Below are positions 1-64,000 of a stretch of 64,000 bases of DNA, piece after piece. The stretch comes from an uncultured Nitrososphaerota archaeon. Lineage in GTDB: Archaea; Thermoproteota; Nitrososphaeria; Nitrososphaerales; CADDZS01. Numbering within the stretch: the first letter of the stretch is position 1; the number at the start of each line of letters is the position of its first letter. The notes beneath the pieces were generated by a model. That model worked only from the letters and a program-made list of their open reading frames with translations. It did no database searches and was not told the origin of the DNA. The stretch covers positions 64,001 through 128,000 of the forward strand of contig CAWCYI010000004.1 of the NCBI GenBank assembly GCA_963799845.1. Reading direction: 5' to 3'. The position numbers were made by a program, and so were the translations under genes.

Positions 1-620
1 AAATCGGCTTCTTGAAAGATGAGCTTGACACCGAGCGAGTCGAAGAAGATCTTGTGTCGCATACTCTTGGAAAGCTATCCGAGACGGCGAAAGAGGAGCT
101 GGAACTTTTAGGTGTGAAACTTGAGAAGCCCAGCACTCCATTTCCTGAAATTAGGTTCCCCGAAGTATACGACATTTTGAGAGAGTACGGCAAGATCATC
201 CCATTCGGAGAAGAGCCTAATCGAGAGGGAGAAGCCATACTCGCGAAGCATGTAAAGGAAAAGACAAAATCAGATTTCTTCTTTGAGAACAGGTTTCCGT
301 TCAACGTGAAGCCGTTCTATGTCATGCGTGATGATGCCGATCCGAGGTGGGCGAGAAGTGTTGACCTCGTTTACAAAGGCTTGGAACTCTCGTCAGGTGG
401 CCAAAGGGAACACCGACATGCCAAGTTGATGGAACAGGTGAAGATCAAGGGCCTGGACGAATCCCAGATATCTTGGTTTACTGAAAACTTCCGCTACGGG
501 GTACCGCCCCACGGCGGTTTTGCTCTCGGAGTTGAACGGACAATCATGCAGACGCTAGGGATTGAAAATATCCGGGAAGTATGCCTGTTCCCGAGAACGC
601 CTGAAAGACTAAAGCCCTAG
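1..620 (+). CDS. aspS: Aspartyl-tRNA synthetase, archaeal (C-terminal part; begins before window)
   Basis: Class IIb motifs KPFY, ELSSGGQREH, GVPPHGGFALGVER and C-terminal LFPRTPERL. Confidence 0.93.
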   Translation, partial: IGFLKDELDTERVEEDLVSHTLGKLSETAKEELELLGVKLEKPSTPFPEIRFPEVYDILREYGKIIPFGEEPNREGEAILAKHVKEKTKSDFFFENRFPFNVKPFYVMRDDADPRWARSVDLVYKGLELSSGGQREHRHAKLMEQVKIKGLDESQISWFTENFRYGVPPHGGFALGVERTIMQTLGIENIREVCLFPRTPERLKP

Positions 621-1879
621 AGCGCCTTGAAGTTCTCAGCCCATTCCGCGTAAGCTTTCAACATTTGCGGTGAAACGCTGGGTTTTCTCAACTTCAGGAC
701 TTCCTTAAAGTCGTTGACATCGATTGCCCTCGGCTGGACTTCTTTGTTCTCAGACCCCGCCTCTTCAAAAAGCTCCCCGACAACTCTCAGCTGAACCGAT
801 TGGCATATGTCTCTGATGTCGGATCCGGAGTAACCATCGGTCATTCTTGAAAGGTCATCGATCCTCAATTCGCTATCTGTCTTGAGTGGCGTTGTATACT
901 GCCTGAGCATTTGAGTTCTCGCTCGGATGTCCGGCAGCGGGACGTAAATCCTCTTCTGGAAACGTCTGAGGAAAGGCCAATCAAGCGCCCAGGGCTTGTT
1001 CGTTGCGCCGATGACATAGAGATGGATGTGCTTCCCCTTATCCGAGATTCCGTCCATCTCTTTCAGGAACTGGTTTCGGACTCGCACCTCTCCGCCGACC
1101 TCGTTAGACCTAGATCCTAAAATCGAGTCAAGCTCGTCGATGAAGACTATTACGGACTTTGCATCCTTTTCCAACAATTTGCGAGCAGAATTGAACAGCT
1201 TTGCTACGTTCTTTTCGCCCTCTCCAAGCCACTTTGACATTATTGAGGCGGCATCGACGGTGATAAAATAACTGTCAATCTCAGATGCAGTTGCGGCAGC
1301 AAGCAGGGTTTTACCGCATCCGGGCGGCCCGTACATCAATAATCCTCGGGGCCATCCGAGAGGAAATAGATCGGGTCTTTGAACAGGAAAAATAATTGAT
1401 TCCCTCAAAGCTTTCTTTGAATCTTCGAGCCCGACTACTTCGTCCCAACGGACGTTTGGTTTCTCTTTCATTATGAGGTCGTTATAGTTGGCCTTCAGTT
1501 GCTGGACGACCTGCGGGGATGATCCTCTGTCGTCTACCGGGGACGCAGGAGGGGAAGGAGTTGTGCCCTTAGGAGAATATCCTGATCTAGTCGGCGGAGT
1601 GAATGTGAATCCCGAAGACATGTCGTCCTCGGCCGGGGGCTCTATTCCGTGCGCCGATTGAAGCGCCTTTACTCTTTCCTGGTAAAGCTGGGCTCTCTGC
1701 AAATACATGCTGTTGAGTTTGTAATCGGGATAAAGTTGGGCGAGCTGTACTAGAGTCTGAATAGCGTTCTGGTAGTTCTTTATGGCCATTCCTCGAGCGC
1801 CCTGGGAGTCAAACCGAATAGCCTCCGAAGCGTACTTCTGGGCCGCTCCCTCCAAGACCTTAGCAGCGTTGTCGCTCAA
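617..1879 (-). CDS. cdvC: Vps4-like AAA+ ATPase CdvC
   Basis: N-terminal MIT domain, LFPLGWPRG, Walker A GPPGCGKT, Walker B FIDE, RRFQKRIYVPLP; adjacent to ESCRT-III genes. Confidence 0.95.
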   Translation of the reverse strand: MSDNAAKVLEGAAQKYASEAIRFDSQGARGMAIKNYQNAIQTLVQLAQLYPDYKLNSMYLQRAQLYQERVKALQSAHGIEPPAEDDMSSGFTFTPPTRSGYSPKGTTPSPPASPVDDRGSSPQVVQQLKANYNDLIMKEKPNVRWDEVVGLEDSKKALRESIIFPVQRPDLFPLGWPRGLLMYGPPGCGKTLLAAATASEIDSYFITVDAASIMSKWLGEGEKNVAKLFNSARKLLEKDAKSVIVFIDELDSILGSRSNEVGGEVRVRNQFLKEMDGISDKGKHIHLYVIGATNKPWALDWPFLRRFQKRIYVPLPDIRARTQMLRQYTTPLKTDSELRIDDLSRMTDGYSGSDIRDICQSVQLRVVGELFEEAGSENKEVQPRAIDVNDFKEVLKLRKPSVSPQMLKAYAEWAENFKAL

Positions 1880-1949
1880 CAGTTAGACTCCCCATTATTC
1901 TTTACAACCGATTTCGAATAACCCATTTCAAAAATCAACCAAGAATTCA

Positions 1950-2846
1950 CTAATTTCCAGTCTGTCTCGTACTGTTAGAATGACTGAAGAACCGCTTGTC
2001 TGACAAGACTTTGATGTATGCTTGTTCAACAAGATCGACAGGGAGATTGAGTTGAGCTGACGCATCAGCTGCGTCAAATTTCGAACCGGTGGACTGGCTG
2101 ATGTACTTTCTTAGCGCGCTCTCAGGGTCCCTCTGTGAAACGCGCTCGAAACTGGTTCCTGATGAAATCAATTCTGGTTTGAACTCGTCCTCGCTTTCTT
2201 CCCCCTGATCATCACTGCCAGTTTCAAGCAATGCAATTCTTTTTGATTTTTCGAAAATGGACTCCTCGGTTGCTGTTTCTCTAAGTGATCTGGGCAGATT
2301 TTCCAGCTCCGACGTGCGATCTCCAATCAAGCGTTGAGCCTTTTCAAAGATGTCGTTGGGTGTGTCGGTCAGAGAAATATTCACATTCGGGGAAACCATT
2401 CTTAATTCCGTTAGGATATCCGAGAACGAGCCGTTAATCTCCGAGGCGGCCATCTCGATGTTTGGAGCAAACTCCGAAACTGATTTTCCAATCTTCTTGA
2501 CTGACTTGAAAGTATTCGAAAGAACCGACATAATGTCTCCGACATCCCGGATCGTCTCCAGTCTCACACTTATGTGAAGCAATGCGAGCTCTGATGCAAT
2601 AACCACCCTGATAATTTTTTGAAGCTCCCCGTGTTCTCCTTCAAGGACCCGTGCCCTCGTTTCATCATTTCTTTCGATTGCTCTAATTGTCGCATCGAAC
2701 ATTACCTTCCTTCTTTCTTCGAGCCTGAACTTCAACTGTTCAAGCTCTTTGCGTTGGCTATCGATCTGTCTAAGCGAGGAGTTTATCTTGTCTTTGAGGC
2801 CTCTGTCATTGTCACTCGAAGAAAAAACGCCCAAGGAAGGAGCCAA
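1950..2846 (-). CDS. ESCRT-III/CdvB-family paralogue with C-terminal winged-helix-like tail
   Basis: Snf7-like helical core (ALLHISVRLETIRDVGDI), acidic linker, C-terminal helical domain; upstream of cdvC. Confidence 0.8.
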   Translation of the reverse strand: MAPSLGVFSSSDNDRGLKDKINSSLRQIDSQRKELEQLKFRLEERRKVMFDATIRAIERNDETRARVLEGEHGELQKIIRVVIASELALLHISVRLETIRDVGDIMSVLSNTFKSVKKIGKSVSEFAPNIEMAASEINGSFSDILTELRMVSPNVNISLTDTPNDIFEKAQRLIGDRTSELENLPRSLRETATEESIFEKSKRIALLETGSDDQGEESEDEFKPELISSGTSFERVSQRDPESALRKYISQSTGSKFDAADASAQLNLPVDLVEQAYIKVLSDKRFFSHSNSTRQTGN

Positions 2847-3094
2847 TTAACAAAAACTCCACACTTTCATGTTCTTTTGTTCTCGGTCATCTCTGGGATC
2901 TTTTAGCTAAGGCAAGCCATCCAGTTAGTAAGTGAGGGACGTCGAATGTCACCTCGAACAAAGGCGAAGAGAGCTTCCGCCTCAGCTGGAAACAATCTAT
3001 TTGCCTTGATCTTTCATCAAGTTCCTGGAACATTAATTTAATATCTGGTTCGTCCGGAAGTTTTCTCCAAATCCTTGCATTGAAAATGAGAAAA

Positions 3095-3137
3095 AAGAAA
3101 GAGAGAATCTGCGCTTTTTGGGCACAGATTGCTCTCG
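3095..3137 (-). terminator. Hairpin followed by T-rich tract downstream of the Snf7 gene
   Basis: Minus strand GAGAGCAATCTG...CAGATTCTCTC followed by TTTCTTTTTTCT. Confidence 0.45.
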
Positions 3138-3156
3138 TTTTTTGGTTCCCACTATC

Positions 3157-3801
3157 TTACGAGAAACCTGCTGCCTCTGACCCTGTGGGGACTGAGGATG
3201 GCAGATCTGGGAATTTGTCGCGCATTCTCTGCTCAGCGACCGCGCCGGCTTCAGACAAGATCTTGTCTGCTTCTTCGTTCGCAGACTCGAAGTTGATTAC
3301 GCCTGCACCTAGTTGTCCTGCATCGACGAGGATGCTGCTGAGTAGTCCAGAAATCTCCCCGATTTCGGCCTCTGCCTCGGGAATCACGCTCACTAGACCT
3401 GATCTGACGTTTCGTATAACGCCCATCGCAGGTGATAGTGTTACGACGATGTCGCCGAGTTCTTGAACGGTGTTGAGTCTCAGTGTTATCTGTTCCAGAG
3501 CAAGCTTTGCCTGAGTCACAAGCTTGTTCATTTTTCGGACTTCTGATAGTTCGTTCGCAAGAATGTTAGCGTGCTGAGTATCGTGCTTCTGAATTGCCGC
3601 GACGACCTTGTTGAAGATCGACGAGTCTCTTTCTCTTAGCTTTGCAGAAGTAGCATCTAGTTTAGCGATCTGCACTTGTATCTGTCGTCCGGCCTGCTCA
3701 AGACGTGGTTTGAGTGGTCCCGGTGATTTTATTGTATCTCTGACACGAGAGCTTAGGCCCTCGGACGAGGATTTCTGCCATTTGGACGAAAACTGTGACA
3801 T
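3157..3801 (-). CDS. cdvB: ESCRT-III/Snf7-family protein (CdvB paralogue)
   Basis: LANELSEVRKM, KLALEQITLRLNTVQELGDIVVTLSPA; likely start is ATG at 3801 (MSQFSSKW) rather than 3867; paralogue subtype uncertain. Confidence 0.88.
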   Translation of the reverse strand: MSQFSSKWQKSSSEGLSSRVRDTIKSPGPLKPRLEQAGRQIQVQIAKLDATSAKLRERDSSIFNKVVAAIQKHDTQHANILANELSEVRKMNKLVTQAKLALEQITLRLNTVQELGDIVVTLSPAMGVIRNVRSGLVSVIPEAEAEIGEISGLLSSILVDAGQLGAGVINFESANEEADKILSEAGAVAEQRMRDKFPDLPSSVPTGSEAAGFS

Positions 3802-4131
3802 TCGGTTTGCACCAGAATACCCACCTGCGTTGATCAACGATAACGGTCTGGGTAAAATAGCGTTCACTTTGCGCTAAAAATTATCAACTAGTTTTGACCA
3901 GGCACAAATCACATCTCATTAGTCCTGCCATATCCCATCTCACAAAACTTCTAAATATGCCGGGGGAACCTTCTGTTTTCGGTAACAAGTTTGGGTGACT
4001 ACCAAATCCGTCGGCGCTTTCCATAAGTCGACTGGCACGAATTTTTCATCTCCTCAGTTTCAAACTTTGCATGCGGATATTATGTCAGACAATCGTGTAA
4101 TCTCAATAACCACGGGAGGTCGGCACACATT

Positions 4132-7100
4132 TTGACAATGGTATCTTCTGAGAAGGTACAGCCTATTCTCTCAAGCTCCTACAACGGAAAGCTGATCGAA
4201 GATGAGATTCGTCAGAGATGGAAGAATGAGAATCTTCGAGAGAAAATTCATCAAAAATTTTCGAAAAAACGACCGAAAGAGGTAGGTTACGTAGACGGCC
4301 CTCCCACTCTCAATGGGGAACCGCACATGGGCCATCTTAGAGGCCGTGTGATGAAAGACCTCTGGTACCGTTTTGAGACCATACGAGGATTATACATAGA
4401 TTTCAAAGGGGGCTGGGACTGCCAGGGGCTCCCTGTAGAACTACAAGCTGAGAAAGAACTTGGGCTTACGGGAAACAAGACGAGCAATCTCAAGGCGATA
4501 GGTGAAGAAACTCTAGTCGAAGCCTGCAAAAAGATGGTGATTCGTTATCATTCGATATGGAGAGATTCGGATGAAAAAATTGGCTTGATGATCGACGATG
4601 AGAAAGCTTACTGGACTTATCGTGATCAATACATCGAAAGAGAGTGGCACATTCTAAAGTCCGCGTGGCAGAACGGTATTCTGTCAGAGGGATATCGCGT
4701 CACTCCATTCTGCCCCAGCTGCCAGACATCGCTGAGCGCGGGCGAGGTAGCGCTAGGCGGATACGAAAACTTGGAAGATCCGTCCATGTACTTCAAAATG
4801 AGGATTCGTGGGGAGGATTCTACCTTCCTTGTGGCGTGGACTACAATGCCATTTACTGTAATTACCGACGAGCTTGTAGGGGTAAAGCCCGAGTCTGATT
4901 ACTGCTTCGTAAGCGTTCCCGCGCCGAATGGAACTCGGGAGACTTGGATTGTCGGAGCCGATCGCCTCGAAGGATTGATGAAGGAGCTTCGGATTCAGAG
5001 CTTCGAAGTATCGAAGAAGGTTAAGGGGAGCGAGCTCGAGGGAAAAAGATACGACTATCCGCTCACAGATCTGGTCCCGGAACAAGGGAGGATAGATTCT
5101 GAAAACGATCTCGTACACTCGATAGTTGCCGAGGAGTTTGTAGATGTCACTACTGGTTCCGGCCTCGTTCACATGGCCCCGGCTAACGGCGAGGATGATT
5201 TTGAAGTATCGCAGAGAAGACATATTCCGATTTTCAATCCTATAGATGACCAGGCAGTTTTCACGGAAAAGGCAGGAGCTTTTTCCGGCCTATTCGTTCG
5301 CGATTCTGACCAAAAAGTCGGAGACGCCCTGAAAGAAAGGGGATCTCTCTTGCGATATGGAAAATTGAAGCATGAGTATCCGGTCTGCTGGCGTTCCGGA
5401 CACAGACTGGTGTGGCTTGCAAGGCGGGAGTACTTTTACTTCGTTGATAGACTGAAGAACCTCGCCGTCGATGGTGCAAGCAACGTCGAGTATTATTACG
5501 ATCCACCTCGAAACAGGTTCATCGAAATAGTGAAGGAAAAAAGGGCTTGGTGCATTTCACGAGAAAGAGTCTGGGGGACGCCGCTCCCCGTCTGGAAGTG
5601 CGATAATTGCTCCGATAAATTAGGGCTGTTCTCCCGCGAAGATATAGTTCAGCGCGCTAAATCGCTTCCTGATGGCCCTAATTTTGAGCTTCACAGGCCG
5701 TGGGTCGATCGGATAATTGTGGCATGTCCAAAGTGCGGCGGCGACATGAGGAGAGAGCCTTTTGTCCTGGACACTTGGCACAACAGCGGAGCCGCTCCGT
5801 ATGCGGCTCACACCGACAAGGAGTATCACGATTACGTGCCCATGCCCTTCCTCACCGAGGGGATAGACCAAACAAGGGGCTGGGCGTACAGCCTTCTGAT
5901 CGAAAACGTGATCTTGTCAATGAAAGCACAATCTCCTTACGATGCATTTCTCTTCATGGGGCACGTCCTAGACGAAAATGGAGAGAAACTCAGCAAGAGC
6001 AAGGGAAACTTTGTTCCGGTTCGTGAGCTGCTCGATGCAAATTCAGTTGATCTGATTAGATTATATTTGAACTGGAAGGCAAGCCCGATAGACTCAATAA
6101 ACTTCAGCAGAGCAGAGATGCTTACAAGACCTTATCAGATTCTCAGTACGCTTTACCACATGCACGTGTTCTATCTGCAGAACGCCAGTTTTGACGGGTT
6201 TTCATTTTCATTCGATGAATCCATGAAGCGCTTGGAAAAAGCTGACGAATCCGTCTTCAAAAAACAGGATAAGTGGCTGCTCTCAAAACTCGGCCTCTTG
6301 ATCGACGATTGTACAGAAGCTTATGCCGAGGCCCAGTATCATGAAGCAGCGAGAGGGATCGAAAATTTTCTGATAGACCTCCTGAGCCAGACCTACGTCC
6401 CGATCGTTCGCGGAGAGATGTGGGAGGAGAACGAGGAAAGCAGGAACCGACGGCAGATCATTTACTCCGTCCTCGGGATCGTTCTGTATCAGGTTGATCT
6501 AATGCTTCATCCGATATCTCCCTTTGTTACCGATTATCTGGCTGCCAAATGTTTCGATGTAGATTATCTTCTTTTGAAAGAGTGGCCCCAGTCAGAGGCA
6601 AGATTCCGAAACAACCGACTCGAATCGGAATTTGACGTTTTATCCAAACTAGTGTCTCTCACAAATTCCGCAAGGATGAAGGCGAAAGTAAAGAGGCGGT
6701 GGCCGCTCAGTAAGGCAATCTACCTGATGGCAGAACCAGAAAGCGAACTCGTAGTTTCGAACAAGAAATTGCTTCTCGAGCAGGTCAATCTGGTCGATGT
6801 CGAATTTGAAACCGACCCCAAGAGAACGCCGATCAAGGTTTCTGTCAAGCCAAACTATCAACTCGTCGCGCCGAAGGTCAAAAGCAGAATGAACGAGCTT
6901 TCGTCCAAGCTTGCGGCTACCGACGCTGCATGGCTTTTCAATCAGATTTCGGAAGAGGGAAAGGCAAGGCTTCCTGAAATGCCCGATTTCGATTTGACGG
7001 AATCCGATGTTATTTTTGAGTTCTCGGCGGCGGATCCCAAGTTTGTAGTTGCCGAGAATTTTGGAATCGTGGTCGCTCTTGACACTTCCCGCGATGATGA

Positions 7101-7371
7101 CCTCATAGCCCAGGGAATCCTCAGAGACTTGGCGAGAAACCTGCAGTCACTTCGGAAGCAGAAGGGATTCAATCCCACCGATGTTTTGGATTCTGCAAAG
7201 ATAGCTGGCTTGGGAGAACAGACGGTTCAGCTGATTAAATCCAAGACCGACGAGCTTGCATTCCTAGTGAGGGTAAAGAAGGTCGAACTTTCTCCAGAAC
7301 TCCCTGCTGAAAGTGAAGGATGGACGAAAGCAGAGATAGACGGCGCGGAAATCAGAATAGACATTTCTTAG
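4132..7371 (+). CDS. ileS: Isoleucyl-tRNA synthetase
   Basis: DGPPTLNGEPHMGH, GWDCQGLPVE, WTTMPFT editing domain, WCISRERVWGTPLP, KLSKS. Confidence 0.96.
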   Translation: MTMVSSEKVQPILSSSYNGKLIEDEIRQRWKNENLREKIHQKFSKKRPKEVGYVDGPPTLNGEPHMGHLRGRVMKDLWYRFETIRGLYIDFKGGWDCQGLPVELQAEKELGLTGNKTSNLKAIGEETLVEACKKMVIRYHSIWRDSDEKIGLMIDDEKAYWTYRDQYIEREWHILKSAWQNGILSEGYRVTPFCPSCQTSLSAGEVALGGYENLEDPSMYFKMRIRGEDSTFLVAWTTMPFTVITDELVGVKPESDYCFVSVPAPNGTRETWIVGADRLEGLMKELRIQSFEVSKKVKGSELEGKRYDYPLTDLVPEQGRIDSENDLVHSIVAEEFVDVTTGSGLVHMAPANGEDDFEVSQRRHIPIFNPIDDQAVFTEKAGAFSGLFVRDSDQKVGDALKERGSLLRYGKLKHEYPVCWRSGHRLVWLARREYFYFVDRLKNLAVDGASNVEYYYDPPRNRFIEIVKEKRAWCISRERVWGTPLPVWKCDNCSDKLGLFSREDIVQRAKSLPDGPNFELHRPWVDRIIVACPKCGGDMRREPFVLDTWHNSGAAPYAAHTDKEYHDYVPMPFLTEGIDQTRGWAYSLLIENVILSMKAQSPYDAFLFMGHVLDENGEKLSKSKGNFVPVRELLDANSVDLIRLYLNWKASPIDSINFSRAEMLTRPYQILSTLYHMHVFYLQNASFDGFSFSFDESMKRLEKADESVFKKQDKWLLSKLGLLIDDCTEAYAEAQYHEAARGIENFLIDLLSQTYVPIVRGEMWEENEESRNRRQIIYSVLGIVLYQVDLMLHPISPFVTDYLAAKCFDVDYLLLKEWPQSEARFRNNRLESEFDVLSKLVSLTNSARMKAKVKRRWPLSKAIYLMAEPESELVVSNKKLLLEQVNLVDVEFETDPKRTPIKVSVKPNYQLVAPKVKSRMNELSSKLAATDAAWLFNQISEEGKARLPEMPDFDLTESDVIFEFSAADPKFVVAENFGIVVALDTSRDDDLIAQGILRDLARNLQSLRKQKGFNPTDVLDSAKIAGLGEQTVQLIKSKTDELAFLVRVKKVELSPELPAESEGWTKAEIDGAEIRIDIS

Positions 7372-7380
7372 AGCTCGGGT

Positions 7381-8421
7381 TTAGGCATAGCTCGCTAGAG
7401 TGCTCTGTTCAATACCTTCAAGCGGCTCAGCGTCAAATCCCAGAAACTTCAAGTGCTCTGCGAACTCGGCCGCAAATCCGTGGACAGTGTAGATTTTTGA
7501 CGGGTCGCAATACTTCGCGAGCTGTACGAGTTCATTAAAATCACAGTGATCGCTCAGATCGAACGCATAATCTACGCCCATCATGTAGCCGTACCGCGGT
7601 TCCACAGCCCATCCTGTGAAAGCGATCACCACTGCCCCGTAATTTTCTCTCATTGATTTGATGAATTGAGATCTTCCAGATGATGCAGGCGAAATGATGA
7701 TCCACGGACGCCTTTGAAGTAGAAAGCTTTGCTTGCCAACGCTTCCGCAAAAGTTATGCCTTGGTATCTCCACTCCGAGATCAATGTGAGCCTCATTCAT
7801 CTTGTGCACCGATTCGTGGAGATATACCGGCTCCCAGTTTCTAAAAAGATACGTGATCAGCTGCGCCTTACCCAGCGGGTACCCAGTTAATACCACGGGG
7901 CGGCATCTATCGAAACAATCTGCGATCAACCTGTTGACCCTGGATACTATCTTAGCTGTCTCGTTGAAGACATATCTCGGATGGCCGTAAGTAGTTTCCA
8001 TGATGAGCGTGTCGCATTTGACACCTGGAGACCCTTTGAGGAACCCCCGATCCCGCGTCGAAAAGTCTCCAGTGTAAAACACGCTGTCTTCTACCAGAAT
8101 TGCCCTCGAACCCAAAATATGACCAGCGTCTGTCAGGTCAATCCCAGCTAGGCTGTCTACGGCTTCCTTGAGATCGTACCCGCGTGCCCTTGCTAGCGTA
8201 ACGGTCTCGTTGCTTGCAATCAGCTTGGATTTACCATCAGGAGTATGAACGTGGTCTATGTGAGCATGGGAAACGAAAGAATAATCGGCCTTTGAAGCAC
8301 GTCTGGGGTCGAGTGCGATGCTTTTGGAAGATGTTCGAACAAGAATTCCTCCTCTGTGAGTTACTGAGATCTTTTTCCCAGAACGAGATCTGATTGTGGT
8401 TTCCGTTCTTTGTTCCCTCAT
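7381..8421 (-). CDS. Metallo-beta-lactamase/beta-CASP-fold exonuclease
   Basis: SHAHIDH, AGHILGS, YTGD, ETTYG, LSDHCDF, VHG motifs; start likely ATG 8421. Confidence 0.88.
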   Translation of the reverse strand: MREQRTETTIRSRSGKKISVTHRGGILVRTSSKSIALDPRRASKADYSFVSHAHIDHVHTPDGKSKLIASNETVTLARARGYDLKEAVDSLAGIDLTDAGHILGSRAILVEDSVFYTGDFSTRDRGFLKGSPGVKCDTLIMETTYGHPRYVFNETAKIVSRVNRLIADCFDRCRPVVLTGYPLGKAQLITYLFRNWEPVYLHESVHKMNEAHIDLGVEIPRHNFCGSVGKQSFLLQRRPWIIISPASSGRSQFIKSMRENYGAVVIAFTGWAVEPRYGYMMGVDYAFDLSDHCDFNELVQLAKYCDPSKIYTVHGFAAEFAEHLKFLGFDAEPLEGIEQSTLASYA

Positions 8422-8586
8422 TTTCGAGCCTCCAAGACGTCGATTTGATGCGTCGAACCGCAAAACTCGCCGCTTGCGAGTCGCAAGAGCAAGCGAAACT
8501 TGCCTCTTAAACATGTTGGCCTTTTTTCGACCGATCGATAGCTAATGATTTTATCGAAGATTGAAAAGTTGTTCTTTCAATAGAAA

Positions 8587-9825
8587 ATGCCACTCGTAAG
8601 AATCGGTCTGATCGGAAAGACCAACACTGGAAAAACTACGTTCTACAACTCGGCGACTGCCCAGAGCGCTGAGGTGAGCAACTATGCTTTCACTACAAAG
8701 ACTCCAAACACCGGCGTGGGTCATGCTGCAACATTGTGCGTTCACAGGGAACTTGGAACCAAAACAGACAATCCGAGAAATTCTGTTTGTATTGATGGCT
8801 GGAGGATTATCCCGATTGAAATTATCGACCTCCCTGGTTTGATCAAAGGCGCGTGGCAGGGTCGAGGCCTCGGGAATCAATTTCTCTCGGTTGCCGCGCA
8901 ATCCGATGCTTTGCTTCACATAGTCGATGCTTCGGGCTCGATAGATGCAGACGGGAAAATTTCCAGCCCGGGAGTCGGCGATCCGGTAGCTGACATTGCC
9001 GACATCGAAGAGGAGCTTGCGATGTGGTATCTCAAAATCCTTGACAACAGTTTCGACAAGATCGTTCGCACGATGAAGGGTTCTCCAATGTCGGATTTTG
9101 GCGAGACGGTCAGCGAGCTGATGCAAGGAGTCGGCGTCAAGAGATCTCACGTAATTGAAGCCCTTGGCAGGCAAAAGCTGTACGGCGAGGAGGCAGAAAG
9201 GTGGACTGACGACCAGAGAAGAGAATTTGCGTGGACTCTGAGAGAAGTCTCGAAGCCCACCTTGATAGTTGCAAACAAGATGGACGTGCCGGAAGCAACG
9301 AAAAACTTTGAGAAAATCAGGGAGAGTTATCACGACATGATAGTAGTTCCGGCGAGTGCTGAGTCTGAACTCACCCTCAGGAGGGCAGAGCAGAGCGGGG
9401 CGATACGATACCTTCCGGGAGAGGAACGATTCGACCTTGTAAAGGACGCGAAACTCACGGACAAGCAGCAGTGGGCCCTCTCTCACATCAGCAAAGCGAT
9501 CCTCGGGGAATACATGAGGACAGGAGTACAATTTGCCCTGAACGTAGCTGTATTCAAGCTGCTGAGAATGAACGCAGTATACCCGGTCTCCGATCCGACA
9601 AAATTCTCAGACAATTCGGGTAACATCCTGCCGGATGTCTTCCTGATGCAAAGCGGGTCAACGGTGACTGATCTCGCGCACTCGATCCACTCCGACCTAG
9701 CACGAGGTCTGATTTATGCAGTGGATGCCCGGACTGGTCTGAGACTGCCGGTTGATTATCAGCTGAAAGATCGTGATGTTCTGTCAATCGTTTCAGCCAC
9801 CAAGAAATCAGAGAACAGGAAGTAG
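8587..9825 (+). CDS. ychF: OBG-family YchF-like GTPase/ATPase with TGS domain
   Basis: GKTNTGKTT, YAFTT, DLPGL, GRGLGNQFL, NKMD, C-terminal TGS (IHSDL). Confidence 0.92.
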   Translation: MPLVRIGLIGKTNTGKTTFYNSATAQSAEVSNYAFTTKTPNTGVGHAATLCVHRELGTKTDNPRNSVCIDGWRIIPIEIIDLPGLIKGAWQGRGLGNQFLSVAAQSDALLHIVDASGSIDADGKISSPGVGDPVADIADIEEELAMWYLKILDNSFDKIVRTMKGSPMSDFGETVSELMQGVGVKRSHVIEALGRQKLYGEEAERWTDDQRREFAWTLREVSKPTLIVANKMDVPEATKNFEKIRESYHDMIVVPASAESELTLRRAEQSGAIRYLPGEERFDLVKDAKLTDKQQWALSHISKAILGEYMRTGVQFALNVAVFKLLRMNAVYPVSDPTKFSDNSGNILPDVFLMQSGSTVTDLAHSIHSDLARGLIYAVDARTGLRLPVDYQLKDRDVLSIVSATKKSENRK

Positions 9826-9899
9826 CTTCTCAAGAAAGATCGTTCATGTTGAACGTGTGATCCTGAAGAATTCCTGATCATCATGGAAGGATTGCCTAA

Positions 9900-10778
9900 A
9901 TGAAATCTATCGGACTAGTCGGCATTGGGCAGATGGGAATGCCGATGGGAAAGAATCTTCTTCGGGTCGGATACGATCTTAAAATATACGCGAGACGTGT
10001 CGAGGCCCTTCACCCTCTTCTGGAGCTAGGTGCCAAATCAGTTGAGAGTCCCGAGTTCGTTTCGAAGAATTCGGAAATAATCGTGTTATCTCTTCCCGCG
10101 CCGCAGGATGTCATTGAAATCATCTTCGGCAATCATGGGCTTGCGTCTGGACTATCAGATGGGAAGACAGTAATCGACACTAGTACAATAGATCCAAAAT
10201 CGTCCAGAGAAATTGCGCACAGATTGAAGGAGATTGGTGTAAACTATCTCGATTCACCCGTGAGCGGAGGACCGGAAGGCGCTACAAGAGCATCACTTAC
10301 GTTCATGGTTGGAGGCAGAAAAGTGACCTTCGAAAAATCCAACGAAATCTTCAGGGTACTTGGCAAGAACATTTTCTACATGGGTGAATCTGGCTCTGGG
10401 AGTGCGGCGAAGCTCGTCAACCAGCTTCTGGTTTCTTCCAACACTCTAGCGAGCGCAGAGGCAATGCAGCTTGCGAAGGCGCTCGGACTGGATTCGAGAC
10501 AGATTATTGAGGTAATTTCTACCAGCGCCGGCGACTCCTTCGCTTTCCGCAGAGTCTCCAAGAAAATAGCCGAAAGAGAATTCGGGGAAGGGTGGCAGAC
10601 CTACCTGCTGGAAAAGGACTTGCGACTTCTCCTCAAGACAAGCTCAGACCTCGGATTGCCCTCGATCAGCGTGAGAACTTCGCTCGAAGTATTTTCGAAA
10701 GCTGTAGCGGAAGGGCTGGGAAAAGTGGATACTTCGAGCGTGATCAAAATTCTTGACGGGATGAGGACTGACGGATAG
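9900..10778 (+). CDS. NAD(P)-dependent beta-hydroxyacid dehydrogenase (3-hydroxyisobutyrate/tartronate semialdehyde reductase family)
   Basis: GIGQMGMPMG Rossmann motif, DSPVSGG, catalytic KLVNQ, KDL. Confidence 0.9.
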   Translation: MKSIGLVGIGQMGMPMGKNLLRVGYDLKIYARRVEALHPLLELGAKSVESPEFVSKNSEIIVLSLPAPQDVIEIIFGNHGLASGLSDGKTVIDTSTIDPKSSREIAHRLKEIGVNYLDSPVSGGPEGATRASLTFMVGGRKVTFEKSNEIFRVLGKNIFYMGESGSGSAAKLVNQLLVSSNTLASAEAMQLAKALGLDSRQIIEVISTSAGDSFAFRRVSKKIAEREFGEGWQTYLLEKDLRLLLKTSSDLGLPSISVRTSLEVFSKAVAEGLGKVDTSSVIKILDGMRTDG

Positions 10779-10780
10779 AC

Positions 10781-11662
10781 TTACCCGTCAAACTCGTTTG
10801 TAGGCAACCCCCTAACATCAACTTTGGCAACGAACAGTCCTCCGCTTAGAGGCTTTGCAGCTAGCACTTTTGGATCCAGCCCATTTTTCGCAGAGGTAAT
10901 GTAAAGCTCATCAAGATTTCTTCCCCCGAAGCAACATGACGTAACCTGATCCGCAGGAATTTCGAAAGTGTCGAGAAGCTTTCCGGTTGAAGGATTCCAC
11001 CTCGTCAATCTCGCTCCTCCCCAGTGAGCGACCCATATCATTCCCTCTTCGTCGACTGCCATTCCATCCGGAGAACCCGGCTGGTTGTTTTGCACGAAAT
11101 CAACGGCCGTCCTTCTATTCTCGATCGCGCCAGTCGCCAATGAATAATCGAAAGCTGACACCTTCAGTGTTGGAGTGTCTATGTAGTACATTACTTTGTT
11201 ATCCGGGCTCCACCCCAGCCCGTTTGATATCGTGACGTTGGGTAGGACTTTATTCAGTTTTTTATTCTTCTCCAGAACGTAAAGTGAACCACTGGAGGAT
11301 CTCTCCTCTCCGTCCATCGTCCCAGCCCAGAACCTCCCTGCAGGATCGCACTTGCCATCATTGAACCTATTTCCGTCCCTTTCTGTTTCTACTTGTTCCG
11401 TCAAAGGAGTGAGCACTTTACTTTCAAGATCCAGTCCGTAATAGCCATGTTGAAGTGTTAGGGCAAGTCCTCCGGCTTTTCTTGGTAAGACGCAGCTGAC
11501 GTCATTAGCCCAAACAACCTCTTCATCGTCAGGATTGTTGGGAGTGTGAGCATAAATGACTCCTTTGTAAATGTCAACCCAGTAGAGAATCTCTTTTTCT
11601 GCGTCCCAGCTCGGGCCCTCGCCCAGCTCGGCTCTCAGGTTTGTGGCAATTTCAGGAATCAT
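10781..11662 (-). CDS. SMP-30/gluconolactonase family protein
   Basis: LGEGPSW, RFNDGKCDPAGRFWAGTM, SNGLGWSPD, PDGMAVD. Confidence 0.93.
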   Translation of the reverse strand: MIPEIATNLRAELGEGPSWDAEKEILYWVDIYKGVIYAHTPNNPDDEEVVWANDVSCVLPRKAGGLALTLQHGYYGLDLESKVLTPLTEQVETERDGNRFNDGKCDPAGRFWAGTMDGEERSSSGSLYVLEKNKKLNKVLPNVTISNGLGWSPDNKVMYYIDTPTLKVSAFDYSLATGAIENRRTAVDFVQNNQPGSPDGMAVDEEGMIWVAHWGGARLTRWNPSTGKLLDTFEIPADQVTSCCFGGRNLDELYITSAKNGLDPKVLAAKPLSGGLFVAKVDVRGLPTNEFDG

Positions 11663-11868
11663 GACTGACGCTTAGATTCAATCATCTCTATAACAATTAC
11701 AGCATCAATATTTTATGGAGTGAAAAATTATAGAGTTTGCAATTACTCTATTTCCCAAAGTTGATCTTTGAAATCAAATCTTCAGAGGGAATGCACTAGA
11801 AAAGAGTAAAGGACCTGAAATAGAAAATAGCCTTGATAATGAAACGGAGTTTGATTAATCGAAGTAAA

Positions 11869-11943
11869 TGGTAGGGAACGGCGGACTCGAACGCGCCACC
11901 TCCAGCGAGACCGGCTGGAATCCTGCCCTTGGACCAGCTCCCT
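11869..11943 (-). tRNA. Atypical tRNA / tRNA-like RNA, anticodon position GUC, A1-U72, A73, encoded CCA
   Basis: Minus strand folds as AGGGAGC-UG-GUCC-AAGGGCA-GGAU-U-CCAGC-CGGUCUC-GCUGG-AGGU-GGCG(C)G-UUCGAGU-CCGCC-GUUCCCU-A-CCA; U8, A14, GG in D loop, A15:U48, GUUCGA all present. Confidence 0.85.
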
Positions 11944-11974
11944 GACAAGTAACTTTCGAGACAGCCAATCAAGG

Positions 11975-11993
11975 TAATAAGCAATTTGCTCAT
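11975..11993 (-). promoter_or_regulatory. TATA-like box of the tRNA-like gene overlapped by an AT-centred palindrome (candidate Lrp box)
   Basis: TTATTA (minus strand, 11975-11980) lies 32 nt before nt 1; ATAAGCAATTTGCTCAT 8-1-8 inverted repeat with one mismatch. Confidence 0.45.
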
Positions 11994-12059
11994 AATCTTG
12001 ACAAAATGACGACTGAATGCCTTTATACTTCGGATAAATCCGTCGTATTACCAATAAAA

Positions 12060-12500
12060 ATGGAAGAAAAGGATGAGGCTATAATTCGCAAGTTGAGAAT
12101 TGATTCAAGCGAGTCGGTTTCTGAAATCGCTTCGGACCTTAATTTGCCCAGAACTACGGTTCAGGAGAGAATCAAGAAAATGGTCCAAAATGGTATAATC
12201 AAGAGGTTCACGCTGCAGCTAGATTATTCGAAAATCGGAAAATCAGTAACCGCGTTTATTTTAGTCTCATTCCTCGCAGGAACAGGAGTCTCTCAGAAGG
12301 AGGCTGCCCAGAAAATTGCCGAGATTGATGACGTGTATGAGGTTCATGTCATCTCGGGAGACTGGGACATTATCGCGAAGGCGAGGGGAGAGTCGATCCA
12401 ATCCATTGGCGAACTGGTTCTCGACAAGATCAGAAACGTGAAGGGCGTGGAGAGAACACTCACCTGCACATCTTTTGTCACGATCAAAGAGACTCTGTAA
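12060..12500 (+). CDS. Lrp/AsnC family transcriptional regulator
   Basis: HTH (EIASDLNLPRTTVQERIKKM), GIIKRFT, RAM domain (VHVISGDWD); ATG 12060 lies ~35 nt after a TTTATA box. Confidence 0.93.
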   Translation: MEEKDEAIIRKLRIDSSESVSEIASDLNLPRTTVQERIKKMVQNGIIKRFTLQLDYSKIGKSVTAFILVSFLAGTGVSQKEAAQKIAEIDDVYEVHVISGDWDIIAKARGESIQSIGELVLDKIRNVKGVERTLTCTSFVTIKETL

Positions 12501-12625
12501 TCTACCGCTCCATAGATCGCCTTCCTATTTTCCAATTTTTTCGCATAAATTATTCGGGCTATTGACCAAGTCTTTGAGTCATCTTAAATAGCGTCCAGAG
12601 AAATCGTGGGAAAGCCGAACGCACC

Positions 12626-13561
12626 GTGAATGCACAAGAAGTAATCGCAGACCTCAGAAAACAGGACATTGAAATCCTGACAGAAGAGAGGTTAACCAAG
12701 ATTATCAACGAAATCTCAAAGCCAGTCACGTACATCGGCCTTGAGCCGAGCAACGTCATTCACATCGGGAACCTAAGTGCTTCAATTCCTGTATTCAAGC
12801 TTGCAAAACACGGCTTCCGGGCGATAATACTCCTCGCCGATCTGCATGCCCTCGCGAATGACAAGGGCGAGATCGGGGAAATTCAGAAATTTGCTGAATC
12901 CGATAAAGAGATGTTTGAGAAAGTTGCCAGAAAGATGGGCATCAGTGGCAAGCTCGAATACAAGTTCGGTACCGAGTTTGAGGATCAGAAATACTTTATC
13001 CAGATGTTGAGGCTTTCAAGGGTGATCAACTTTACCGAAGCCGAGAAGAGCATGGACGAGATCAGCAAATCGTCGGTCAGCAGGATGACGTCCTCGTTGA
13101 TTTACCCTCTGATGCAGGTACTTGACATCGGAGAGTTAGGGGTAAATGTCGCGGTCGGTGCGATAGACCAGCGAAAGGTGCACGTTCTGGCGATTGAGAA
13201 TCTCAAGAAGCTCGGGTACCCGACGCCCGTCGCCATTCACTCCAAGGTCATCCTGCAGGGAGTCGATGGAAAGAGAAAGATGAGCAAATCCTTCGGGAAT
13301 ACGATCAATCTAGACGAGAGCCAAGACAGTCTGGAATCAAAGATAAGGAAAGCATACTGCGCTCCCGGCGATGTTGATGTCAATCCTATTCTGGGTTGGT
13401 ACAAAGCTCTGCTCTTTCCAGTCCTCGACCGACCTCTCACCTTCGGTGCCAAGGAAATTGAAAATTTCCCAGTTCTTGAAACGGTTTGGAAGAAAAACGA
13501 GATAACTCCTCAGGAACTAAAACGCTCCGCCGTAAGAGATCTCGCGGAATTGCTAATCTGA
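12626..13561 (+). CDS. tyrS: Archaeal-type tyrosyl-tRNA synthetase, divergent (probable paralogue)
   Basis: YIGLEPS, HIGN, IILLADLHA, YPLMQVLDI, DQRKVH, KMSKS; anticodon-domain motif altered (ITPQELK). Confidence 0.88.
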   Translation: MNAQEVIADLRKQDIEILTEERLTKIINEISKPVTYIGLEPSNVIHIGNLSASIPVFKLAKHGFRAIILLADLHALANDKGEIGEIQKFAESDKEMFEKVARKMGISGKLEYKFGTEFEDQKYFIQMLRLSRVINFTEAEKSMDEISKSSVSRMTSSLIYPLMQVLDIGELGVNVAVGAIDQRKVHVLAIENLKKLGYPTPVAIHSKVILQGVDGKRKMSKSFGNTINLDESQDSLESKIRKAYCAPGDVDVNPILGWYKALLFPVLDRPLTFGAKEIENFPVLETVWKKNEITPQELKRSAVRDLAELLI

Positions 13562-13641
13562 GCGCGCAAATAGTCGTCTTCATTTCTTGCGAATCGAAAA
13601 AGCTTTTCACCATCCGATTTTGAGCTGAGGTCCGGCCCTAA

Positions 13642-14055
13642 ATGTACTGGTTATTCAAAGAAGACCCTGTGAGCTACTCGTTTGCTCAACTGGAGAAAGA
13701 CCGGAAAACAGCTTGGGAGGGAGTACACAACAATCTTGCCCTAAAATACCTAAGGCAGGTGAAGAAGGGAGATCTGATTTTCTACTACGAGACGGGAGAC
13801 ACGAAAAGCGTGGTGGGTATGATGAAGGCCTCGGGAGACGCGTATTCAACGGAAAAGGGCGATCTTCTTTCCTCGAAAGAGGTAGCCGTCGACGTCGTTC
13901 CTCTAAGAAAACTGAAAAATCCGGTCTCGCTTCAGAAGATCAAATCTAGCTCGAAATTCAAAGACTTTTTGCTCGTGAGAATCTCCAGATTGTCGGTCAT
14001 GCCGGTGACAAATGATCAGTGGGAAGAGATTCTGAAGATTTCCGAAGGGGCCTAG
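13642..14055 (+). CDS. EVE domain protein (PUA-like, modified-nucleic-acid reader)
   Basis: YWLFKEDP, WEGVHNNLA, KKGDLIFYY, SRLSVMPV. Confidence 0.92.
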   Translation: MYWLFKEDPVSYSFAQLEKDRKTAWEGVHNNLALKYLRQVKKGDLIFYYETGDTKSVVGMMKASGDAYSTEKGDLLSSKEVAVDVVPLRKLKNPVSLQKIKSSSKFKDFLLVRISRLSVMPVTNDQWEEILKISEGA

Positions 14056-15026
14056 TATTCCATGATCTTGCCGATTGCCTTCAAGACCTTCTGCGCGTTG
14101 GGCAGGTAGTGCTCTTCAAGCGTGTAGGGGAACGGTGTATCATAGCCGGTAACTCTGATTATCGGTCCCTTGAGGTAGTCTATCGCCTTCTCCGCGATCA
14201 AGGCTGCAATCTCTGCGCCGTATCCGCCGGTTTTTGGAGCTTCATGCAAAATAATTACCCTGCCAGTCTTCTTTGCAGAGTCAAGTACTGCATCAATGTC
14301 GAGCGGAACGAGAGTCCTTAGATCAATGACTTCAGCCTGAACTCCGTTCTTGGCGGCTAACTCCGCCGCTTCCAGCGCGACGTGCAGCATCGCGCCGTAA
14401 GCAAAGATGGTCAGATCAGTTCCCTCCCTTGCGATTCTCGCCTTACCTATGGGCACCGTGTACTCACCGTCCGGGACTTCGCCCTTGACGGCCCTGTAGA
14501 TCCTCTTCGGTTCTAGGAAGATTATTGGATCCTCGTCCCGGAGCGACGCGAGTAGCAATCCCTTCGTGTCGTAAGGAGTTGCGGGGATCACGACCTTCAG
14601 CCCTGCGGTATGGCAGAAGTAAGCCTCGCTGCTCTGCGAATGATAGTGCCCCCCCTTTATGCCGCCGCCGTATGGAGCTCGAACGACGAGATGGCAGGAA
14701 TACTGTCCCCCTGAGCGATATCGAAGCTTGGCCAGATTCGTGACTATCTGATCAAAGGCTGGATAGATGAAATCGAGGAACTGGATTTCCGGTACTGGGT
14801 TGAGTCCGTAGATTGCCATGCCGATAGCCGTGCCGATGATGCCGGACTCTGCAAGTGGAGTATCGATCACCCGGTCCTGGCCGAATTCGTCGTACAATCC
14901 TTCTGTTGCCCTAAACACACCGCCGTCCTTCCCAACATCCTCGCCAAGAACGATGATGCGATCGTCTCTGCGCATCTCCTCCCTCAAGGCTTGATTGACC
15001 GCCTGAACTATGTTAATGACCGGCAA
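14052..15026 (-). CDS. pdhB: 2-oxoacid (pyruvate/branched-chain) dehydrogenase E1 beta
   Basis: GEDVGKDGGVFRAT, DTPLAES, EIQFLDF, HSQSSEA. Confidence 0.92.
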   Translation of the reverse strand: MPVINIVQAVNQALREEMRRDDRIIVLGEDVGKDGGVFRATEGLYDEFGQDRVIDTPLAESGIIGTAIGMAIYGLNPVPEIQFLDFIYPAFDQIVTNLAKLRYRSGGQYSCHLVVRAPYGGGIKGGHYHSQSSEAYFCHTAGLKVVIPATPYDTKGLLLASLRDEDPIIFLEPKRIYRAVKGEVPDGEYTVPIGKARIAREGTDLTIFAYGAMLHVALEAAELAAKNGVQAEVIDLRTLVPLDIDAVLDSAKKTGRVIILHEAPKTGGYGAEIAALIAEKAIDYLKGPIIRVTGYDTPFPYTLEEHYLPNAQKVLKAIGKIMEY

Positions 15027-15036
15027 ATGAAATAAT

Positions 15037-16119
15037 CTACTCCTCTTCCTCGAACTGCTCTTTCAAATTCCACGGCATAACCGCGTATACATCCTCAAAC
15101 ATTGTTTTCAACTCGGGCAACGGCACCTGCTCCTGCTCTTTTATCGCGTTATTTATTTCTGCTTCATTTTCTTTCCTGAGAGCATCTTCGTATTCCTTCG
15201 TCCAGATCCCTCTTCGATCCAGGTACGATCGAAATCGCTCGATCGGGTCTTTTCTCTTCCAGTCTTCGATCTCCTCTTTGGTTCGATAGCGGTTCGGGTC
15301 GTCGCTCGTGCTGTGCGGACCCATTCTATACGTCAGACACTCGATCATCGTTGGACCTTCTCCCCTCCTTGCCCTGTCTACCGCATCCTGCCCAGCTTTG
15401 TAAACAGCCAGAACGTCATTCCCGTCGACTCTCACACCGCTGAAACCGTATGCTTCTGCTTTTTCCGCGAAAGAGTGGGAAGCAGTCTGCCTCGACGAAG
15501 GCAGAGAGATTGCCCACCCGTTGTTTTCGCAAACGAATATAATCGGCGCCTTGAAAACTCCGGCAAAATTGTAAGCCGCGTGGAAATCGCCTTCAGAAGT
15601 AGCGCCGTCTCCGTGGAATGTCATCACCACCTTGTTCTCGTTTCTCAACTTCATGCCCATTGCCACGCCGGTAGCAACTGGAAGATGCGCGGCGATCGTC
15701 GCAGCCACGCTGACAAAATTGATCTCTTTGTAGCCCCAGTGATTAGGCATCTGCCTGCCCTTCATTTCGTCTTGACTATTGCCCATTAGGTGTGCAAACA
15801 GGAGCGACAGCGAAACACCCCTGAATATTGCGACGCCGGTGTCCCTGTAAGTTGGCAGAACCCAGTCGTCCCCTCGCAATGCATAAGAGCTTCCTATCTG
15901 GGCTGCTTCCTGACCCGCGCTTGGCACGTAGAAGCCGATTCTTCCCTGCCGCTGAAGGTTCAGAGACTTCGTATCAAATGCTCGTGTAAGGGTCATCGCG
16001 CGGTATATTCGCTTCAGCTCAGAATCCGGCAGCTTTGGCTCAAGAGATTCTTCGGTCTGCCCTTCGTTGGATATCACCTGAAGGATTTCTTGAGAATCGG
16101 GGTTCAAAACAATCATCAT
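15037..16119 (-). CDS. pdhA: 2-oxoacid dehydrogenase E1 alpha
   Basis: LQRQGRIGFY, GQEA, ThDP motif GDGATSEGDFH...NN, HSTSDDP. Confidence 0.92.
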   Translation of the reverse strand: MMIVLNPDSQEILQVISNEGQTEESLEPKLPDSELKRIYRAMTLTRAFDTKSLNLQRQGRIGFYVPSAGQEAAQIGSSYALRGDDWVLPTYRDTGVAIFRGVSLSLLFAHLMGNSQDEMKGRQMPNHWGYKEINFVSVAATIAAHLPVATGVAMGMKLRNENKVVMTFHGDGATSEGDFHAAYNFAGVFKAPIIFVCENNGWAISLPSSRQTASHSFAEKAEAYGFSGVRVDGNDVLAVYKAGQDAVDRARRGEGPTMIECLTYRMGPHSTSDDPNRYRTKEEIEDWKRKDPIERFRSYLDRRGIWTKEYEDALRKENEAEINNAIKEQEQVPLPELKTMFEDVYAVMPWNLKEQFEEEE

Positions 16120-16239
16120 TTTGCCAAAAAGTGATTTAACTCTTACGAATCAATCGACCATAATTAGAAACATTGGAACAATCACTTCGAAATTTAGTAA
16201 ATTTTTCAATTCGACTAATGGATTTAGAATACCACAGGA

Positions 16240-16824
16240 TCATAAGAATGAAGAGCGTAGAGATACCCGATCTACAAGGATATCGGGTTGTTCTTTCGAG
16301 GAATGGATCACTATCTCGGGCGAGTCACTTTCTTCAAAAGGTTCATCAACCCCGGGTACCTTTCCGAGTCCCTCGATCTTTTTTCCGCTCTTCAACCTCT
16401 CAAGTGCATCAAGGTAGAGTTTCTGTCTGACTCCATCTGAAGCAGCGGTACGGTTTGTTTCCCGCTGAATGCAGATTTCAATCGGACACTTTACATACAC
16501 TTCAACAAATTTAGGGCATTCCCGTCTTGCAAGCTCTCGCCAGATCTTCTTATGGCCCACTCCGTCGAGTAAGACCGAAACTCCCGAGGTTGACAGCAGG
16601 CTTCCCATCAGAACGAATGAGCGGTAAGCAGCGTCTCTTTCCTGATCAGAATAGGTCGGCTCCGGGAATATCTTTTTCCTGATTGAGTCCATGCTCAGGA
16701 GCTTTACGTTTGGAGCACTTTCTCCGCCCTTTGCGATTTTCTCAAGAACGCCTCGCGCTATTGTCGTCTTTCCCGAACCGGGAAGTCCGCAGAACCATAC
16801 GACTGTCGAAAATTGTTCTTTCAA
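16240..16824 (-). CDS. Adenylyl-sulfate-kinase-like P-loop kinase
   Basis: WFCGLPGSGKTT, FVEVYVKCPIEIC, VPGVDEPFEE; substrate uncertain. Confidence 0.75.
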   Translation of the reverse strand: MKEQFSTVVWFCGLPGSGKTTIARGVLEKIAKGGESAPNVKLLSMDSIRKKIFPEPTYSDQERDAAYRSFVLMGSLLSTSGVSVLLDGVGHKKIWRELARRECPKFVEVYVKCPIEICIQRETNRTAASDGVRQKLYLDALERLKSGKKIEGLGKVPGVDEPFEESDSPEIVIHSSKEQPDILVDRVSLRSSFL

Positions 16825-17693
16825 GGGAGACTGACCAGTCTTCTTTCCAACATGGACAGAATGGTCTGGTTTGCAGCACCGAGGACATTCAGTCTGGAAG
16901 AGAATCCGACTTCGACTTCTTCTACCGATTTTCCATGACCTTCAGTCAAATTGGAAAAGACGCAGCCGGCTTCTCGCGCTATCAAGTAACCAGCCGGCGA
17001 GTCTATGGTTCTAGCACCTCCGGGTTGTGCGAACACCAGCGCCTCTGCCGAGCGGTCAGCGAGCATGCAATAACTCAGGGCGGCACTTCCAAGAAGCCTC
17101 GTTTTGTAGATTTCCTTCTTGGAAAGTTTTGAAAGTATTTTTTCCCTGAGATAATCGACATCTCCAGTTTCGACAAGCAGAGTCTGTACTTTATTGGAAG
17201 ACTCTGCGTTCGATGGTTTGAGCTTTCTTCCGTTGTGAAAAGATCCTCGTCCCTTGATCGCGGCGTATTTATCTTCGGTCTTGATGCTCAGAATCAGCGC
17301 TCCGACAATATTATCGAATCCTCTGCTGTCAACTTTCGTGTCCGGGTAAATGACGGAGAGGGCGAGTGAGAAAAACGGTATTCCTACCTCGGCATTGTGC
17401 GAACCGTCGAGCGGATCGCATACTACAACCGGAAGCTTCTTTTCATTCTCCAGACCGGGCTTTTCCCCTAGCTCTTCAGAGAGGAAAACAAAGGAGCTTC
17501 CGAGATCTGCTTTGAGAGAATTGTAAATCGCTTTTTCAGAGACCTCGTCAATCCTCAGCGTCATGTCGCCGCCCACACCTCGCTTGATGATCTTGTGTCT
17601 ATTGGCCACAGAATAGTTGCGCAGAATTGCGTTCCGACCTGCGCGTCCGGCCTTCCCCAAAATCTTCATCCAGTCCAAATTTTTCATCGTCAA
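16821..17693 (-). CDS. Inositol monophosphatase/FBPase family phosphatase
   Basis: SEE, DPLDGSHN, RLLGSAAL, DSPAG. Confidence 0.88.
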   Translation of the reverse strand: MTMKNLDWMKILGKAGRAGRNAILRNYSVANRHKIIKRGVGGDMTLRIDEVSEKAIYNSLKADLGSSFVFLSEELGEKPGLENEKKLPVVVCDPLDGSHNAEVGIPFFSLALSVIYPDTKVDSRGFDNIVGALILSIKTEDKYAAIKGRGSFHNGRKLKPSNAESSNKVQTLLVETGDVDYLREKILSKLSKKEIYKTRLLGSAALSYCMLADRSAEALVFAQPGGARTIDSPAGYLIAREAGCVFSNLTEGHGKSVEEVEVGFSSRLNVLGAANQTILSMLERRLVSLP

Positions 17694-18841
17694 GAACTCC
17701 TGAAGTATTCTCCGACGCGCGAGTAGTCAAATCTTCCTTCGTCCAGCAGATTCTGCACAAAATCGAATATTTTCCTCCTTGTTTCATTCGAGAGATCAGG
17801 ATACCAGGGAGGAGAGGCAATTACAAGCGCCCTAAATACATAGAAGAGAGGCATGGTGACATCCAACTCTGCATCTTTCGCGCCTTCAACATAAGCCCCC
17901 ATGAACTCGTTGAAGAGATTGAGAAATTCTCCAGTTATCTCGCCGTATTTCCTCAGCGAGTAAAAGAGGTAGTTAATCGAGAGGGCGCACACGTCGTCTG
18001 CCGGTTCGCCCCAGTCCCCACGGCTCCGATCCAGCAATACAAATCTGCTCGGAAATTTCCGATTTTCATCGAAAAGTATGTTCCATGGATGGAAGTCGCC
18101 ATGGACTTGAGATAATCGGGAATCGTTTTCCTTCAGTTTCCACCTCTGCTCCACGCACTTTTTTTCAATCTCGCGAAGCTCGTCCTCGCGCAGATAGCCC
18201 CGAGTATCCCGAGGATAACTGTCGGACAACCCAAAGATGCACTCCCCGTGGCCCACAGTATCTCGGATTTTTCTCTCGTAGATTTCCCTCCTTCCAGCCC
18301 CGGAGTGTTTGACTCCATGAATTTTGACCAGATATTCAGCCAGCACGGTAGCCCTTTCCAAGTCATAGCTCTCGAGTTTTCCCGTTTCGAAAATCCTGTC
18401 AAGATCCCTGTAGTATTCCAACCCCTGAACCATCTGGCGGAGCAGGAAGAACTCGCCCGCATCGCCCAGGGAGATCATTGAAGAATTGTTCTTTCGAAAC
18501 GCCCCGAGATCTTTCACGTGTACATGCTTTGGAAGAGAATTCCAAGTATCGAAGGAGAGAACCAAGTTGTCAACCCTGTCAGCCCTGTAATCGTGCCCGA
18601 ATCCATTCCCGACCCTCATCGTCGAGAGAATTGCCTTTTTGTCTTTGCTCTTTTGTTTCCCCGAAATTTCTTGATACACGATTAGATACGGCGTGCCGTA
18701 ACCAAGCTTTTTGATTTCGATACCCCCGGATTCGCGTTTTCCATAACCACCAAGCGGTCCGAAGTAGCTTATGGCGATCTTTTTTTTGGAGGATATCGAT
18801 TGCAGGTAATTTTGGACCTGTTTCTTAGATGGTATTCCCAA
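17690..18841 (-). CDS. Aminoglycoside-phosphotransferase/choline-kinase-like protein
   Basis: HGDFHPWNIL, LLDRSRG, GEPADD. Confidence 0.82.
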   Translation of the reverse strand: MGIPSKKQVQNYLQSISSKKKIAISYFGPLGGYGKRESGGIEIKKLGYGTPYLIVYQEISGKQKSKDKKAILSTMRVGNGFGHDYRADRVDNLVLSFDTWNSLPKHVHVKDLGAFRKNNSSMISLGDAGEFFLLRQMVQGLEYYRDLDRIFETGKLESYDLERATVLAEYLVKIHGVKHSGAGRREIYERKIRDTVGHGECIFGLSDSYPRDTRGYLREDELREIEKKCVEQRWKLKENDSRLSQVHGDFHPWNILFDENRKFPSRFVLLDRSRGDWGEPADDVCALSINYLFYSLRKYGEITGEFLNLFNEFMGAYVEGAKDAELDVTMPLFYVFRALVIASPPWYPDLSNETRRKIFDFVQNLLDEGRFDYSRVGEYFRSS

Positions 18842-18911
18842 CGATCACGTTGCCTCCTGAAAAAGATCGGAACAAACGATCCGGAATAATCCGGGATTTT
18901 AAAGCGAGCTG

Positions 18912-19451
18912 TTAGATTGAAGTTAAAGCTGAGTTCTGATCTCTGATTCCGGAGTGAGAGATCCATTTTCTGTTGTCCCAGGATACGATGCTCGTAGGTT
19001 TGAACTCTACAACCACTCGATGCTCCTTCCCGTACGTTTCCTGCCAGGTCTTTGGAAATCGATCAGTGTTTCTCACAGGAGAGTATTTTTCTGCAAGAAG
19101 TTCAAAGACATGTTTTCGAAGCACTTTATCGGAATCGACAACCTTCGCAAGTCCTCTAATCATAACTCCTCGCAGTTCGGTATATTTTTCTCCGTCCTCA
19201 ACTACTCCGCAAACCTGGGGCCGGTTCATAATGTTCTTGATCTTCTTCTTGTAGGGCTGCGCTCTGAAGTAGATTCTATCGTTAATGACTACAAACCAGA
19301 TTGGAGCAGCGTGAGGAAAGCCATCCGAATCGAGAGAAGAGAGAACCATTTTGTAGTGATTCTTGATGAAGGCCCATGCTTCTGTCCGGGTCATCGGTAT
19401 GTATTGGGTGTGTCTACCCTTGTTTAGTCGAGATTGGACCTTCGAGTACAT
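18912..19451 (-). CDS. Pyridoxamine-phosphate-oxidase-like (PPOX) flavin-binding protein
   Basis: LSSLDSDGFPHAAPIWF, KIKNIMNRPQV, LRGVMIRG, SWD; start may be ~19394. Confidence 0.82.
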   Translation of the reverse strand: MYSKVQSRLNKGRHTQYIPMTRTEAWAFIKNHYKMVLSSLDSDGFPHAAPIWFVVINDRIYFRAQPYKKKIKNIMNRPQVCGVVEDGEKYTELRGVMIRGLAKVVDSDKVLRKHVFELLAEKYSPVRNTDRFPKTWQETYGKEHRVVVEFKPTSIVSWDNRKWISHSGIRDQNSALTSI

Positions 19452-19539
19452 TTTCGCATTCTACCTCAATTGAGATCGAAAAAGTGCGGTTGCAATAGTG
19501 CATTCGGCATAATAGGTTTATTGCCTCAGTGAAGAAACA

Positions 19540-20575
19540 TCTCTTATCAAACAATTATTTCGCTCCATAGTCAACAAGGTTAGGCTGGGGGACTATTGGA
19601 GGAGCATCTGGAAGAAGCATGGCTATGGGTCAAGAAAGCTTTCAGAGGAAAAGGTGGTGTGGGTGGTCAAGGCTAGAGAGAGCGGCCTTGCAGCCAGGGA
19701 TATCGCATCAACCCAGAACATCACCGTGAGAAGAGTGGAGCAGCTTTATGCCCAATACAGGGAATCCGGAGAGATACCATCTCTCAAGAAGGCAGGCAGA
19801 AAAAGAATCGAGATCCCAATTGAGGAGAGGAATGCGATCATCGAAGCTTCAAGGAAGTTTGGCGTCGGAGCCTGCTACCTCGTTTCAATCCTCAAGAGAG
19901 ATTACGGCATCGATGAAACAAACCACATGCGAGTCTATAGCGTATTGAAGGAGGAAGGATTGTTGTACAATACAGCAAGGACGCGCTTCAAGCGCAAGTG
20001 GATCAGATATGAAAGGGAGCATTCCAATTCGTTGTGGCACGTCGATTGGCACGAGATGAAATCGTCAGTATACAGGGGCAAGTGGCTGGTAATCTACGAG
20101 GATGACGCATCGAGGTACATCCTGGGTTATGGCGTGTTTGACTCTCCGTCGTCTGAAAATGCAGTGAGCGTCCTGAAGGAAGCGATCAGGGAACATGGCA
20201 GACCAGCATCAATCCTCTCAGACAGAGGTACATCCTTCTATGCGGTCGAAGCTGAAACAAAAACGAAAGGTCTCACTGAATTCGAGCTCTATCTGATGAG
20301 GAATCACATCAAACATATTCTTTCAAGAGTGAGACATCCCCAAACCAATGGAAAATTGGAGAAGCTCTTTGATACGGTTGAAAGAGGACTCGCGAAGGGA
20401 TTCTCTCCGATTGAGGAGTGCGTACGCTGGTACAACTGCATCAAGCCCCACGGAGCCCTTGATCTGGAGAGAGCTGAAACTCCACTGGAAGCCTACTACA
20501 GGAAGATGGAAATAAAAGAGGAACTCATAGATCCTTCAATCATGTGGGAGAGCGAAATGATTCTTTGATAGAACA
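19540..20575 (+). mobile_element. IS481-family insertion sequence, 1036 bp, 16-bp target duplication
   Basis: 26-bp imperfect terminal IRs (TCTCTTATCAAACAATTATTTCGCTC vs reverse complement TGTTCTATCAAAGAATCATTTCGCTC); flanking direct repeat CCTCAGTGAAGAAACA at 19524-19539 and 20576-20591. Confidence 0.9.
19654..20568 (+). CDS. IS481-family DDE transposase (rve integrase core)
   Basis: RYEREHSNSLWHVD, ILSDRG, HPQTNGKLEK; frame stays open upstream of the GTG. Confidence 0.93.
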   Translation: MVWVVKARESGLAARDIASTQNITVRRVEQLYAQYRESGEIPSLKKAGRKRIEIPIEERNAIIEASRKFGVGACYLVSILKRDYGIDETNHMRVYSVLKEEGLLYNTARTRFKRKWIRYEREHSNSLWHVDWHEMKSSVYRGKWLVIYEDDASRYILGYGVFDSPSSENAVSVLKEAIREHGRPASILSDRGTSFYAVEAETKTKGLTEFELYLMRNHIKHILSRVRHPQTNGKLEKLFDTVERGLAKGFSPIEECVRWYNCIKPHGALDLERAETPLEAYYRKMEIKEELIDPSIMWESEMIL

Positions 20576-20634
20576 CCTCAGTGAAGAAACATGAAATAGC
20601 CTTATCGATGGAATGAACGCAAGCACGACCAAAG

Positions 20635-21672
20635 ATGACAGAGCAACTTCCAAAAATCTCGCTTAATTCAGTGGATGAATACGAACAGGAAGCGAAAAAA
20701 TCACTCACGCCAGATCTGCTAAACTACATCTATGGAGGAACCGAGACTGGCGGGACCCTGAACCGAAATCGGACAGATTTTGGAAAATACCTCTTGAGGC
20801 GTCGCGTACTTCGCGACATCGATAATGTCGAGGCTGAAATCTCCTACTTTGGAGGGAAAGTTAAAAGCGAGCTGCCGTTCTTCCCTGCCTGCATCAATAC
20901 ATCTCCCCTTTATCCGAAGGCAATCTTGGATGTCCTCCGAGCTGGAAAGAGCTTCAAGGTCCCGATATTCATTTCCGATATCGCTATTTCGGACGGGTTG
21001 GAGGCGAGCGATTTACCACGCCTAGTTCCACCAGAAGTTCCTCTGATCTGGCAGATTTACATCTTCAAGGAGAATTACGACACCATATTCAAGCGTGCAA
21101 AGCTTGCCCAGCAATACGGCTATCGTGGATTGGTCATTACTGTCGATGCTGACCTGAATATCAAGATAGGAAACGAAATCCCGATCGAAGTCCGCCGCAA
21201 AGATTTTCACAGAGTAAAGCTTTCGGAAATCAAAAGACTGCGGGATTCGATTTCTCTGCCATTCATGGTGAAGGGAATTATGACGCCTGAGGATGCGATC
21301 GTAGCAGTCGAAAACGGAGCTGATGGTATCATTGTCTCCAATCACGGGGGCAGAATCATGGATTTTGGCGAGAGCTCGATCGAGGTACTTCCCGGGATCG
21401 CAAAGCGTTTGAGATCCAAGAAATCGACCAGAAAGACTGAGATATTTTTCGACGGCGGCATAATGCGAGGGGCTGACATTCTGAAAGCGCTTGCCCTCGG
21501 AGCAAATGGCTGCTTACTCGGTAGAGCGATTTTTTCAGGACTCGCGGTAGATCGAGAACACGGGGTTGAGAATATCATGACAATCCTAAAGGACGAGCTA
21601 CTACGCACGGCATATTTCTGTGGTGTAAAAGATCTTTCCGACGTTAGCTCGAAGATCTTCGTAGAAGCCTAA
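20635..21672 (+). CDS. FMN-dependent alpha-hydroxy-acid oxidase/dehydrogenase
   Basis: VKGIM, IVSNHGGR, DGGIMRGADILKALALGA. Confidence 0.9.
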   Translation: MTEQLPKISLNSVDEYEQEAKKSLTPDLLNYIYGGTETGGTLNRNRTDFGKYLLRRRVLRDIDNVEAEISYFGGKVKSELPFFPACINTSPLYPKAILDVLRAGKSFKVPIFISDIAISDGLEASDLPRLVPPEVPLIWQIYIFKENYDTIFKRAKLAQQYGYRGLVITVDADLNIKIGNEIPIEVRRKDFHRVKLSEIKRLRDSISLPFMVKGIMTPEDAIVAVENGADGIIVSNHGGRIMDFGESSIEVLPGIAKRLRSKKSTRKTEIFFDGGIMRGADILKALALGANGCLLGRAIFSGLAVDREHGVENIMTILKDELLRTAYFCGVKDLSDVSSKIFVEA

Positions 21673-21977
21673 GTGCTGTCGAAGATCTTCGTCTTCGAAG
21701 CCATCCCGATAACGGTGTTTGTGTCAACCACGAATTTCGTCCCTTCGATCTTCGCGATCGCAGAATTGAACACATTGTCGTAATCCGCTTCGAGGAAGTG
21801 CCTCTTTACCTGGACGACCGCAATAACATCATACTCGCCCGTGATCATGTGAACTTCGATCACCTCATCCATCTTCAGGAGCTCCTCCATGACATCTTTT
21901 TCCCTCATCGGTTCGCACTGGATGAGAATAAACGCACGCGTATACTGCTTCATCGGTTCCGGCTGTTTCAAGAACAT
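21669..21977 (-). CDS. Stand-alone Lrp/AsnC ligand-binding (RAM) domain protein
   Basis: AFILIQCEP, EVHMITGEYDVIA; no HTH. Confidence 0.85.
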   Translation of the reverse strand: MFLKQPEPMKQYTRAFILIQCEPMREKDVMEELLKMDEVIEVHMITGEYDVIAVVQVKRHFLEADYDNVFNSAIAKIEGTKFVVDTNTVIGMASKTKIFDST

Positions 21978-22155
21978 CTTTTTCTTTCCCCGCAGTCGAA
22001 ACGGTGATTTTCTACGGCTCTATATTAACCAAACTCTCTTCAGGAGTACCGGCTTGAATCAGGAATTCATAATGGTATAATCTCAAGCACGCCGCTCACA
22101 GTTTATTACGGGTATTTTTCTTATTTGATCAAATCTCCCCCGACGGATTTCAAAA

Positions 22156-22936
22156 GTGGCTCTCGAGAAATGCAATCACCAGAAACCCGTACAAAGGCCA
22201 GCTCCTCCTGTGTCAGGTCATTCCGACTTACAACGAGGTGGAGAACATACCGGTTGTGCTTGAGAGAATTGAAACACTGCGCGCGAATCTTGCATTTGAC
22301 CTGATGGTTGTGATCGTGGACGATAACAGCTCCGACGGCACCGCCGAGAAGGTAAAGGAGCTGATGAATAGATACGACAACCTCAAGCTAATCCAAAGGC
22401 CCGGGTTGATGGGGCTGGGCTCAGCCTACATGGATGGTTTTGCCTACTCGCTCTCCAACTTCAATGCAGACTATGTCGGCGAAATGGATGCAGACCTTCA
22501 GCATCCGCCGGAAACTTTGAGCGAAATGGCAAAGAAAGCCTCGGAAGGAATTGACGTCGTTGTGGCGTCGCGATACGTAAAGGGTGGTAGCTCAACCGAC
22601 TGGTCGTTCAGCCGACTCATGGTCAGCCGCGGAGCAAATTTGCTGACGAGGATATTTTTGCGGGTACCAGTTAAAGATGCGACTTCCGGTTTCCGCCTCA
22701 TCAGCCAGCGTGCCATAAAGGGCCTGTTCACCTACAAGGTTTCGAGCAAGGGCTACTCATTTCAGGTTGAGAGCCTCTACGCCTACAAGAAACTGAAGAT
22801 GACTTTTGCCGAAGTCCCCTACAAATTCGAGACTAGAAAAGCGGGGGAGACGAAGCTCAACACGAAAGAGATCTGGCGCTTTTTCAGAACGACTGTCAAA
22901 ACCGGGATACTGGGACTCAAGAAAAAGCAGGAGTAG
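22156..22936 (+). CDS. Polyprenol-phosphate mannosyltransferase (GT2, DPM1-like); one-base frameshift near 22200
   Basis: VIPTYNE lies upstream of the GTG at 22238; VDDNSSDGT, MDADLQHPP, DATSGFR; removing one base at CCAGCT joins it to GTG 22156. Confidence 0.88.
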
Positions 22937-22937
22937 C

Positions 22938-23792
22938 TCAGGCAATCTGCCTGGGAGCTTCTTCCTTGGCTCTCGAATAGACTCCCTTGTACTCTGAGAT
23001 TGAACGGCCCGTTCCACCCTTCATCGTCTTGATGATTTCAGCCATGATGGAGAGTGCTATCTCCTCGTACGATTGAGATCCGATATCGATTCCTATCGGA
23101 ACGTGGATCTTTTTCAGGTCCGCAACCTTCAGGCCCTCTTTTTCGCTCAGCTCCTTGAAAAGCGCGCTCGCTCTGTGGAAGCTGCTGACCAGTCCGATGT
23201 ACTGAACGTTCAGGCCCGCGACCGCCCTAACTGAGGGTTCGTCGTACTTGTGCTTTGTTACGATTACAACTGCGGTGCTTTTCCCGAACTGGATCTGTGT
23301 AACCGCCTTGTCCGCAAACTCAGGAATTACAACATCAGCCTCGGGATACATCTCCTTTGTCGCTCCCGGATCAACGACCGTTATGTTGAAGTTGAGAATC
23401 TTTGCAATCTTTACAAGCGGTCCAGCAATGCTCCGCTCTCCTCCGCCGCCGAAAACAACCAGCTGGTTCCCGGGAACAAAGGGCTCGATGTAGATCTCCA
23501 TCGACCCGCCGCAGTTCGCGCCGATGCCGCCCTTTTCCTCTTCTTCGAGCAACACCGACATTGTTCGTGGCTTTCCTTCCTTGATCGACTCGAGCGCCTG
23601 CTCAACGACCACGCTCTCGGAGCAACCTCCACCGAGATTGCCGTGAACGATTGAACCATCGTTAGAAATTAGAATTTTGAAACCGATTCTTCCGGTCGTC
23701 GAACCTTTGGTACCGACTACCGTCGCAGTCGCGAAATTCTCGCCCTGCTCCGAAAGGCGGGACATCTTCTGGACAAATTCAATCGAGCTCAT
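22938..23792 (-). CDS. XdhC/CoxI family molybdenum-hydroxylase accessory protein
   Basis: ATVVGTKGST, GNLGGGCSE, CGGSMEIYIEP, PIGIDIGSQSYEEIALSIMAEI. Confidence 0.9.
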   Translation of the reverse strand: MSSIEFVQKMSRLSEQGENFATATVVGTKGSTTGRIGFKILISNDGSIVHGNLGGGCSESVVVEQALESIKEGKPRTMSVLLEEEEKGGIGANCGGSMEIYIEPFVPGNQLVVFGGGGERSIAGPLVKIAKILNFNITVVDPGATKEMYPEADVVIPEFADKAVTQIQFGKSTAVVIVTKHKYDEPSVRAVAGLNVQYIGLVSSFHRASALFKELSEKEGLKVADLKKIHVPIGIDIGSQSYEEIALSIMAEIIKTMKGGTGRSISEYKGVYSRAKEEAPRQIA

Positions 23793-23846
23793 GTCACCTA
23801 TTGATCAGTTCCCCGCTATTTAGTTTTGAGTATCGGAGCCCGATCG

Positions 23847-24740
23847 TCACTCGACGGATGAGATGATCGTCCCGATGGTTTCGAGCTTGAATTCGAACGT
23901 TTCCCCGGGGGCAAAGTATGGATACACGCACGGAATGGTCACTCCCACCTCCCTGAACCTTGAGACGTATTCTGCAAGTTCTTTCTGGCCAGGATTCACG
24001 GGTGAAATCTCACGGAGGCGCTCAGGATAAATCTGCGAAGATTTTGCCGCTCTAATAAGATCTGATGCGCCATCCCTTTCGAACATTTTGTGGTAATGAG
24101 GAAGCATGTCGTAATTCCCAAACTCATCTATCGCCAGCTTGGTTGCAGTCTCTTTTGATTTCGAAAAGAAGGTCTTTAGGTAACATGCTATCTCGAGCTT
24201 TCCACTGTACGACTCGCTGACACTTTTTGCGACTCTGCCTGCGTACCCTGGGGAGCAAAAATTCATCAGGATTCCATCGCAGCTTCCGGCCACTTTCTTC
24301 GCGATTCCAACTTTGAGAGTGGCGATGAAGGTTTCGGGAAAAGACATTCCATCGCTGCTTGGAAATTCGCTCTTGATCTCCTGAAGTCTCTCGAGCATGT
24401 CATCGATTTTCTTTTCGGGGTTGGGGCCCGGATTACCGGTGCCAATGCCAAGCAGATACCTGTTTCCAGAAATCGCTTGCAGAGTTTCCAGCCTCCGGAG
24501 AAGCTGTTTTTCATCTTGCTCAAACAATCTGAACACGCCGCTGCCCACCCGAAGTCCTTTCGTCACTCCGAGGCATGCACTGCTGATCTCGAGGGAGTCA
24601 AAACTCCCCGGGAGGTCAGGAATGAAAAGATGAGAAACACTCGACTGGTCGATAACCTTCGCGAGCTTTACGATCTCGCTAGGCACGATCACCGCCGAAC
24701 GGAGAGCAATTCCAGACCTGGCCATTGCGAACAATTTCAA
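23847..24740 (-). CDS. Luciferase-like (LLM) flavin-dependent oxidoreductase, divergent
   Basis: TKGLRVGSGV, GNRYLLGIGTG, DGILMN pattern. Confidence 0.65.
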   Translation of the reverse strand: MKLFAMARSGIALRSAVIVPSEIVKLAKVIDQSSVSHLFIPDLPGSFDSLEISSACLGVTKGLRVGSGVFRLFEQDEKQLLRRLETLQAISGNRYLLGIGTGNPGPNPEKKIDDMLERLQEIKSEFPSSDGMSFPETFIATLKVGIAKKVAGSCDGILMNFCSPGYAGRVAKSVSESYSGKLEIACYLKTFFSKSKETATKLAIDEFGNYDMLPHYHKMFERDGASDLIRAAKSSQIYPERLREISPVNPGQKELAEYVSRFREVGVTIPCVYPYFAPGETFEFKLETIGTIISSVE

Positions 24741-24815
24741 GTGGGAATCAAATCAATCTTGTGTCTTCGAGATAGACAATAATGATAACGTGGCCATCAA
24801 TTCGGAACTAGATTT

Positions 24816-25430
24816 TCATTTTAAGCTCGACAGAAAATCTTCTATGATCCTCAGAGTCATGCCCCAGATTACATATTTTCCCATGTATACAAATGCCAGC
24901 GCATCGATTTTCCGCCCCTGCCTCGAAAACGAGAAAATCGACGAATTGTTCCCATCAAGGAAGTAACTCGTCGGTGTCCAGAAATAATCATCAATTTCGT
25001 TGTGGTCGATCCTGACTTCAATATCAGGAGGAGCGATTGCTACAAATGGAGTGACTCTAATCGAGAAATTTCCCGGGAAAACCTGTGCGAGTGGTCCTAC
25101 GACTTCAAGGTCATCCAGATTTATTCCTGTTTCTTCCATCACTTCTCTCTTGACAGTTTCGAGTAAAGTTTCTCCAGATTTTGATCTCCCACCGGGGAAC
25201 GCGATCTGTCCCGACCAAGGATCTCCCTCGAAAGATCTTCTTTTCAGCAAGAGTACTTCGAGCGAGTTTTTTGAATCTGCTTGTTTCAGGATCATGCAGA
25301 CTGCCGCGGCGGGCAATTTGCTTTGATCACTCTCTGGTCGAATATTGGCATCTATCTGTTTCTGGGTGTGTCTAACTTTATCGAGGAGAAAGTTCAACCC
25401 CTGAGACGTGTCTTTTTCCGCCGCGACCAT
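24816..25430 (-). CDS. Nudix hydrolase, CoA pyrophosphatase type
   Basis: WSGQIAFPGG...REVMEETG Nudix box, IWGMT. Confidence 0.9.
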   Translation of the reverse strand: MVAAEKDTSQGLNFLLDKVRHTQKQIDANIRPESDQSKLPAAAVCMILKQADSKNSLEVLLLKRRSFEGDPWSGQIAFPGGRSKSGETLLETVKREVMEETGINLDDLEVVGPLAQVFPGNFSIRVTPFVAIAPPDIEVRIDHNEIDDYFWTPTSYFLDGNNSSIFSFSRQGRKIDALAFVYMGKYVIWGMTLRIIEDFLSSLK

Positions 25431-25559
25431 CTAGAGAAAAATCACTGTGTGGCCTGTATTTCAAACAAGCGAGGCAGACAACTCAGATAAACTTTTGAGC
25501 AGAACAAGAAAAGTTGATTTTCAGCATCATTTCTGAACTATCTTGAGGTCTGGCAATAC

Positions 25560-25745
25560 ATGTTTGAGTTTTCACTAATTATCCTTGCAATTGGCTTGTC
25601 GATGAGGTTCCTAGACGTAACAAGCTTGTTTGATTTTTCCGCGGGTCTGGTTGCCTTTTTCTTCATCATCGTCTGCGTCCTCATCTTCATCTTTGTCTAC
25701 GACAACCTGAGAAGACAGAAGGCCGCTGCTCCTACGACGACCTAA
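25560..25745 (+). CDS. Small two-helix membrane protein
   Basis: ATG start, two hydrophobic segments, basic tail, fills an intergenic gap. Confidence 0.5.
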   Translation: MFEFSLIILAIGLSMRFLDVTSLFDFSAGLVAFFFIIVCVLIFIFVYDNLRRQKAAAPTTT

Positions 25746-25811
25746 ACGAAACAGCCCTGATCTCAGCTCTCCCGATGGGGTAAGGATATTACTAGCTTCC
25801 TACCCGATTAC

Positions 25812-28621
25812 ATGTCTCCGGTCGATCTGACGACGCAAACTTCTCTAGATTCTTTCAGGACTCTGGATTCTCACGTAGAGGAACGCTATCGCAAGATAGG
25901 TTGGACAGAACTAACTCCAATTCAGCAGAAATCCTATCGCCTGCTGCTCAGGGGGAAGAGTGCACTGCTCGTTGCTCCGACCGGCTCCGGAAAGACCGAA
26001 GCGGCAGTAATCTCGATATTTGCAAGACTCGCAATGACGCGAGATCCAGCGGTCGCCAAAGGAATCCGAATGCTATACGTTACTCCGCTCAGGGCGCTGA
26101 ACAACGATATTTTCAAACGGCTGATTGCCTACGCGGAAGCGGAGGGCCTGCGAGCTGAAATCAGACACGGGGATACTCAGCTCGTATGCAAGGCAGAAAA
26201 TGCTCGTTTCACCACCTGATGTCCTGATCACCACTCCAGAAACTCTCGGAATCTTGCTTGTCAGCCGGAAATTCAAGGCGCATCTCACTTCGCTGGAGTG
26301 CGTTGTGATTGACGAACTCCACGAACTGCTCGGCAGTGAAAGGGGATCGCACCTCGCGGTCAGCCTCGAAAGACTCCAGAGAATTTCGAAACACCCCGAG
26401 TTCATGCGGGTTGGTCTTTCCGCAACCGTGGGTGAACCTGAGGAGGCGGGTCGTTTCCTCGTGGGCGAGCACGGCAAATGCGTGGTGGTCACCGACACCG
26501 AGGCCCGAGGTTATGATGTCAAGGTAAAATTCGTCGAGGGCAACCTGACTTCTCTTGCCCAGAAGATTGTAGATTACATCGCCGAGGAAAAAGGAGAAGA
26601 CAAGAGTACTCTCGTGTTTACGAACACTCGAGACGAAGCGGAATTCCTCGGAGCGGTTTTGAAAGCAAAGGTTCCCTCGGTTCCGGTTGAAGTCCACCAC
26701 GGCTCGTTATCGAAGGAGAGCAGGGAAACGACGGAGGGCATGTTGAGAAGCGGAGAAGCAGGTATCGTAGTCTGCACGTCCTCGCTCGAACTGGGGCTAG
26801 ACATCGGCGCGGTAAATCTGGTCGTCCAGGTAGGATCTCCCCGACAGGCGACCAAGCTTATTCAGAGGATCGGACGAAGCAGGCACAAGCGGAGAGAAAA
26901 AGCAGTTGGGGCGTTGATCGCGAACAGGTACGACGATGAGCTCGAGGGAATCGCCCTTCTCCAGAGAGTCGAGAGGCATTCACTCGAAGCGATCTCGATT
27001 CACATGAAGCCCGTGGATGTCGCAGTGCACCACCTTGCGGGGCTGGCACTTGAGGAGAGTACTTTCAAGATCGATGATGCCCTAGCCCTATTCAAAAAAT
27101 CCTATCCTTTCAAGGATCTGACTAAAGAAGAGCTAGCCAGCGTCGCCGAGATCATGGAGAGCCAGGGCTTGATCAGGTTTGACGGCGAGGTCATAAAGCG
27201 CAGGGGCCCGAGAACGTACGATTACTACTTTTCAAATCTTTCGACCATTCCGGACATCCAGCAGTTTGAGGTCCACGACATCACAACGAAGAAAATCATC
27301 GGCCGCCTAGATCAGGTGTTCGTTGGAGAGTACGGAGAGCCCGGCAAGCCGTTCGTCCTGAAGGGAAACTCGTGGCGGATTGTCTCGATAGAGGATGACA
27401 AAAAGATCCTGTTTGTCGAGCCGATGTTCAGGGACCTGAGCCAGATACCTTACTGGGTTGGGGAATTGATCCCGATCGAATACGAGACCTCGCAAATCGT
27501 TGGTTCGTTGAGGAGACAAATTTCGAGCGGAAAATACGAGTACAGTCAGCCGATTTCAAAGGGGCAGGTCGAGAGGCTTGAAACGACCTCGAAGCACCTC
27601 TCCAGTGTCCCTGATGAAAAATCGGTCGTGATTGAAAAACGAAAGGCTTCTGCTGCGATCGTCGTTCACGCGTGCTTTGGCACAAAGATCAACCAGACTC
27701 TTGCCACGATGCTGTCCACTCTACTTTCAGCGAAGATAGGATACCTGGTCGAGACAAAGTCAGATCCGTACAGGATAGTACTCTCGACCAGCGGTCCACT
27801 GGAGACAAAACATGTCGCCGAAGGATTGAAGGAGAGCATAGATCTCAGGGAAATCCTAACGACTTCGATAGTGGGAACGCACCCTCTGAACTGGAAGACC
27901 TGGTACGTCGCAAAGAAATTCGGGATAATCGACAAGACCGCCCAGTACCGATCGGAGAGCAGCACGTCTGATTCAGGAGCGATACAAGACAACGCCACTC
28001 TATAACGAGATACTGAGGGAGCTGTTCCAGGAGAAGTATGACATTGACGCGACGGCGAAGATCATGTCAGACATGAGAGAGAACAGGACCGCAATCAGGG
28101 TAGTTGAAGTGGAGGAGTTCTCGGATCTCGCAAAACCAATCCTCGAGTACACTTCGAGCTTCGCTGCGATGCCGCTGACGATGGACAAGGCGATCCTGGA
28201 CCTTGTGAAGGAAAGGCTGGGAAATGCGAGGCATAAACTGCTCTGCATGAGCTGCGGGAAGTATGAGTCAGTCGTAAAGACAAAGGACGTCAAGGAGCCG
28301 CTTATCTGTCCCCTATGCCGCTCACGCCTGATTACAGAGACTTATGCTTCAGATCTGGAGCTGCCGAAAATTATCCTGAAGAAAAAGAAGGGAATCCCGC
28401 TAACAGACGATGAGGAAAAAAAATACCGTCGGGCGTGGAAGACTTCGAGCCTGATCCAGAATTTCGGGAAGAGAGCTCTAGTAATTTTATCCGGCTTCGG
28501 CGTGGGGGTCGATACCGCCGCGAGGATAATTCGAAGAACCGGTGACGAAGATCAGTTCTACAAGAACATTTACCTGGCAGAGAAGAACTACATCGCGACT
28601 AGAGGCTTCTGGCAGGACTAG
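25812..28621 (+). CDS. lhr: Lhr-like SF2 DEAD/DEAH helicase (~935 aa), split by two +1 frameshifts (~26178, ~27949)
   Basis: APTGSGKT, PLRALNND, HGDT, DELH, SAT, VHHGSLS, ELGLDIG, QRIGRS, C-terminal CxxC/CxxC; frames join as HGDT-SSYARQ and AQY-DRRAARL. Confidence 0.9.
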
Positions 28622-30161
28622 CCGGATATCGCTTTCTTTTCTATGGTTGAATAATTTTTCAGGACGAGAAACTTTTTTCCTTCATAAGTCTGCACTTCCA
28701 CCGATTCCAGAACGATCCGATCGCCGGCCGAAAATCCTTCGAGCATTTTGGAGAGAGCCCTCCACCCGTAAACTTTCAACTCACCGGTGTGGTCCGCAAC
28801 GGTCAGGTCGGTCCTCCTCACCAGTCCATCCTTCGTCTGAACTTCCCTGCTTATCGGATCGTTGAGACAGATCAGTTCCAGCGAGACAACCGAATTTTCG
28901 GAGAGCTCTTCAACCTTAACAAATAATGCCGATGAAAGGGGTATGTCCGGCCTCTTTGCAGAAACTTTGGATATTGAATTCGCTCCCGCGAAGTTTGCCC
29001 TAAAAGTGGTATAATCAACGGATTCGGGTCTGCAGATAACCACGCTGTCTTTTTGAATCTCTCCGAGATTTTTCGTCGCTTCGTCGCTCGCGACCGCAGA
29101 TATCTTCCGCTTCTGCGAGTCAACAAGGAGAAGATGGAATCTGCTGTCATTTGGAGATTGTTTTATCGAAATGACGCGACCAATGAAAGGAAGCACAGTT
29201 GTTTTCTTTTCCAGATCCGCGGAAGTGGGCTTTCCACCTGCTAAACGAGCACGATCAAGCATCCAAGCTCTCGTCTCTTCAAAGTATTCTTTTACGCAGG
29301 TACTCTCGTCCCCGTGGATCTCCAGTCCCGTTGAATTCTGGAAAGTGCTGACCTTGGTCCTGACATTGAGCACCGTGATAGCATCTCCCTCGTGGAGTTT
29401 TTCATAGACCGGAGATTGATTGTTCCAAACCACAACACGAGTAGCGCCGCTTCCCAACTCGTCGCTCATGGAAAAAGACACATAATCGGAACCGGTGCCA
29501 TCGCTTCGAGAAAAACTGGTTCTTTTTACTTCTCCGATTATCTTGCCCCGGACGACAAGCAGTCTTCCCCCTTCGGAGATAGTGGAAGGTGTTGAGGCTA
29601 TTTTGTCTAGGGCATCGATTTTCAGGTTTGAACTCTCGTCCTCGTTCACCTTCTCGAACCGGCCTCTTTCCCCGACGTTGAGCTCGGGACTCCCGTCGAG
29701 ACCCGGCCTGGTGTAAGCTTCCGAGATCTTGATGAGATCCCCGGGCTGAATATTCAGTGAAGGATCAAGGATTTTGAAAACGGCGGACTCCCAGAGGCTG
29801 ACCAGAGCATTAGCAGAGTTATCGTAAATCGCGAGCTTTGAGAGCAGGCCCTTGCTCGAGTCTGACTTCCTCGTGAAGCTCTAGGCACTCCGATCGAAAT
29901 CAATCTGGCGACGACTGTGACCGTTTTTTGATCCGAGACCAACTTTGAGATTGAAGCCGGCCTTTCGTGATCGTAATCTACGCTCACTCCCAGATCGGAT
30001 GCGACGAGAAATAGAGCTCCCTGATCTGTCAGGTAACCGCCGCCGACCTTCGCCTTCTTCTCCTGAATCAGTCCAAGCAGTTGGTGCCTGTCCATGTTTG
30101 ACCTTGAAGAAAGCTCCGATATCAAGTCCTCAAACTTATTTTCAGAAACGACAGTCAACAA
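28618..30161 (-). CDS. rpa: Replication protein A (multi-OB-fold ssDNA-binding), one frameshift at ~29881
   Basis: N-terminal GGYLTDQGALFLVA, OB folds (SFSRSDG, VVVWN, ADHTGELKVYGW); adding one base gives a continuous ~514-aa frame. Confidence 0.85.
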
Positions 30162-30509
30162 AACGACTCTCCAGCAAGACCGGTTGGTTCAGGCGCGACA
30201 GGATCGGAAGGTTTGGGTATTAACTATTATGAGATTTTTTCATTTGTTTCGCACTGAGACTATCAAACAGACTGAGGTAATTTTCTCGAACTCGAAATTT
30301 GCCTCGGTCGACCGTTTTTCTCGAAGATAGATCAAAATGAGCTTCATTATCAAACTTTTTTAACCAATTCGCATTGGCTTCGGCCGTTTGAATCTAATTA
30401 ATTACACAAATCCCGGCCGGGTTTCTCAGGCTGGAGGCAAAACAGATCAATATTTCTTAATCACGCCGTTTGGATCTCAGGCAAGAAAAGTTGGCCCAGG
30501 TGCGAAAAG

Positions 30510-32589
30510 ATGAGTTCCCCCCGTAGAGTACGGACAATTTACTCAGTGATTGCATCCCCCAACAGGCTGGATATTCTGAGAATTCTCAACACCAAGGGCC
30601 CGCTTCAGCTACTCCGAGCTAAAGACTCTCGCAGGCTTCAAATCAAAGAAAGAATCCGGCAAGTTCGCCTACCATCTTCGGAAGCTGGTAAAGCAGACGT
30701 TGATTTCGCTCAACAGGGCCGAACGGAAGTATGTCGTGACTAGTCTCGGAAGGCTCGTGCTGAACCTGACGAAACAGATCGAAGAACAATCGATGCTGGA
30801 ATCGGGCAAACTGTACGTCCGTAGTTCCAGGCAGGCGATGGAAGAGTTCAACGCAGACAAGATCCTGCAATCCCTCGTGAAAGAGGCCGGCATGCCGGTC
30901 GAGCTCGCCCAGAAGATCGCAAGTGAAACCGAATCGAGAGTTTACAAATTTCAGACAGCCTACCTGACAGCTCCGCTCATCCGGGAAATAGTGAACAGCA
31001 TTTTGGTCGAGCATGGATACGAGGAGTATCGGCACAAGCTTACAAGGCTCGGATTGCCTGTCGCTGATGTAACGGAATTAATATCAAAGACAGGCGACAG
31101 TCCCGATTCGATTGACTCTGTACTCCTCACGACTTCGGCCAAGGTGTTTTCAGAGTATGCGATTCTGACAAAGATATCGAGAGACGTTTCAGACGCGCAT
31201 CTTTCGGGAGACATCAACATCTCCAATCTGGGATCATGGAGCTTGATGCCGGACTCGGTCTACGTTGACCTAAATTTGTTTTATTCGAACCCGTACAACC
31301 TTGGGAGCAAGCTCAGCAACGTCCCGCGGCTTTCATCGATAAAGAATTTTGACGCGGCTTTCGAGACTCTTGAAATTCTTGCAAGTGTCGTGTCGAAGGA
31401 AGTTACGAACGAGGTTTGTCTGGACAACCTGGTCTCCTACCTGTCGAAACTCTACGTTCCGAGGACGAAGGAAGAACAGGTGAAAATGTTTTCGAGAATG
31501 TTTTCCTCCCTTTCTGCTCTGACCGCTCAGACCCGGGCGAAGAGCCTGACCTTCCGAATTGGAGAACCGCTGAAGGACGAGGATGTTTCTTCACAGCTCG
31601 AGCTCAGAGATTCGCTGCTCGATGCCTACGCGAAGTACGTTGAATTCGTTCCCGTGCCTGTGGTGCATCTGGTGGTTTCTCCTGGAAGGTACTTCGATCG
31701 GAAGGTCGTCGAGGGTATTGCAGGGGTCATCTCAAAGGGCGGAGATATTGCGCTCGAATCCGAGGGAAAATACTTGTTTTCAGGGCTGAGGATGGACAAA
31801 CTTGACTCGAAGGGGTCTTCTCAGGAGGCCGTTGCCTTCCTCCAGAATCTGACAGTAAACCTACCCCGACTCTCATATGAATCGAACAAGGACGAGACCT
31901 ACTTCAGGGCAAAACTCTCCTTGCTCCTGCAGACGGCGATTAATGCTCTTGTAAACAGGAAGGACTACGTTCGGGATGGGTTGAAGCGGGGACTGCTTCC
32001 CGCGATTTCCCAAATCCCGACCGTTTCGTCGCTGGAAGAAATGCCCTTGGTGGTAAACCTCATCGGGTTGAACTCAGCGATTTCAAACCTCGTATCCGAA
32101 CGGGAGTCCTTGAGCAAGCGCGAGCTCGGCTTCAAGATTGTGGATACCGCAAGCAAAGTTGCTTCAGAGAAATCCGAGAAGTTGGGCCACAAGGGACTCA
32201 TCTCAATGATCCACCTTGAGGGCACCGAGCGTCTTTCCGATATTGATGTCGAGAAATACGGCAGATCGCAGGAGACCCGACACGGCGGTTATCAGGAGGG
32301 CATAATTGCGCAGTCCGAGCTTCTGGACGATCAGGGCGCGATGAGCGAGATCGCGGAACTTTCCCGGGCGGCTATCGGCGGAGCGCTCGTACGGATTGGT
32401 TTTCCGAAGGAGCTGGGTGAAACTCAGAATTTTGGAAATGCAGTATCCGGCGTGTCTGGGAAAATACCCTTCGCCAGACTTTCTCGGAGTCCCGACATCT
32501 GCAAAAAATGTGGCATGAAAGTTTTTGGCGGCGGGAGGTGTTCTTACTGCAAGTCGACTTCACTGATTCCACAAACAATTTTGATTTAG
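30510..32589 (+). CDS. ArsR-type HTH + ATP-cone + degenerate NrdD-like fusion (~692 aa), one frameshift at ~30606
   Basis: RLDILRIL..GPLSYSELK..KFAYHLRKL (wHTH); EEFNADKILQSL..LIREIV (ATP-cone); DAHLSGDINISNL, TVNLPRL, C-terminal CxxC-CxxC (NrdD-like). Confidence 0.82.
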
Positions 32590-32924
32590 AATTTTTATGA
32601 AAATATCAGAAACATTTAGGCAGACCAGATTTTTCAAGAGTTTGCCTGATCGGAAATCCAAGAGTAAACTGTTTTGCACAAAGGTCTTCTCGTCACTGCT
32701 TTGAGCGATGTCAATTCTAGTTCACTTATTTTTCGGGCAAAAAATTTTTCGATGTCGGAGATTTCCGAGCTCGCTTAATGTTAAATATTCTACTGCATCC
32801 TAGTTTGGCGCTTAATGACCAAAGAGAAAATCGCGAACCTTGAGCCAATTCCCAAGAGAGGTTTGAGCGGGGGAACAGTGATTTTTTCTCTGATAAATCA
32901 TGCAAGAGTTGCTGACTGTTATTT

Positions 32925-32942
32925 TGCTCGAGATCTCGAGCA
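32925..32942. promoter_or_regulatory. Perfect 18-bp palindrome upstream of nrdJ (candidate operator)
   Basis: TGCTCGAGATCTCGAGCA, ending 87 nt before the nrdJ ATG. Confidence 0.5.
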
Positions 32943-33029
32943 TTACCCTTAATTCCGTGAACGGCCTATTGCTAGTTAACGGTGCCCAAAAATCCGAACA
33001 AAAATTGAGCAAATGAGCGTGTAATAAAC

Positions 33030-35340
33030 ATGGAAACTGGATCTATTGACGACAAAGTTGCAGAAGAGGTCGAGGATGTTGAAGAAGTGGCAGGCGAATT
33101 AGAACAAATTGCTGTTCCTATCGAGTTGCCCAAAGAAACTCTCGATTTCTTCGGAGGAGACGAACTGAGGGCCAGAGTGTTTTATGAAAAATATGCTCTG
33201 AAGGATGAGAACCGTGCGGTTGTTGAGAGGACCCCAGTTCAGATGTGGGATCGAGTCAGCTCGCGAACTCGCCTCCGTTGAAGCTACTCAGGAAAAGAAG
33301 GAAGAGTGGACGAAAAAATTCTACTGGTTATTGGAGAACTTTAGGTTTGTCCCGGGAGGACGAATAATGTTTGGAGCGGGTCAGTCCCGGAAATCTACTC
33401 TGCTTAATTGTTATTATCTGCCGATAAAGGCCGATTCGCTGGAAGAAATCTTTGAATTTTGCAAAGAGGCAGGTAGAACATACTCTTACGGTGGTGGAGT
33501 CGGAACTGATATCTCGATCCTGAGACCCAAGGGAGCGCCTGTAAACAACTCTGCCGTCGTATCAACCGGCGCGGTGTCCTTCATGGAACTTTTCTCCGTC
33601 ACGACCGGAACAATCGGACAGGCGGGGAGGCGTGGCGCGCTGATGATCACGATTCACGTCGATCATCCCGACGTCGTTGATTTCATCGATGCAAAACGAG
33701 ATCTTTCCAAAGTGAATCATGCAAACATTAGTGTCTGCATTACCGATAAATTTATGCAAGCGGTTGAGAGGGATGACAATTTTGTCCTCGCGTTCAAGAA
33801 TGACAAGGCAGATGTCAAACGAGTCATAAATGCGCGCGAGCTCTGGGACAAGCTCGTTCGCTCAGCTTGGCTTTCCGCCGAGCCCGGAATTATTTTCTGG
33901 GACAACGTCAAGAATGAATCACCGACCGAATACAACGGGATGGAGGTCCACGGCTTTAATCCGTGTTCGGAGCAGTGCCTCGAAGATTACGGCTGTTGCT
34001 GTCTTGGCAATATCAATCTCTCCTCCTTTGTTGTTGATGAATTTTCCGATCGCGCCAGAATAGACTGGAGGAACCTTGAGAAAGCTCTGCGCTATGCGAC
34101 TCGCTTTCTGGATAACGTGCTCGACTACAACTCCGACAAACACCCGTTAGAGCAACAGAGGAAGGCCTCTATGTGGTCTCGCCGAATCGGCGTCGGTTTT
34201 ACCGGATTTGCTGACATGCTGATCAAACTCAACCTGAAATACGACTCTCCTCAGTCGTTAAAGATGGTTGACAGGCTGTTCGAGAAGGTCAAGAACATCT
34301 GCTACGATGAAAGCTGCAACATCTCGGTCGAAAAGGGTCCGGCTCCAGCTTTCATTGCGGAAAAGCATCTCGCGCGGCCGTTCATTCAGAGGCTCGATTC
34401 TTCGGTAAAGCAGAAGATCGCTTCTCACGGTGTGCGAAACTCTTGCGTATTGACTGTACCTCCGGTTGGAAGCGGCGCAATTCTCGCTGGGACAACATCA
34501 GGCATCGAACCGATCTTTGCGCTGAGCTACGTTCGCAAATCAAAATCCCTTTCGGGCGATTCTTTCAAAGTGTTCCATCCGCTCGTCCAGCAGTACATGA
34601 AGAGATTTTCGTTGAAGAACGAAAGTGATCTTCCGGACATTTTCGTCACGGCGCACAACCTCAAGGCGGATTCTAGGGTGCAGATGCAAGGGACGATCCA
34701 GAAGCATATCGATTCGAGCATTTCCAGCACGGTCAACATTCCCAAAGAATCAACTGTTCAGGATGTCAAGGACATTTACTTCCAGGCCTGGAGATCAGGT
34801 TGCAAGGGCATTACCGTTTACAGAGAGGGCGCCAGGGAAGGAATCTTGCTCACGAACGAAGAAGCTGCCGCGCAAAAAGGTGTGACGGGACAACAGCACA
34901 AATTCGAAAGACCAAAGATCCTGACCGGTCAGACTCTCAAGATGAAGATCCCACAGGGTAGTCTCTACGTCACTGCAAACAAGAATGGGGACAATATCAT
35001 CAGAGAAACATTCGTGACTCTCGGCAAATCTGGCGGCGACGAAAAGGCGGACGCTGAAGCTATCGGAAGGCTGATCAGCCTGTATCTCCAGCACGGTGGG
35101 AGCATACAGGAAGTAATCCACACCCTCAAGGGAATTCAGGGGCGGGACGTTTCGTGGGACAATGGTCAACAGCTGCTCTCAGTGCCCGATGCGGTTGCGA
35201 AAGCGCTTGCAAACTTGAATGGGACTATCATAGAATCAAAGCCCGAACTGAAGCACTGCCCTGATTGCGGCGAAAGTAGCATCATATACGAGAATGGGTG
35301 CTTCCGCTGCACTTCGTGTGGATATAGTAAATGCCAATGA
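33030..35340 (+). CDS. nrdJ: Class II (adenosylcobalamin) ribonucleotide reductase (~769 aa), one frameshift at ~33257
   Basis: FVPGGRI, LLNCY, GRRGA, NPCSE, CLGNINL, GIEP, GCKGITVYR, C-terminal TSCPD-like domain and Zn ribbon. Confidence 0.93.
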
Positions 35341-35347
35341 TCGTTGA

Positions 35348-35947
35348 CTAGACCGCTATGGTTGGACTATAGGGGTCTTCTTTTTTTTCAATCTTCTTCA
35401 CAAATTGGCAGTTCATGCAAAGTACCTGAAACCCCTTTGGGAAGTCGTGCAGTTTTATCCAAGAATGTAGGGTTCCTCCGCTTATTTTCAGCTCTCGTCG
35501 ATGCAGAGCTCCCTTGCTGTCGATATGGTCAAGGGTCAAGCACCCGGTCTGTAAACGATCTTTCGTGTAGCCCGTAAGGGTTGAGACAAAAAGGCGGCGT
35601 TCCCGAATAATGCGCTGAGAACTTAATTTGGTTTTAGCGCGTATTCCTCTTAAACGATCCCTCATTTTTTCTGGGTTTTTTCTGTAGTAATTGACAAATC
35701 TATTATTATGGTACTCTCGGTCGTTTCTTGTCCATTCCTGCATGTACGGCTTTAAGAATACGTAGTGACACTTTCTACATCTACCTCGAAAGTAGATCTT
35801 TCCCGCTCTCCCGACACATCGGTATCCGTTAGATTCTTGTATCTCAATTCCGCATGAGATGCCTAAAATTTAGGCACTTCGGGTCGGCTTTTGCGTATTC
35901 CGCCAGTTTATTTCGCTGTTTGTCAACTTTTGCTAATCATCGGTCAT
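35348..35947 (-). pseudogene. Decayed phage-type HNH endonuclease with N-terminal Zn finger
   Basis: LTLDHIDSKGALHRRE...FPKGFQVLCMNCQFVK; upstream frames give CRKC and K-C/ISC; several indels. Confidence 0.7.
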
Positions 35948-35986
35948 GGTTTGATTCTGACTTATGGCTATAATAAATGCGATTAA

Positions 35987-36928
35987 TTATGGATTGAGTA
36001 TCAGTGAGAGCAGGGCAGCTCTCACGTTTCTCCCGTACTGCATCTGCTTGAAGTAACGTGCCTGAGTGGATTGGTCGACGTCTTGTCTTATTTCATCGAC
36101 CCGGGGAAGTGGGTGCATTACGATTGCATCCGGCTTCATTTTCTTCACATGCTCAGCGTCAATGAAATAAGATCCCTTCACCTTTTCGTACTCCTGCTCG
36201 TCCGGGAAGCGCTCCTTCTGAATCCTAGTCATGTACAGGACATCAAGATCAGGCAGGATCTCCTGCAAACTTTCATTTTCGACAAGCTCGATTGTTTTTG
36301 ATTTTCCCGGGACGTTGCCCAGATCGTGCGTCGCCTCCTGTCGTATCTTCAGCCCCGGAGGTGAGACCAGATTAATTCTCACATCATATTTTGCGAGACC
36401 GAAAATCAAAGAGTAGACAGTTCGCCCAAACCTCAGGTCTCCCACTATTCCGATCCTGAGGCCATCGATCCGCTTTTTTTCCTTCATGATGGTGTAGAGA
36501 TCAAGCATCGCCTGCGTGGGGTGCTCTTCAGTTCCAGCTCCTCCGCTGATTATCGGCTTTGAGGCGATCTCTGCAGCAAACCTGGCCGCGCCCTCCATCG
36601 GGTGCCTAAGCACGAGAACATCCGAATTTGCTTCCACGACTCGGACCGTATCGGCCAGGGACTCTCCTTTTTCAATCGAAGTTGTCCTCGTTTCGCTGAA
36701 GCCAACAGATATGCCTCCAATTGAAGCCATTGCGGATTCGAAGCTGAGCCGGGTTCTCGTGCTAGGTTCGAAAAACATGATGCCGAGAATACGGCCTTCG
36801 CCAAGTGCGACTTTTTCGCGATATTTCATGTCGATCAATTTATCGGTAGTCGCGAACAGCAGTTCGAGCTCATCTCGTCCGAAATCTTTCATCGAAAGTA
36901 TATCGCGTCTAAAGAATGGATTGGGCAA
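35987..36928 (-). CDS. pyrB: Aspartate carbamoyltransferase catalytic subunit
   Basis: FFEPSTRT, HPTQAMLD, TRIQKERF, HPLPR. Confidence 0.96.
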   Translation of the reverse strand: MPNPFFRRDILSMKDFGRDELELLFATTDKLIDMKYREKVALGEGRILGIMFFEPSTRTRLSFESAMASIGGISVGFSETRTTSIEKGESLADTVRVVEANSDVLVLRHPMEGAARFAAEIASKPIISGGAGTEEHPTQAMLDLYTIMKEKKRIDGLRIGIVGDLRFGRTVYSLIFGLAKYDVRINLVSPPGLKIRQEATHDLGNVPGKSKTIELVENESLQEILPDLDVLYMTRIQKERFPDEQEYEKVKGSYFIDAEHVKKMKPDAIVMHPLPRVDEIRQDVDQSTQARYFKQMQYGRNVRAALLSLILNP

Positions 36929-37101
36929 ATTGATCTTCCCGAAAGTTCGTCATCTTATTTTGTCGCGACCTGCAGAATAAGAGTTTGTATGTCGTGCGGC
37001 CAAATCATTTGACATTATTGCCATCGCAACTTTATGTACCTATTTCACGCAAACGTTTAAAGCAATTTTTTGAGGCTTTTTCTTGGTCTGGCCGAATCTT
37101 C

Positions 37102-38154
37102 TTGAGCAAGAGCGTTTATTCGGGAACAAAGGCATTCGCGATCAGGGGTTCTATTCTGACCTACGAACAGCTCGATGAGCTGGCGGACTCCGATAGTCTA
37201 GATACGTTTGTTTCAAAACTGAAAGGAACGCCCTACGGTGACTCGCTCTCTGACCTCCAAAAGCCGTATGATACAGTCAAAATAGAGCTCGCGCTACGAC
37301 ACCGTCTGGTGAAAGTCGCGAGGTCGATGATCACCGCGACGTCAAATTCCAAGGTTTTGCAGGCTTATTATTCCAAGTTTCTTGCTGACAATCTCAAAAC
37401 GATCCTGAAGGGAATGGCTCTCGAAAAAGTCTACGAGGATACATCGAGGTTCGTTGATCTTTACGCGGAGGAACTGGTTGGGAGTAGGGATATCATCGTG
37501 AGAGTGCTCGCTTCGCGTCGACTGGATGAGGCTGTTTCTACTTTGAGGTCAACCCAGTTCGGCGAAGCCGCGGAAGCTGCGGCGAAAGCGTTCACCGAAA
37601 CCAAGAACTTTCAGGTTTTTGATATTTTCATCGATCGTGCGTACTATCGGACGCTACTCAACGGTTTCCTCGCTGAGAGAACTGACAAGAGAGATCTCAG
37701 AGAAGTAATTGCGCTGGATGTTGACGGGTTTAATGTTACTTCGGTTCTTAGAGCAAGAGAATGGGGCTTATCCCCGGCGGATGCAGAGCAGCTCATCGTA
37801 GAACCCGAGTTCAAAGTTCCAAGAGAGGTATTGGTAGCACTAGCCAGATCTGAAACTCCCGGAGAGTCGATCTCCCAGCTTGATAAGACTCCGTATGCCG
37901 GGTTAATTTCTCAGCAGGATTCGACAAACCCCGCTTGGATTTCTATGCTGGAAGCTGGCTTTGAACGATTGAAACTTAGGGCAGCGAAGAGAACCTTCAC
38001 GTGGGACATCTTTAGTACAAGCGAAGCCCTCGGGGTTTTGAAGCTCTTGGAGTACGAGATAAGGGCGCTCGCGGCGATAGGATTCGGAATCGAGCAGAAA
38101 ATTCCGAGGAATGAGATAATGCAGAAGATTTCAGGCTATGGACAGGATGCCTAG
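37102..38154 (+). CDS. atpC: A/V-type ATP synthase subunit C
   Basis: LKGTPYG, NLKTILKG, DIFIDRAYY, NVTSVLRA, EYEIRAL..IGFGIE; start likely TTG 37102. Confidence 0.85.
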   Translation: MSKSVYSGTKAFAIRGSILTYEQLDELADSDSLDTFVSKLKGTPYGDSLSDLQKPYDTVKIELALRHRLVKVARSMITATSNSKVLQAYYSKFLADNLKTILKGMALEKVYEDTSRFVDLYAEELVGSRDIIVRVLASRRLDEAVSTLRSTQFGEAAEAAAKAFTETKNFQVFDIFIDRAYYRTLLNGFLAERTDKRDLREVIALDVDGFNVTSVLRAREWGLSPADAEQLIVEPEFKVPREVLVALARSETPGESISQLDKTPYAGLISQQDSTNPAWISMLEAGFERLKLRAAKRTFTWDIFSTSEALGVLKLLEYEIRALAAIGFGIEQKIPRNEIMQKISGYGQDA

Positions 38155-38156
38155 AA

Positions 38157-38669
38157 TCACTGAATCGGACTCTCCTGCTGCATCTGTTTAATTTTCCATT
38201 CCAGCGCTTGCTTGAACTCTGCGTTATCTATCAGGTTCAAGTTCTTCCCGCAGGTCGGACACTTGAAGAAGGCCTCCATCGCCTCCTCAAAAGTCAACTT
38301 CTTGCAGGTCGGAGTATCGCAGCTGTAGAATTCGTGCTCTCTTTCATAATCCAGCCTCTGCCTCAATCGCTCAAGAGCTTTCTTTTTCTGCGTCTCGATG
38401 AAGCCGTCTACCTGGTCTCGCTGCGCCTTCCAGCGGTAGACAAACCATCCTCTTTTCAGGTCACGAACCCTGATCCCCGATATTAGGGACCTGCCGAAGA
38501 GATCGTACAGGGCCTTCCGCACCGAATTTATCTTGAGCCCCGTCGCGCTCGCAATTTCTTCGTCGGTTGCATTTTCATTGTTCAGTAGCGCTCTTGCGAC
38601 CTTTACGTAATCTTCTCCACCCAGAAGACTTGCGATCTTCACAAACGAATCCTCATATTCAATTTTCAT
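38157..38669 (-). CDS. tfe: Transcription factor E (alpha)
   Basis: TDEEIASATGLKINSVRKALYDL, GWFVYRW, Zn ribbon C..C/CPTC. Confidence 0.94.
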   Translation of the reverse strand: MKIEYEDSFVKIASLLGGEDYVKVARALLNNENATDEEIASATGLKINSVRKALYDLFGRSLISGIRVRDLKRGWFVYRWKAQRDQVDGFIETQKKKALERLRQRLDYEREHEFYSCDTPTCKKLTFEEAMEAFFKCPTCGKNLNLIDNAEFKQALEWKIKQMQQESPIQ

Positions 38670-39237
38670 TTACAAATTCAACCTTCTTGCTCCGCAAACT
38701 TGGTTTTATCCGTAGTCTAGCCTTGCTAAAGGTATTATACAGCTCTTCTCCCATAAAAAGCCTATCAAGGAAGACTGCGAGCGCTGCTACTTCGCTGTGG
38801 GGCTGGTTTCCTACTGAAATATTATGGTCGGCAGCGGAGTAAATTTCGGCAGGGACCTTTTCCGCGCCTACGACCAAAAGCAGTTCTTCACTTTCATTTC
38901 GTCTTATCTTCTCCAGTCCGGTGTCGAGATTTTCTCCATACATGGTTAGGTGAACCTTGATTCCCTTCCAGTTCCGGATGAATTCTCTCCAGTTCTTGAT
39001 GTAGACAACTTCGAACTCTCCTCCCCATCTTTGACTCAGCCGGCTAATTGAGTCGAGTGTGTGATCGTCTGCTCCCGTCAGAACTAGTTTTTTGGCGCCA
39101 AACGCCCTAGATACCAGGCCAATGTGAGTGCTGATCCTTTCGTCCCTTACGAGACGGTGTCCCAACCTAAGGACGGTTACTGAAATTTTTCGAACGTTCT
39201 CAGACGAATCTGTATTAGCGGCAGGGCGGGGTTTCAT
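38659..39237 (-). CDS. trm56: tRNA (cytidine-56-2'-O)-methyltransferase
   Basis: LRLGHRLVRDERISTH, VHLTMYG, VGAEKVP, NQPHSEVAALAVFLD. Confidence 0.95.
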   Translation of the reverse strand: MKPRPAANTDSSENVRKISVTVLRLGHRLVRDERISTHIGLVSRAFGAKKLVLTGADDHTLDSISRLSQRWGGEFEVVYIKNWREFIRNWKGIKVHLTMYGENLDTGLEKIRRNESEELLLVVGAEKVPAEIYSAADHNISVGNQPHSEVAALAVFLDRLFMGEELYNTFSKARLRIKPSLRSKKVEFVNEN

Positions 39238-39258
39238 CTTCGAGCCGATAGCAAAAGG

Positions 39259-39762
39259 CTAGTTGTCGCTGGATATTTCGTCTTCCGCCGGCACAAAGAG
39301 CTCAATTTTCAGGAAGTGCTCTAACTTTCGAGCAAGCGCATCGGTCGGCTTTATCGAGCCTGCTTCAAGATGGCTGATCACTGAGGGTTTCTCGTTAATT
39401 TTCATGCCAAGCTCGTCCTGTTTGATTCCGAGCACCTCTCTCGCATTCTTGATCACCTTGCTGTAATCCTCGCGCAAAACCATTTCATCATTTTCGTAAT
39501 AGTTGCTGGAGGGACCGATTGAAGAAGGACCAGGCCGGCTGGGGCTTCTTGGAGTAGACGAAAAGCCGGCTCCGCTCGTCGATCGTTGAGGTCTCGCAGC
39601 TGGCTTTGGGGCTCGTACCGGCGTACCTAACTTTGAGCAGCTGTTGCAAACTCGAAATACTCCACCGTCCATGTTTACAACCTGAACTTCGCCACGGATA
39701 TTACTGCCACATAATTCACAATTCAACAGAAATTCCAAATCCAATCCAAGCGAAACACGCAT
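39259..39762 (-). CDS. mbf1: Archaeal multiprotein bridging factor aMBF1
   Basis: CELCG...CNSC Zn ribbon plus Cro-like HTH (IKNARE..LGMKINEKPSVI); true start is probably a few codons downstream. Confidence 0.9.
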   Translation of the reverse strand: MRVSLGLDLEFLLNCELCGSNIRGEVQVVNMDGGVFRVCNSCSKLGTPVRAPKPAARPQRSTSGAGFSSTPRSPSRPGPSSIGPSSNYYENDEMVLREDYSKVIKNAREVLGIKQDELGMKINEKPSVISHLEAGSIKPTDALARKLEHFLKIELFVPAEDEISSDN

Positions 39763-39771
39763 TTATGTGCT

Positions 39772-40344
39772 TTGCAACTAGAGGCTTATCCAATATCGAA
39801 GGTCAGCGACGACTTGCGGGAAAAAATCAAGTCACACATCAAGAATCGCAATTCAAAAAGTGAGCAATTCGACAAGTCAAAGACCTCGATGAGCTTGGAT
39901 TACATATTTGGATCTAAGGTTTCAGGGAAGATAGATTTTTCAAATATAGCTTTTGTGCATTCTAGAAGGACGGGAAGAATAAGACACCTGACCGATAGGA
40001 GAACGGGTAATGTACTCTTTAGCTTCCGTCCTAATGGAACCATCGCTCCAACAGTTGCCGGGGCTAATCTGTTATCGTCAAGGAAAAATAATTCTAAGAG
40101 AAGATCTTCGCGAGATTGGGAAATCACGGTAATTGATGGGGTATCCGAGGTCGTCTCGAAGGGAAAAACCGTGTTTTGTAAACATGTGGTCCATTGCAGC
40201 GATTTGCTCCGTCCTGGGGAAGATGTTTCTATTCTGAATGAGAAAGGGGAGCTTCTGGCCGTGGGAAAAACGGTCTTAGGTGGTCCCACCGTGAAACAAT
40301 TTAAGAGGGGACAGGCAGTTAAGATTCGAGAGGGTTCCGCCTAG
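39772..40344 (+). CDS. PUA-domain protein (archaeosine TGT C-terminal-like)
   Basis: SRRTGRIR, GKTVFCKHV, LRPGEDV, AVKIREG. Confidence 0.85.
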   Translation: MQLEAYPISKVSDDLREKIKSHIKNRNSKSEQFDKSKTSMSLDYIFGSKVSGKIDFSNIAFVHSRRTGRIRHLTDRRTGNVLFSFRPNGTIAPTVAGANLLSSRKNNSKRRSSRDWEITVIDGVSEVVSKGKTVFCKHVVHCSDLLRPGEDVSILNEKGELLAVGKTVLGGPTVKQFKRGQAVKIREGSA

Positions 40345-40692
40345 ATGCCGCAGATGAATTTGGACAATCGACAGGCGCGTCGAATGATGGATCGTATGGG
40401 TGTCAGTATGGATCAGATTGACGGGGTTGAAGAAGTGATCATAAGAACTGCCGACAAAGATCTAGTCATCAAGAGTGCCAGCGTTTCCGAAGTCAGAATG
40501 AAAGGGCAGGCGAGGATTTTTCAAGTCTCTGGTGAGGATGTCGAGGAGAGAATGCGTGAGAAACCAAAATATACGAAAGAGGATGTGTTGCTTGTCGCAC
40601 AACAGGCCACTGTCTCCGAGGCAAAAGCCGAACAAGCGTTGAAGGATAACGACGGAGATCTTGCGACCGCGATTTTGAAGCTCTCGTCTTAG
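40345..40692 (+). CDS. nac: Nascent polypeptide-associated complex protein
   Basis: RRMMDRMG, VEEVII, UBA-like EDVLLVAQQA..GDLATAIL. Confidence 0.93.
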   Translation: MPQMNLDNRQARRMMDRMGVSMDQIDGVEEVIIRTADKDLVIKSASVSEVRMKGQARIFQVSGEDVEERMREKPKYTKEDVLLVAQQATVSEAKAEQALKDNDGDLATAILKLSS

Positions 40693-40801
40693 CTCCGAAA
40701 GTTACTGCAAACTTTAAGACAGTCGCACGGATCGCTTGTTTCTAATTTAGATTATTTCGTGCAGATTTTGAAATTTTTCTCGTTATTTTGGTAGTAGTGG
40801 A

Positions 40802-41191
40802 GTGGAAATAGGTTGGCGGTTGAAGCTGAAAACAAAGATCCAGGGTTCTGAGTATTATCCGGATAAGAACGCTTCGAAGATTCAGAATGCGATTACCGTA
40901 CTTTCGGAAATGGAAACTAATTTGGACGGTCTTTCCGCTCAAGTTGCTGATCTGAAAAAGAAATTACTGAACTTTGCGGAGATCGAATCGGAGAAGGCTA
41001 AAGCTGAGATTATAGAACAGGCGAACAAGGAGGCGCAGGACGCCCTCGATCAAGCCAGAGCGGCTGCGCAGAATGAAGCGAGTTCGATTGTGGCCAAAGG
41101 AATTTCAGAGACAAACGAATTAAGAGAAAAGATTACCGGCAAAGTCTCCGAGGCGGTAAACATCATCGTCAGTTCCGTCCAATCGGTCTGA
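40802..41191 (+). CDS. A/V-type ATP synthase subunit H (G/H peripheral stalk)
   Basis: Long E/A/K-rich coiled coil directly upstream of atpF; start uncertain. Confidence 0.7.
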   Translation: MEIGWRLKLKTKIQGSEYYPDKNASKIQNAITVLSEMETNLDGLSAQVADLKKKLLNFAEIESEKAKAEIIEQANKEAQDALDQARAAAQNEASSIVAKGISETNELREKITGKVSEAVNIIVSSVQSV

Positions 41192-41227
41192 TATGCCGAA
41201 AGTTGCAATGCAGGGTGAAATAGATTC

Positions 41228-41524
41228 TTGAGAGTAGTCGCCATAGGCAGTCGCGGTTTCGTTGCCGGTTTTGAACTCGCTGGTATGGACGGAATTAGAG
41301 TGGAGAATTCCCAGGAAGCTCTAACCCAAATTGAAAATAATCTGAATAAAACCGACGTGGCCCTGATCCTAGTTTCAGACGATGTCTCGGGGCCAATCCA
41401 TGATACGTTAACTGAGATCAGAACAAAGCGATCCATGCCGCTTATCTATGAAATACCTGCTCCAGGCAGCAAGAAAGAAAAAGTGGAGTACCGAGCGATG
41501 CTAAAGTCAATTTTGGGAGTCTAG
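41228..41524 (+). CDS. atpF: A/V-type ATP synthase subunit F
   Basis: VAIGS..VAGFELAG, ILVSD, PLIYEIP. Confidence 0.92.
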   Translation: MRVVAIGSRGFVAGFELAGMDGIRVENSQEALTQIENNLNKTDVALILVSDDVSGPIHDTLTEIRTKRSMPLIYEIPAPGSKKEKVEYRAMLKSILGV

Positions 41525-41531
41525 AGCGATT

Positions 41532-42137
41532 ATGAGTGGAATAGATTACACGGTAAAGAAGGTTAGCGACGAAGCCCTAAACGAAATGATTCAAAACATT
41601 GCCGACTCAAAAAATGCGGCGCTAGAAGTGGTTACAAAGAAAATGGCTGAAGCGCAAACTGAAGCAGTGAGAATTTCCGAGCAGGAAAGGAGACAGGCTG
41701 AAGCCCTGAAGCGGCAGATTATCGGTAGCGCTGAAATGACTTCGAGGAACCGCACACTGGAAATAATCGAAGACAATCTCAACTCGGCATTTTCTCAGGC
41801 GCTGAAGAAATTAGAGTCAACAACCAGCGGAGCGGATTATGCAAGGATCATGAAGTCTTTAGTTTTGGAAGGCATGGATGAAGTGGGCGGAAACGATTTT
41901 GTTATTTCAGCCAACACCCGAGATCAGCAAAATCTTCAACAGGTTATCGACAGTGTTTCAAGGGAAAAGGGAGTTAAGATCACTAGATCTGATTCTCGAC
42001 TATCGAACACCGTTGGCGGCGTTGTTATCTCATCTGCTGATGGATTTGTGACGTTTGATAACACCTACGAAGCAAGGCTTGAAAGATTAAAACCCGAGTT
42101 GCGAAAGCAAATTGCCCAGCTATTCACTGGAGTCTAG
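41532..42137 (+). CDS. atpE: A/V-type ATP synthase subunit E
   Basis: Coiled-coil N-terminus, GGVVISSADG..DNTYEARL. Confidence 0.92.
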   Translation: MSGIDYTVKKVSDEALNEMIQNIADSKNAALEVVTKKMAEAQTEAVRISEQERRQAEALKRQIIGSAEMTSRNRTLEIIEDNLNSAFSQALKKLESTTSGADYARIMKSLVLEGMDEVGGNDFVISANTRDQQNLQQVIDSVSREKGVKITRSDSRLSNTVGGVVISSADGFVTFDNTYEARLERLKPELRKQIAQLFTGV

Positions 42138-42182
42138 ACTAACAGAAAGATATTTTGGATTAGTGTTGGTGTAAAAAGAAGT

Positions 42183-43970
42183 ATGGTAGTCAAGGGAAAA
42201 GTAATCTGGATTAGCGGTCCCGCCGTAAAAGCGGATGGAATGGCTGCCTCGAAGATGTTTGAGACGGTTGAAGTCGGGGATGCGAAGATGGTCGGCGAGG
42301 TAATTCGGCTCACGGGCGATGTGGCCTTCGTTCAAGTTTATGAATCGACTTCGGGTTTGAGACCCGGAGAACCAGTTTACGGTACCGGTCAACCGTTATC
42401 GGTTTCCCTCGGTCCGGGGATGATGGGCAATGTCTACGACGGTCTTCAGAGGCCATTGAGCGTCATCGCGCAAAAATCCGGCGCATTTATCGGAAAGGGT
42501 GTCACCGCATCCCAGATCCCCATGGACAAATTGTGGGACTTTACTCCTAGAGTCAAGGTTGCCGATGATATCGTAGGGGGAACGATTTTGGGCATCGTCC
42601 CGGAAACGCAACTTATCGAACACAGGGTGATGGCGCCTCCGAATACACCAAAGGGAAAAGTTGTCGATGTCGTTCCTGCTGGGCAGTACAAAGTCGAAGA
42701 CGTCCTCGTCACATTTGAAGCGAACGGCCAAAAGATTCCACTGAAAATGTATCACAGATGGCCTGTTAGAATCGCAAGGCCGAGTGTGGAAAGATTTGAT
42801 CCTGAAATCCCGCTTCTTACTGGACAGAGAGTAATCGACACGTATTTCCCAATAGCGAAGGGTGGAACGGGTGCGATACCCGGTGGGTTCGGGACGGGAA
42901 AAACGGTCACACTCCATCAAGTGGCGACTTGGGCAGATGCGAAAGTTGTATTCGACGTTGGTTGCGGTGAGCGAGGAAACGAAATGACAGAAGTTCTCGT
43001 AAAGTTCCCCGAGCTTAAGGATCCAGCTACTGGTCGTCCTCTGATGGAGCGTACGATTCTAGTTGCAAACACGAGTAACATGCCGGTCGCCGCGCGAGAA
43101 GCGAGCATTTACACCGGCGTCACGATGGCAGAGTATTATCGAGATATGGGTTACGACACGGTTCTCGTAGCAGATTCGACTTCGCGATGGGCAGAAGCTT
43201 TGAGAGAGATTTCAGGGCGGCTTGAGGAAATGCCTGCCGAAGAGGGTTATCCATCTTATCTAGCATCGAGGCTCGCGGAATTTTACGAAAGAGCTGGACG
43301 AGTTCGCACTCTAGGAACGCCGGACAGGAATGGTTCGGTCACCCTCATTGGAGCGGTGTCTCCATCCGGCGCAGACTTCACTGAACCTGTAACAACCGCG
43401 ACGATCAGATTCATCAGGACTTTTTGGGCTTTAGATTCGAGATTGGCATATTCGAGACACTACCCCGCTATTAATTGGATGACCTCGTACTCTGGATACA
43501 TCAGCACGGTCGCAAAGTGGTGGGCGCAGAACGTCTCGAAAGATTGGGAGAGTTTGAGGAACGAATCATACGAGGTTTTGCAGAGGGAAGACGCACTGCG
43601 TGAAATCGTTCGTCTTTTGGGACCTGAAGCTCTTCCTGACGAAGAAAAGTTAATTCTGGAAATCGCTAGAATGATAAAGATCGGATTTTTGCAGCAAAAT
43701 TCGTACGATGCAGTAGATTCGTACTGCAGTCCCCAAAAGCAGGTAAAACTTATGCAGTTGTTGGTAACGTTCTATGGAGAAGCACTAAACGCCCTAAGAA
43801 ATGGCGTGACCCTCGCTCAGGTGAGAGCCAGTCCATTGATTCCCAGGATTTTGAGGGCGAAATTCGAGGTCAAAGAGTCTGAGCTCAACAAGCTCGACGA
43901 ACTGCTCGAAGACGTCAAGAAAGAATTTAGGGGCATGATGACGCAGGAGGTACAAGCGATTGCAAAGTAA
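42183..43970 (+). CDS. atpA: A/V-type ATP synthase subunit A (no intein)
   Basis: [42 protein letters not shown]. Confidence 0.97.
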
Positions 43971-45378
43971 TACTGCAGTGAAGAGTACCGGCGGAGTGGA
44001 GTACAGCAGGGTTGCCGAAATCCGCGGGCCGCTGCTCGTGATTGAAGGGGTCACCCGAGCGGCATATGACGAGCTCGTGGAAATCGAAACAGCCGATGGT
44101 AGAAGGCTTGGAAGAGTACTCGAAGTCGGAGGCGGACGAGCCGTGGTGCAGGTATTCGAGGGAACTTCGAGTCTCTCTACGATTGGTACAAAATCGAGAT
44201 TCACAGGCAAAACGATGGAAATTCCGGTTTCAAACGAACTACTCGGAAGGGTCTTCGACGGACTGGGAAGACCAGACGATGGATTGCCTCCTCCGGTAGG
44301 CGAAGATTTCAGAGATGTCAACGGGGCTCCCATAAATCCTGAGCAGCGAGCATATCCTGAGGACTTTATTCAGACAGGCGTTTCAGTTGTCGATGCGATG
44401 ATGACACTCGTCAGGGGGCAGAAACTTCCAATTTTCTCGGGCGCAGGCATGCCCCACAACCAGCTTGCAGCGCAGATTGCAAAACAGGCGACCGTTCTGG
44501 GCGAATCTGAGGAGTTCGCGGTGGTTTTCGCGGCAATTGGCGTCCAGCACGGTGAAGCTGCCTTCTTTCGGCGGACGCTGGAGGAGAGCGGCGCCATCAG
44601 ACGGAGTGCTCTTTTTCTGAACCTTGCGGACGATCCGGCCATCGAGAGAACAATTACCCCGAGAGTTGCCCTAACTGCTGCGGAGTACCTAGCCTTCGAT
44701 CTGGGATATCAAGTTCTTGCCATCATCACAGACATGACAAACTATGCGGAATCGCTCCGGGAGATTAGTGCTGCGAGGGAAGAAGTCCCAGGAAGAAAGG
44801 GATATCCAGGCTATCTTTACACCGACCTTGCTACGATCTATGAAAGGGCAGGTAAGATCAAGGGCAGGAAAGGTTCGGTAACTCAGATGCCGATCCTCTC
44901 AATGCCTTCCGATGATATTACGCACCCAATTCCTGATCTAACGGGCTATATCACAGAGGGCCAGATCGTGCTCGGTCGTGATCTGTTCCGAAAAGGAATT
45001 TATCCTCCGGTCAACGTTCTTTCTAGCCTCTCGAGGCTGCAGAAAGACGGAATCGGAGCTGGCAAAACTAGGGCAGACCACTCTGAAGTTCAAAGTCAAT
45101 TGTATGACGCTTATTCTAGGGCTCAGGAGCTCAGGTCCCTTGCTGAGATTGTAGGCAAAGCTGGTCTCTCTGGAGTTGATGCACAGTATCTCGACTTTGG
45201 CGATGTTTTCGAACAAAGGTTTCTGAAACAGAGCTACGACGAGAACAGGACCATCGAGGATACTCTGAATTTGGCCTGGGACATATTATCGGTCCTCCCC
45301 GAAGGCGAACTGACAAAGATCAGGACGGAGTACATCAAACAGTACTACAAGCCGCAAGTGGCGGCTCAAACGAGCTAG
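43960..45378 (+). CDS. atpB: A/V-type ATP synthase subunit B
   Basis: [40 protein letters not shown]. Confidence 0.97.
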
Positions 45379-45386
45379 AGAAGAAA

Positions 45387-46055
45387 ATGTCCGTAGCTTC
45401 CGGTAACAAGGTTCTCCCCACAAAGATTGGTCTGATCCAGATCAAGAGATCGCTCAGGACTTCTCGAACCGTTTACAAGATACTGGAAGATAAGCGGGAA
45501 GTCCTGCTGAAGCGACTGGATGAAATGATCAACGAGGCTCAAAAATCAAGGGACGACATGTGGGAACCACTCTCTGAAGCATACCGTCAGCTCTTCGACT
45601 CGTATCTCCGGCTTGGACCGGCGAGTGTCGAATCAGTTGCTACTAGCACCCCTCCGACTGTGGATGTTTCGGTGAATGTCAGGACCATCGTCTCCGTGAA
45701 CGTTCCCACAATGAAGATTACGCAGAAGAATGTGGGTCTAACATACGGTTTTGCGGAGACCAACGAATCGATGGACAAGGCCACCAGAATGATGCGCAAC
45801 GTTCTGCCTGGCATTCTCAAAGCGGCGGAGATCGAGAATGCGATTTTCAGACTGGCTACCGAACTGGAGAAAACTCAGCGTTTATTGAATGCGCTTGAAT
45901 TCATCATAATTCCTGGCTATCAGGATAACATCAAATTCATCTCCGCTACATTGGAAGAGAGAGAGCGCGAAGAGTTCGTCAGATTGAAACAGGTAAAACG
46001 CATTCTCGAAAGGAAGAAAGAACTCGTTGAAGCTGTGGCGTCCCCGGAACAATAG
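45387..46055 (+). CDS. atpD: A/V-type ATP synthase subunit D
   Basis: PTKIGL, ILEDKREVL, KTQRLLNALE..IIP, LEEREREEF. Confidence 0.95.
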   Translation: MSVASGNKVLPTKIGLIQIKRSLRTSRTVYKILEDKREVLLKRLDEMINEAQKSRDDMWEPLSEAYRQLFDSYLRLGPASVESVATSTPPTVDVSVNVRTIVSVNVPTMKITQKNVGLTYGFAETNESMDKATRMMRNVLPGILKAAEIENAIFRLATELEKTQRLLNALEFIIIPGYQDNIKFISATLEEREREEFVRLKQVKRILERKKELVEAVASPEQ

Positions 46056-46067
46056 GTGTGATCTAAA

Positions 46068-46226
46068 ATAAATCAGGACGAAATAACTCAAAAGTTCAAA
46101 CGAGTCTCAGATGAAGTAGAGTCGATGGCACAGCAGCTTGAGCAAGACGTGAGAGCAAAGAATGCTGCGATACGAGACGAGACATCGAAAAAGTTCAGCG
46201 GCGTCGTTCAGCTCCTAGGAATCTGA
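46068..46226 (+). CDS. Small (52 aa) coiled-coil protein after atpD, probable ATA start
   Basis: AGGTGTG SD-like motif then ATA; INQDEITQKFKRVSDEVESMAQQLEQDVRAKNAAIRDETSKKFSGVVQLLGI; absent from ORF track. Confidence 0.55.
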   Translation: MNQDEITQKFKRVSDEVESMAQQLEQDVRAKNAAIRDETSKKFSGVVQLLGI

Positions 46227-46274
46227 ACACGCTTTTTTTATAGCCGGTTCCTGAGAACGATTTTTAGAACCGTT

Positions 46275-46399
46275 GCGGTTGTCGTCCAGTCATCCCCTTT
46301 CTCTTGTTGGGGATGGGAAAACCTGGTCTAGGACGTCAGCCCTCCAAGCTGTTGCAGCGAGCAGAGCTGAGAACCCGGGTTCAAATCCCGGCGACCGCA
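46275..46399 (+). tRNA. tRNA-Gly (UCC) with two introns: 15/16 (46290-46321) and 37/38 (46347-46364)
   Basis: Spliced 75-nt cloverleaf GCGGTTG/CGACCGC-A, D-stem GTCC/GGAC, anticodon stem TCAGC/GCTGA, GGTTCAAATCC; BHB-like intron hairpins; TTTTTATA box ~35 nt upstream. Confidence 0.9.
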
Positions 46400-46519
46400 C
46401 ATATTTTCATGGTATCTAATCCGCGACCTAGTTCCTACTTTAGTATAGTAGAACAGAAGTTGAATGACTCCAAACGTAAATCAAGTGTCTCCTCTGCGTC
46501 AAGGGCGCCACGTGGTAGC

Positions 46520-47558
46520 CTAAATCTGCCATCCCAGCGCAACGAAGATGATGTCTACAACTACGAGTATCGTCGCCATGTTCCTGGTGGATCCCCTGAT
46601 TATCTCGTCCCTCTGACTTTCTTCGAGTCGGAGCCTCAATGAATCCGCTACTTTCTGAGCAATCTCGCTCTGAATCGCAAAAACATCTTGAAAGTCTCTG
46701 TCGAAGCTTCTGCCCACACGTGCCGGTCCTTGTTCGCATCGATCAGCTGAACCGTTATACCAAGTCTGTTTCCTTCCTTTCGCACGCTCCCCTCCAAAAT
46801 CGTTCCAACACCCAGCTCTTTGGAAACTTCCCTTACCGACTTGGGTGCTTTCTTGTAGGGCATCACGGAAGTTCGCGAAATGACTTCAACCTGACTCTCG
46901 AAACCGTTGAGATAATTTCTTCAGTCATTCCATCGGCGAAGTACTCGTCCTGCGGGTCGGGGCTAATGTTTGTAAATGGTAGCACTGCGATTCTTCGGAC
47001 GTCCAAACGCGCCGAAGCGCGAATTGCTTCTTTTTCTCAAGGCATGACCATTTTGAAGACTTCAATCTGGTCGGTCACGTTCTTCAGAGATTTTAGTCCT
47101 AGGCTCGTAAGCTGGAGGTCTATTTTGCTCTGGACATGGTCGTACACTTGACGAGTTAGGCAGACACCGCCATCCTCCGCTAGAGGCTCAATTCTAGAAG
47201 TTACGTTGACAGCGTCACCTGATATATCGCCTTCTGACTCTACCACGTCGCCAAGGTGGACTCCTACCCGAAGATGAATTCTTCTTTGGTCGGACATGGA
47301 TATGTTGAACTCCCTGCATGCTCTCTGAATATCGTAAGCACACCTCACTGCATCCAGCGCATTAGGAAACTCGACAAGGAATGCATCTCCCATTGTCTTC
47401 ACCTCTCTGCCGTTGTGTCTGGTAAGAATCGGCCTGATTAACCTCCTTTGCTCGTCCGCAAGGGCAAGTGAAAGTGATTCATTCTTCTGTCCCAAGGCTG
47501 TATAGCCGATCATGTCCGTGTACATTATGGCGGCCAGTTTACGCTCTCCTCGAGACAT
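46520..47558 (-). pseudogene. Adenylate/guanylate cyclase + TolB-like domain protein, disrupted and truncated (no TPR part)
   Basis: RKLAAIMYTDMIGYT, GDAFLVEF, GDAVNVTSRI; then a stop/frameshift, RIAVLPFTNIS..YFADGMTEE, LEGSVRK, DVFAIQSEIA in shifting frames. Confidence 0.85.
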
Positions 47559-47858
47559 TTTGGTTACGACTCCCTCACGACACTGATGATAAATCCATTA
47601 GGGTAGTTCATATTCAGAGAGATTTAGAAGAGTCGGTTACTCTTCTCAATCATCAACGCTTGCACGATCTAAAGAAATAAATGACGAATGAGATTGAACC
47701 TAAAGCCAGCTCGCGCAATCCATTGTAGTTTTCTGAAGCGCAATCATTCAGGATGCGCGATAATTGCTTGAATATTACCGATATTTTGTCAGTCTAGCAG
47801 AATTTGGAATCTTTCCTTACCCTTAAATCATCGAGGATAAGCCATCGCATCATTCAAA

Positions 47859-48605
47859 TTGTATTGCCCCAAATGCGGCCAAGAAAACCCGGATGATGCG
47901 ACTTTTTGCCAGAAATGTGGTGCTGATCTAAAGGTAAGCTCGACTTCCTCGGGAAATGCCTCGACTGGAGGTGGAATGCCAACTTCTACCCCTCCTCCGG
48001 CTTATTCAGGTGCCAATCCAATGCCCACATCTTTCAATATCATGGGTACAATCAAGCACGCATTTGATCTTGTAAAGAGTCCCGCATCTGTCATGACAGC
48101 CTACAAGGACTCCGATCCGTCGCTCAATTCGTTGATCATCAACTACGTGGCAATTCTAGCTGCAATTGATTTTATTGGTACTTTAATCGGCGATTTATTG
48201 TTCTTCGGAGCAGGTTATGCGATCGCGTCAGCGATCTTGTATTACATCTTAGGGATTGTCCAAGTATTTGTTGTCGGTTTCATCATTTGGAAGCTTGCGC
48301 CTAATTTTGGATCGACAACTACCCAGGTTCGAGCTACTAGACTTGCTGCGTACGCTTTCACACCTTACTTTCTAGTGTCGATTCTGAAGATTATTCCAGT
48401 AATTGGGTTGGTAGTGATTCTCGGTCTATTGTACGGCTTGTACATTCTATATCTCGGATTGCCCATCATGCTTGGAACCCCGAAAGACAAGGCTCTTACT
48501 TACTTCATTGTGATCCTCGTTGTAACCTTCGTCGTCTACTTTGTGATCTCGTTAATCATTGGCGGGATTACCGTTGCAGCGTTCCATATTGGCGGGTTAA
48601 TGTAA
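47859..48605 (+). CDS. Zinc-ribbon + Yip1-family membrane protein
   Basis: YCPKCG..DATFCQKCG, multiple TM helices, LYGLYILYLGLP. Confidence 0.85.
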   Translation: MYCPKCGQENPDDATFCQKCGADLKVSSTSSGNASTGGGMPTSTPPPAYSGANPMPTSFNIMGTIKHAFDLVKSPASVMTAYKDSDPSLNSLIINYVAILAAIDFIGTLIGDLLFFGAGYAIASAILYYILGIVQVFVVGFIIWKLAPNFGSTTTQVRATRLAAYAFTPYFLVSILKIIPVIGLVVILGLLYGLYILYLGLPIMLGTPKDKALTYFIVILVVTFVVYFVISLIIGGITVAAFHIGGLM

Positions 48606-48788
48606 CTATTAGGATGACCCCATGCGCAAATTAACAGGATCTCGGATAGCTTATCGAAATAGTAGGTTTGGTTTTCCTTTCTCCTTGATTGGACAAGATG
48701 GCCATGTCGATCTTTAAACTGTGAAATGATTCAACATCAGTCGAAATTGTAGGGATAACTCCGATTTAATGAAAGGAGCGATACGAAC

Positions 48789-49727
48789 ATGAATGGCAGA
48801 ACAATGAATTTGGAGGAATTCGATAGCCTGTTTCATCAGGTGTCCAATTGGGGCCGATGGGGATCGGATGATGAGAGAGGAACTCTAAACTTTCTCACAC
48901 CTTCGATTGTTGCGAGAGCATCTGAGCTGATTCGAAGTGGTAAGTCCGTTTCGATGGGAAGACCAATAGATACCGTCGCATCCATCGACAATCCCGATCC
49001 GGCAATTCATCACATGACACGCTGCTATGATATCGCTTCAAAGAATAAAGACGACGGCGTGCAATTTTCGGCCGATTATCTCGGATGTGCCTGCCACGGC
49101 TGCGCCCACAGCCACTTCGATGCTCTCTGCCATGTTGCCTACAAGGGGAGGCTGTACAACGACCGGCCAACAAACATGGTGACCTCTCAAGGTGCAAAGG
49201 TGATGGATGTAACTCACTACAGTCAGGGCATCGTTGGCAGAGGAGTGCTTCTTGACATACCGAGATTGAGGAACGTAAAGTGGCTTGAACCGGGCGAAGC
49301 CGTTACAGCCGAAGAATTAGAGGCCGCGGAGAATGCCGAGGGGGTAAAGCTAGGAGATGGTGATATTTTCGTTTTCCGAGTTGGACACTATAAACGGAGG
49401 ATTGAATTGGGGCCCTGGGACGTTGATAAGGAGGGAAGAGCGGGGTTACATCCTACAGCAATGAAATTACTGCATGAAAGGAAGATTGCTGCATTCTTTC
49501 CAGACGGCGATGGCGAAGTAAAACCCAGTCCTGTAGAATCAATTTCTCATCCTGTTCATGCCTTGCAGATTGCTTCCATGGGACTTGCATGCGCCGACAG
49601 TCTGCAGCTCGAAGAGCTTTCAAAAGAGTGCGAGAGCGAAGGAAGGTGGGACTTCATGGCAGTGCTCTCACCTCTCAGGCTTTCGGGTGGCACGGGATCG
49701 TTGGTCAATCCGATAGCAATCTTCTAG
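48789..49727 (+). CDS. Cyclase family (kynurenine-formamidase-like) metal hydrolase
   Basis: NWGRWG.DDERGTLN, SHFDALCH, GRGVLLD, GGTGSLVNPIAIF. Confidence 0.9.
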   Translation: MNGRTMNLEEFDSLFHQVSNWGRWGSDDERGTLNFLTPSIVARASELIRSGKSVSMGRPIDTVASIDNPDPAIHHMTRCYDIASKNKDDGVQFSADYLGCACHGCAHSHFDALCHVAYKGRLYNDRPTNMVTSQGAKVMDVTHYSQGIVGRGVLLDIPRLRNVKWLEPGEAVTAEELEAAENAEGVKLGDGDIFVFRVGHYKRRIELGPWDVDKEGRAGLHPTAMKLLHERKIAAFFPDGDGEVKPSPVESISHPVHALQIASMGLACADSLQLEELSKECESEGRWDFMAVLSPLRLSGGTGSLVNPIAIF

Positions 49728-49763
49728 TCCGAGCTGAGAAGTGATTTCGAGTCGTACTCTAAA

Positions 49764-51086
49764 TCAGTCAAGATCCGATGCTGACTCAAAATTCCATGAA
49801 ACATCATTCTTTGTTTCAGTTTCTGAGTTTTTTCGAATGACGAATCCTTCTTCGAATAGTTTCTTTACGATGTACGCCGAGTAAGCCGGCGCACCTGTCG
49901 CACCCGGAGAATTGTAATTCAGAATATGGAAAGATCTTCTCCCTTGCAATGTTACCGCTTCAGGAACGAAACCGTGTTCGTCGATAAGGGAGCTTCTTAC
50001 TCCGGATAGTCCCCTGCCCTGAAGGTTGTCGGCAACGAGAGAAGGGATGAACTGTCTTACTCTTTCGCACATTGTCTTCTTTGATACAGAGCTCCTCCAC
50101 TCCTGCCAGACAAGTGATAGAAATTGCGAGTTGGTGAAGAGTCTCAACTTTGGAGAGTTCGGGCGCTCGAAGATCTTTTCCAATAGCTCCGCCTTGCTCT
50201 TTGAGAATCCTGAATAGGCGTTAGGACCGGAGACGAGCATAGCGTTAGGTCCTATTTCGCGTCTCCCATTTGCTCTAACGATAAAGTGCGGATCGAGAAA
50301 GGGGAACTCTTTGTGCTTTGCAACCGAGTAGACATTTCTGCTAATATTCCGTCCAAATGCATTCCCTACCACCCAGTAATCTCCTCGAAAGTGAAGGTCA
50401 GTATACTGTTTTGCCAGTCCCAATTTGTGCGCGATATCGATAGAATTTCCTCCGGCGGCGTTGATCATGAAATTGCAGGAGATTCTTGAAGACAAACCTG
50501 ATTTATTTTGTAGATCTAGATTGACTCCGTTCGAGTCCTCTTCAATGTGCTTGACTTCGGCATTTCCGAGGAACTCTACTCCTTTCTTTTTGGCCAGTTC
50601 GAAGACGCAGTTGGTGAGGTCACTGTAGTTTACTGTCGTATCTTTTTTCGAATAAATGGCGCCAGCGCAGAGGACAAGCGGTTCTATTTTGCTTACCCCT
50701 GAAGAATCCAATAGTTCAACTTCACTCTCATCCATTCCATTCTTCATCGCCCAATCCTTGTATTGAACCAATGTGTCCAGTTGTGAATCCTGTACGGCCA
50801 CTTCCAGAGTCCCGACTTCATGCCATGGTAAATGATATTGAGCCGCAAGATCCGACCAGAGGAAGTACGAGTTCTGGGCTGCCCTCGCGAATATTCTTTT
50901 CTTGTCTGGATTTAGATAGAACGGCCTGTGGATTACGCCGGTATTTCTTGAGGAAGTATGGATTGCAACCCGACTTTCCTTGTCGATTAGGGCAATCGAG
51001 CAGTTAGAAAGCTGGGAGAGCCAAAACGCGATTGTGACTCCGAGCACTCCTGCACCGATTATCGCGACGTCGAAACTGTCTCTCAC
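49764..51086 (-). CDS. FAD-dependent oxidoreductase, L-2-hydroxyglutarate oxidase family
   Basis: IIGAGVLG, HTSSRNTGVIH, PFLDPHF, NSPGAT. Confidence 0.85.
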   Translation of the reverse strand: MRDSFDVAIIGAGVLGVTIAFWLSQLSNCSIALIDKESRVAIHTSSRNTGVIHRPFYLNPDKKRIFARAAQNSYFLWSDLAAQYHLPWHEVGTLEVAVQDSQLDTLVQYKDWAMKNGMDESEVELLDSSGVSKIEPLVLCAGAIYSKKDTTVNYSDLTNCVFELAKKKGVEFLGNAEVKHIEEDSNGVNLDLQNKSGLSSRISCNFMINAAGGNSIDIAHKLGLAKQYTDLHFRGDYWVVGNAFGRNISRNVYSVAKHKEFPFLDPHFIVRANGRREIGPNAMLVSGPNAYSGFSKSKAELLEKIFERPNSPKLRLFTNSQFLSLVWQEWRSSVSKKTMCERVRQFIPSLVADNLQGRGLSGVRSSLIDEHGFVPEAVTLQGRRSFHILNYNSPGATGAPAYSAYIVKKLFEEGFVIRKNSETETKNDVSWNFESASDLD

Positions 51087-51244
51087 AATTTCCGATGCTC
51101 ATCCCTGGAGTAAAATCCTTGTGCCTAGAGTGTGAGCGGTAGAAATGGAATCTGCTCTTGTGTAACCTTAAGCGATATAGCGATTCTAAGATATTCTCAT
51201 TATAGATTAAGCCCAAATCAGTGAAGGAACTTCTGAAATGATAT

Positions 51245-52333
51245 TAGGAGTTACGCATTTGGCCGAAAAGAATTTGGCCAGGATTGTTTCTCTGGTTCAT
51301 CAGACGCTGCATGAACCCTCCAAAATGCGATGACAATGACTACATAGACTTCCTGATAGCATCCCAGAAATCATTCGCTTGCACCGAAGCTGCTAGATGT
51401 CAGCCTGATGATGATGCAGGAGTCACGCCGCCAGCACACGATAGCTTCACCCGCCTTCTGGAGAGACTGCCTGCGGATACAGAAGCGCTCTGGGATGAGG
51501 CGAAGAGGATCATCGCCGTTACTGCGGGAGGAGTACTGATAGTCGATGATTCAACTCTGGACAAACCGTACGCGGAGAAGATGGATTACGTCACGTACCA
51601 CTGGAGCGGAAAACACCACAGTGTGGTGAAGGGGATAAATCTCATCACAACACTATGGAGCGATGGTAACGCCCTCATTCCATGTGACTTTAGACTCTAC
51701 AATGCGTCAAAAGACGGTCTCACCAAGAACGATCACTTCCAGGACATGTTGTTGGTTGCAAAGCAGAGAGGGATGGAACCAAAATACGTCCTCTTTGACA
51801 GCTGGTACTCGAGCATGGAAAATCTGAAGCTCATCGCAAGGGAGCTCGGGTGGCATTTCTTCTGCCGCCTCAAGGAGAACAGGCTCGTCAATCCAACGGG
51901 CAGAAAAAAAGGAAACAAACCAATCAAGGACGTGGAGATCCCGCCTGAGGGAACCACGGTTCATCTCATGGGATTCGGAATGGTCAGGGTGTTCAGGACA
52001 GCCTCCAAGAAAGGAGACATTGAACACTGGGCTACCGATGACGTTGGGATGAATGAGGAAAAGAGAGATGAACTCTCTGACCAAGGATGGGGAATCGAGG
52101 AGTACCACAGAGGAGTCAAGCAGTGTTGTGGCATTGAGAGGGCTCAGGTCAGGAAGGCGACATCCATTCTGAATCACATCCACATGTCAATAAGGGCGTT
52201 CATACGTCTAGAATTGTGCAGATTGATGACCGGGATAAGCTGGTACGAAGCGAAGGCGAGAATCGTCAGAGATGCGATAAGGAGCTACATTGCACACCCA
52301 ATCTATCTTCTTGGGTCAACCGCGTAACTCCTA
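51245..52333 (+). mobile_element. IS701-family insertion sequence, 1089 bp, 5-bp TSD GATAT
   Basis: IRs TAGGAGTTACGC.../...GCGTAACTCCTA; GATAT at 51240-51244 and 52334-52338. Confidence 0.9.
51311..52327 (+). CDS. IS701-family DDE transposase
   Basis: HDSFTRLL, LIVDDSTLDK, VLFDSWY, WGIEEYHRGVKQ; ATG 51311; stop lies inside the right IR. Confidence 0.92.
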   Translation: MNPPKCDDNDYIDFLIASQKSFACTEAARCQPDDDAGVTPPAHDSFTRLLERLPADTEALWDEAKRIIAVTAGGVLIVDDSTLDKPYAEKMDYVTYHWSGKHHSVVKGINLITTLWSDGNALIPCDFRLYNASKDGLTKNDHFQDMLLVAKQRGMEPKYVLFDSWYSSMENLKLIARELGWHFFCRLKENRLVNPTGRKKGNKPIKDVEIPPEGTTVHLMGFGMVRVFRTASKKGDIEHWATDDVGMNEEKRDELSDQGWGIEEYHRGVKQCCGIERAQVRKATSILNHIHMSIRAFIRLELCRLMTGISWYEAKARIVRDAIRSYIAHPIYLLGSTA

Positions 52334-52383
52334 GATATATTGTAAGCGAACTTTGTCAGAATTGAATAAAGGGAAGGGCGAAT

Positions 52384-53695
52384 TTGCTTTTCACTCGTTT
52401 CTACTCAAGAATTCAATCCGGAAGCATACGAACAGCCACCTCGTTAATTCTGCTCGCGATGCTGCTGGGTGTTACTTTCATCGGATTTCTGCCACTGTTG
52501 GGACAATACGTATCTGCAGATTCGAGCGTAGTACAAAATCAAGTCAGTGGCTCGGCATGCAGCCTTGGATCCTCCTGTGAAGTCAATCTCGACTTCCCAT
52601 CCTCTGTCATTTCGGGCAATGTGGTAGTTGTAGCCGCATTTGATCAAGACAGTACCTCTCTTACCATAGCTGATTCACTTTCATCATCATACTCTGCTAT
52701 GGCATCCACGACTGATAGTTCGGGATATGTAATCTACATTTTCGCAGCCACTCTCACCTCTAGTGGTAAAGACACCGTAACTCTCACTGATTCCTCGGGA
52801 AATAGTATCGGGATTTACGCTGAATTCCTTGAAATCGCGGGAGTCACGACTGCTCTTTCTCAAACTGCACAGGGTTCGGACTTGTGCCCGTCATTTCCAT
52901 GCAATACTTCCGCTTTGACCAGTGATTCCTTCGCCCCCGGTGCTTTCTTACTTTCCGAAACTGTCGTTCATTTTGCCGGGGCGACATTCTTGTCTGGAAG
53001 CGGATTTACTGCGGAAACGATACTCTCGAGTGAAGGATACTCGCAATATGCAACCACGGGCGTGTCATCGCCAACTTACTTCCCTGCAACACTATCGTCT
53101 TCGACTTCATCCTTCGGACGGTGGGCAGAGGTAGCTGTCAGCTCTCCAACCGATATCAACGACTACTACGACCACGGATCCAACTAGCACCACTTCTGCA
53201 ACCAGCGTCAGCACAAGTGCAACTACAAGTACCAGCTTGAGTACTTCTACAACCACCATCTCGACAAGTTCTACGAGTACTGTCAGCCTCAGCACGAGCG
53301 CGACAAAAAGCACAAGCTGGACCACTACAGGTACTATCACCAGTGTAAGTACGAGAACTACAACACAGACTTCTACTATCTCCGTTTTACCCACGAGCAC
53401 TTATGTTCATTGCGTTCCAAGAAAGGCGACGGCAGGAAAATCAGTTGATTGTACAGCTAAAGTGAGGTCGTCTACCACTCCAAGCGGAACTGTTTCTTTC
53501 AGCTACACGGAGGGCTCGGTTACCGTGACTAGCTCTGCCATTTGTAAACCGACAGCGTCATCTTCAACGACCTGTTCTGCATCGTTCAGCTTCAAGTTTC
53601 CTCATGCTGGAGATGCGATTGTCATCGCATCCTACCTTGGCGATTCGATCCACCAGCCCAGCCAGGGCGCGACGCTCGTCCACGTGAAAAAGTGA
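52384..53695 (+). CDS. Secreted/surface protein: N-terminal TM/signal, beta-rich domain, Ser/Thr linker, Ig-like C-terminal domain; frameshift at ~53139
   Basis: Removing one base at GTCAGCT gives VAVALQPISTTTTT..., joining 52384-53187 to 53237-53695 (PSGTVSF, ASYLGDSIHQPS). Confidence 0.75.
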
Positions 53696-53800
53696 TATCA
53701 AGATGAAGTATAGAGCGGAATTTTTTGCCGCAATTAACCATCCGCCACATTCGTGATAGATCCCAGAGTCCTTTTTCGTGAAGTGACTACGTGGTCATTA

Positions 53801-54781
53801 TCATTTTTTATTCAGCACTTCAGGATTTACAGGTGCTGGCCCCAGTTCGCCCTTCAAACCTGCGATCAAGTTTTCTGCGGCAATTATGCCCATCCTTGTT
53901 CGGGTTACCACAGAGGCGCTGGCGATGTGGGGTACGATTATCGCGTTGTCTAACTTCAGTAGCGGATGATCCGGAGGCAGGGGTTCGGGCTCTGTCACAT
54001 CCAGCCCGGCATATAGGATCTTGCCGTCCCGAAGCGCGTCGTACAATGCAATGTTGTCAACCAGCGGACCTCTTGCGGTGTTAACTAGAATAGCTGTTTT
54101 TTTCATCTTGTCTAACTCTTTCGCTCCAATCAGATGATGCGTCTGGGGAGTGAGGTTCGCGTGCATCGTAATGAAATCTGATTCGGCGAGAACCCTATCG
54201 AATTCTGCGTATTCTATTCCCAATTCTTGCTCGTACTGTTTCTGCCGAACTACATCATAATACAGGATTTTCATATTGAATCCCTTTGCGCGGCGCGCCA
54301 CCGCTGCCCCAATTCGTCCCAGACCAATGATTCCCAGCGTTGAGTTGTGTACATCTTGTCCTGTCAGTAGCATTGGCCCCCAAGTCTTCCATTTTCCGGC
54401 GCGAACGAAGCGGTCACCTTCCGCAACTCTCCGCGCCGCTGACATGATTAACGTGAAAGCAAAGTCGGCGGTGGTGTCAGTTAGGACACCGGGAGTATTC
54501 CCGACGATTATTCCCCGGTTTGTGGCCCCCACGATGTCAATGTTATCAAAACCAACAGCATAATTGCTCACAACCTTCAGCTTGGGCGCCTTATCCATCA
54601 GCTCCGCATCGACCTTGTCAGTCAAAAGAGAAAGCAGACCCTCGACATCCGAGACATTCTTGAGAAGAACATCGCGAGACGGAGGAAGTTCGCCCTTCCA
54701 AACCTCAGCCTCACAGTTCAAATTGATTCGATCCATGGCTTCTTTCGGAAGGATGCGAGTAACATAGACTTTGGGCTTCAA
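53801..54781 (-). CDS. D-2-hydroxyacid dehydrogenase (glyoxylate reductase/D-glycerate dehydrogenase)
   Basis: AVGFDNID, GLGRIG, NTARG, GLDVTEPEP, PHIASA. Confidence 0.93.
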   Translation of the reverse strand: MKPKVYVTRILPKEAMDRINLNCEAEVWKGELPPSRDVLLKNVSDVEGLLSLLTDKVDAELMDKAPKLKVVSNYAVGFDNIDIVGATNRGIIVGNTPGVLTDTTADFAFTLIMSAARRVAEGDRFVRAGKWKTWGPMLLTGQDVHNSTLGIIGLGRIGAAVARRAKGFNMKILYYDVVRQKQYEQELGIEYAEFDRVLAESDFITMHANLTPQTHHLIGAKELDKMKKTAILVNTARGPLVDNIALYDALRDGKILYAGLDVTEPEPLPPDHPLLKLDNAIIVPHIASASVVTRTRMGIIAAENLIAGLKGELGPAPVNPEVLNKK

Positions 54782-55000
54782 GCAATTCTCCGAACTTTCC
54801 TCAAATGTGCAAATCTAAAAAACTGAACGCATATGTCTGTATTACAATCAATCTTCGCAGGCGTATAGTGAGAGTTGTAATAAAGTACAAGATCGATCCC
54901 AAGCTGGCCGCATCAGCGATTTGGAAATGTTGGAGTCGCAGAACGTTCCGCAAAGAAAGACTAAATCGAGAGCTTTGTATCCTGATGGCGGGCTGGCATT

Positions 55001-55675
55001 TTGTCTAGAAGTCGCGCGTTGGCGATGGTTTTTGAACCGCGACTGAAGCGAGTTTTCCTCGTTGTGCTCTTCTTCCTCTCTTACTTGATCCTGTATCTCG
55101 TGCTCGTTTCCTACGCCCTCGGAAGGAGCAGTGCGTTGAGAAACCTATCGAGCAGATTCATCCCGGTCTTTAGGAACTTTGTGCCTGGCTTCAGCTATGT
55201 TGGTTTTGGGCTGCCGCTCGCGGTTGCTTTGTCCGCCACGGCTGTGCTCCTTTGGAATTCACGGTTGTCGCGGTCGAGCATCGTTGCTGATGTCGCGTCA
55301 AAGAAGTTCTGGCTGCTCGCTGCCCTTCTGTCTATAGGAGTCCGGTATCTGATCCCCGGATTTGCGTCCGGCGGTCATACGGATTTCCCATTCGCGATTC
55401 TCACGTGCGCGTACGTCGGATGGTATCTGGACAGAGGAAACCCGCGGAAGCGCATTATCCTGTCGATCGTTCTGGGTTTCGGGATTGGCATTATCAGCGA
55501 CCTCCAGTCCCAGACTTATTTTGTCGGAATATTTGGCGGATGGGGACTTGTGGATGGAGATTTGCTGGGCACGATAGCCCTTCCTCTTGCTACCGTGACT
55601 ACTTTGGTTGTACTGGGCATATTTCCGCGAAGAACAGAAAGAAAGTTCGGGCGGGCGCCGATTGCTCAAAGCTGA
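55001..55675 (+). CDS. Hypothetical multi-pass membrane protein
   Basis: About 6 hydrophobic segments; GGWGLVDGD. Confidence 0.6.
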   Translation: MSRSRALAMVFEPRLKRVFLVVLFFLSYLILYLVLVSYALGRSSALRNLSSRFIPVFRNFVPGFSYVGFGLPLAVALSATAVLLWNSRLSRSSIVADVASKKFWLLAALLSIGVRYLIPGFASGGHTDFPFAILTCAYVGWYLDRGNPRKRIILSIVLGFGIGIISDLQSQTYFVGIFGGWGLVDGDLLGTIALPLATVTTLVVLGIFPRRTERKFGRAPIAQS

Positions 55676-55817
55676 ATTTTTCCCCTTCAATTTTTCTCAA
55701 AATCAGAATTTCTGATAAAGCAGGTGCCAAACACCGGCCGCATCCTCGAATGTCTCACTCGTTTTTTTCGCGACATAGTACACTTATTTCTTAAACAAAA
55801 AGAAAACATTCGGTAGT

Positions 55818-56438
55818 ATGATTGACAAGGATCAAGGCGGCTTTACATCTGAAGAGCTCCGAAGTCTCCGTCGCCTCAAAGATCCCTATGGTATCCAACG
55901 ATTTCTTTATGATTTGCCCTATCATCTGGCGAACACTGCTTGGTCGCCGAGGCTCGTTCTGCGCGAGAAAACGGCTCACTGCCTCGAAGGGGCGATCTTT
56001 GCAGCCGCAGCACTTCGAGCTAACGGTTATCCACCGCTAATTATTGATTTTGAAGCAACGCGGGATACAGATCACGTGCTGGCCGTCTATAAGACCGACG
56101 GTTGTTGGGGGGCTATCGCAAAGTCGAATTTTACGGGGCTCCGGTACCGCGAACCTGTCTACCGGTCACTACGTGAACTTGCCCTAAGCTACTTTGAGGA
56201 TTATTTCAATCTGCTAGGCGAGAGAACGCTTCGCAGATATTCAGGGCCAATAAACCTCAAGCGCTTCGACCTCTTGCACTGGATGACAACAGAAAAACCA
56301 GTCTGGTTCATACCAGAATATCTGACAAAAATTCATCATTTTCCTCTTATTTCAGAGTCTCAGATCAAACGCCTCCATAGAGTTGATGAGCGTTCGCTCC
56401 GAGCCGGACTTGTGGGGTACTCGGCAAAAAATGATTAG
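55818..56438 (+). CDS. Conserved hypothetical protein, transglutaminase/papain-like Cys-His motifs
   Basis: AHCLEGAIFAAAAL, DHVLAVY, WGAIAKSN, REPVYRSLREL. Confidence 0.75.
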   Translation: MIDKDQGGFTSEELRSLRRLKDPYGIQRFLYDLPYHLANTAWSPRLVLREKTAHCLEGAIFAAAALRANGYPPLIIDFEATRDTDHVLAVYKTDGCWGAIAKSNFTGLRYREPVYRSLRELALSYFEDYFNLLGERTLRRYSGPINLKRFDLLHWMTTEKPVWFIPEYLTKIHHFPLISESQIKRLHRVDERSLRAGLVGYSAKND

Positions 56439-56518
56439 GCTTCATGGAACGAGGCCAAATATGATCAGTCCGAACGATCTTTCATTTCCAGATTACTGAC
56501 GCTTCGGTAGTTCGCTTT

Positions 56519-58240
56519 GTGAAGCAGGGGGATAATGAAAATTCGTATATACTGATCAATTTTTCTCCGAAGGTCGCCCTACAGACAATGTTAGTAAAAT
56601 TAAGCTCGTCTTCTTCTTTCTCCGGAAATGTGACGATTGCGTCATGGCGGAATGCGAAACTGTTTCTCGTAGCGATGGTTCTCCTGTTTTCAGGTCTGGT
56701 TTCTCTAACACTTTCGGTCAGCGCCTCGAACGGTCACTCAACTGCCGCGGTCGACGCTCCTTGGGCGTATCAAAATCAGAATCAGCAGAACACTGGCTAC
56801 AGTCCCCAGACTGAAATCACTTCTTCCAACGTCGGAGAACTTTCGATGGTCTGGTCGACTGCTATAGGAGGTTTGAGCGGAACTCCCGTTGTTGTAAATG
56901 GCATAGTCTACGTGACGGGATCGAACTCAATCTGGGCTGTCAACGAGATGACCGGAAAAATCATCTGGGTGGACGGCCCGAAGACAGGCCTTGCAAAGTA
57001 CAAATTCATGACGAGAGCTGGCGTCACCGTTGATAGCGGCGATTTATTTGCTGCGACGACGACAAACTTGCTTCTATCCCTTAACGCTGCCACAGGCGCG
57101 TTGAAGTGGAAGGCATCAGTCTCGAAGGGAGTTGTGGGAAATCTCGTTGCCTACAAGGGAACGCAGGAGACACCGCTCGTATACGATGGGCGCGTAATTG
57201 TCGGAGAGAATTCAGGTGATGCGGGATCACGCGGGATCGTTCGCGCTTTCAACGAGGCAAACGGCAAGTTATTGTGGACGTTCTACACTGTGCCACCGGG
57301 GCCGATAACATCGTCAAACCAAGCGGGTTATCAAAACTCGGGTGGCACAAACTCGTGGGGAACCAACGGGACTTCTGGGTGCATGTGTGCAGGAGGAGCG
57401 GTCTGGAACGTACCCGCCGTCGATCCAAAAACCGGCATGATTTACTTTGGCACCGGTAATCCTTCCCCGGATTCCAGCAGCAGCGACACCGCGAGAACCC
57501 CGGTTTATCCCAGCGCTGTTTACAACAATCTGTACACGGACAGTATCATCGCGCTGAACTCCGCAACCGGGAAGCTTGTCTGGTATTTCCAAGAGGTTCC
57601 CGGCGATCAGCGTGACTACGATCAAGGAATGCCGATTCAACTTTTCAACACGACAATTAATGGCCTTCAAACAGAAGTCGCGGGTGCGGGTGGGAAAATA
57701 GGATACTACTTTGTAGTAAACGCGCACACTGGCGCTTTCATCTACAAAGTAAAGCTAGGTATACACATGAACGACAATTCTACCGAGGGAGCTTACCCGT
57801 CGTCGGAAATCATTCCTGGCACGGATGGAGGAGTGGATAGCTTTTCGTCGTACAATCCTCTGAGCAATATGATCTATGTGATGGCCTTCAACGAGCCTTC
57901 CGACTGCAACATCGGAACGACGTGCCCAGTCCCTCGAAATTCAACGCTTTATGGCATCGACGCATCTAACGGTGCGGTAACTTGGACCATGAATATGTTA
58001 GGCATGGGTGGTGGAGCATCCAGTACAAATGATCTCGTGTTTACTGCGGACGGTAATCACAACTTTTATGCACTGAATGCGCTAACCGGCGCGATTCTTT
58101 GGACTCACAGTGATCCGAGCGGTGGAACCGCCGGAGTTGTCTATTGGTCGTGGGGGCCACCGTCCATCACAAATGGGATGGTGTTTGAAACGACGATGGG
58201 TACCTCCACCACTGGATTCCTCGAAGCATACGCCACCTAA
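56519..58240 (+). CDS. Secreted PQQ-dependent dehydrogenase-like beta-propeller
   Basis: Repeated A.D/N..TG...W docking motifs, TPVVVNGIVY, GGAVW, YFGTGNPSP, WYFQ..DYD; start probably downstream (~56588). Confidence 0.88.
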   Translation: MKQGDNENSYILINFSPKVALQTMLVKLSSSSSFSGNVTIASWRNAKLFLVAMVLLFSGLVSLTLSVSASNGHSTAAVDAPWAYQNQNQQNTGYSPQTEITSSNVGELSMVWSTAIGGLSGTPVVVNGIVYVTGSNSIWAVNEMTGKIIWVDGPKTGLAKYKFMTRAGVTVDSGDLFAATTTNLLLSLNAATGALKWKASVSKGVVGNLVAYKGTQETPLVYDGRVIVGENSGDAGSRGIVRAFNEANGKLLWTFYTVPPGPITSSNQAGYQNSGGTNSWGTNGTSGCMCAGGAVWNVPAVDPKTGMIYFGTGNPSPDSSSSDTARTPVYPSAVYNNLYTDSIIALNSATGKLVWYFQEVPGDQRDYDQGMPIQLFNTTINGLQTEVAGAGGKIGYYFVVNAHTGAFIYKVKLGIHMNDNSTEGAYPSSEIIPGTDGGVDSFSSYNPLSNMIYVMAFNEPSDCNIGTTCPVPRNSTLYGIDASNGAVTWTMNMLGMGGGASSTNDLVFTADGNHNFYALNALTGAILWTHSDPSGGTAGVVYWSWGPPSITNGMVFETTMGTSTTGFLEAYAT

Positions 58241-58395
58241 GAATAAGATATGCGACCGTTATTCCTCTCTTCGGTTTAAGCTATCGTCAGGGATAAAAAA
58301 GGAAGAATTAGTTTATGGAAAAACAGCTATTCGCAAAGAATGTTCCAAAAATGACCTAGAAAAATTTGCACAGTTCTCTTTTGCCTAAGAGGTAC

Positions 58396-59610
58396 TTAGG
58401 GAACTTGTTTAGTTAGCGTTTGCTTAGCCCGCGCGCTCGAGTATAACGCCAAGATCAACACCGTAAAAAAAGCATATGGCAATGTTACCGTGAGGAGGAG
58501 AGGTCCAGCGGTGACTGTTTTTCCAAATAGGCCAGCAGCGATGACGGGACCAAGGACAGCTCCAACAAACGCAACGGTCTGAACAAAACTGACTGCACTG
58601 CCCCGGCTGTATTCGGGGACGTTCACTTGCGCAACTGCTGATAAGATTCCCCAGAATGAATTCATAAAAAATCCGACGACGAACATTAGTAAAATTGCCG
58701 CTTCGAGATTTGTCACAGAATAAAGTGCAATTGTCAAGAGGGTCGTCGCTGCTCCACCAATAATAGCGGTGATCTTCCCCCCGATCTTGTCATAGAGCAA
58801 CCCCAGAGTTATGATCCCGAGACCTCCGATCCCGACAGCCACGCCGAAGAAAAAATCGATTGGGACAAGCGCGGCTTGGTTCAGGCTGAATCTATCTCCA
58901 AAATATTGAACAGTGTAAGTGATGTAAGCGAGGAAGCCAAAATCGGCTAGCAGCATCGAAATTGCCACGACGATAATATTCCTGTTAGAAATCAAGTTCC
59001 TGAACTCCCGGGAGAAAGTCACAGAAGTGTCTCTAATCGGTGTCCTGAATTCCGATAGACTCGATTGAAAGATGATTGTAAAAATGATCCCGATCAATCC
59101 CATCGCGAAAAAAGGATACTGCCAGCCCAGATAATTCAGAAGAACTCCGGAGAGCGTAGGCCCGATGAAACCGCCAAGGTTGTAAGAGGAGCTGACAAAA
59201 CCTATCGCGGTTCCCTTCCGCTTCGGAAACATCGCAGCCGCGATCGAGTATGTCGGAGTGGTCATCAGCCCGCCGCCTAGTCCGCTGAACACGAAAAGAG
59301 GAGCAAACAAGGCAAAGTTCCTGATCAGGGCGCTCGCACCGAGCGGAATGGAGAAAATTATCAAGCCCAGAAATACGGTCTTCTGTTCACCCAACTTTGA
59401 GACGAGATACCCGGCTAGACCTGTCCCTATCCCGACAAATGCAGTCGAGGCAGAGACAAGGGTACCGCTGGCGGCTACTGAGATCGAAAAAGTATTCTGA
59501 ATGCTAGGGAGCAGAGGCCCTACTGAGAATCGGAAAAGAGAGTAGACGAGGATCGGAAGAAGAACCGCAATAAAGCGAATTGGATTTCTTTTTCGCTCTA
59601 CAACGGCCAA
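58396..59610 (-). CDS. MFS transporter
   Basis: About 12 TM helices, GYLVSKLG and YDKIGGK motif-A-like loops, RGSAVS. Confidence 0.9.
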   Translation of the reverse strand: MAVVERKRNPIRFIAVLLPILVYSLFRFSVGPLLPSIQNTFSISVAASGTLVSASTAFVGIGTGLAGYLVSKLGEQKTVFLGLIIFSIPLGASALIRNFALFAPLFVFSGLGGGLMTTPTYSIAAAMFPKRKGTAIGFVSSSYNLGGFIGPTLSGVLLNYLGWQYPFFAMGLIGIIFTIIFQSSLSEFRTPIRDTSVTFSREFRNLISNRNIIVVAISMLLADFGFLAYITYTVQYFGDRFSLNQAALVPIDFFFGVAVGIGGLGIITLGLLYDKIGGKITAIIGGAATTLLTIALYSVTNLEAAILLMFVVGFFMNSFWGILSAVAQVNVPEYSRGSAVSFVQTVAFVGAVLGPVIAAGLFGKTVTAGPLLLTVTLPYAFFTVLILALYSSARAKQTLTKQVP

Positions 59611-59838
59611 AGAGACACAACTAGATCCGAAGAAGCTTACTTAGATTCGGCTTTCAAGTGGCTGACGAAATTTAAGCCTTGTTGCGCTTCGATAAAACCA
59701 CGAAAGGGGAACATCCATGCTACGAAGAATCCAAAAACAAGCTCAGCGATCAGATTAGACCTCTTGCCCTATCGATGGAAAATCCTGTCCGGGCATATGT
59801 TTTTTTCTCAACTGGCTCACAGCCGCATCTTTTAGTAT

Positions 59839-60186
59839 ATGAGATTGGAAGATCAGATAGTGTCATTCGCTGACGATAAAGGCTTCAACGGCAAGATCTC
59901 CGAATGTATCGAGAAAGCCCTCGATTCTCTCGGTGAAGGTGTGAAGCAATCATTTTTTCACCAAATCATCGAGAAATATCATCTGCCAAGAGAACAGTTT
60001 GCAAGTAGACCTGCTGAGATTATCGAGCATCTTGAGGAAATTCTCGGGCCGACGGGGTCGGCGGTAGTAGAGCGGCTGATCGTGAGAGAAATCCGAAATA
60101 AATTTGGTCTCGAATTCAGGGGCAACATGAAATTGTCTGTGGTTATCCAAGAGGCTCGAAGTAAATTTCTGGATGTTGCGGATTAG
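59839..60186 (+). CDS. Hypothetical small helical protein
   Basis: ALDSLGEGVKQ..LEEILG..AVVERLIV pattern resembling small archaeal signalling-associated domains; family not confirmed. Confidence 0.6.
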   Translation: MRLEDQIVSFADDKGFNGKISECIEKALDSLGEGVKQSFFHQIIEKYHLPREQFASRPAEIIEHLEEILGPTGSAVVERLIVREIRNKFGLEFRGNMKLSVVIQEARSKFLDVAD

Positions 60187-60298
60187 AGGATTCTTTTCCT
60201 GGATTTTTCCATATTCATCTTGATAACGTCCGAAGGCAATCATGTAAATCTGGGCGAAGCTCATTCTTCCCAGTCATTTCAGGAGAAAAAATTCAATC

Positions 60299-60665
60299 CT
60301 ATTCTCTCTGATAATTCTGAGTCGGAATGCTAGATTCGATATCCCGGGAAGAATCTTTGTTATCAAGTCGCCATACATTATGTTGAGCCCTGAATCCCAG
60401 GATCAGAAATACTATTCCAATAAAGCGGAATATCGCTCCAATGTCGAGTAGGAGAGACCCAAACGCAGGGGATGCTATCCCTGCTGCTAGAAATGGAATC
60501 TGAGCTGAGTACTAGGATGACCGCACCCTCGGTTACTTTTTTCCAGCCTTTCTCCAGAATTCCTTTTCTAAAAGTTGCGAGCAGTTGTACAGTATAGAAT
60601 CCGAAGATCGAGAGCACAACGACACCTAAAATTTCGATTGATAGTTGGACGTAATCAATAGTCAA
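60299..60665 (-). CDS. Small membrane protein (~121 aa), frameshift at ~60507
   Basis: Removing one base at CTCAGCT (minus strand) gives ILVLAQIPFLAAG...IGIVFLILGFRAQHNVW, ending TAG at 60299. Confidence 0.65.
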
Positions 60666-61090
60666 TTTGCGAATCGAATACCTTCCTCAACAGGTCAGCA
60701 TTCCTGTTTCTCCACTTATTCTGATAGGAGCACCGATCTGGATTTCTGCTAGAACCAGATGCGAGGATGGTTTGAAGATTTGGCTCTATCATCGAAAACT
60801 CGTGAAAGGAAGATACCTGTAGCTCGGCCGAGAAGTCGGAGTAATTTCAGATTCCGTGGTCACTTACACCCAGTCCGCGGCGATCACGTCATGTTCGACT
60901 CGACATGGTGATTAGAGCCAATCGAAAACGCGATGCAAGGCCCAAAGCAAAGAGAAAACTAAGCGTTTTACGAAACCGAGAGAGTTTACGAGGATTTATT
61001 GTTAATCGTTCTTTATATTTGAGTTCCCATTGATTCATTAAGAAAAAAATTTTCTGCGTTTCTGCGCACGTGAGCACTTCTTGGCCGAAG

Positions 61091-61176
61091 AGCTACGTTC
61101 AAAGCTCTGTTAGCTCAGAAGAGCTTGAAACGAGCTGAACGGAGCTCAGAGAGCTCGAAACGCATTGAACGAAGCT
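61091..61176. repeat. Cluster of 8 AGCT sites with ~10-bp spacing, containing a 30/31-bp imperfect tandem duplication
   Basis: AGCT at 61091, 61103, 61112, 61122, 61133, 61143, 61152, 61173; repeat units 61112-61142 and 61143-61172. Confidence 0.8.
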
Positions 61177-61356
61177 TTAAAATTTCGCATATTTTCTTGC
61201 GGGTCGAAACCGCGCCCGGCTAACGAATCTAAAATACTGTCAAACCTTCGTGACATAAATTATCGTAGGAGATAAGAAAGATTAAACTCAAAGACGTTTG
61301 ATAAAGAACAGGCTGAACAGCCTGCAAAATGTAAAGGAGAATGATTTGATTTGAAA

Positions 61357-61524
61357 CTAAACGTTGATCCAGTTCTGACCGGGCTTTCTCTTCTCCTCGT
61401 ATCTTTTTATGAAAGTCCTTCTGTTGCGTGACTTTGGAATAGGGCCCACTCTGACTCTTCCCTGAATCTTCGGAGTCTGAGACCTAACCTTACCAGCTTT
61501 AGTCAGCGAACCGTGAGTTGGCAA
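61357..61524 (-). CDS. rps30e: 30S ribosomal protein S30e (55 aa, TTG start; below ORF-track cutoff)
   Basis: MPTHGSLTKAGKVRSQTPKIQG...PKSRNRR. Confidence 0.95.
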   Translation of the reverse strand: MPTHGSLTKAGKVRSQTPKIQGRVRVGPIPKSRNRRTFIKRYEEKRKPGQNWINV

Positions 61525-61598
61525 CTAGATTTACCTAAAGATGCAACTATGCAACATCGGCTATAAGCGTTATCTTTCTCACAGGGATTGCACATCCA

Positions 61599-62423
61599 TC
61601 ACGATTTTGGAACCAGAGCTCCGGTCTTGTCTCTCTCGTATTTTCCAAACTCGTTTGAGATTCTGGAAAGCAGAGCGATGTCTAACACTGGACCGTCCCG
61701 ACAGAGTACAAGATCTTGAATGCAACAGCTCCCGCAGATTGCAATCCCGCACTTCATTATTCTTTCAAGACTGAATTGAACAGGAATCGAATTATCCTTC
61801 GCAATCTGGTAAATCTGAAACATCATTCTTTCAGGACCGCAGGCGTATATCATATCAAAATCAAATCTTTCCACCAGCTCCTGTACCTTTTCATGGGCGA
61901 AGCCTCTGAAACCAAGAGAGCCGTCGTCGGTAGACGGGTAAACATTCTCAGAGCCAAGCAAACGTTTCATCAGCTGCAAGAACGGAAGTTCTTCCCGGGT
62001 CCTTGCACCGATGACTACTCTCGCATCCAGCGACTTAGTATCGGCAATCTGGCTTGCAAGTTTCATGACAGACGCAATTCCTGTTCCTCCCCCGACAAGG
62101 AGAGCTCTCCGTGTTTTCTTCGGTACCGAAAAGGCGGTTCCATATGGCCCTCGCACACCAATTAGATCTCCCTTCTTGACGTTGTACAACTCTCGCGATC
62201 CAGATCCCATCGCTTTGACGACGATGCTCGATCTATTTCCATAAGTGAGGGAAAGGCTCATGGGAAATTCTCCAACCCCTGGCAACCAGATCATAGCAAA
62301 CTGTCCCGGAGCTGACGAAAGAGAGAACTTGTCTTCAAAGACTAACGTGCGGATGTTGCTCGAATTCTGAACGGTTCTCTCGATCTTTGTTACTCTTACA
62401 GAATCAATTGTGCGCATCGCCAA
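61599..62423 (-). CDS. pyrK: Dihydroorotate dehydrogenase electron-transfer subunit
   Basis: PGQFAMIW, RGPYG, GGGTG, ACGPERM, MKCGIAICGSC..CRDGPV. Confidence 0.93.
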   Translation of the reverse strand: MAMRTIDSVRVTKIERTVQNSSNIRTLVFEDKFSLSSAPGQFAMIWLPGVGEFPMSLSLTYGNRSSIVVKAMGSGSRELYNVKKGDLIGVRGPYGTAFSVPKKTRRALLVGGGTGIASVMKLASQIADTKSLDARVVIGARTREELPFLQLMKRLLGSENVYPSTDDGSLGFRGFAHEKVQELVERFDFDMIYACGPERMMFQIYQIAKDNSIPVQFSLERIMKCGIAICGSCCIQDLVLCRDGPVLDIALLSRISNEFGKYERDKTGALVPKS

Positions 62424-63363
62424 TCATCCCGTCCAAACTGGTGTACCCGTTATTCCGCATGTAAGAAGAGATCCCGTCGTTGATATTTTCGAACGTCTTG
62501 AGAAACTCGCCCGACATGGCGCTTCCAATCTGAATGCAGCGAGCTCCCGCAAGAAAATACTCTACAGCATGGGACCAATCAGAGACTCCTCCAACTCCAA
62601 TAATCGGTATGCTAATCGAGTCATAGAGTTCGTATACAGCCCGAACGCCGATTGGTCTAATCGCGCTGCCAGAGAGGCCTCCGATCTTGTTCGACAGTAT
62701 TGGTCGGCGGGATCGGATGTCGATTGACATTGCTCTAACAGTGTTGATCGCAACAATCGCGTCAGCTCCAGATCTCTCAATTTCCCTTCCCCAAGCAGGT
62801 ACGTTCATGATGCTTGCCGGCATTTTCACAAGGACAGGCTTGTCTGTCACATCCTTGAGGGCTGAAATGACCTTTCCTGATAGTTTCAAATCGCCTCCGA
62901 TTTCAGAGCCAACGTCTTTTACGTGGGGACACGAGAGATTAAGCTCGAACGCGAGGAATTCACCTCCATCCAGCGCGCTCGCTACTCTCGCAAAGTTCTC
63001 GGGGCAATCTGCAAAGATACTGATTATCAAAGGGGTTCTACCGGAATCTGACTTGTTGAACCCTTCGAGTTCTCGAGCGAAGATCTCTACGCCCGGATTT
63101 GCAAGTCCGATTGCGTTCAGATACCCGGATTCAACTCCGGTCATCGTAGGATTTCTGTAGCCTTCTCTCGGTTCAACCCCGATTGATTTAGTGACGATGG
63201 CCCCGCAGCCGCTGGAAATAATCCTAGGAAATAGTTCGAAAGATATTCCCAAAACTCCCGACGCAAGCATCGTCGGAGAATCAAGACGGAACCCGCAAAA
63301 CTCGACAGATAATTGCGAGCGATTTTTTTTACGATGAAAGGAAGTCTTGGAACGTTCTTCCAC
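62404..63363 (-). CDS. pyrD: Dihydroorotate dehydrogenase, family 1B catalytic subunit
   Basis: LASGVLG, NAIGLANPG, ELNLSCPH, GGLSG, IIGVGG. Confidence 0.95.
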   Translation of the reverse strand: MEERSKTSFHRKKNRSQLSVEFCGFRLDSPTMLASGVLGISFELFPRIISSGCGAIVTKSIGVEPREGYRNPTMTGVESGYLNAIGLANPGVEIFARELEGFNKSDSGRTPLIISIFADCPENFARVASALDGGEFLAFELNLSCPHVKDVGSEIGGDLKLSGKVISALKDVTDKPVLVKMPASIMNVPAWGREIERSGADAIVAINTVRAMSIDIRSRRPILSNKIGGLSGSAIRPIGVRAVYELYDSISIPIIGVGGVSDWSHAVEYFLAGARCIQIGSAMSGEFLKTFENINDGISSYMRNNGYTSLDGMIGDAHN

Positions 63364-63439
63364 TTTCAGACCTGATCTATCACAAATTCACCAAACCCTT
63401 TAAGACTGACGGTGAAAACGTCCAATCCAGAAGATTTCT

Positions 63440-64000
63440 TTGAAAAAATTTCTCGTCGTGAGTGAGCTCGGGCTGCTCCTCCTCGATGATACAAAGCAAC
63501 CGATTGCTAATCTTCCCTTTCCAAAGGAAGGTCGAGCTGAGAGCTATTTGGACGCGAGCTCCGGTACGATTTCCGAGCAGGAGATTGCCTGGCTAAAGGA
63601 AAACCTCAAGCCGGGGGATTTACTATTTTCCGATTCAGGCGTTTTGCAGGGCCTTCGCGAGCTGTCGAACGAAATTCAACCGGTCAGCGAGCTGGAACAA
63701 AGGGAGATAAGAAAGAATCAGATTCAGCTACTCGCAAAATCAGGGTTAGCTAGCACAGTCGAAGAGGCCGAAGAATCAGTGAGAGAGGTTTCGGTTGAGA
63801 TCTCGTCAATCCGCATCAAGGAAATGTCCTCGAATCCTGATCTCCAGGCGATGGAAGCAGTTCAGGCGCTGGATGAAGTAGACAAAACTGCCAACATCCT
63901 GAGCTCGAGGCTTCGCGAGTGGTACGGCCTCCACTTTCCCGAGTTGACCTCAATGGTCGACGACAACATTTCGCTGACCAAGCTAATTTTGAATTTCAAG
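63440..64000 (+). CDS. nop5: C/D box sRNP core protein Nop5/Nop56 (N-terminal part; runs off window)
   Basis: DLQAMEAVQALDEVDKTANILSSRLREWYGLHFPEL. Confidence 0.93.
   Translation, partial: MKKFLVVSELGLLLLDDTKQPIANLPFPKEGRAESYLDASSGTISEQEIAWLKENLKPGDLLFSDSGVLQGLRELSNEIQPVSELEQREIRKNQIQLLAKSGLASTVEEAEESVREVSVEISSIRIKEMSSNPDLQAMEAVQALDEVDKTANILSSRLREWYGLHFPELTSMVDDNISLTKLILNFK

Follow-up and report, generated by a model that had tools for sequence, protein, structure and literature searches.

A conserved tRNA-like RNA inherited with a divergent Lrp-family regulator gene in one family of Nitrososphaerales

What is a tRNA-shaped gene with an abnormal anticodon loop doing back to back with a transcription regulator gene, and which synthetase, if any, does its product meet? 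The locus lies in a window (the whole stretch of DNA analysed here) of 64,000 nt from an uncultured Nitrososphaerota archaeon (GCA_963799845.1, CAWCYI010000004.1 positions 64,001-128,000; genome G000, 86.7% complete). The original prediction read the tRNA-like gene, the adjacent Lrp gene and a following tyrosyl-tRNA synthetase (TyrRS) gene as one system in which a degenerate TyrRS paralogue is dedicated to the RNA. We compared the locus across 13 genomes, G000 included, of one Nitrososphaerales family of uncultured soil archaea. These are incomplete MAGs of close kin within a single family, and counts taken across them are not independent. One of them, G001, is unpublished; it is among the five genomes with no RNA match and the four with no Lrp orthologue, and also supplies a GTPase match and a weak tRNA-Asp match. 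The features of the locus are as follows.

11869..11943, minus strand: tRNA-like RNA gene, 75 nt (sequence, fold, orthologues and covariation)
11975..11990, unstranded: putative promoter of the RNA (motif and position recur in 8/8 orthologous spacers)
11998..12052, unstranded: putative Lrp promoter region (by eye in eight aligned spacers)
12060..12500, plus strand: Lrp/AsnC-family transcription regulator, 146 aa from the conserved start (PF13404 and PF01037)
12626..13561, plus strand: tyrosine--tRNA ligase, 311 aa, a class-I W/Y synthetase (NF006330, 266 bits against a 220-bit cut-off); a neighbour outside the module
13642..14055, plus strand: EVE-domain protein, 137 aa (PF01878); a neighbour outside the module

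Parsed by hand, the RNA folds into a cloverleaf with an acceptor stem of 7 bp, a D stem of 4 bp, and anticodon and T stems of 5 bp each. Its anticodon-type loop, CGGUCUC, has seven nucleotides and places GUC at positions 34-36 between G33 and U37. A single bulged C interrupts the 5' strand of the T stem. The molecule also has a G10.U25 pair, and its ends consist of A1-U72, G2-C71, G3-C70, A73 and an encoded CCA. The gene contains no intron; nearly all other tRNA genes of G000 carry them. ARAGORN reports no genes in the window, and no Rfam family, RF00005 included, matches over the RNA at its gathering score or, in a search of a 1101-nt stretch, at E<=10. Such genes escape standard tRNA and Rfam scans, so the annotation of intron-rich archaeal genomes overlooks them. 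The RNA is nevertheless found as a single copy in 8 of the 13 family genomes and at 22 metagenome loci, which contribute 17 distinct sequences.

In tRNAs that decode, U33 and a purine at position 37 are near-universal. Of the 17 distinct sequences, 11 have G at position 33, four have A and one has U, and the remaining one has an 8-nt loop. The GUCU that follows, including U37, is present in 17/17 and C38 in 16/17. The T-stem bulge occurs at a conserved position in five of six genome RNA sequences and in most copies overall. The acceptor end is invariant (AGG/CCU plus A73), and the encoded 3' terminus varies, with ATCA, ATTT and ACTT occurring besides CCA. Could this RNA still work as a decoder of GAC and GAU, or through a shifted or odd anticodon, carrying aspartate or another amino acid for regulated mistranslation in the manner of tRNA-ProA? 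Several features would suit that role: the full cloverleaf with GUC at 34-36, and the T loop UUCGANU, D-loop GG and CCA or CCA-ready end of most copies. In addition, the G008 lineage has U33, and ARAGORN calls that copy tRNA-Asp(GUC). A Gly-like body joined to an Asp-like anticodon also recalls the chimeric mistranslating tRNAs described in PMC10404621. We nonetheless consider a decoding role unlikely. Of the 16 sequences whose loop has seven nucleotides, 15 lack U33, and a purine never occurs at position 37, which is U throughout. The bulge breaks the T stem in nearly all copies, and the Rfam tRNA model gives no match even at the relaxed threshold. The loop leaves position 33 free to be G, A or U and freezes positions 34-38, which is the opposite of what decoding demands.

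The same departures might instead mark a decaying tRNA pseudogene, retained solely through the overlap or contact of its DNA with the Lrp regulatory region. Such a relic would be missed by tRNA finders, would carry loop and T-stem defects and an irregular 3' end, and would be absent from some family members, all of which is the case here. The pattern of substitution makes this reading improbable. Orthologues are 79-100% identical, with conservation that begins and ends sharply at A1 and at the CCA or other 3' end. The six sequences taken from genomes are paired in 97.6% of 126 pair cells and show double-sided changes in 12 of the 21 pairs, a result matched by 0/500 shuffles; slid controls reach only 40-49% pairing. 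The 17 metagenome sequences, whose alignment was fitted to the model and leans towards structure for that reason, give 99.2% of 357 cells paired and double-sided changes in 10/21 pairs (0/500 shuffles match). Each of the four stems shows compensatory double changes, and pairing is preserved at 97-99% over three genera. Because the orthologues keep the fold through compensatory change, the RNA is more than a chance resemblance; it is real and under selection, and both its fold and that selection are directly established. The "defects" themselves are conserved, in the invariant GUCU and in the position of the bulge, and a conserved TATA-like box of its own stands at a suitable distance from the gene.

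Covariance models R1 and R2 were run over the order and over the class, with 151 genomes each, and the matches inspected outside the family (23 sequences from the order search and 21 from the class search) were all ordinary tRNAs. Two weak matches with a CUGUCUC loop in Caldarchaeum-type loci, L112 and L115 (21.5 and 15.3 bits), were set aside; they lie 2.5 kb from an Lrp homologue, and their acceptor stems show no covariation. A full-text search of the main texts of the literature found no description of such an RNA. Four of six listed public runs were compared with positions 11500-13600 of the window. Two peat RNA libraries each gave one short contig, one matching the 3' end of the Lrp gene (12365-12538) and the other the TyrRS gene (12663-12930). 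The RNA contigs do not cover the RNA gene, and the DNA contigs also skip 11713-12138, so this comparison says nothing about its expression.

The original prediction made the neighbouring TyrRS the centre of the system: a specialised, anticodon-blind paralogue would charge the RNA with tyrosine under Lrp control, either for use off the ribosome or to mistranslate Asp codons as Tyr. The arrangement is suggestive, since the three genes are adjacent in G000, in G004 and at eight metagenome loci. The supposed loss of anticodon-reading residues held up in part. The M. jannaschii enzyme contacts G34 through Phe261, His283 and Asp286 (PMC10135938). By alignment, the G000 enzyme has His283->Thr and Asp286->Glu, so that two of the three contact residues differ, and it retains Phe261. 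These changes are common to the whole family clade, which has Thr or Ser for His283, Glu or Gln for Asp286 and a degenerate HIGH motif (HIGN, SIGN, HIGF).

A second TyrRS, which a paralogue would imply, was not found in G000 or in five further family genomes. The only two PF00579 genes in G000 are this TyrRS and a TrpRS (521 bits), and G004, G007, G008, G010 and G011, two of which are 94% and 96% complete, have at most two each and one TyrRS per genome. Overall, 11 of the 13 family genomes have one copy. The protein exceeds the NCBIfam equivalog cut-off (NF006330, 266.2 bits against 220) and matches the A. fulgidus 2cyb and M. jannaschii 1j1u enzymes over their full length. With one TyrRS found per genome, it must serve normal translation; it is the ordinary, sole housekeeping TyrRS of the lineage. 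It shares only about 30% identity with the enzymes of other Nitrososphaerales families, which suggests that a different archaeal TyrRS type replaced the earlier one. This sole, divergent TyrRS holds some interest for synthetase evolution, and its single-copy status removes a tempting wrong story about the locus.

Linkage between tyrS and the RNA is not conserved. The gene adjoins the module in two of eight RNA-bearing genomes (G000 and G004) and at 8/19 metagenome loci with enough downstream DNA, and this adjacency is confined to the closest subclade of the window. At the other 11 informative loci an oxidoreductase gene follows Lrp instead. In G005, G008, G010 and G012 tyrS is on a different contig, G006 has it 7 kb off on the other strand, and G007 keeps the same TyrRS type with an empty RNA/Lrp slot. 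Both the single-copy status and the unlinked distribution are direct observations. The EVE-domain gene, which had been suggested as a possible further member, comes after TyrRS in G000 and G004 and at a single metagenome locus, L246; most contigs examined end before that position, and we treat it as a neighbour only.

The sequence of the RNA also fits poorly with tyrosine. According to PMC9976931, the archaeal Tyr identity set comprises A73, C1-G72 (the main determinant), G34, U35 and A36. Only A73, G34 and U35 fit; the RNA has invariant A1-U72 in place of C1-G72 and invariant C36 in place of A36. A tRNA-Tyr(GUA) gene, whose absence would favour the TyrRS-centred scheme, was not located in G000 by ARAGORN with introns or by acceptor/T-arm, anticodon-hairpin and intron-tolerant scans, but in a genome of this completeness with introns at odd places, not found does not mean absent. 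No tRNA-Tyr call was made among the other loci collected, and ARAGORN with lowered thresholds returned thousands of false calls. The distribution of the genes largely refutes the TyrRS-centred scheme, also by the tests that the original prediction had set itself, and we regard a dedicated pair of TyrRS and RNA as highly unlikely. The enzyme probably came to lie beside the module by local rearrangement, in a lineage that uses a divergent, short archaeal TyrRS type.

The link between the RNA and the Lrp gene is conserved. As predicted, the two stand back to back, with 116 bp between their 5' ends (originally put at about 115 bp). The Lrp protein contains an AsnC-type HTH (PF13404, E 3e-9) and a ligand-binding RAM domain (PF01037, E 3e-14), and it falls below every NCBIfam equivalog cut-off, the best being LysM at 93.6 against 180 bits. 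Alignment places its conserved start at 12060 rather than at the start of the longer open reading frame, 12006. Orthologues are 62-87% identical and always divergent from the RNA. This head-to-head arrangement holds in 8/8 RNA-bearing genomes and 22/22 metagenome loci, the latter being the loci that have a family-type Lrp and extend far enough upstream, for a total of 30/30. The outer flanks of the module vary. Upstream, G000 has a gluconolactonase gene where the other loci have one for an Obg-like GTPase, and downstream of Lrp there may be TyrRS, a luciferase-like oxidoreductase gene or XdhC.

Within one genus, the same slot holds either both genes or neither: G010, G011 and G012 have RNA and Lrp, and G007 has 67 nt between its GTPase and oxidoreductase genes, with no RNA or Lrp gene in the gap. 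Because G007 lacks both genes at the same syntenic slot, RNA and Lrp behave as a two-gene module; their linkage and joint absence are observed directly, which supports the prediction of an orphan, non-canonical tRNA-like gene tied to an Lrp regulator. Joint absences in G001, G002 and G009 say little, as adjacent genes are lost together in unassembled regions, and G007 is the only clean empty site. The RNA-linked Lrps form one clade (SH-aLRT 96), within which sequences cluster by genus (g1, g2, g3), the pattern expected from vertical descent; the tree resolves no sister group for the clade. Among 64 loci with Lrp homologues elsewhere, the Lrp gene is head-to-head with an AsnA-type asparagine synthetase gene in seven, and the closest homologues outside the family adjoin an HMG-CoA-synthase-like gene (named by eye from sequence) in 21. 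A tRNA-like attachment site, or a place within a small mobile element that carries the Lrp gene, would suit the block-wise presence and absence at one slot but is very improbable. The RNA-linked Lrp clade follows the genera, each RNA-bearing genome has a single copy, and the flanks examined contain no integrase or other mobility gene. No flanking repeats are visible between G007 and G011, although about 600 nt of extra DNA in G011 keeps that comparison from being clean.

The shared spacer contains candidate control elements for both genes. On the RNA side, the palindrome AAGCAATTTGCT is overlapped by a TATA-like TAATAAG (CTTATTA in the RNA sense), which sits some 32-38 nt upstream of A1. On the Lrp side, a box TTGACAAAATGACGAC (11998-12013) and a second box CCGTCGTATTACC (12040-12052) surround a TATA-like CCTTTATAC (12020-12028); in relatives these boxes read CGTCAnnnTGACG. 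In 8/8 spacers a TATA-like box and its palindrome lie near -35 relative to A1, and the second TATA box is flanked by two CGTCAnnnTGACG-type boxes. We take these motifs as putative promoters and Lrp operators. A genome-wide scan for CGTCAnnnTGACG gave no enrichment (six found against about 3.9 expected), and no regulon can be read from it. We infer that the RNA is expressed and that Lrp most likely controls both promoters.

Which synthetase might such an RNA engage? An L-shaped tRNA architecture with two conserved ends is the pattern that would be expected for an RNA bound by a tRNA-spanning protein, for example a synthetase. According to the same article, the strong Asp determinants are G73, G34, U35, C36 and C38, and G10.U25 is an identity element in yeast. 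The RNA has A73 instead of G73 in all copies, and its loop keeps the other four of these five determinants, G34, U35 and C36 without exception and C38 in all sequences but one, which makes AspRS the best-guess partner. The G10.U25 pair is also found in tRNA-Gly of the same order and is not specific to Asp. A canonical tRNA-Asp exists alongside the RNA. The one in G000 has GUC, A37, C38, G73 and two introns; a DNA search gave matches in all 13 family genomes (that in G001 weak), and the canonical anticodon loop and G73 are confirmed in the 10 of 12 relatives whose sequences were read (all but G001 and G002). With this tRNA-Asp the RNA shares the cloverleaf, the GUC triplet and C38. Its overall likeness is greater to tRNA-Gly(CCC) (49-56 of 76-79 positions identical) than to the tRNA-Asp of G000 (38-44 of 75-79), so that the link to Asp rests on five loop nucleotides. 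With canonical tRNA-Gly(CCC) of the same order it has in common the D arm, anticodon stem, A73 and G3-C70. It differs from both canonical archaeal tRNAs in its non-U33, U37, T-stem bulge, A1-U72 and absence of an intron, and from tRNA-Asp in having A73 rather than G73. The Gly determinants named in PMC9976931, C2-G71 and C35, are replaced by G2-C71 and U35. The A1-U72/A73 acceptor end resembles that of the tRNA-Gln genes of G000.

We found no additional AspRS-like gene or paralogue of another synthetase that might be dedicated to the RNA; G000 has one AspRS, whose gene occupies positions 1-620 of the window and continues upstream, and one AsnRS. The explanation that we favour, and consider probable, is a module of two genes in this one Nitrososphaerales family, consisting of a non-decoding tRNA-like RNA and a divergent Lrp regulator, in which the RNA may be bound by AspRS off the ribosome. 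As a best guess, the housekeeping AspRS would bind the RNA and perhaps charge it. The RNA would then work off the ribosome, either carrying an aminoacyl group in a regulated way or titrating AspRS.

A more elaborate version, which we think quite unlikely, would have an amino-acid-sensing Lrp switch on a chimeric non-decoding tRNA with a Gly-type body, GUC plus C38 and a tRNA-Gln-like end, charged by a housekeeping synthetase for use off the ribosome. One option under this version is a regulated scaffold for tRNA-dependent amino-acid conversion: G000 has one AsnA-type asparagine synthetase and GatE, GatB was not found in it, and the AsnA-type gene also accompanies some of the Lrp homologues described above. 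The chimeric RNA might otherwise be an aminoacyl donor or a synthetase titrator. If this version were true, archaea would have their first example of a tRNA-like effector served by a transcription factor of its own. Independently of that version, a conserved archaeal tRNA-like RNA would offer a tractable entry into archaeal tRNA-based regulation or tRNA-dependent metabolism.

RNAs of tRNA shape with non-decoding jobs are known mainly from bacteria, eukaryotes and viruses. Among them, tRNA-Other of Bacillus cereus and mascRNA are non-decoding or regulatory tRNA paralogues or mimics. Certain mRNAs also carry anticodon-like domains that bind their own synthetase, as PMC9976931 reports. Like these, the present RNA appears to use a tRNA shape for a non-decoding role, and its anticodon-like determinants could bind a synthetase. 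Unlike them, it is archaeal and free-standing, with its own (putative) promoter, a conserved GUCUC loop, a T-stem bulge and co-inheritance with an Lrp gene; to our knowledge, none of these distinguishing features has been reported for tRNA-Other, mascRNA or the mRNA domains. In Streptomyces, the duplicated synthetase ProRSx is reportedly dedicated to an odd tRNA, tRNA-ProA, which decodes. That system (PMC10404621), to which the original prediction had compared the locus, resembles ours in having an extra, non-standard tRNA whose body and anticodon are of different identities. It differs in that here no duplicated TyrRS or AspRS was found, the RNA has neither U33 nor a purine at 37, and the partner gene encodes a transcription factor. 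For the Lrp gene, the nearest parallel in layout is asnC-asnA of E. coli, in which an Lrp-family regulator gene is divergent from its amino-acid-metabolism target. Both loci place an AsnC/Lrp-family gene head-to-head with a presumed target across a short spacer with palindromic boxes; in E. coli the partner is an enzyme gene, and here it is the gene of a tRNA-like RNA.

The window (C4:64001-128000) belongs to a 4.6-Mb genome on nine contigs (C4 being one of them) that is estimated to be 86.7% complete, and its named relatives are MAGs labelled Nitrososphaerales archaeon. The gene order described in the original prediction is borne out in the sequence:

11869-11943, minus strand: tRNA-like RNA, 75 nt, folds as a cloverleaf
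12060 (start), plus strand, opposite the RNA: Lrp/AsnC gene (PF13404 and PF01037)
12626-13561, after the Lrp gene: class-I synthetase (TyrRS), 311 aa
directly after the synthetase gene: EVE-domain gene

Alignment of orthologues places the Lrp start at 12060 rather than at the longer ORF start (12006), and the spacer between RNA and Lrp is 116 bp. Parsed by hand, the RNA has an acceptor stem AGGGAGC/GUUCCCU with one G-U pair, followed by U8 and G9, a D stem GUCC/GGAU (with a G10-U25 pair) closing the loop AAGGGCA, and an anticodon-type arm with stem CCAGC/GCUGG and loop CGGUCUC. The variable region AGGU leads into a T stem GGCG[C]G/CCGCC that contains a single bulged C and is capped by the loop UUCGAGU, and the 3' end is A73 followed by CCA, with T-rich tracts downstream. 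ARAGORN makes no tRNA call anywhere in the window, and Rfam has no match to the RNA at gathering scores or, in the surrounding 1.1 kb, at E <= 10. The gene has no intron, whereas ARAGORN places one in 26 of its 29 tRNA calls for this genome.

A DNA search of 41 genomes (this one and 40 relatives) found the RNA in three genomes of the same genus at 93-100% identity and in two further genera of this family at 84% and 79%, with similarity ending sharply at exactly A1 and the 3' CCA. A covariance model added G010 and G011, and the RNA is present in 8 of the 13 family genomes (G000, which is the window's own, and relatives G004, G005, G006, G008, G010, G011 and G012). The remaining five genomes, G001 among them, give no match and are 58-88% complete. 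Standard pairs fill 97.6% of the 126 pair cells in the six distinct sequences from genomes, and 12 of the 21 pairs change on both sides; neither figure is reached in any of 500 shuffles, and slid partners give only 40-49% pairing. Scanning metagenome contigs with the Lrp alignment yielded 80 loci, 22 of which carry the RNA as 17 distinct sequences. In this set, whose alignment was fitted to the model, pairing holds in 99.2% of 357 cells, and double-sided changes occur at 10 of 21 pairs. The odd RNA is a real gene under selection.

In this RNA, A1-U72, G2-C71, G3-C70, A73, U8, U11-A24, C31-G39 and the GUCU at 34-37 are invariant in the 17 metagenome copies and, except where noted, in the six genome sequences; C38 occurs in 16 of the 17. 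Position 33 is G in 11 metagenome sequences, A in four and U in one, and in one copy the loop is 8 nt long. The T stem keeps its bulge, with a variable base (C, U, A, or 2-4 nt); the bulge lies two pairs further out in G010 and is missing from G011. ACCA is encoded in 15 of the 17 metagenome copies and five of the six genome sequences; only three of the 68 candidates in our own tRNA scan of the genome end in CCA.

The RNA lies head-to-head with an orthologous Lrp gene (62-92% identical to that of the window) in 8 of 8 genomes and 22 of 22 metagenome loci, and genome spacers measure 116-142 bp. Every metagenome locus with a family-type Lrp and enough upstream DNA carries the RNA (22/22). More distant Lrp loci lack it, and the Lrp identities of holders and non-holders overlap only at the metagenome loci L260 and L261, the least similar holders (62-63% identical to the Lrp of the window). 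Outer neighbors vary. On the far side of the RNA, G005, G008, G010, G011, G012 and seven metagenome loci have a gene for an Obg-like GTPase carrying a TGS domain, and a luciferase-like oxidoreductase gene lies beyond Lrp in the same five genomes and 11 metagenome loci; in the window the neighbors are a gluconolactonase gene and tyrS, and in G006 Lrp is followed by an XdhC-like gene. G007 (88% complete) has 67 nt between its GTPase and oxidoreductase genes, with neither RNA nor Lrp in the gap, and its whole genome contains no RNA (model with filters off, E <= 10) and no Lrp orthologue, which indicates that RNA and Lrp are gained or lost together as one unit. In the ancestral arrangement (L074:3498-4736, with orthologues in the same five genomes), the RNA is convergent with the GTPase gene; TGS domains bind tRNA acceptor ends.

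In all eight spacers a TATA-like box lies some 35 nt before A1 and overlaps a palindrome, AGCAnnnTGCT; immediately ahead of the Lrp start, a further TATA box sits between two CGTCAnnnTGACG-like boxes. Together with the T-rich tracts, these elements would fit a bidirectional, autoregulated promoter region. A genome-wide scan found no enrichment of the palindrome.

The proposal that the RNA is paired with a dedicated TyrRS paralogue must be rejected. The enzyme scores 266 bits against the NCBIfam tyrosine--tRNA ligase equivalog (cut-off 220), aligns end to end with the TyrRSs of A. fulgidus (E 8e-62) and M. jannaschii (E 2e-55), and is the sole copy in its genome, where the only other PF00579 gene encodes TrpRS (521 bits). 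Exactly one copy, 65-85% identical to it, occurs in each of 11 family genomes, and a family-model search found no second TyrRS in five of them, including two that are 94% and 96% complete. TyrRSs of other Nitrososphaerales families are only 27-38% identical and have longer open frames; in a large protein collection, about 95 proteins reach 60% identity or more, after which identity drops to 42% or less. The family enzyme is thus a distinct short type, resembling the TyrRSs of M. jannaschii and A. fulgidus (loci including L061-L071 and L156-L181), and this points to a replacement specific to the lineage. Within the clade, the HIGH and KMSKS motifs vary to an unusual degree. In M. jannaschii TyrRS, according to the available part of PMC10135938, Asp286 hydrogen-bonds G34, on which Phe261 and His283 stack. 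The sites aligned with His283 and Asp286 are Thr/Ser and Glu/Gln across the clade, so the original prediction was partly right about the residues that read the anticodon, but the change is a trait of the lineage's only TyrRS, also in genomes without the RNA. Linkage of tyrS to the module is local: it follows Lrp in G000, G004 and 8 of 19 informative metagenome loci, all with Lrps most similar to that of the window, and an oxidoreductase gene takes this place in the remaining 11. The RNA also lacks C1-G72, unlike archaeal tRNA-Tyr, for which this pair is the chief determinant in the portion of PMC9976931 consulted. ARAGORN with introns and our own scans located no tRNA-Tyr in this 86.7% complete genome. 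Here the TyrRS is an ordinary enzyme, although an atypical one for the order.

Introns interrupt almost every tRNA gene of the genome. An acceptor/T-arm scan recovers genes of 90-250 nt (for example C4:141091-141231, C6:592995-593224 and C7:180521-180744), which must hold two or more introns at noncanonical positions. A gene outside the window at C8:78364-78439, labelled tRNA-???(cttg) by ARAGORN, combines A1-U72 and A73 with an anticodon loop of 8 nt, CUCUUGGA; it resembles a tRNA-Gln whose loop is one nucleotide too long, and a second, normal tRNA-Gln(UUG)-like gene lies at C6:181586.

The odd RNA is not the cell's own tRNA-Asp, since a separate canonical gene exists at C4:488361-488476 (acceptor GCCCAGG/CCUGGGC, G73, a loop ending UGUCAC and two introns). 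This tRNA-Asp is matched by DNA search in all 13 family genomes, and its canonical anticodon loop and G73 were confirmed by reading in 10 of 12 relatives (all except G001 and G002). In overall identity the odd RNA is closer to the order's tRNA-Gly(CCC), with 49-56 of 76-79 positions identical, than to the tRNA-Asp of its own genome (38-44 of 75-79). Decoding tRNAs near-universally have U33 and a purine at 37. A free position 33, an invariant pyrimidine at 37 and a bulged T stem speak against a ribosomal role, and the RNA is probably not a decoder. That the L-shaped RNA is frozen at both ends suggests a protein partner that, like a synthetase, would read the two of them.

The strong Asp determinants, in the section of PMC9976931 consulted, are G73, G34, U35, C36 and C38; the loop of the odd RNA carries four of these five (G34, U35, C36 and C38), and A73 replaces G73. 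The genome has one AspRS, at C4:63298-64620 (a gene that begins upstream of the window and takes up positions 1-620 at its very start), of the non-discriminating archaeal type by NCBIfam (470 bits), as well as one AsnRS and one AsnA-type asparagine synthetase. It contains no spare class-IIb synthetase paralogue, and GatB was not found in it, only GatE. About 11 kb of DNA separate the AspRS gene, on the upstream side, from the RNA with its GUC, too far to count the two as linked. In our working model, the RNA would be a tRNA mimic that does not decode, is controlled by the Lrp and engages AspRS.

The finding that stands is a module, restricted to this family, of a noncanonical tRNA-like RNA and an Lrp regulator; full-text literature searches found no description of such a module. 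Lrps linked to the RNA group in a single clade (SH-aLRT 96), nested within a widespread set of archaeal Lrps. Two Caldarchaeum-type contigs carry, 2.5 kb from the Lrp homologue, a stretch that is weakly tRNA-like and has CUGUCUC in a hairpin loop (L112:491-563 and L115:446-518; 21.5 and 15.3 bits), and comparison of the two copies shows no covariation. The other members of the widespread Lrp set are partnered by an HMG-CoA-synthase-like gene, named by eye, in 21 of 64 loci and by an AsnA-type gene, matched to NF005054 over a 60-residue piece, in seven. In these seven (L130, L133, L134, L137, L140, L141 and L143, from Thermoplasmata and some other Nitrososphaeria), the Lrp homologue is head-to-head with the gene for the AsnA-type (AsnRS-like) asparagine synthetase, and these archaeal pairs look like asnC-asnA of E. 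coli.

Follow-up and report, generated by a model that had tools for sequence, protein, structure and literature searches.

Transfer RNAs that serve outside elongation are known mainly from bacteria, the cases being the cell-wall tRNA-Gly, relatives of tRNA-Sec and the allo-tRNAs. The non-proteinogenic tRNA-Gly of Staphylococcus has no GG in its D-loop and carries UGC in place of T-Psi-C. In the part of PMC9976931 that treats S. aureus, changes in the T-stem of this tRNA are described as removing it from EF-Tu. The selC* tRNA-Cys combines an A1:U72 pair with a one-base bulge, A51a, in its T-stem (Mukai et al. 2017, as summarized in PMC7609411). Both selC* and the allo-tRNAs are presented there as bacterial; their acceptor and T-stems follow an 8/4 or 9/3 geometry, and they are served by a dedicated synthetase or by SelB (PMC7609411).

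The 75-nt RNA described here is encoded in a 64,000-nt stretch of DNA from an uncultured Nitrososphaerota archaeon, the whole of which we call the window. Like selC* tRNA-Cys and the allo-tRNAs it is a non-canonical tRNA from soil and peat data, and it shares A1:U72 and a T-stem bulge with selC* as portrayed in PMC7609411. Unlike them it comes from an archaeon, and its acceptor stem has 7 bp and its T-stem 5 bp and a bulge. It also resembles the cell-wall tRNA-Gly of Staphylococcus in being an extra copy whose T-stem is altered at the elongation-factor site (PMC9976931), and by analogy this non-proteinogenic tRNA-Gly may be the one whose way of working is closest to that of the 75-nt RNA. It differs from the staphylococcal tRNA in its archaeal origin, its GUC anticodon, its bulge where the other has weak pairs, and in that no co-distributed Fem-type transferase was found. 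The gene and its parts are the following:

11869-11943, minus strand: non-standard tRNA gene of 75 nt, with A1 at 11943 and A76 at 11869
11907-11913, minus strand: anticodon loop C32 G33 G34 U35 C36 U37 C38, with GUC at 11911-11909, G33 at 11912 and U37 at 11908
11893, minus strand: additional C in the 5' strand of the T-stem, which bulges out between G52 and G53
11872, minus strand: discriminator A73
11871-11869, minus strand: encoded CCA

The reverse complement of 11869-11943 begins with AGGGAGC and ends in ACCA. Its MFE fold is a cloverleaf and ARAGORN, run at -ps90, draws the identical cloverleaf as tRNA-Asp(gtc), so that the cloverleaf reported for this interval in an earlier note is exact in sequence, fold and drawing alike. 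The acceptor stem has 7 bp, among them A1-U72 and one G6.U67. In the window variant the D-stem has 4 bp with G10.U25, the anticodon stem has 5 bp, and a T-stem of GGCG[C]G/CCGCC closes the T-loop UUCGAGU. The variable loop is 4 nt long with U48 as its last base, and by reading, the core bases U8, A14 and A15 and a GGG in the D-loop are kept.

Scoring by tRNA finders, which had been put forward as a check, misses the gene at standard thresholds. At default settings ARAGORN reports no tRNA across the entire window and the 75-nt RNA appears only at -ps90, and the Rfam tRNA model (RF00005) gives no match at E<=10 within the 801 nt around it; the RNA thus falls short of the family thresholds that a standard elongator would pass. 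In the window's own genome, G000 (4.6 Mb in 9 contigs, 47% G+C, 87% complete), RF00005 yields 33 matches, with the 75-nt RNA missing among them, and only 12 matches pass the cut-off. The folding energy is ordinary for the composition, with a z-score of -0.68 and 48 of 200 shuffles folding equally well. Judged as a lone sequence the 75-nt RNA is not above chance, and it is the comparison of homologues that settles its reality. Standard tRNA finders overlook real genes in this Nitrososphaerales lineage, and the tRNA counts behind MAG quality will be wrong for it, since nearly every tRNA in the lineage is intron-disrupted.

Introns, one or two per gene and often at non-canonical sites, interrupt nearly all tRNA genes of G000. 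Within the window, a Gly(UCC)-type tRNA piece at 46318-46402 (plus strand) has an 18-nt insert after the anticodon stem and ends in GCA/CAT with no CCA; its expected 5' acceptor strand is not directly upstream, and a further intron or a split gene may account for this. An ARAGORN call of a 'tRNA-Trp with 1737-nt intron' at 44571-46400 is false, as the supposed intron reads as protein-coding. A loop-motif search of G000 for an initiator tRNA found none. The tRNA-Pro genes of the lineage encode CCA too (C4:167506-167564 in G000, and loci L055 and L068 in G005). The contrast previously drawn between the encoded CCA and the host therefore stands for the Gly piece of the window, which has no CCA, and fails as a mark of uniqueness.

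Fifteen distinct variants of the RNA were recovered, from 8 of the 13 genomes of one Nitrososphaerales MAG family and from 21 metagenome contigs, and the RNA is a single-copy gene confined to this one family of uncultured soil and peat Nitrososphaerales. When the 75 nt were compared by BLAST with 61 related genomes, four genomes of the same genus matched over the full length (96-100% identity) and two further genera of the family over 68 nt (79-84%). Four of these homologues were used to build a covariance model, which scores 13 of the 15 variants at 92-100 bits and the divergent copies of G010 and G011 at 58.5 and 48.6 bits, respectively; the G011 copy, which lies next to the syntenic GTPase gene, came to light only when filters were switched off. 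Across 138 genomes from the order's other families the top matches of the model are ordinary tRNAs, the best being tRNA-Gly(CCC) at 59-64 bits. A loose pattern, composed of the acceptor end, the U8/G10-U11 spacing and a CNNGUCUCG loop, matches once in each of 8 of the 13 family genomes with no control matches; it has no match in G001, G002, G003, G007 and G009 (58-88% complete), the unpublished genome G001 being counted only as a non-match. The same pattern finds 2 stretches in 400 other genomes of the class, neither of them tRNA-like, as compared to 3 control matches. With a stricter pattern, 185,579 species genomes gave 6 true and 2 chance stretches and a metagenome collection gave 21 true and 2 chance stretches. 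We found no description of the 75-nt RNA in the literature, the supplements and the irregular peat-soil tRNA tables of the original allo-tRNA paper lying outside the scope of that search.

The RNA is below threshold in ARAGORN and Rfam, and in G000 2 kb of extra genes separate it from the GTPase gene, both of which would fit a decaying tRNA pseudogene or an att-site remnant. The comparative data refute this explanation and leave it practically no probability. In a model-fitted alignment of the 15 variants, standard pairs fill 99.4% of the 315 pair cells, and both sides have changed in 12 of the 21 pairs, values that none of 500 shuffles reached, and sliding the partners lowers pairing to 39-56%. 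The four-arm cloverleaf of an elongator is kept by compensatory change in all four stems. RNAalifold independently predicts the same structure, bulge included, and an unfitted, MAFFT-only alignment of 4 sequences gives this structure as well. Neither uncompensated decay nor partial duplication of a host tRNA was seen; G000 has neither a partial copy of the RNA elsewhere nor a repeat of its 3' end, and a putative promoter motif is conserved upstream of the gene. Phage and plasmid collections hold no match and the single pattern match in viral contigs is a chance one and not a tRNA, and we accordingly reject a mobile or viral origin.

The identical 75-mer is found in 10 distinct genomic contexts whose flanks are 28-35% identical, which is the random level, indicating selection on all 75 positions in that genus; the Lrp coding DNA beside identical 75-mers averages 70% identity. 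Independent assemblies from the 10 contexts all carry G33, U37 and the bulged C, which are thus no assembly or sequencing errors, and these irregularities noted in the first reading of the DNA are genuine. Its claim of a hidden, intact tRNA-like gene selected for shape is borne out by the compensatory changes in all four stems, and the covariation among homologues that it had named as a check shows compensated change (12 of 21 pairs) instead of random decay. On this comparative evidence we conclude that the 75-nt RNA is a genuine conserved gene whose shape is under selection.

Which positions are held and which are let go differs along the molecule. All 15 variants have A1-U72, G2-C71, G3-C70, C31-G39, G53-C61, A73 and the loop bases G34-U35-C36-U37-C38, and 14 of them have G10.U25 and, likewise, C32. 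Most variants keep the L-shape core bases. At position 33, 11 variants have G, 3 have A and 1 has U, and position 37 is U in every one, so that the U33 and purine 37 of elongators are not found together in any variant. The T-stem, an uninterrupted 5-bp helix in elongators, carries a bulge of 1-4 nt in 14 of the 15 (C, U, AC, CUU, CUUU or shifted) and none in G011. CCA is encoded in 12, the exceptions reading UCA, UUU and CUU. The bulge and the encoded CCA that had drawn attention are thus present in the window variant without defining the RNA, as G011 has neither and 3 of the 15 are without CCA. Taken together, the rule-breaking features (a position 33 that is not fixed as U, U37, a T-stem with an interruption, and A1-U72) have been conserved or tolerated and are not the products of decay. 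The copies in G011 (L110:828-903) and G010 (L032:1501-1576) have a D-loop without GG and a T-loop of UGCAAUU or UGCGACG, with G at 55. [quoted passage not shown]

The kept features would correspond to what is needed for folding, end processing and recognition by a synthetase that reads the anticodon. The relaxed or changed sites, namely U33, purine 37, the T-stem and A1-U72, with the D- and T-loops in two lineages, would be those used by the elongation factor and the ribosome. As the shape is kept and yet several rules of decoding tRNAs are broken, the RNA probably has a job outside ordinary protein synthesis. An A1-U72 pair, with A73, is the mark of initiator tRNA and disfavours the elongation factor; initiators are otherwise defined by a CAU anticodon and three G-C pairs at 29-31/39-41. 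The 75-nt RNA is like the archaeal and eukaryotic initiator in having A1-U72 and A73, and unlike it in having GUC instead of CAU and A29-U41 in place of one of the three G-C pairs. The case for evasion of the elongation factor is weakened in that its main argument, the T-stem bulge, is missing in G011. Also, ordinary tRNAs mutated at U33 or R37 are impaired without being inactive, and hence some decoding by the 75-nt RNA is conceivable.

The cell has another tRNA for aspartate. The canonical tRNA-Asp of G000 (C4:488361-488476) has the loop UGUCAC with U33 and A37, a G1-C72 first pair, G73, two introns and no CCA, and is unrelated in sequence to the 75-nt RNA. We verified a canonical tRNA-Asp in 11 of the 13 family genomes, including all 8 that have the 75-nt RNA, as well as G007 and G009, in which the latter was not found. 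It has two introns in every genome, the exons being nearly identical and the introns wholly different between genomes. The 75-nt RNA is therefore accessory and is not the cell's tRNA-Asp. It is like canonical archaeal tRNA-Asp(GUC) in its cloverleaf, GUC, C38, G10.U25 and L-shape core bases, and unlike it in A1-U72, A73, the unfixed position 33, U37 and the T-stem bulge. Unlike the two-intron tRNA-Asp of the family it is intronless, usually encodes CCA, is accessory and is linked to Lrp.

These observations bear on the possibility that the RNA is an eccentric but working second tRNA-Asp isoacceptor, intronless, separately regulated and in no need of splicing, in which modifications or context offset N33 and U37. 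The invariance of the GUC anticodon and C38, the core bases kept in most variants and a neighbourhood rich in aminoacyl-tRNA synthetases and translation genes (AspRS, IleRS, a YchF-like GTPase and TyrRS) are in its favour, and an intron-free copy could be useful where the canonical tRNA-Asp has two introns everywhere. We hold such an isoacceptor to be unlikely, if a serious contender, as position 33 drifts among G, A and U, position 37 is always a pyrimidine, the canonical G1-C72 and G73 have given way to A1-U72 and A73, a bulge breaks the T-stem of 14 of the 15 variants, D-loop GG and U55 are lost in two lineages, and the searches did not find the RNA in G007 and G009, which have the canonical tRNA-Asp.

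Which amino acid would the RNA carry? In the part of PMC9976931 that deals with aspartate, the strong and evolutionarily conserved determinants are G73, G34, U35, C36 and C38, G10.U25 is a determinant in yeast, and human mt-tRNA-Asp works naturally with A73. The loop determinants G34, U35, C36 and C38 are present in all 15 variants of the 75-nt RNA, all of which have A73 as opposed to the G73 of canonical tRNA-Asp. Since G73, a strong determinant, is replaced throughout, the Asp identity is weakened. The earlier statement that the RNA matches no standard identity set is still too strong, for four of the five strong Asp determinants listed in that part of PMC9976931 are found in 15 of 15 variants and G10.U25 in 14 of 15. 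Archaeal tRNA-Tyr, as treated in the same source, is identified by C1-G72, A73 and G34 U35 A36 (PMC9976931); the 75-nt RNA, with its invariant A1-U72 and C36, has neither C1-G72 nor A36.

Charging with an amino acid other than aspartate, for instance by GlyRS, has some appeal as the best covariance matches outside the family, at 59-64 bits, are to tRNA-Gly(CCC), and A73 and G3-C70 fit tRNA-Gly. The archaeal Gly determinants, given for A. pernix in part of PMC9976931 as C35, C36, C2-G71 and G3-C70, include C35 and C2-G71, in place of which the 75-nt RNA has invariant U35 and G2-C71. Global identity to tRNA-Gly (67-71%) is barely above that to tRNA-Val and tRNA-Ala (63-69%). We consider non-Asp charging very improbable; an origin from tRNA-Gly, hinted at by the model scores, is a possibility that the same identity values hardly set apart from an origin from tRNA-Val or tRNA-Ala. 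An alternative register, with U35 as the U-turn and CUC as the anticodon, was rejected, as it needs a 3-bp stem that the G008 variant cannot form.

G000 encodes one AspRS, of archaeal type, together with an AsnRS and an AsnA-type synthetase. The pattern of conservation and the presence of these enzymes lead us to favour an accessory RNA that is no ordinary elongator. A dedicated synthetase was rejected, the genome having one AspRS and one TyrRS, both with ordinary scores. The TyrRS gene adjacent to the locus (12626-13561, plus strand; an NCBIfam equivalog with 266 bits against a cut-off of 220) is no dedicated partner, since it is the only TyrRS of the genome and of equivalog grade. It reads HIGN at the class I signature site, where HIGH is usual. 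Synthesis of asparagine on a tRNA was another rejected candidate: no GatCAB-type GatB is present in the 87%-complete G000, which has AsnRS and an AsnA-type synthetase, and the only GatB_N match is a 664-aa frame, a length that we take to be that of GatE. A dedicated elongation factor was likewise set aside, as one GTP_EFTU_D3 match and no second EF1A-like factor were found in the same 87%-complete genome; its aEF1A lies in the region C4:291482-291799.

Upstream of the RNA, in the opposite orientation, lies a regulator gene, and between the two a conserved element:

12006-12500, plus strand: Lrp/AsnC-family regulator gene (Pfam AsnC_trans_reg and HTH_AsnC), divergent from the RNA and 62 nt from it
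11975-11991: palindromic element GAGCAnnnTGCTTATTA (minus-strand reading), conserved and containing a TATA-like hexamer

The Lrp gene adjoins the 5' end of the RNA divergently in every locus with enough flank. Counted upstream, the TATA-like hexamer lies 32-37 nt from A1 in one direction and 26-31 nt from the Lrp ATG in the other. When the upstream regions of 26 distinct flank contexts are aligned, almost every one shows the motif, at about -45 to -30, and the 3' flanks of the loci are T-rich. Judging from this spacing, set beside the established spacing of archaeal TATA elements, the 62-bp intergenic region appears to be a shared or back-to-back archaeal promoter.

At E<=1e-25 a search for orthologs of this Lrp divides the family just as the RNA does: all 8 genomes with the RNA have an ortholog, and the other 5 gave neither. 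The double absence in incomplete MAGs is partly due to both adjoining on one locus. Outside the family, 1 of 48 genomes has an ortholog (53% identity), with no such RNA within 2 kb. In G007 (88% complete) a different ORF occupies the syntenic site next to the YchF-like GTPase gene, and both the RNA and Lrp are missing there; in G009 the contig ends before the site can be judged. The RNA and the divergent Lrp gene are a two-gene module. Synteny in the family runs IleRS, an MBL/beta-CASP protein, the YchF-like GTPase with its TGS domain, RNA and Lrp, and in four other families neither a tRNA nor an Lrp gene lies within 1.5 kb of the GTPase ortholog, which gives no sign of an origin in situ. Within 14 kb, the window has the 3' part of AspRS (1-620), IleRS (4027-7368), the YchF-like TGS-domain GTPase (8587-9825) and TyrRS (12626-13561). 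In G000, genes resembling 3-hydroxyisobutyrate dehydrogenase and SMP-30/gluconolactonase (9900-11662) stand between the GTPase gene and the 3' end of the RNA. These two genes, which span 2 kb, are missing there in G005, G008, G010, G011 and G012, and look like an insertion.

So tight a link to a regulator gene would also suit an RNA that is never charged, a regulatory tRNA mimic or decoy whose GUCUC loop and A73(CCA) end are read by a protein, such as AspRS, Lrp or an anticodon nuclease, or by a complementary RNA, in a sensing or buffering role. That conservation is concentrated in five loop bases and the acceptor end, and that some family members dispense with the RNA, agree with this possibility. 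We nonetheless find such a mimic improbable, as a full tRNA core and a processing-competent acceptor stem exceed the needs of a protein-binding hairpin, and the promoter motif gives no signal of an Lrp regulon, with 2 matches genome-wide as compared to about 4 expected.

In a peat metatranscriptome, one 191-nt contig with a depth of 8.3 covers 11869-11941. It starts 2 nt inside the 5' end and runs 118 nt past CCA into the flank of another strain. Two other RNA runs and one DNA run yielded nothing for the 75-nt RNA. These data argue only weakly for expression, since the contigs show neither ends nor strand and DNA carry-over is possible.

A transferase dependent on aminoacyl-tRNA and co-occurring with the 75-nt RNA was not found among the FemAB-like and DUF2156 proteins searched. 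A FemAB-like ORF was rejected as a partner, being present in 2 of 61 related genomes and not co-distributed with the RNA. This ORF of 348 aa (L124:1048-2094, equivalent to C6:1483494-1484537 in G000) lies in a sugar-modification cluster, between a DegT-like aminotransferase-type ORF and a methyltransferase-like ORF as judged by eye from the translations. DUF2156/LPG_synthase_C has no match in the 87%-complete G000. Lant_dehydr_N has none either, and its control matched nowhere.

Returning to the reading that we prefer, we tentatively propose, with somewhat less than even confidence, that the 75-nt RNA is an accessory, Lrp-linked and probably Asp-chargeable tRNA that is no ordinary elongator, its function being deduced from the comparisons above. 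The RNA would be transcribed from its own promoter under the control of the neighbouring, amino-acid-sensing Lrp, and processed as a tRNA. Its anticodon loop would then be recognized, most plausibly by the cell's single AspRS, and the RNA charged. Once charged it would serve outside ordinary elongation, either carrying aminoacyl groups or taking a titrating or signalling role, and routine decoding of GAY codons would be left to the canonical tRNA-Asp that the cell also has. The analysis establishes the gene with its structure, pattern of conservation, module and distribution, and we infer that its transcription is controlled, that it is charged and that it is kept from aEF1A and the ribosome.

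A bolder version of this proposal, which is possible and which we regard as doubtful, makes the RNA the first archaeal tRNA dedicated to a non-decoding role. It would be amino-acid-responsive and co-transcribed with Lrp from a shared promoter, charged through its Asp-type loop and kept off aEF1A and the ribosome by A1-U72, the altered T-arm and the loop without U33 and with U37, and it would act either as an aminoacyl donor to some pathway or as a sensor or titrator of the charging capacity of AspRS.

The 75-nt RNA would provide a natural experiment in which the features of a tRNA that serve folding, processing and charging are set apart from those that serve decoding. If the preferred reading is true, an archaeal case tied to a feast/famine-type regulator would add to the bacterial ones, and tRNA-based metabolism or signalling could then be tested in a soil and peat lineage that is abundant but uncultured.
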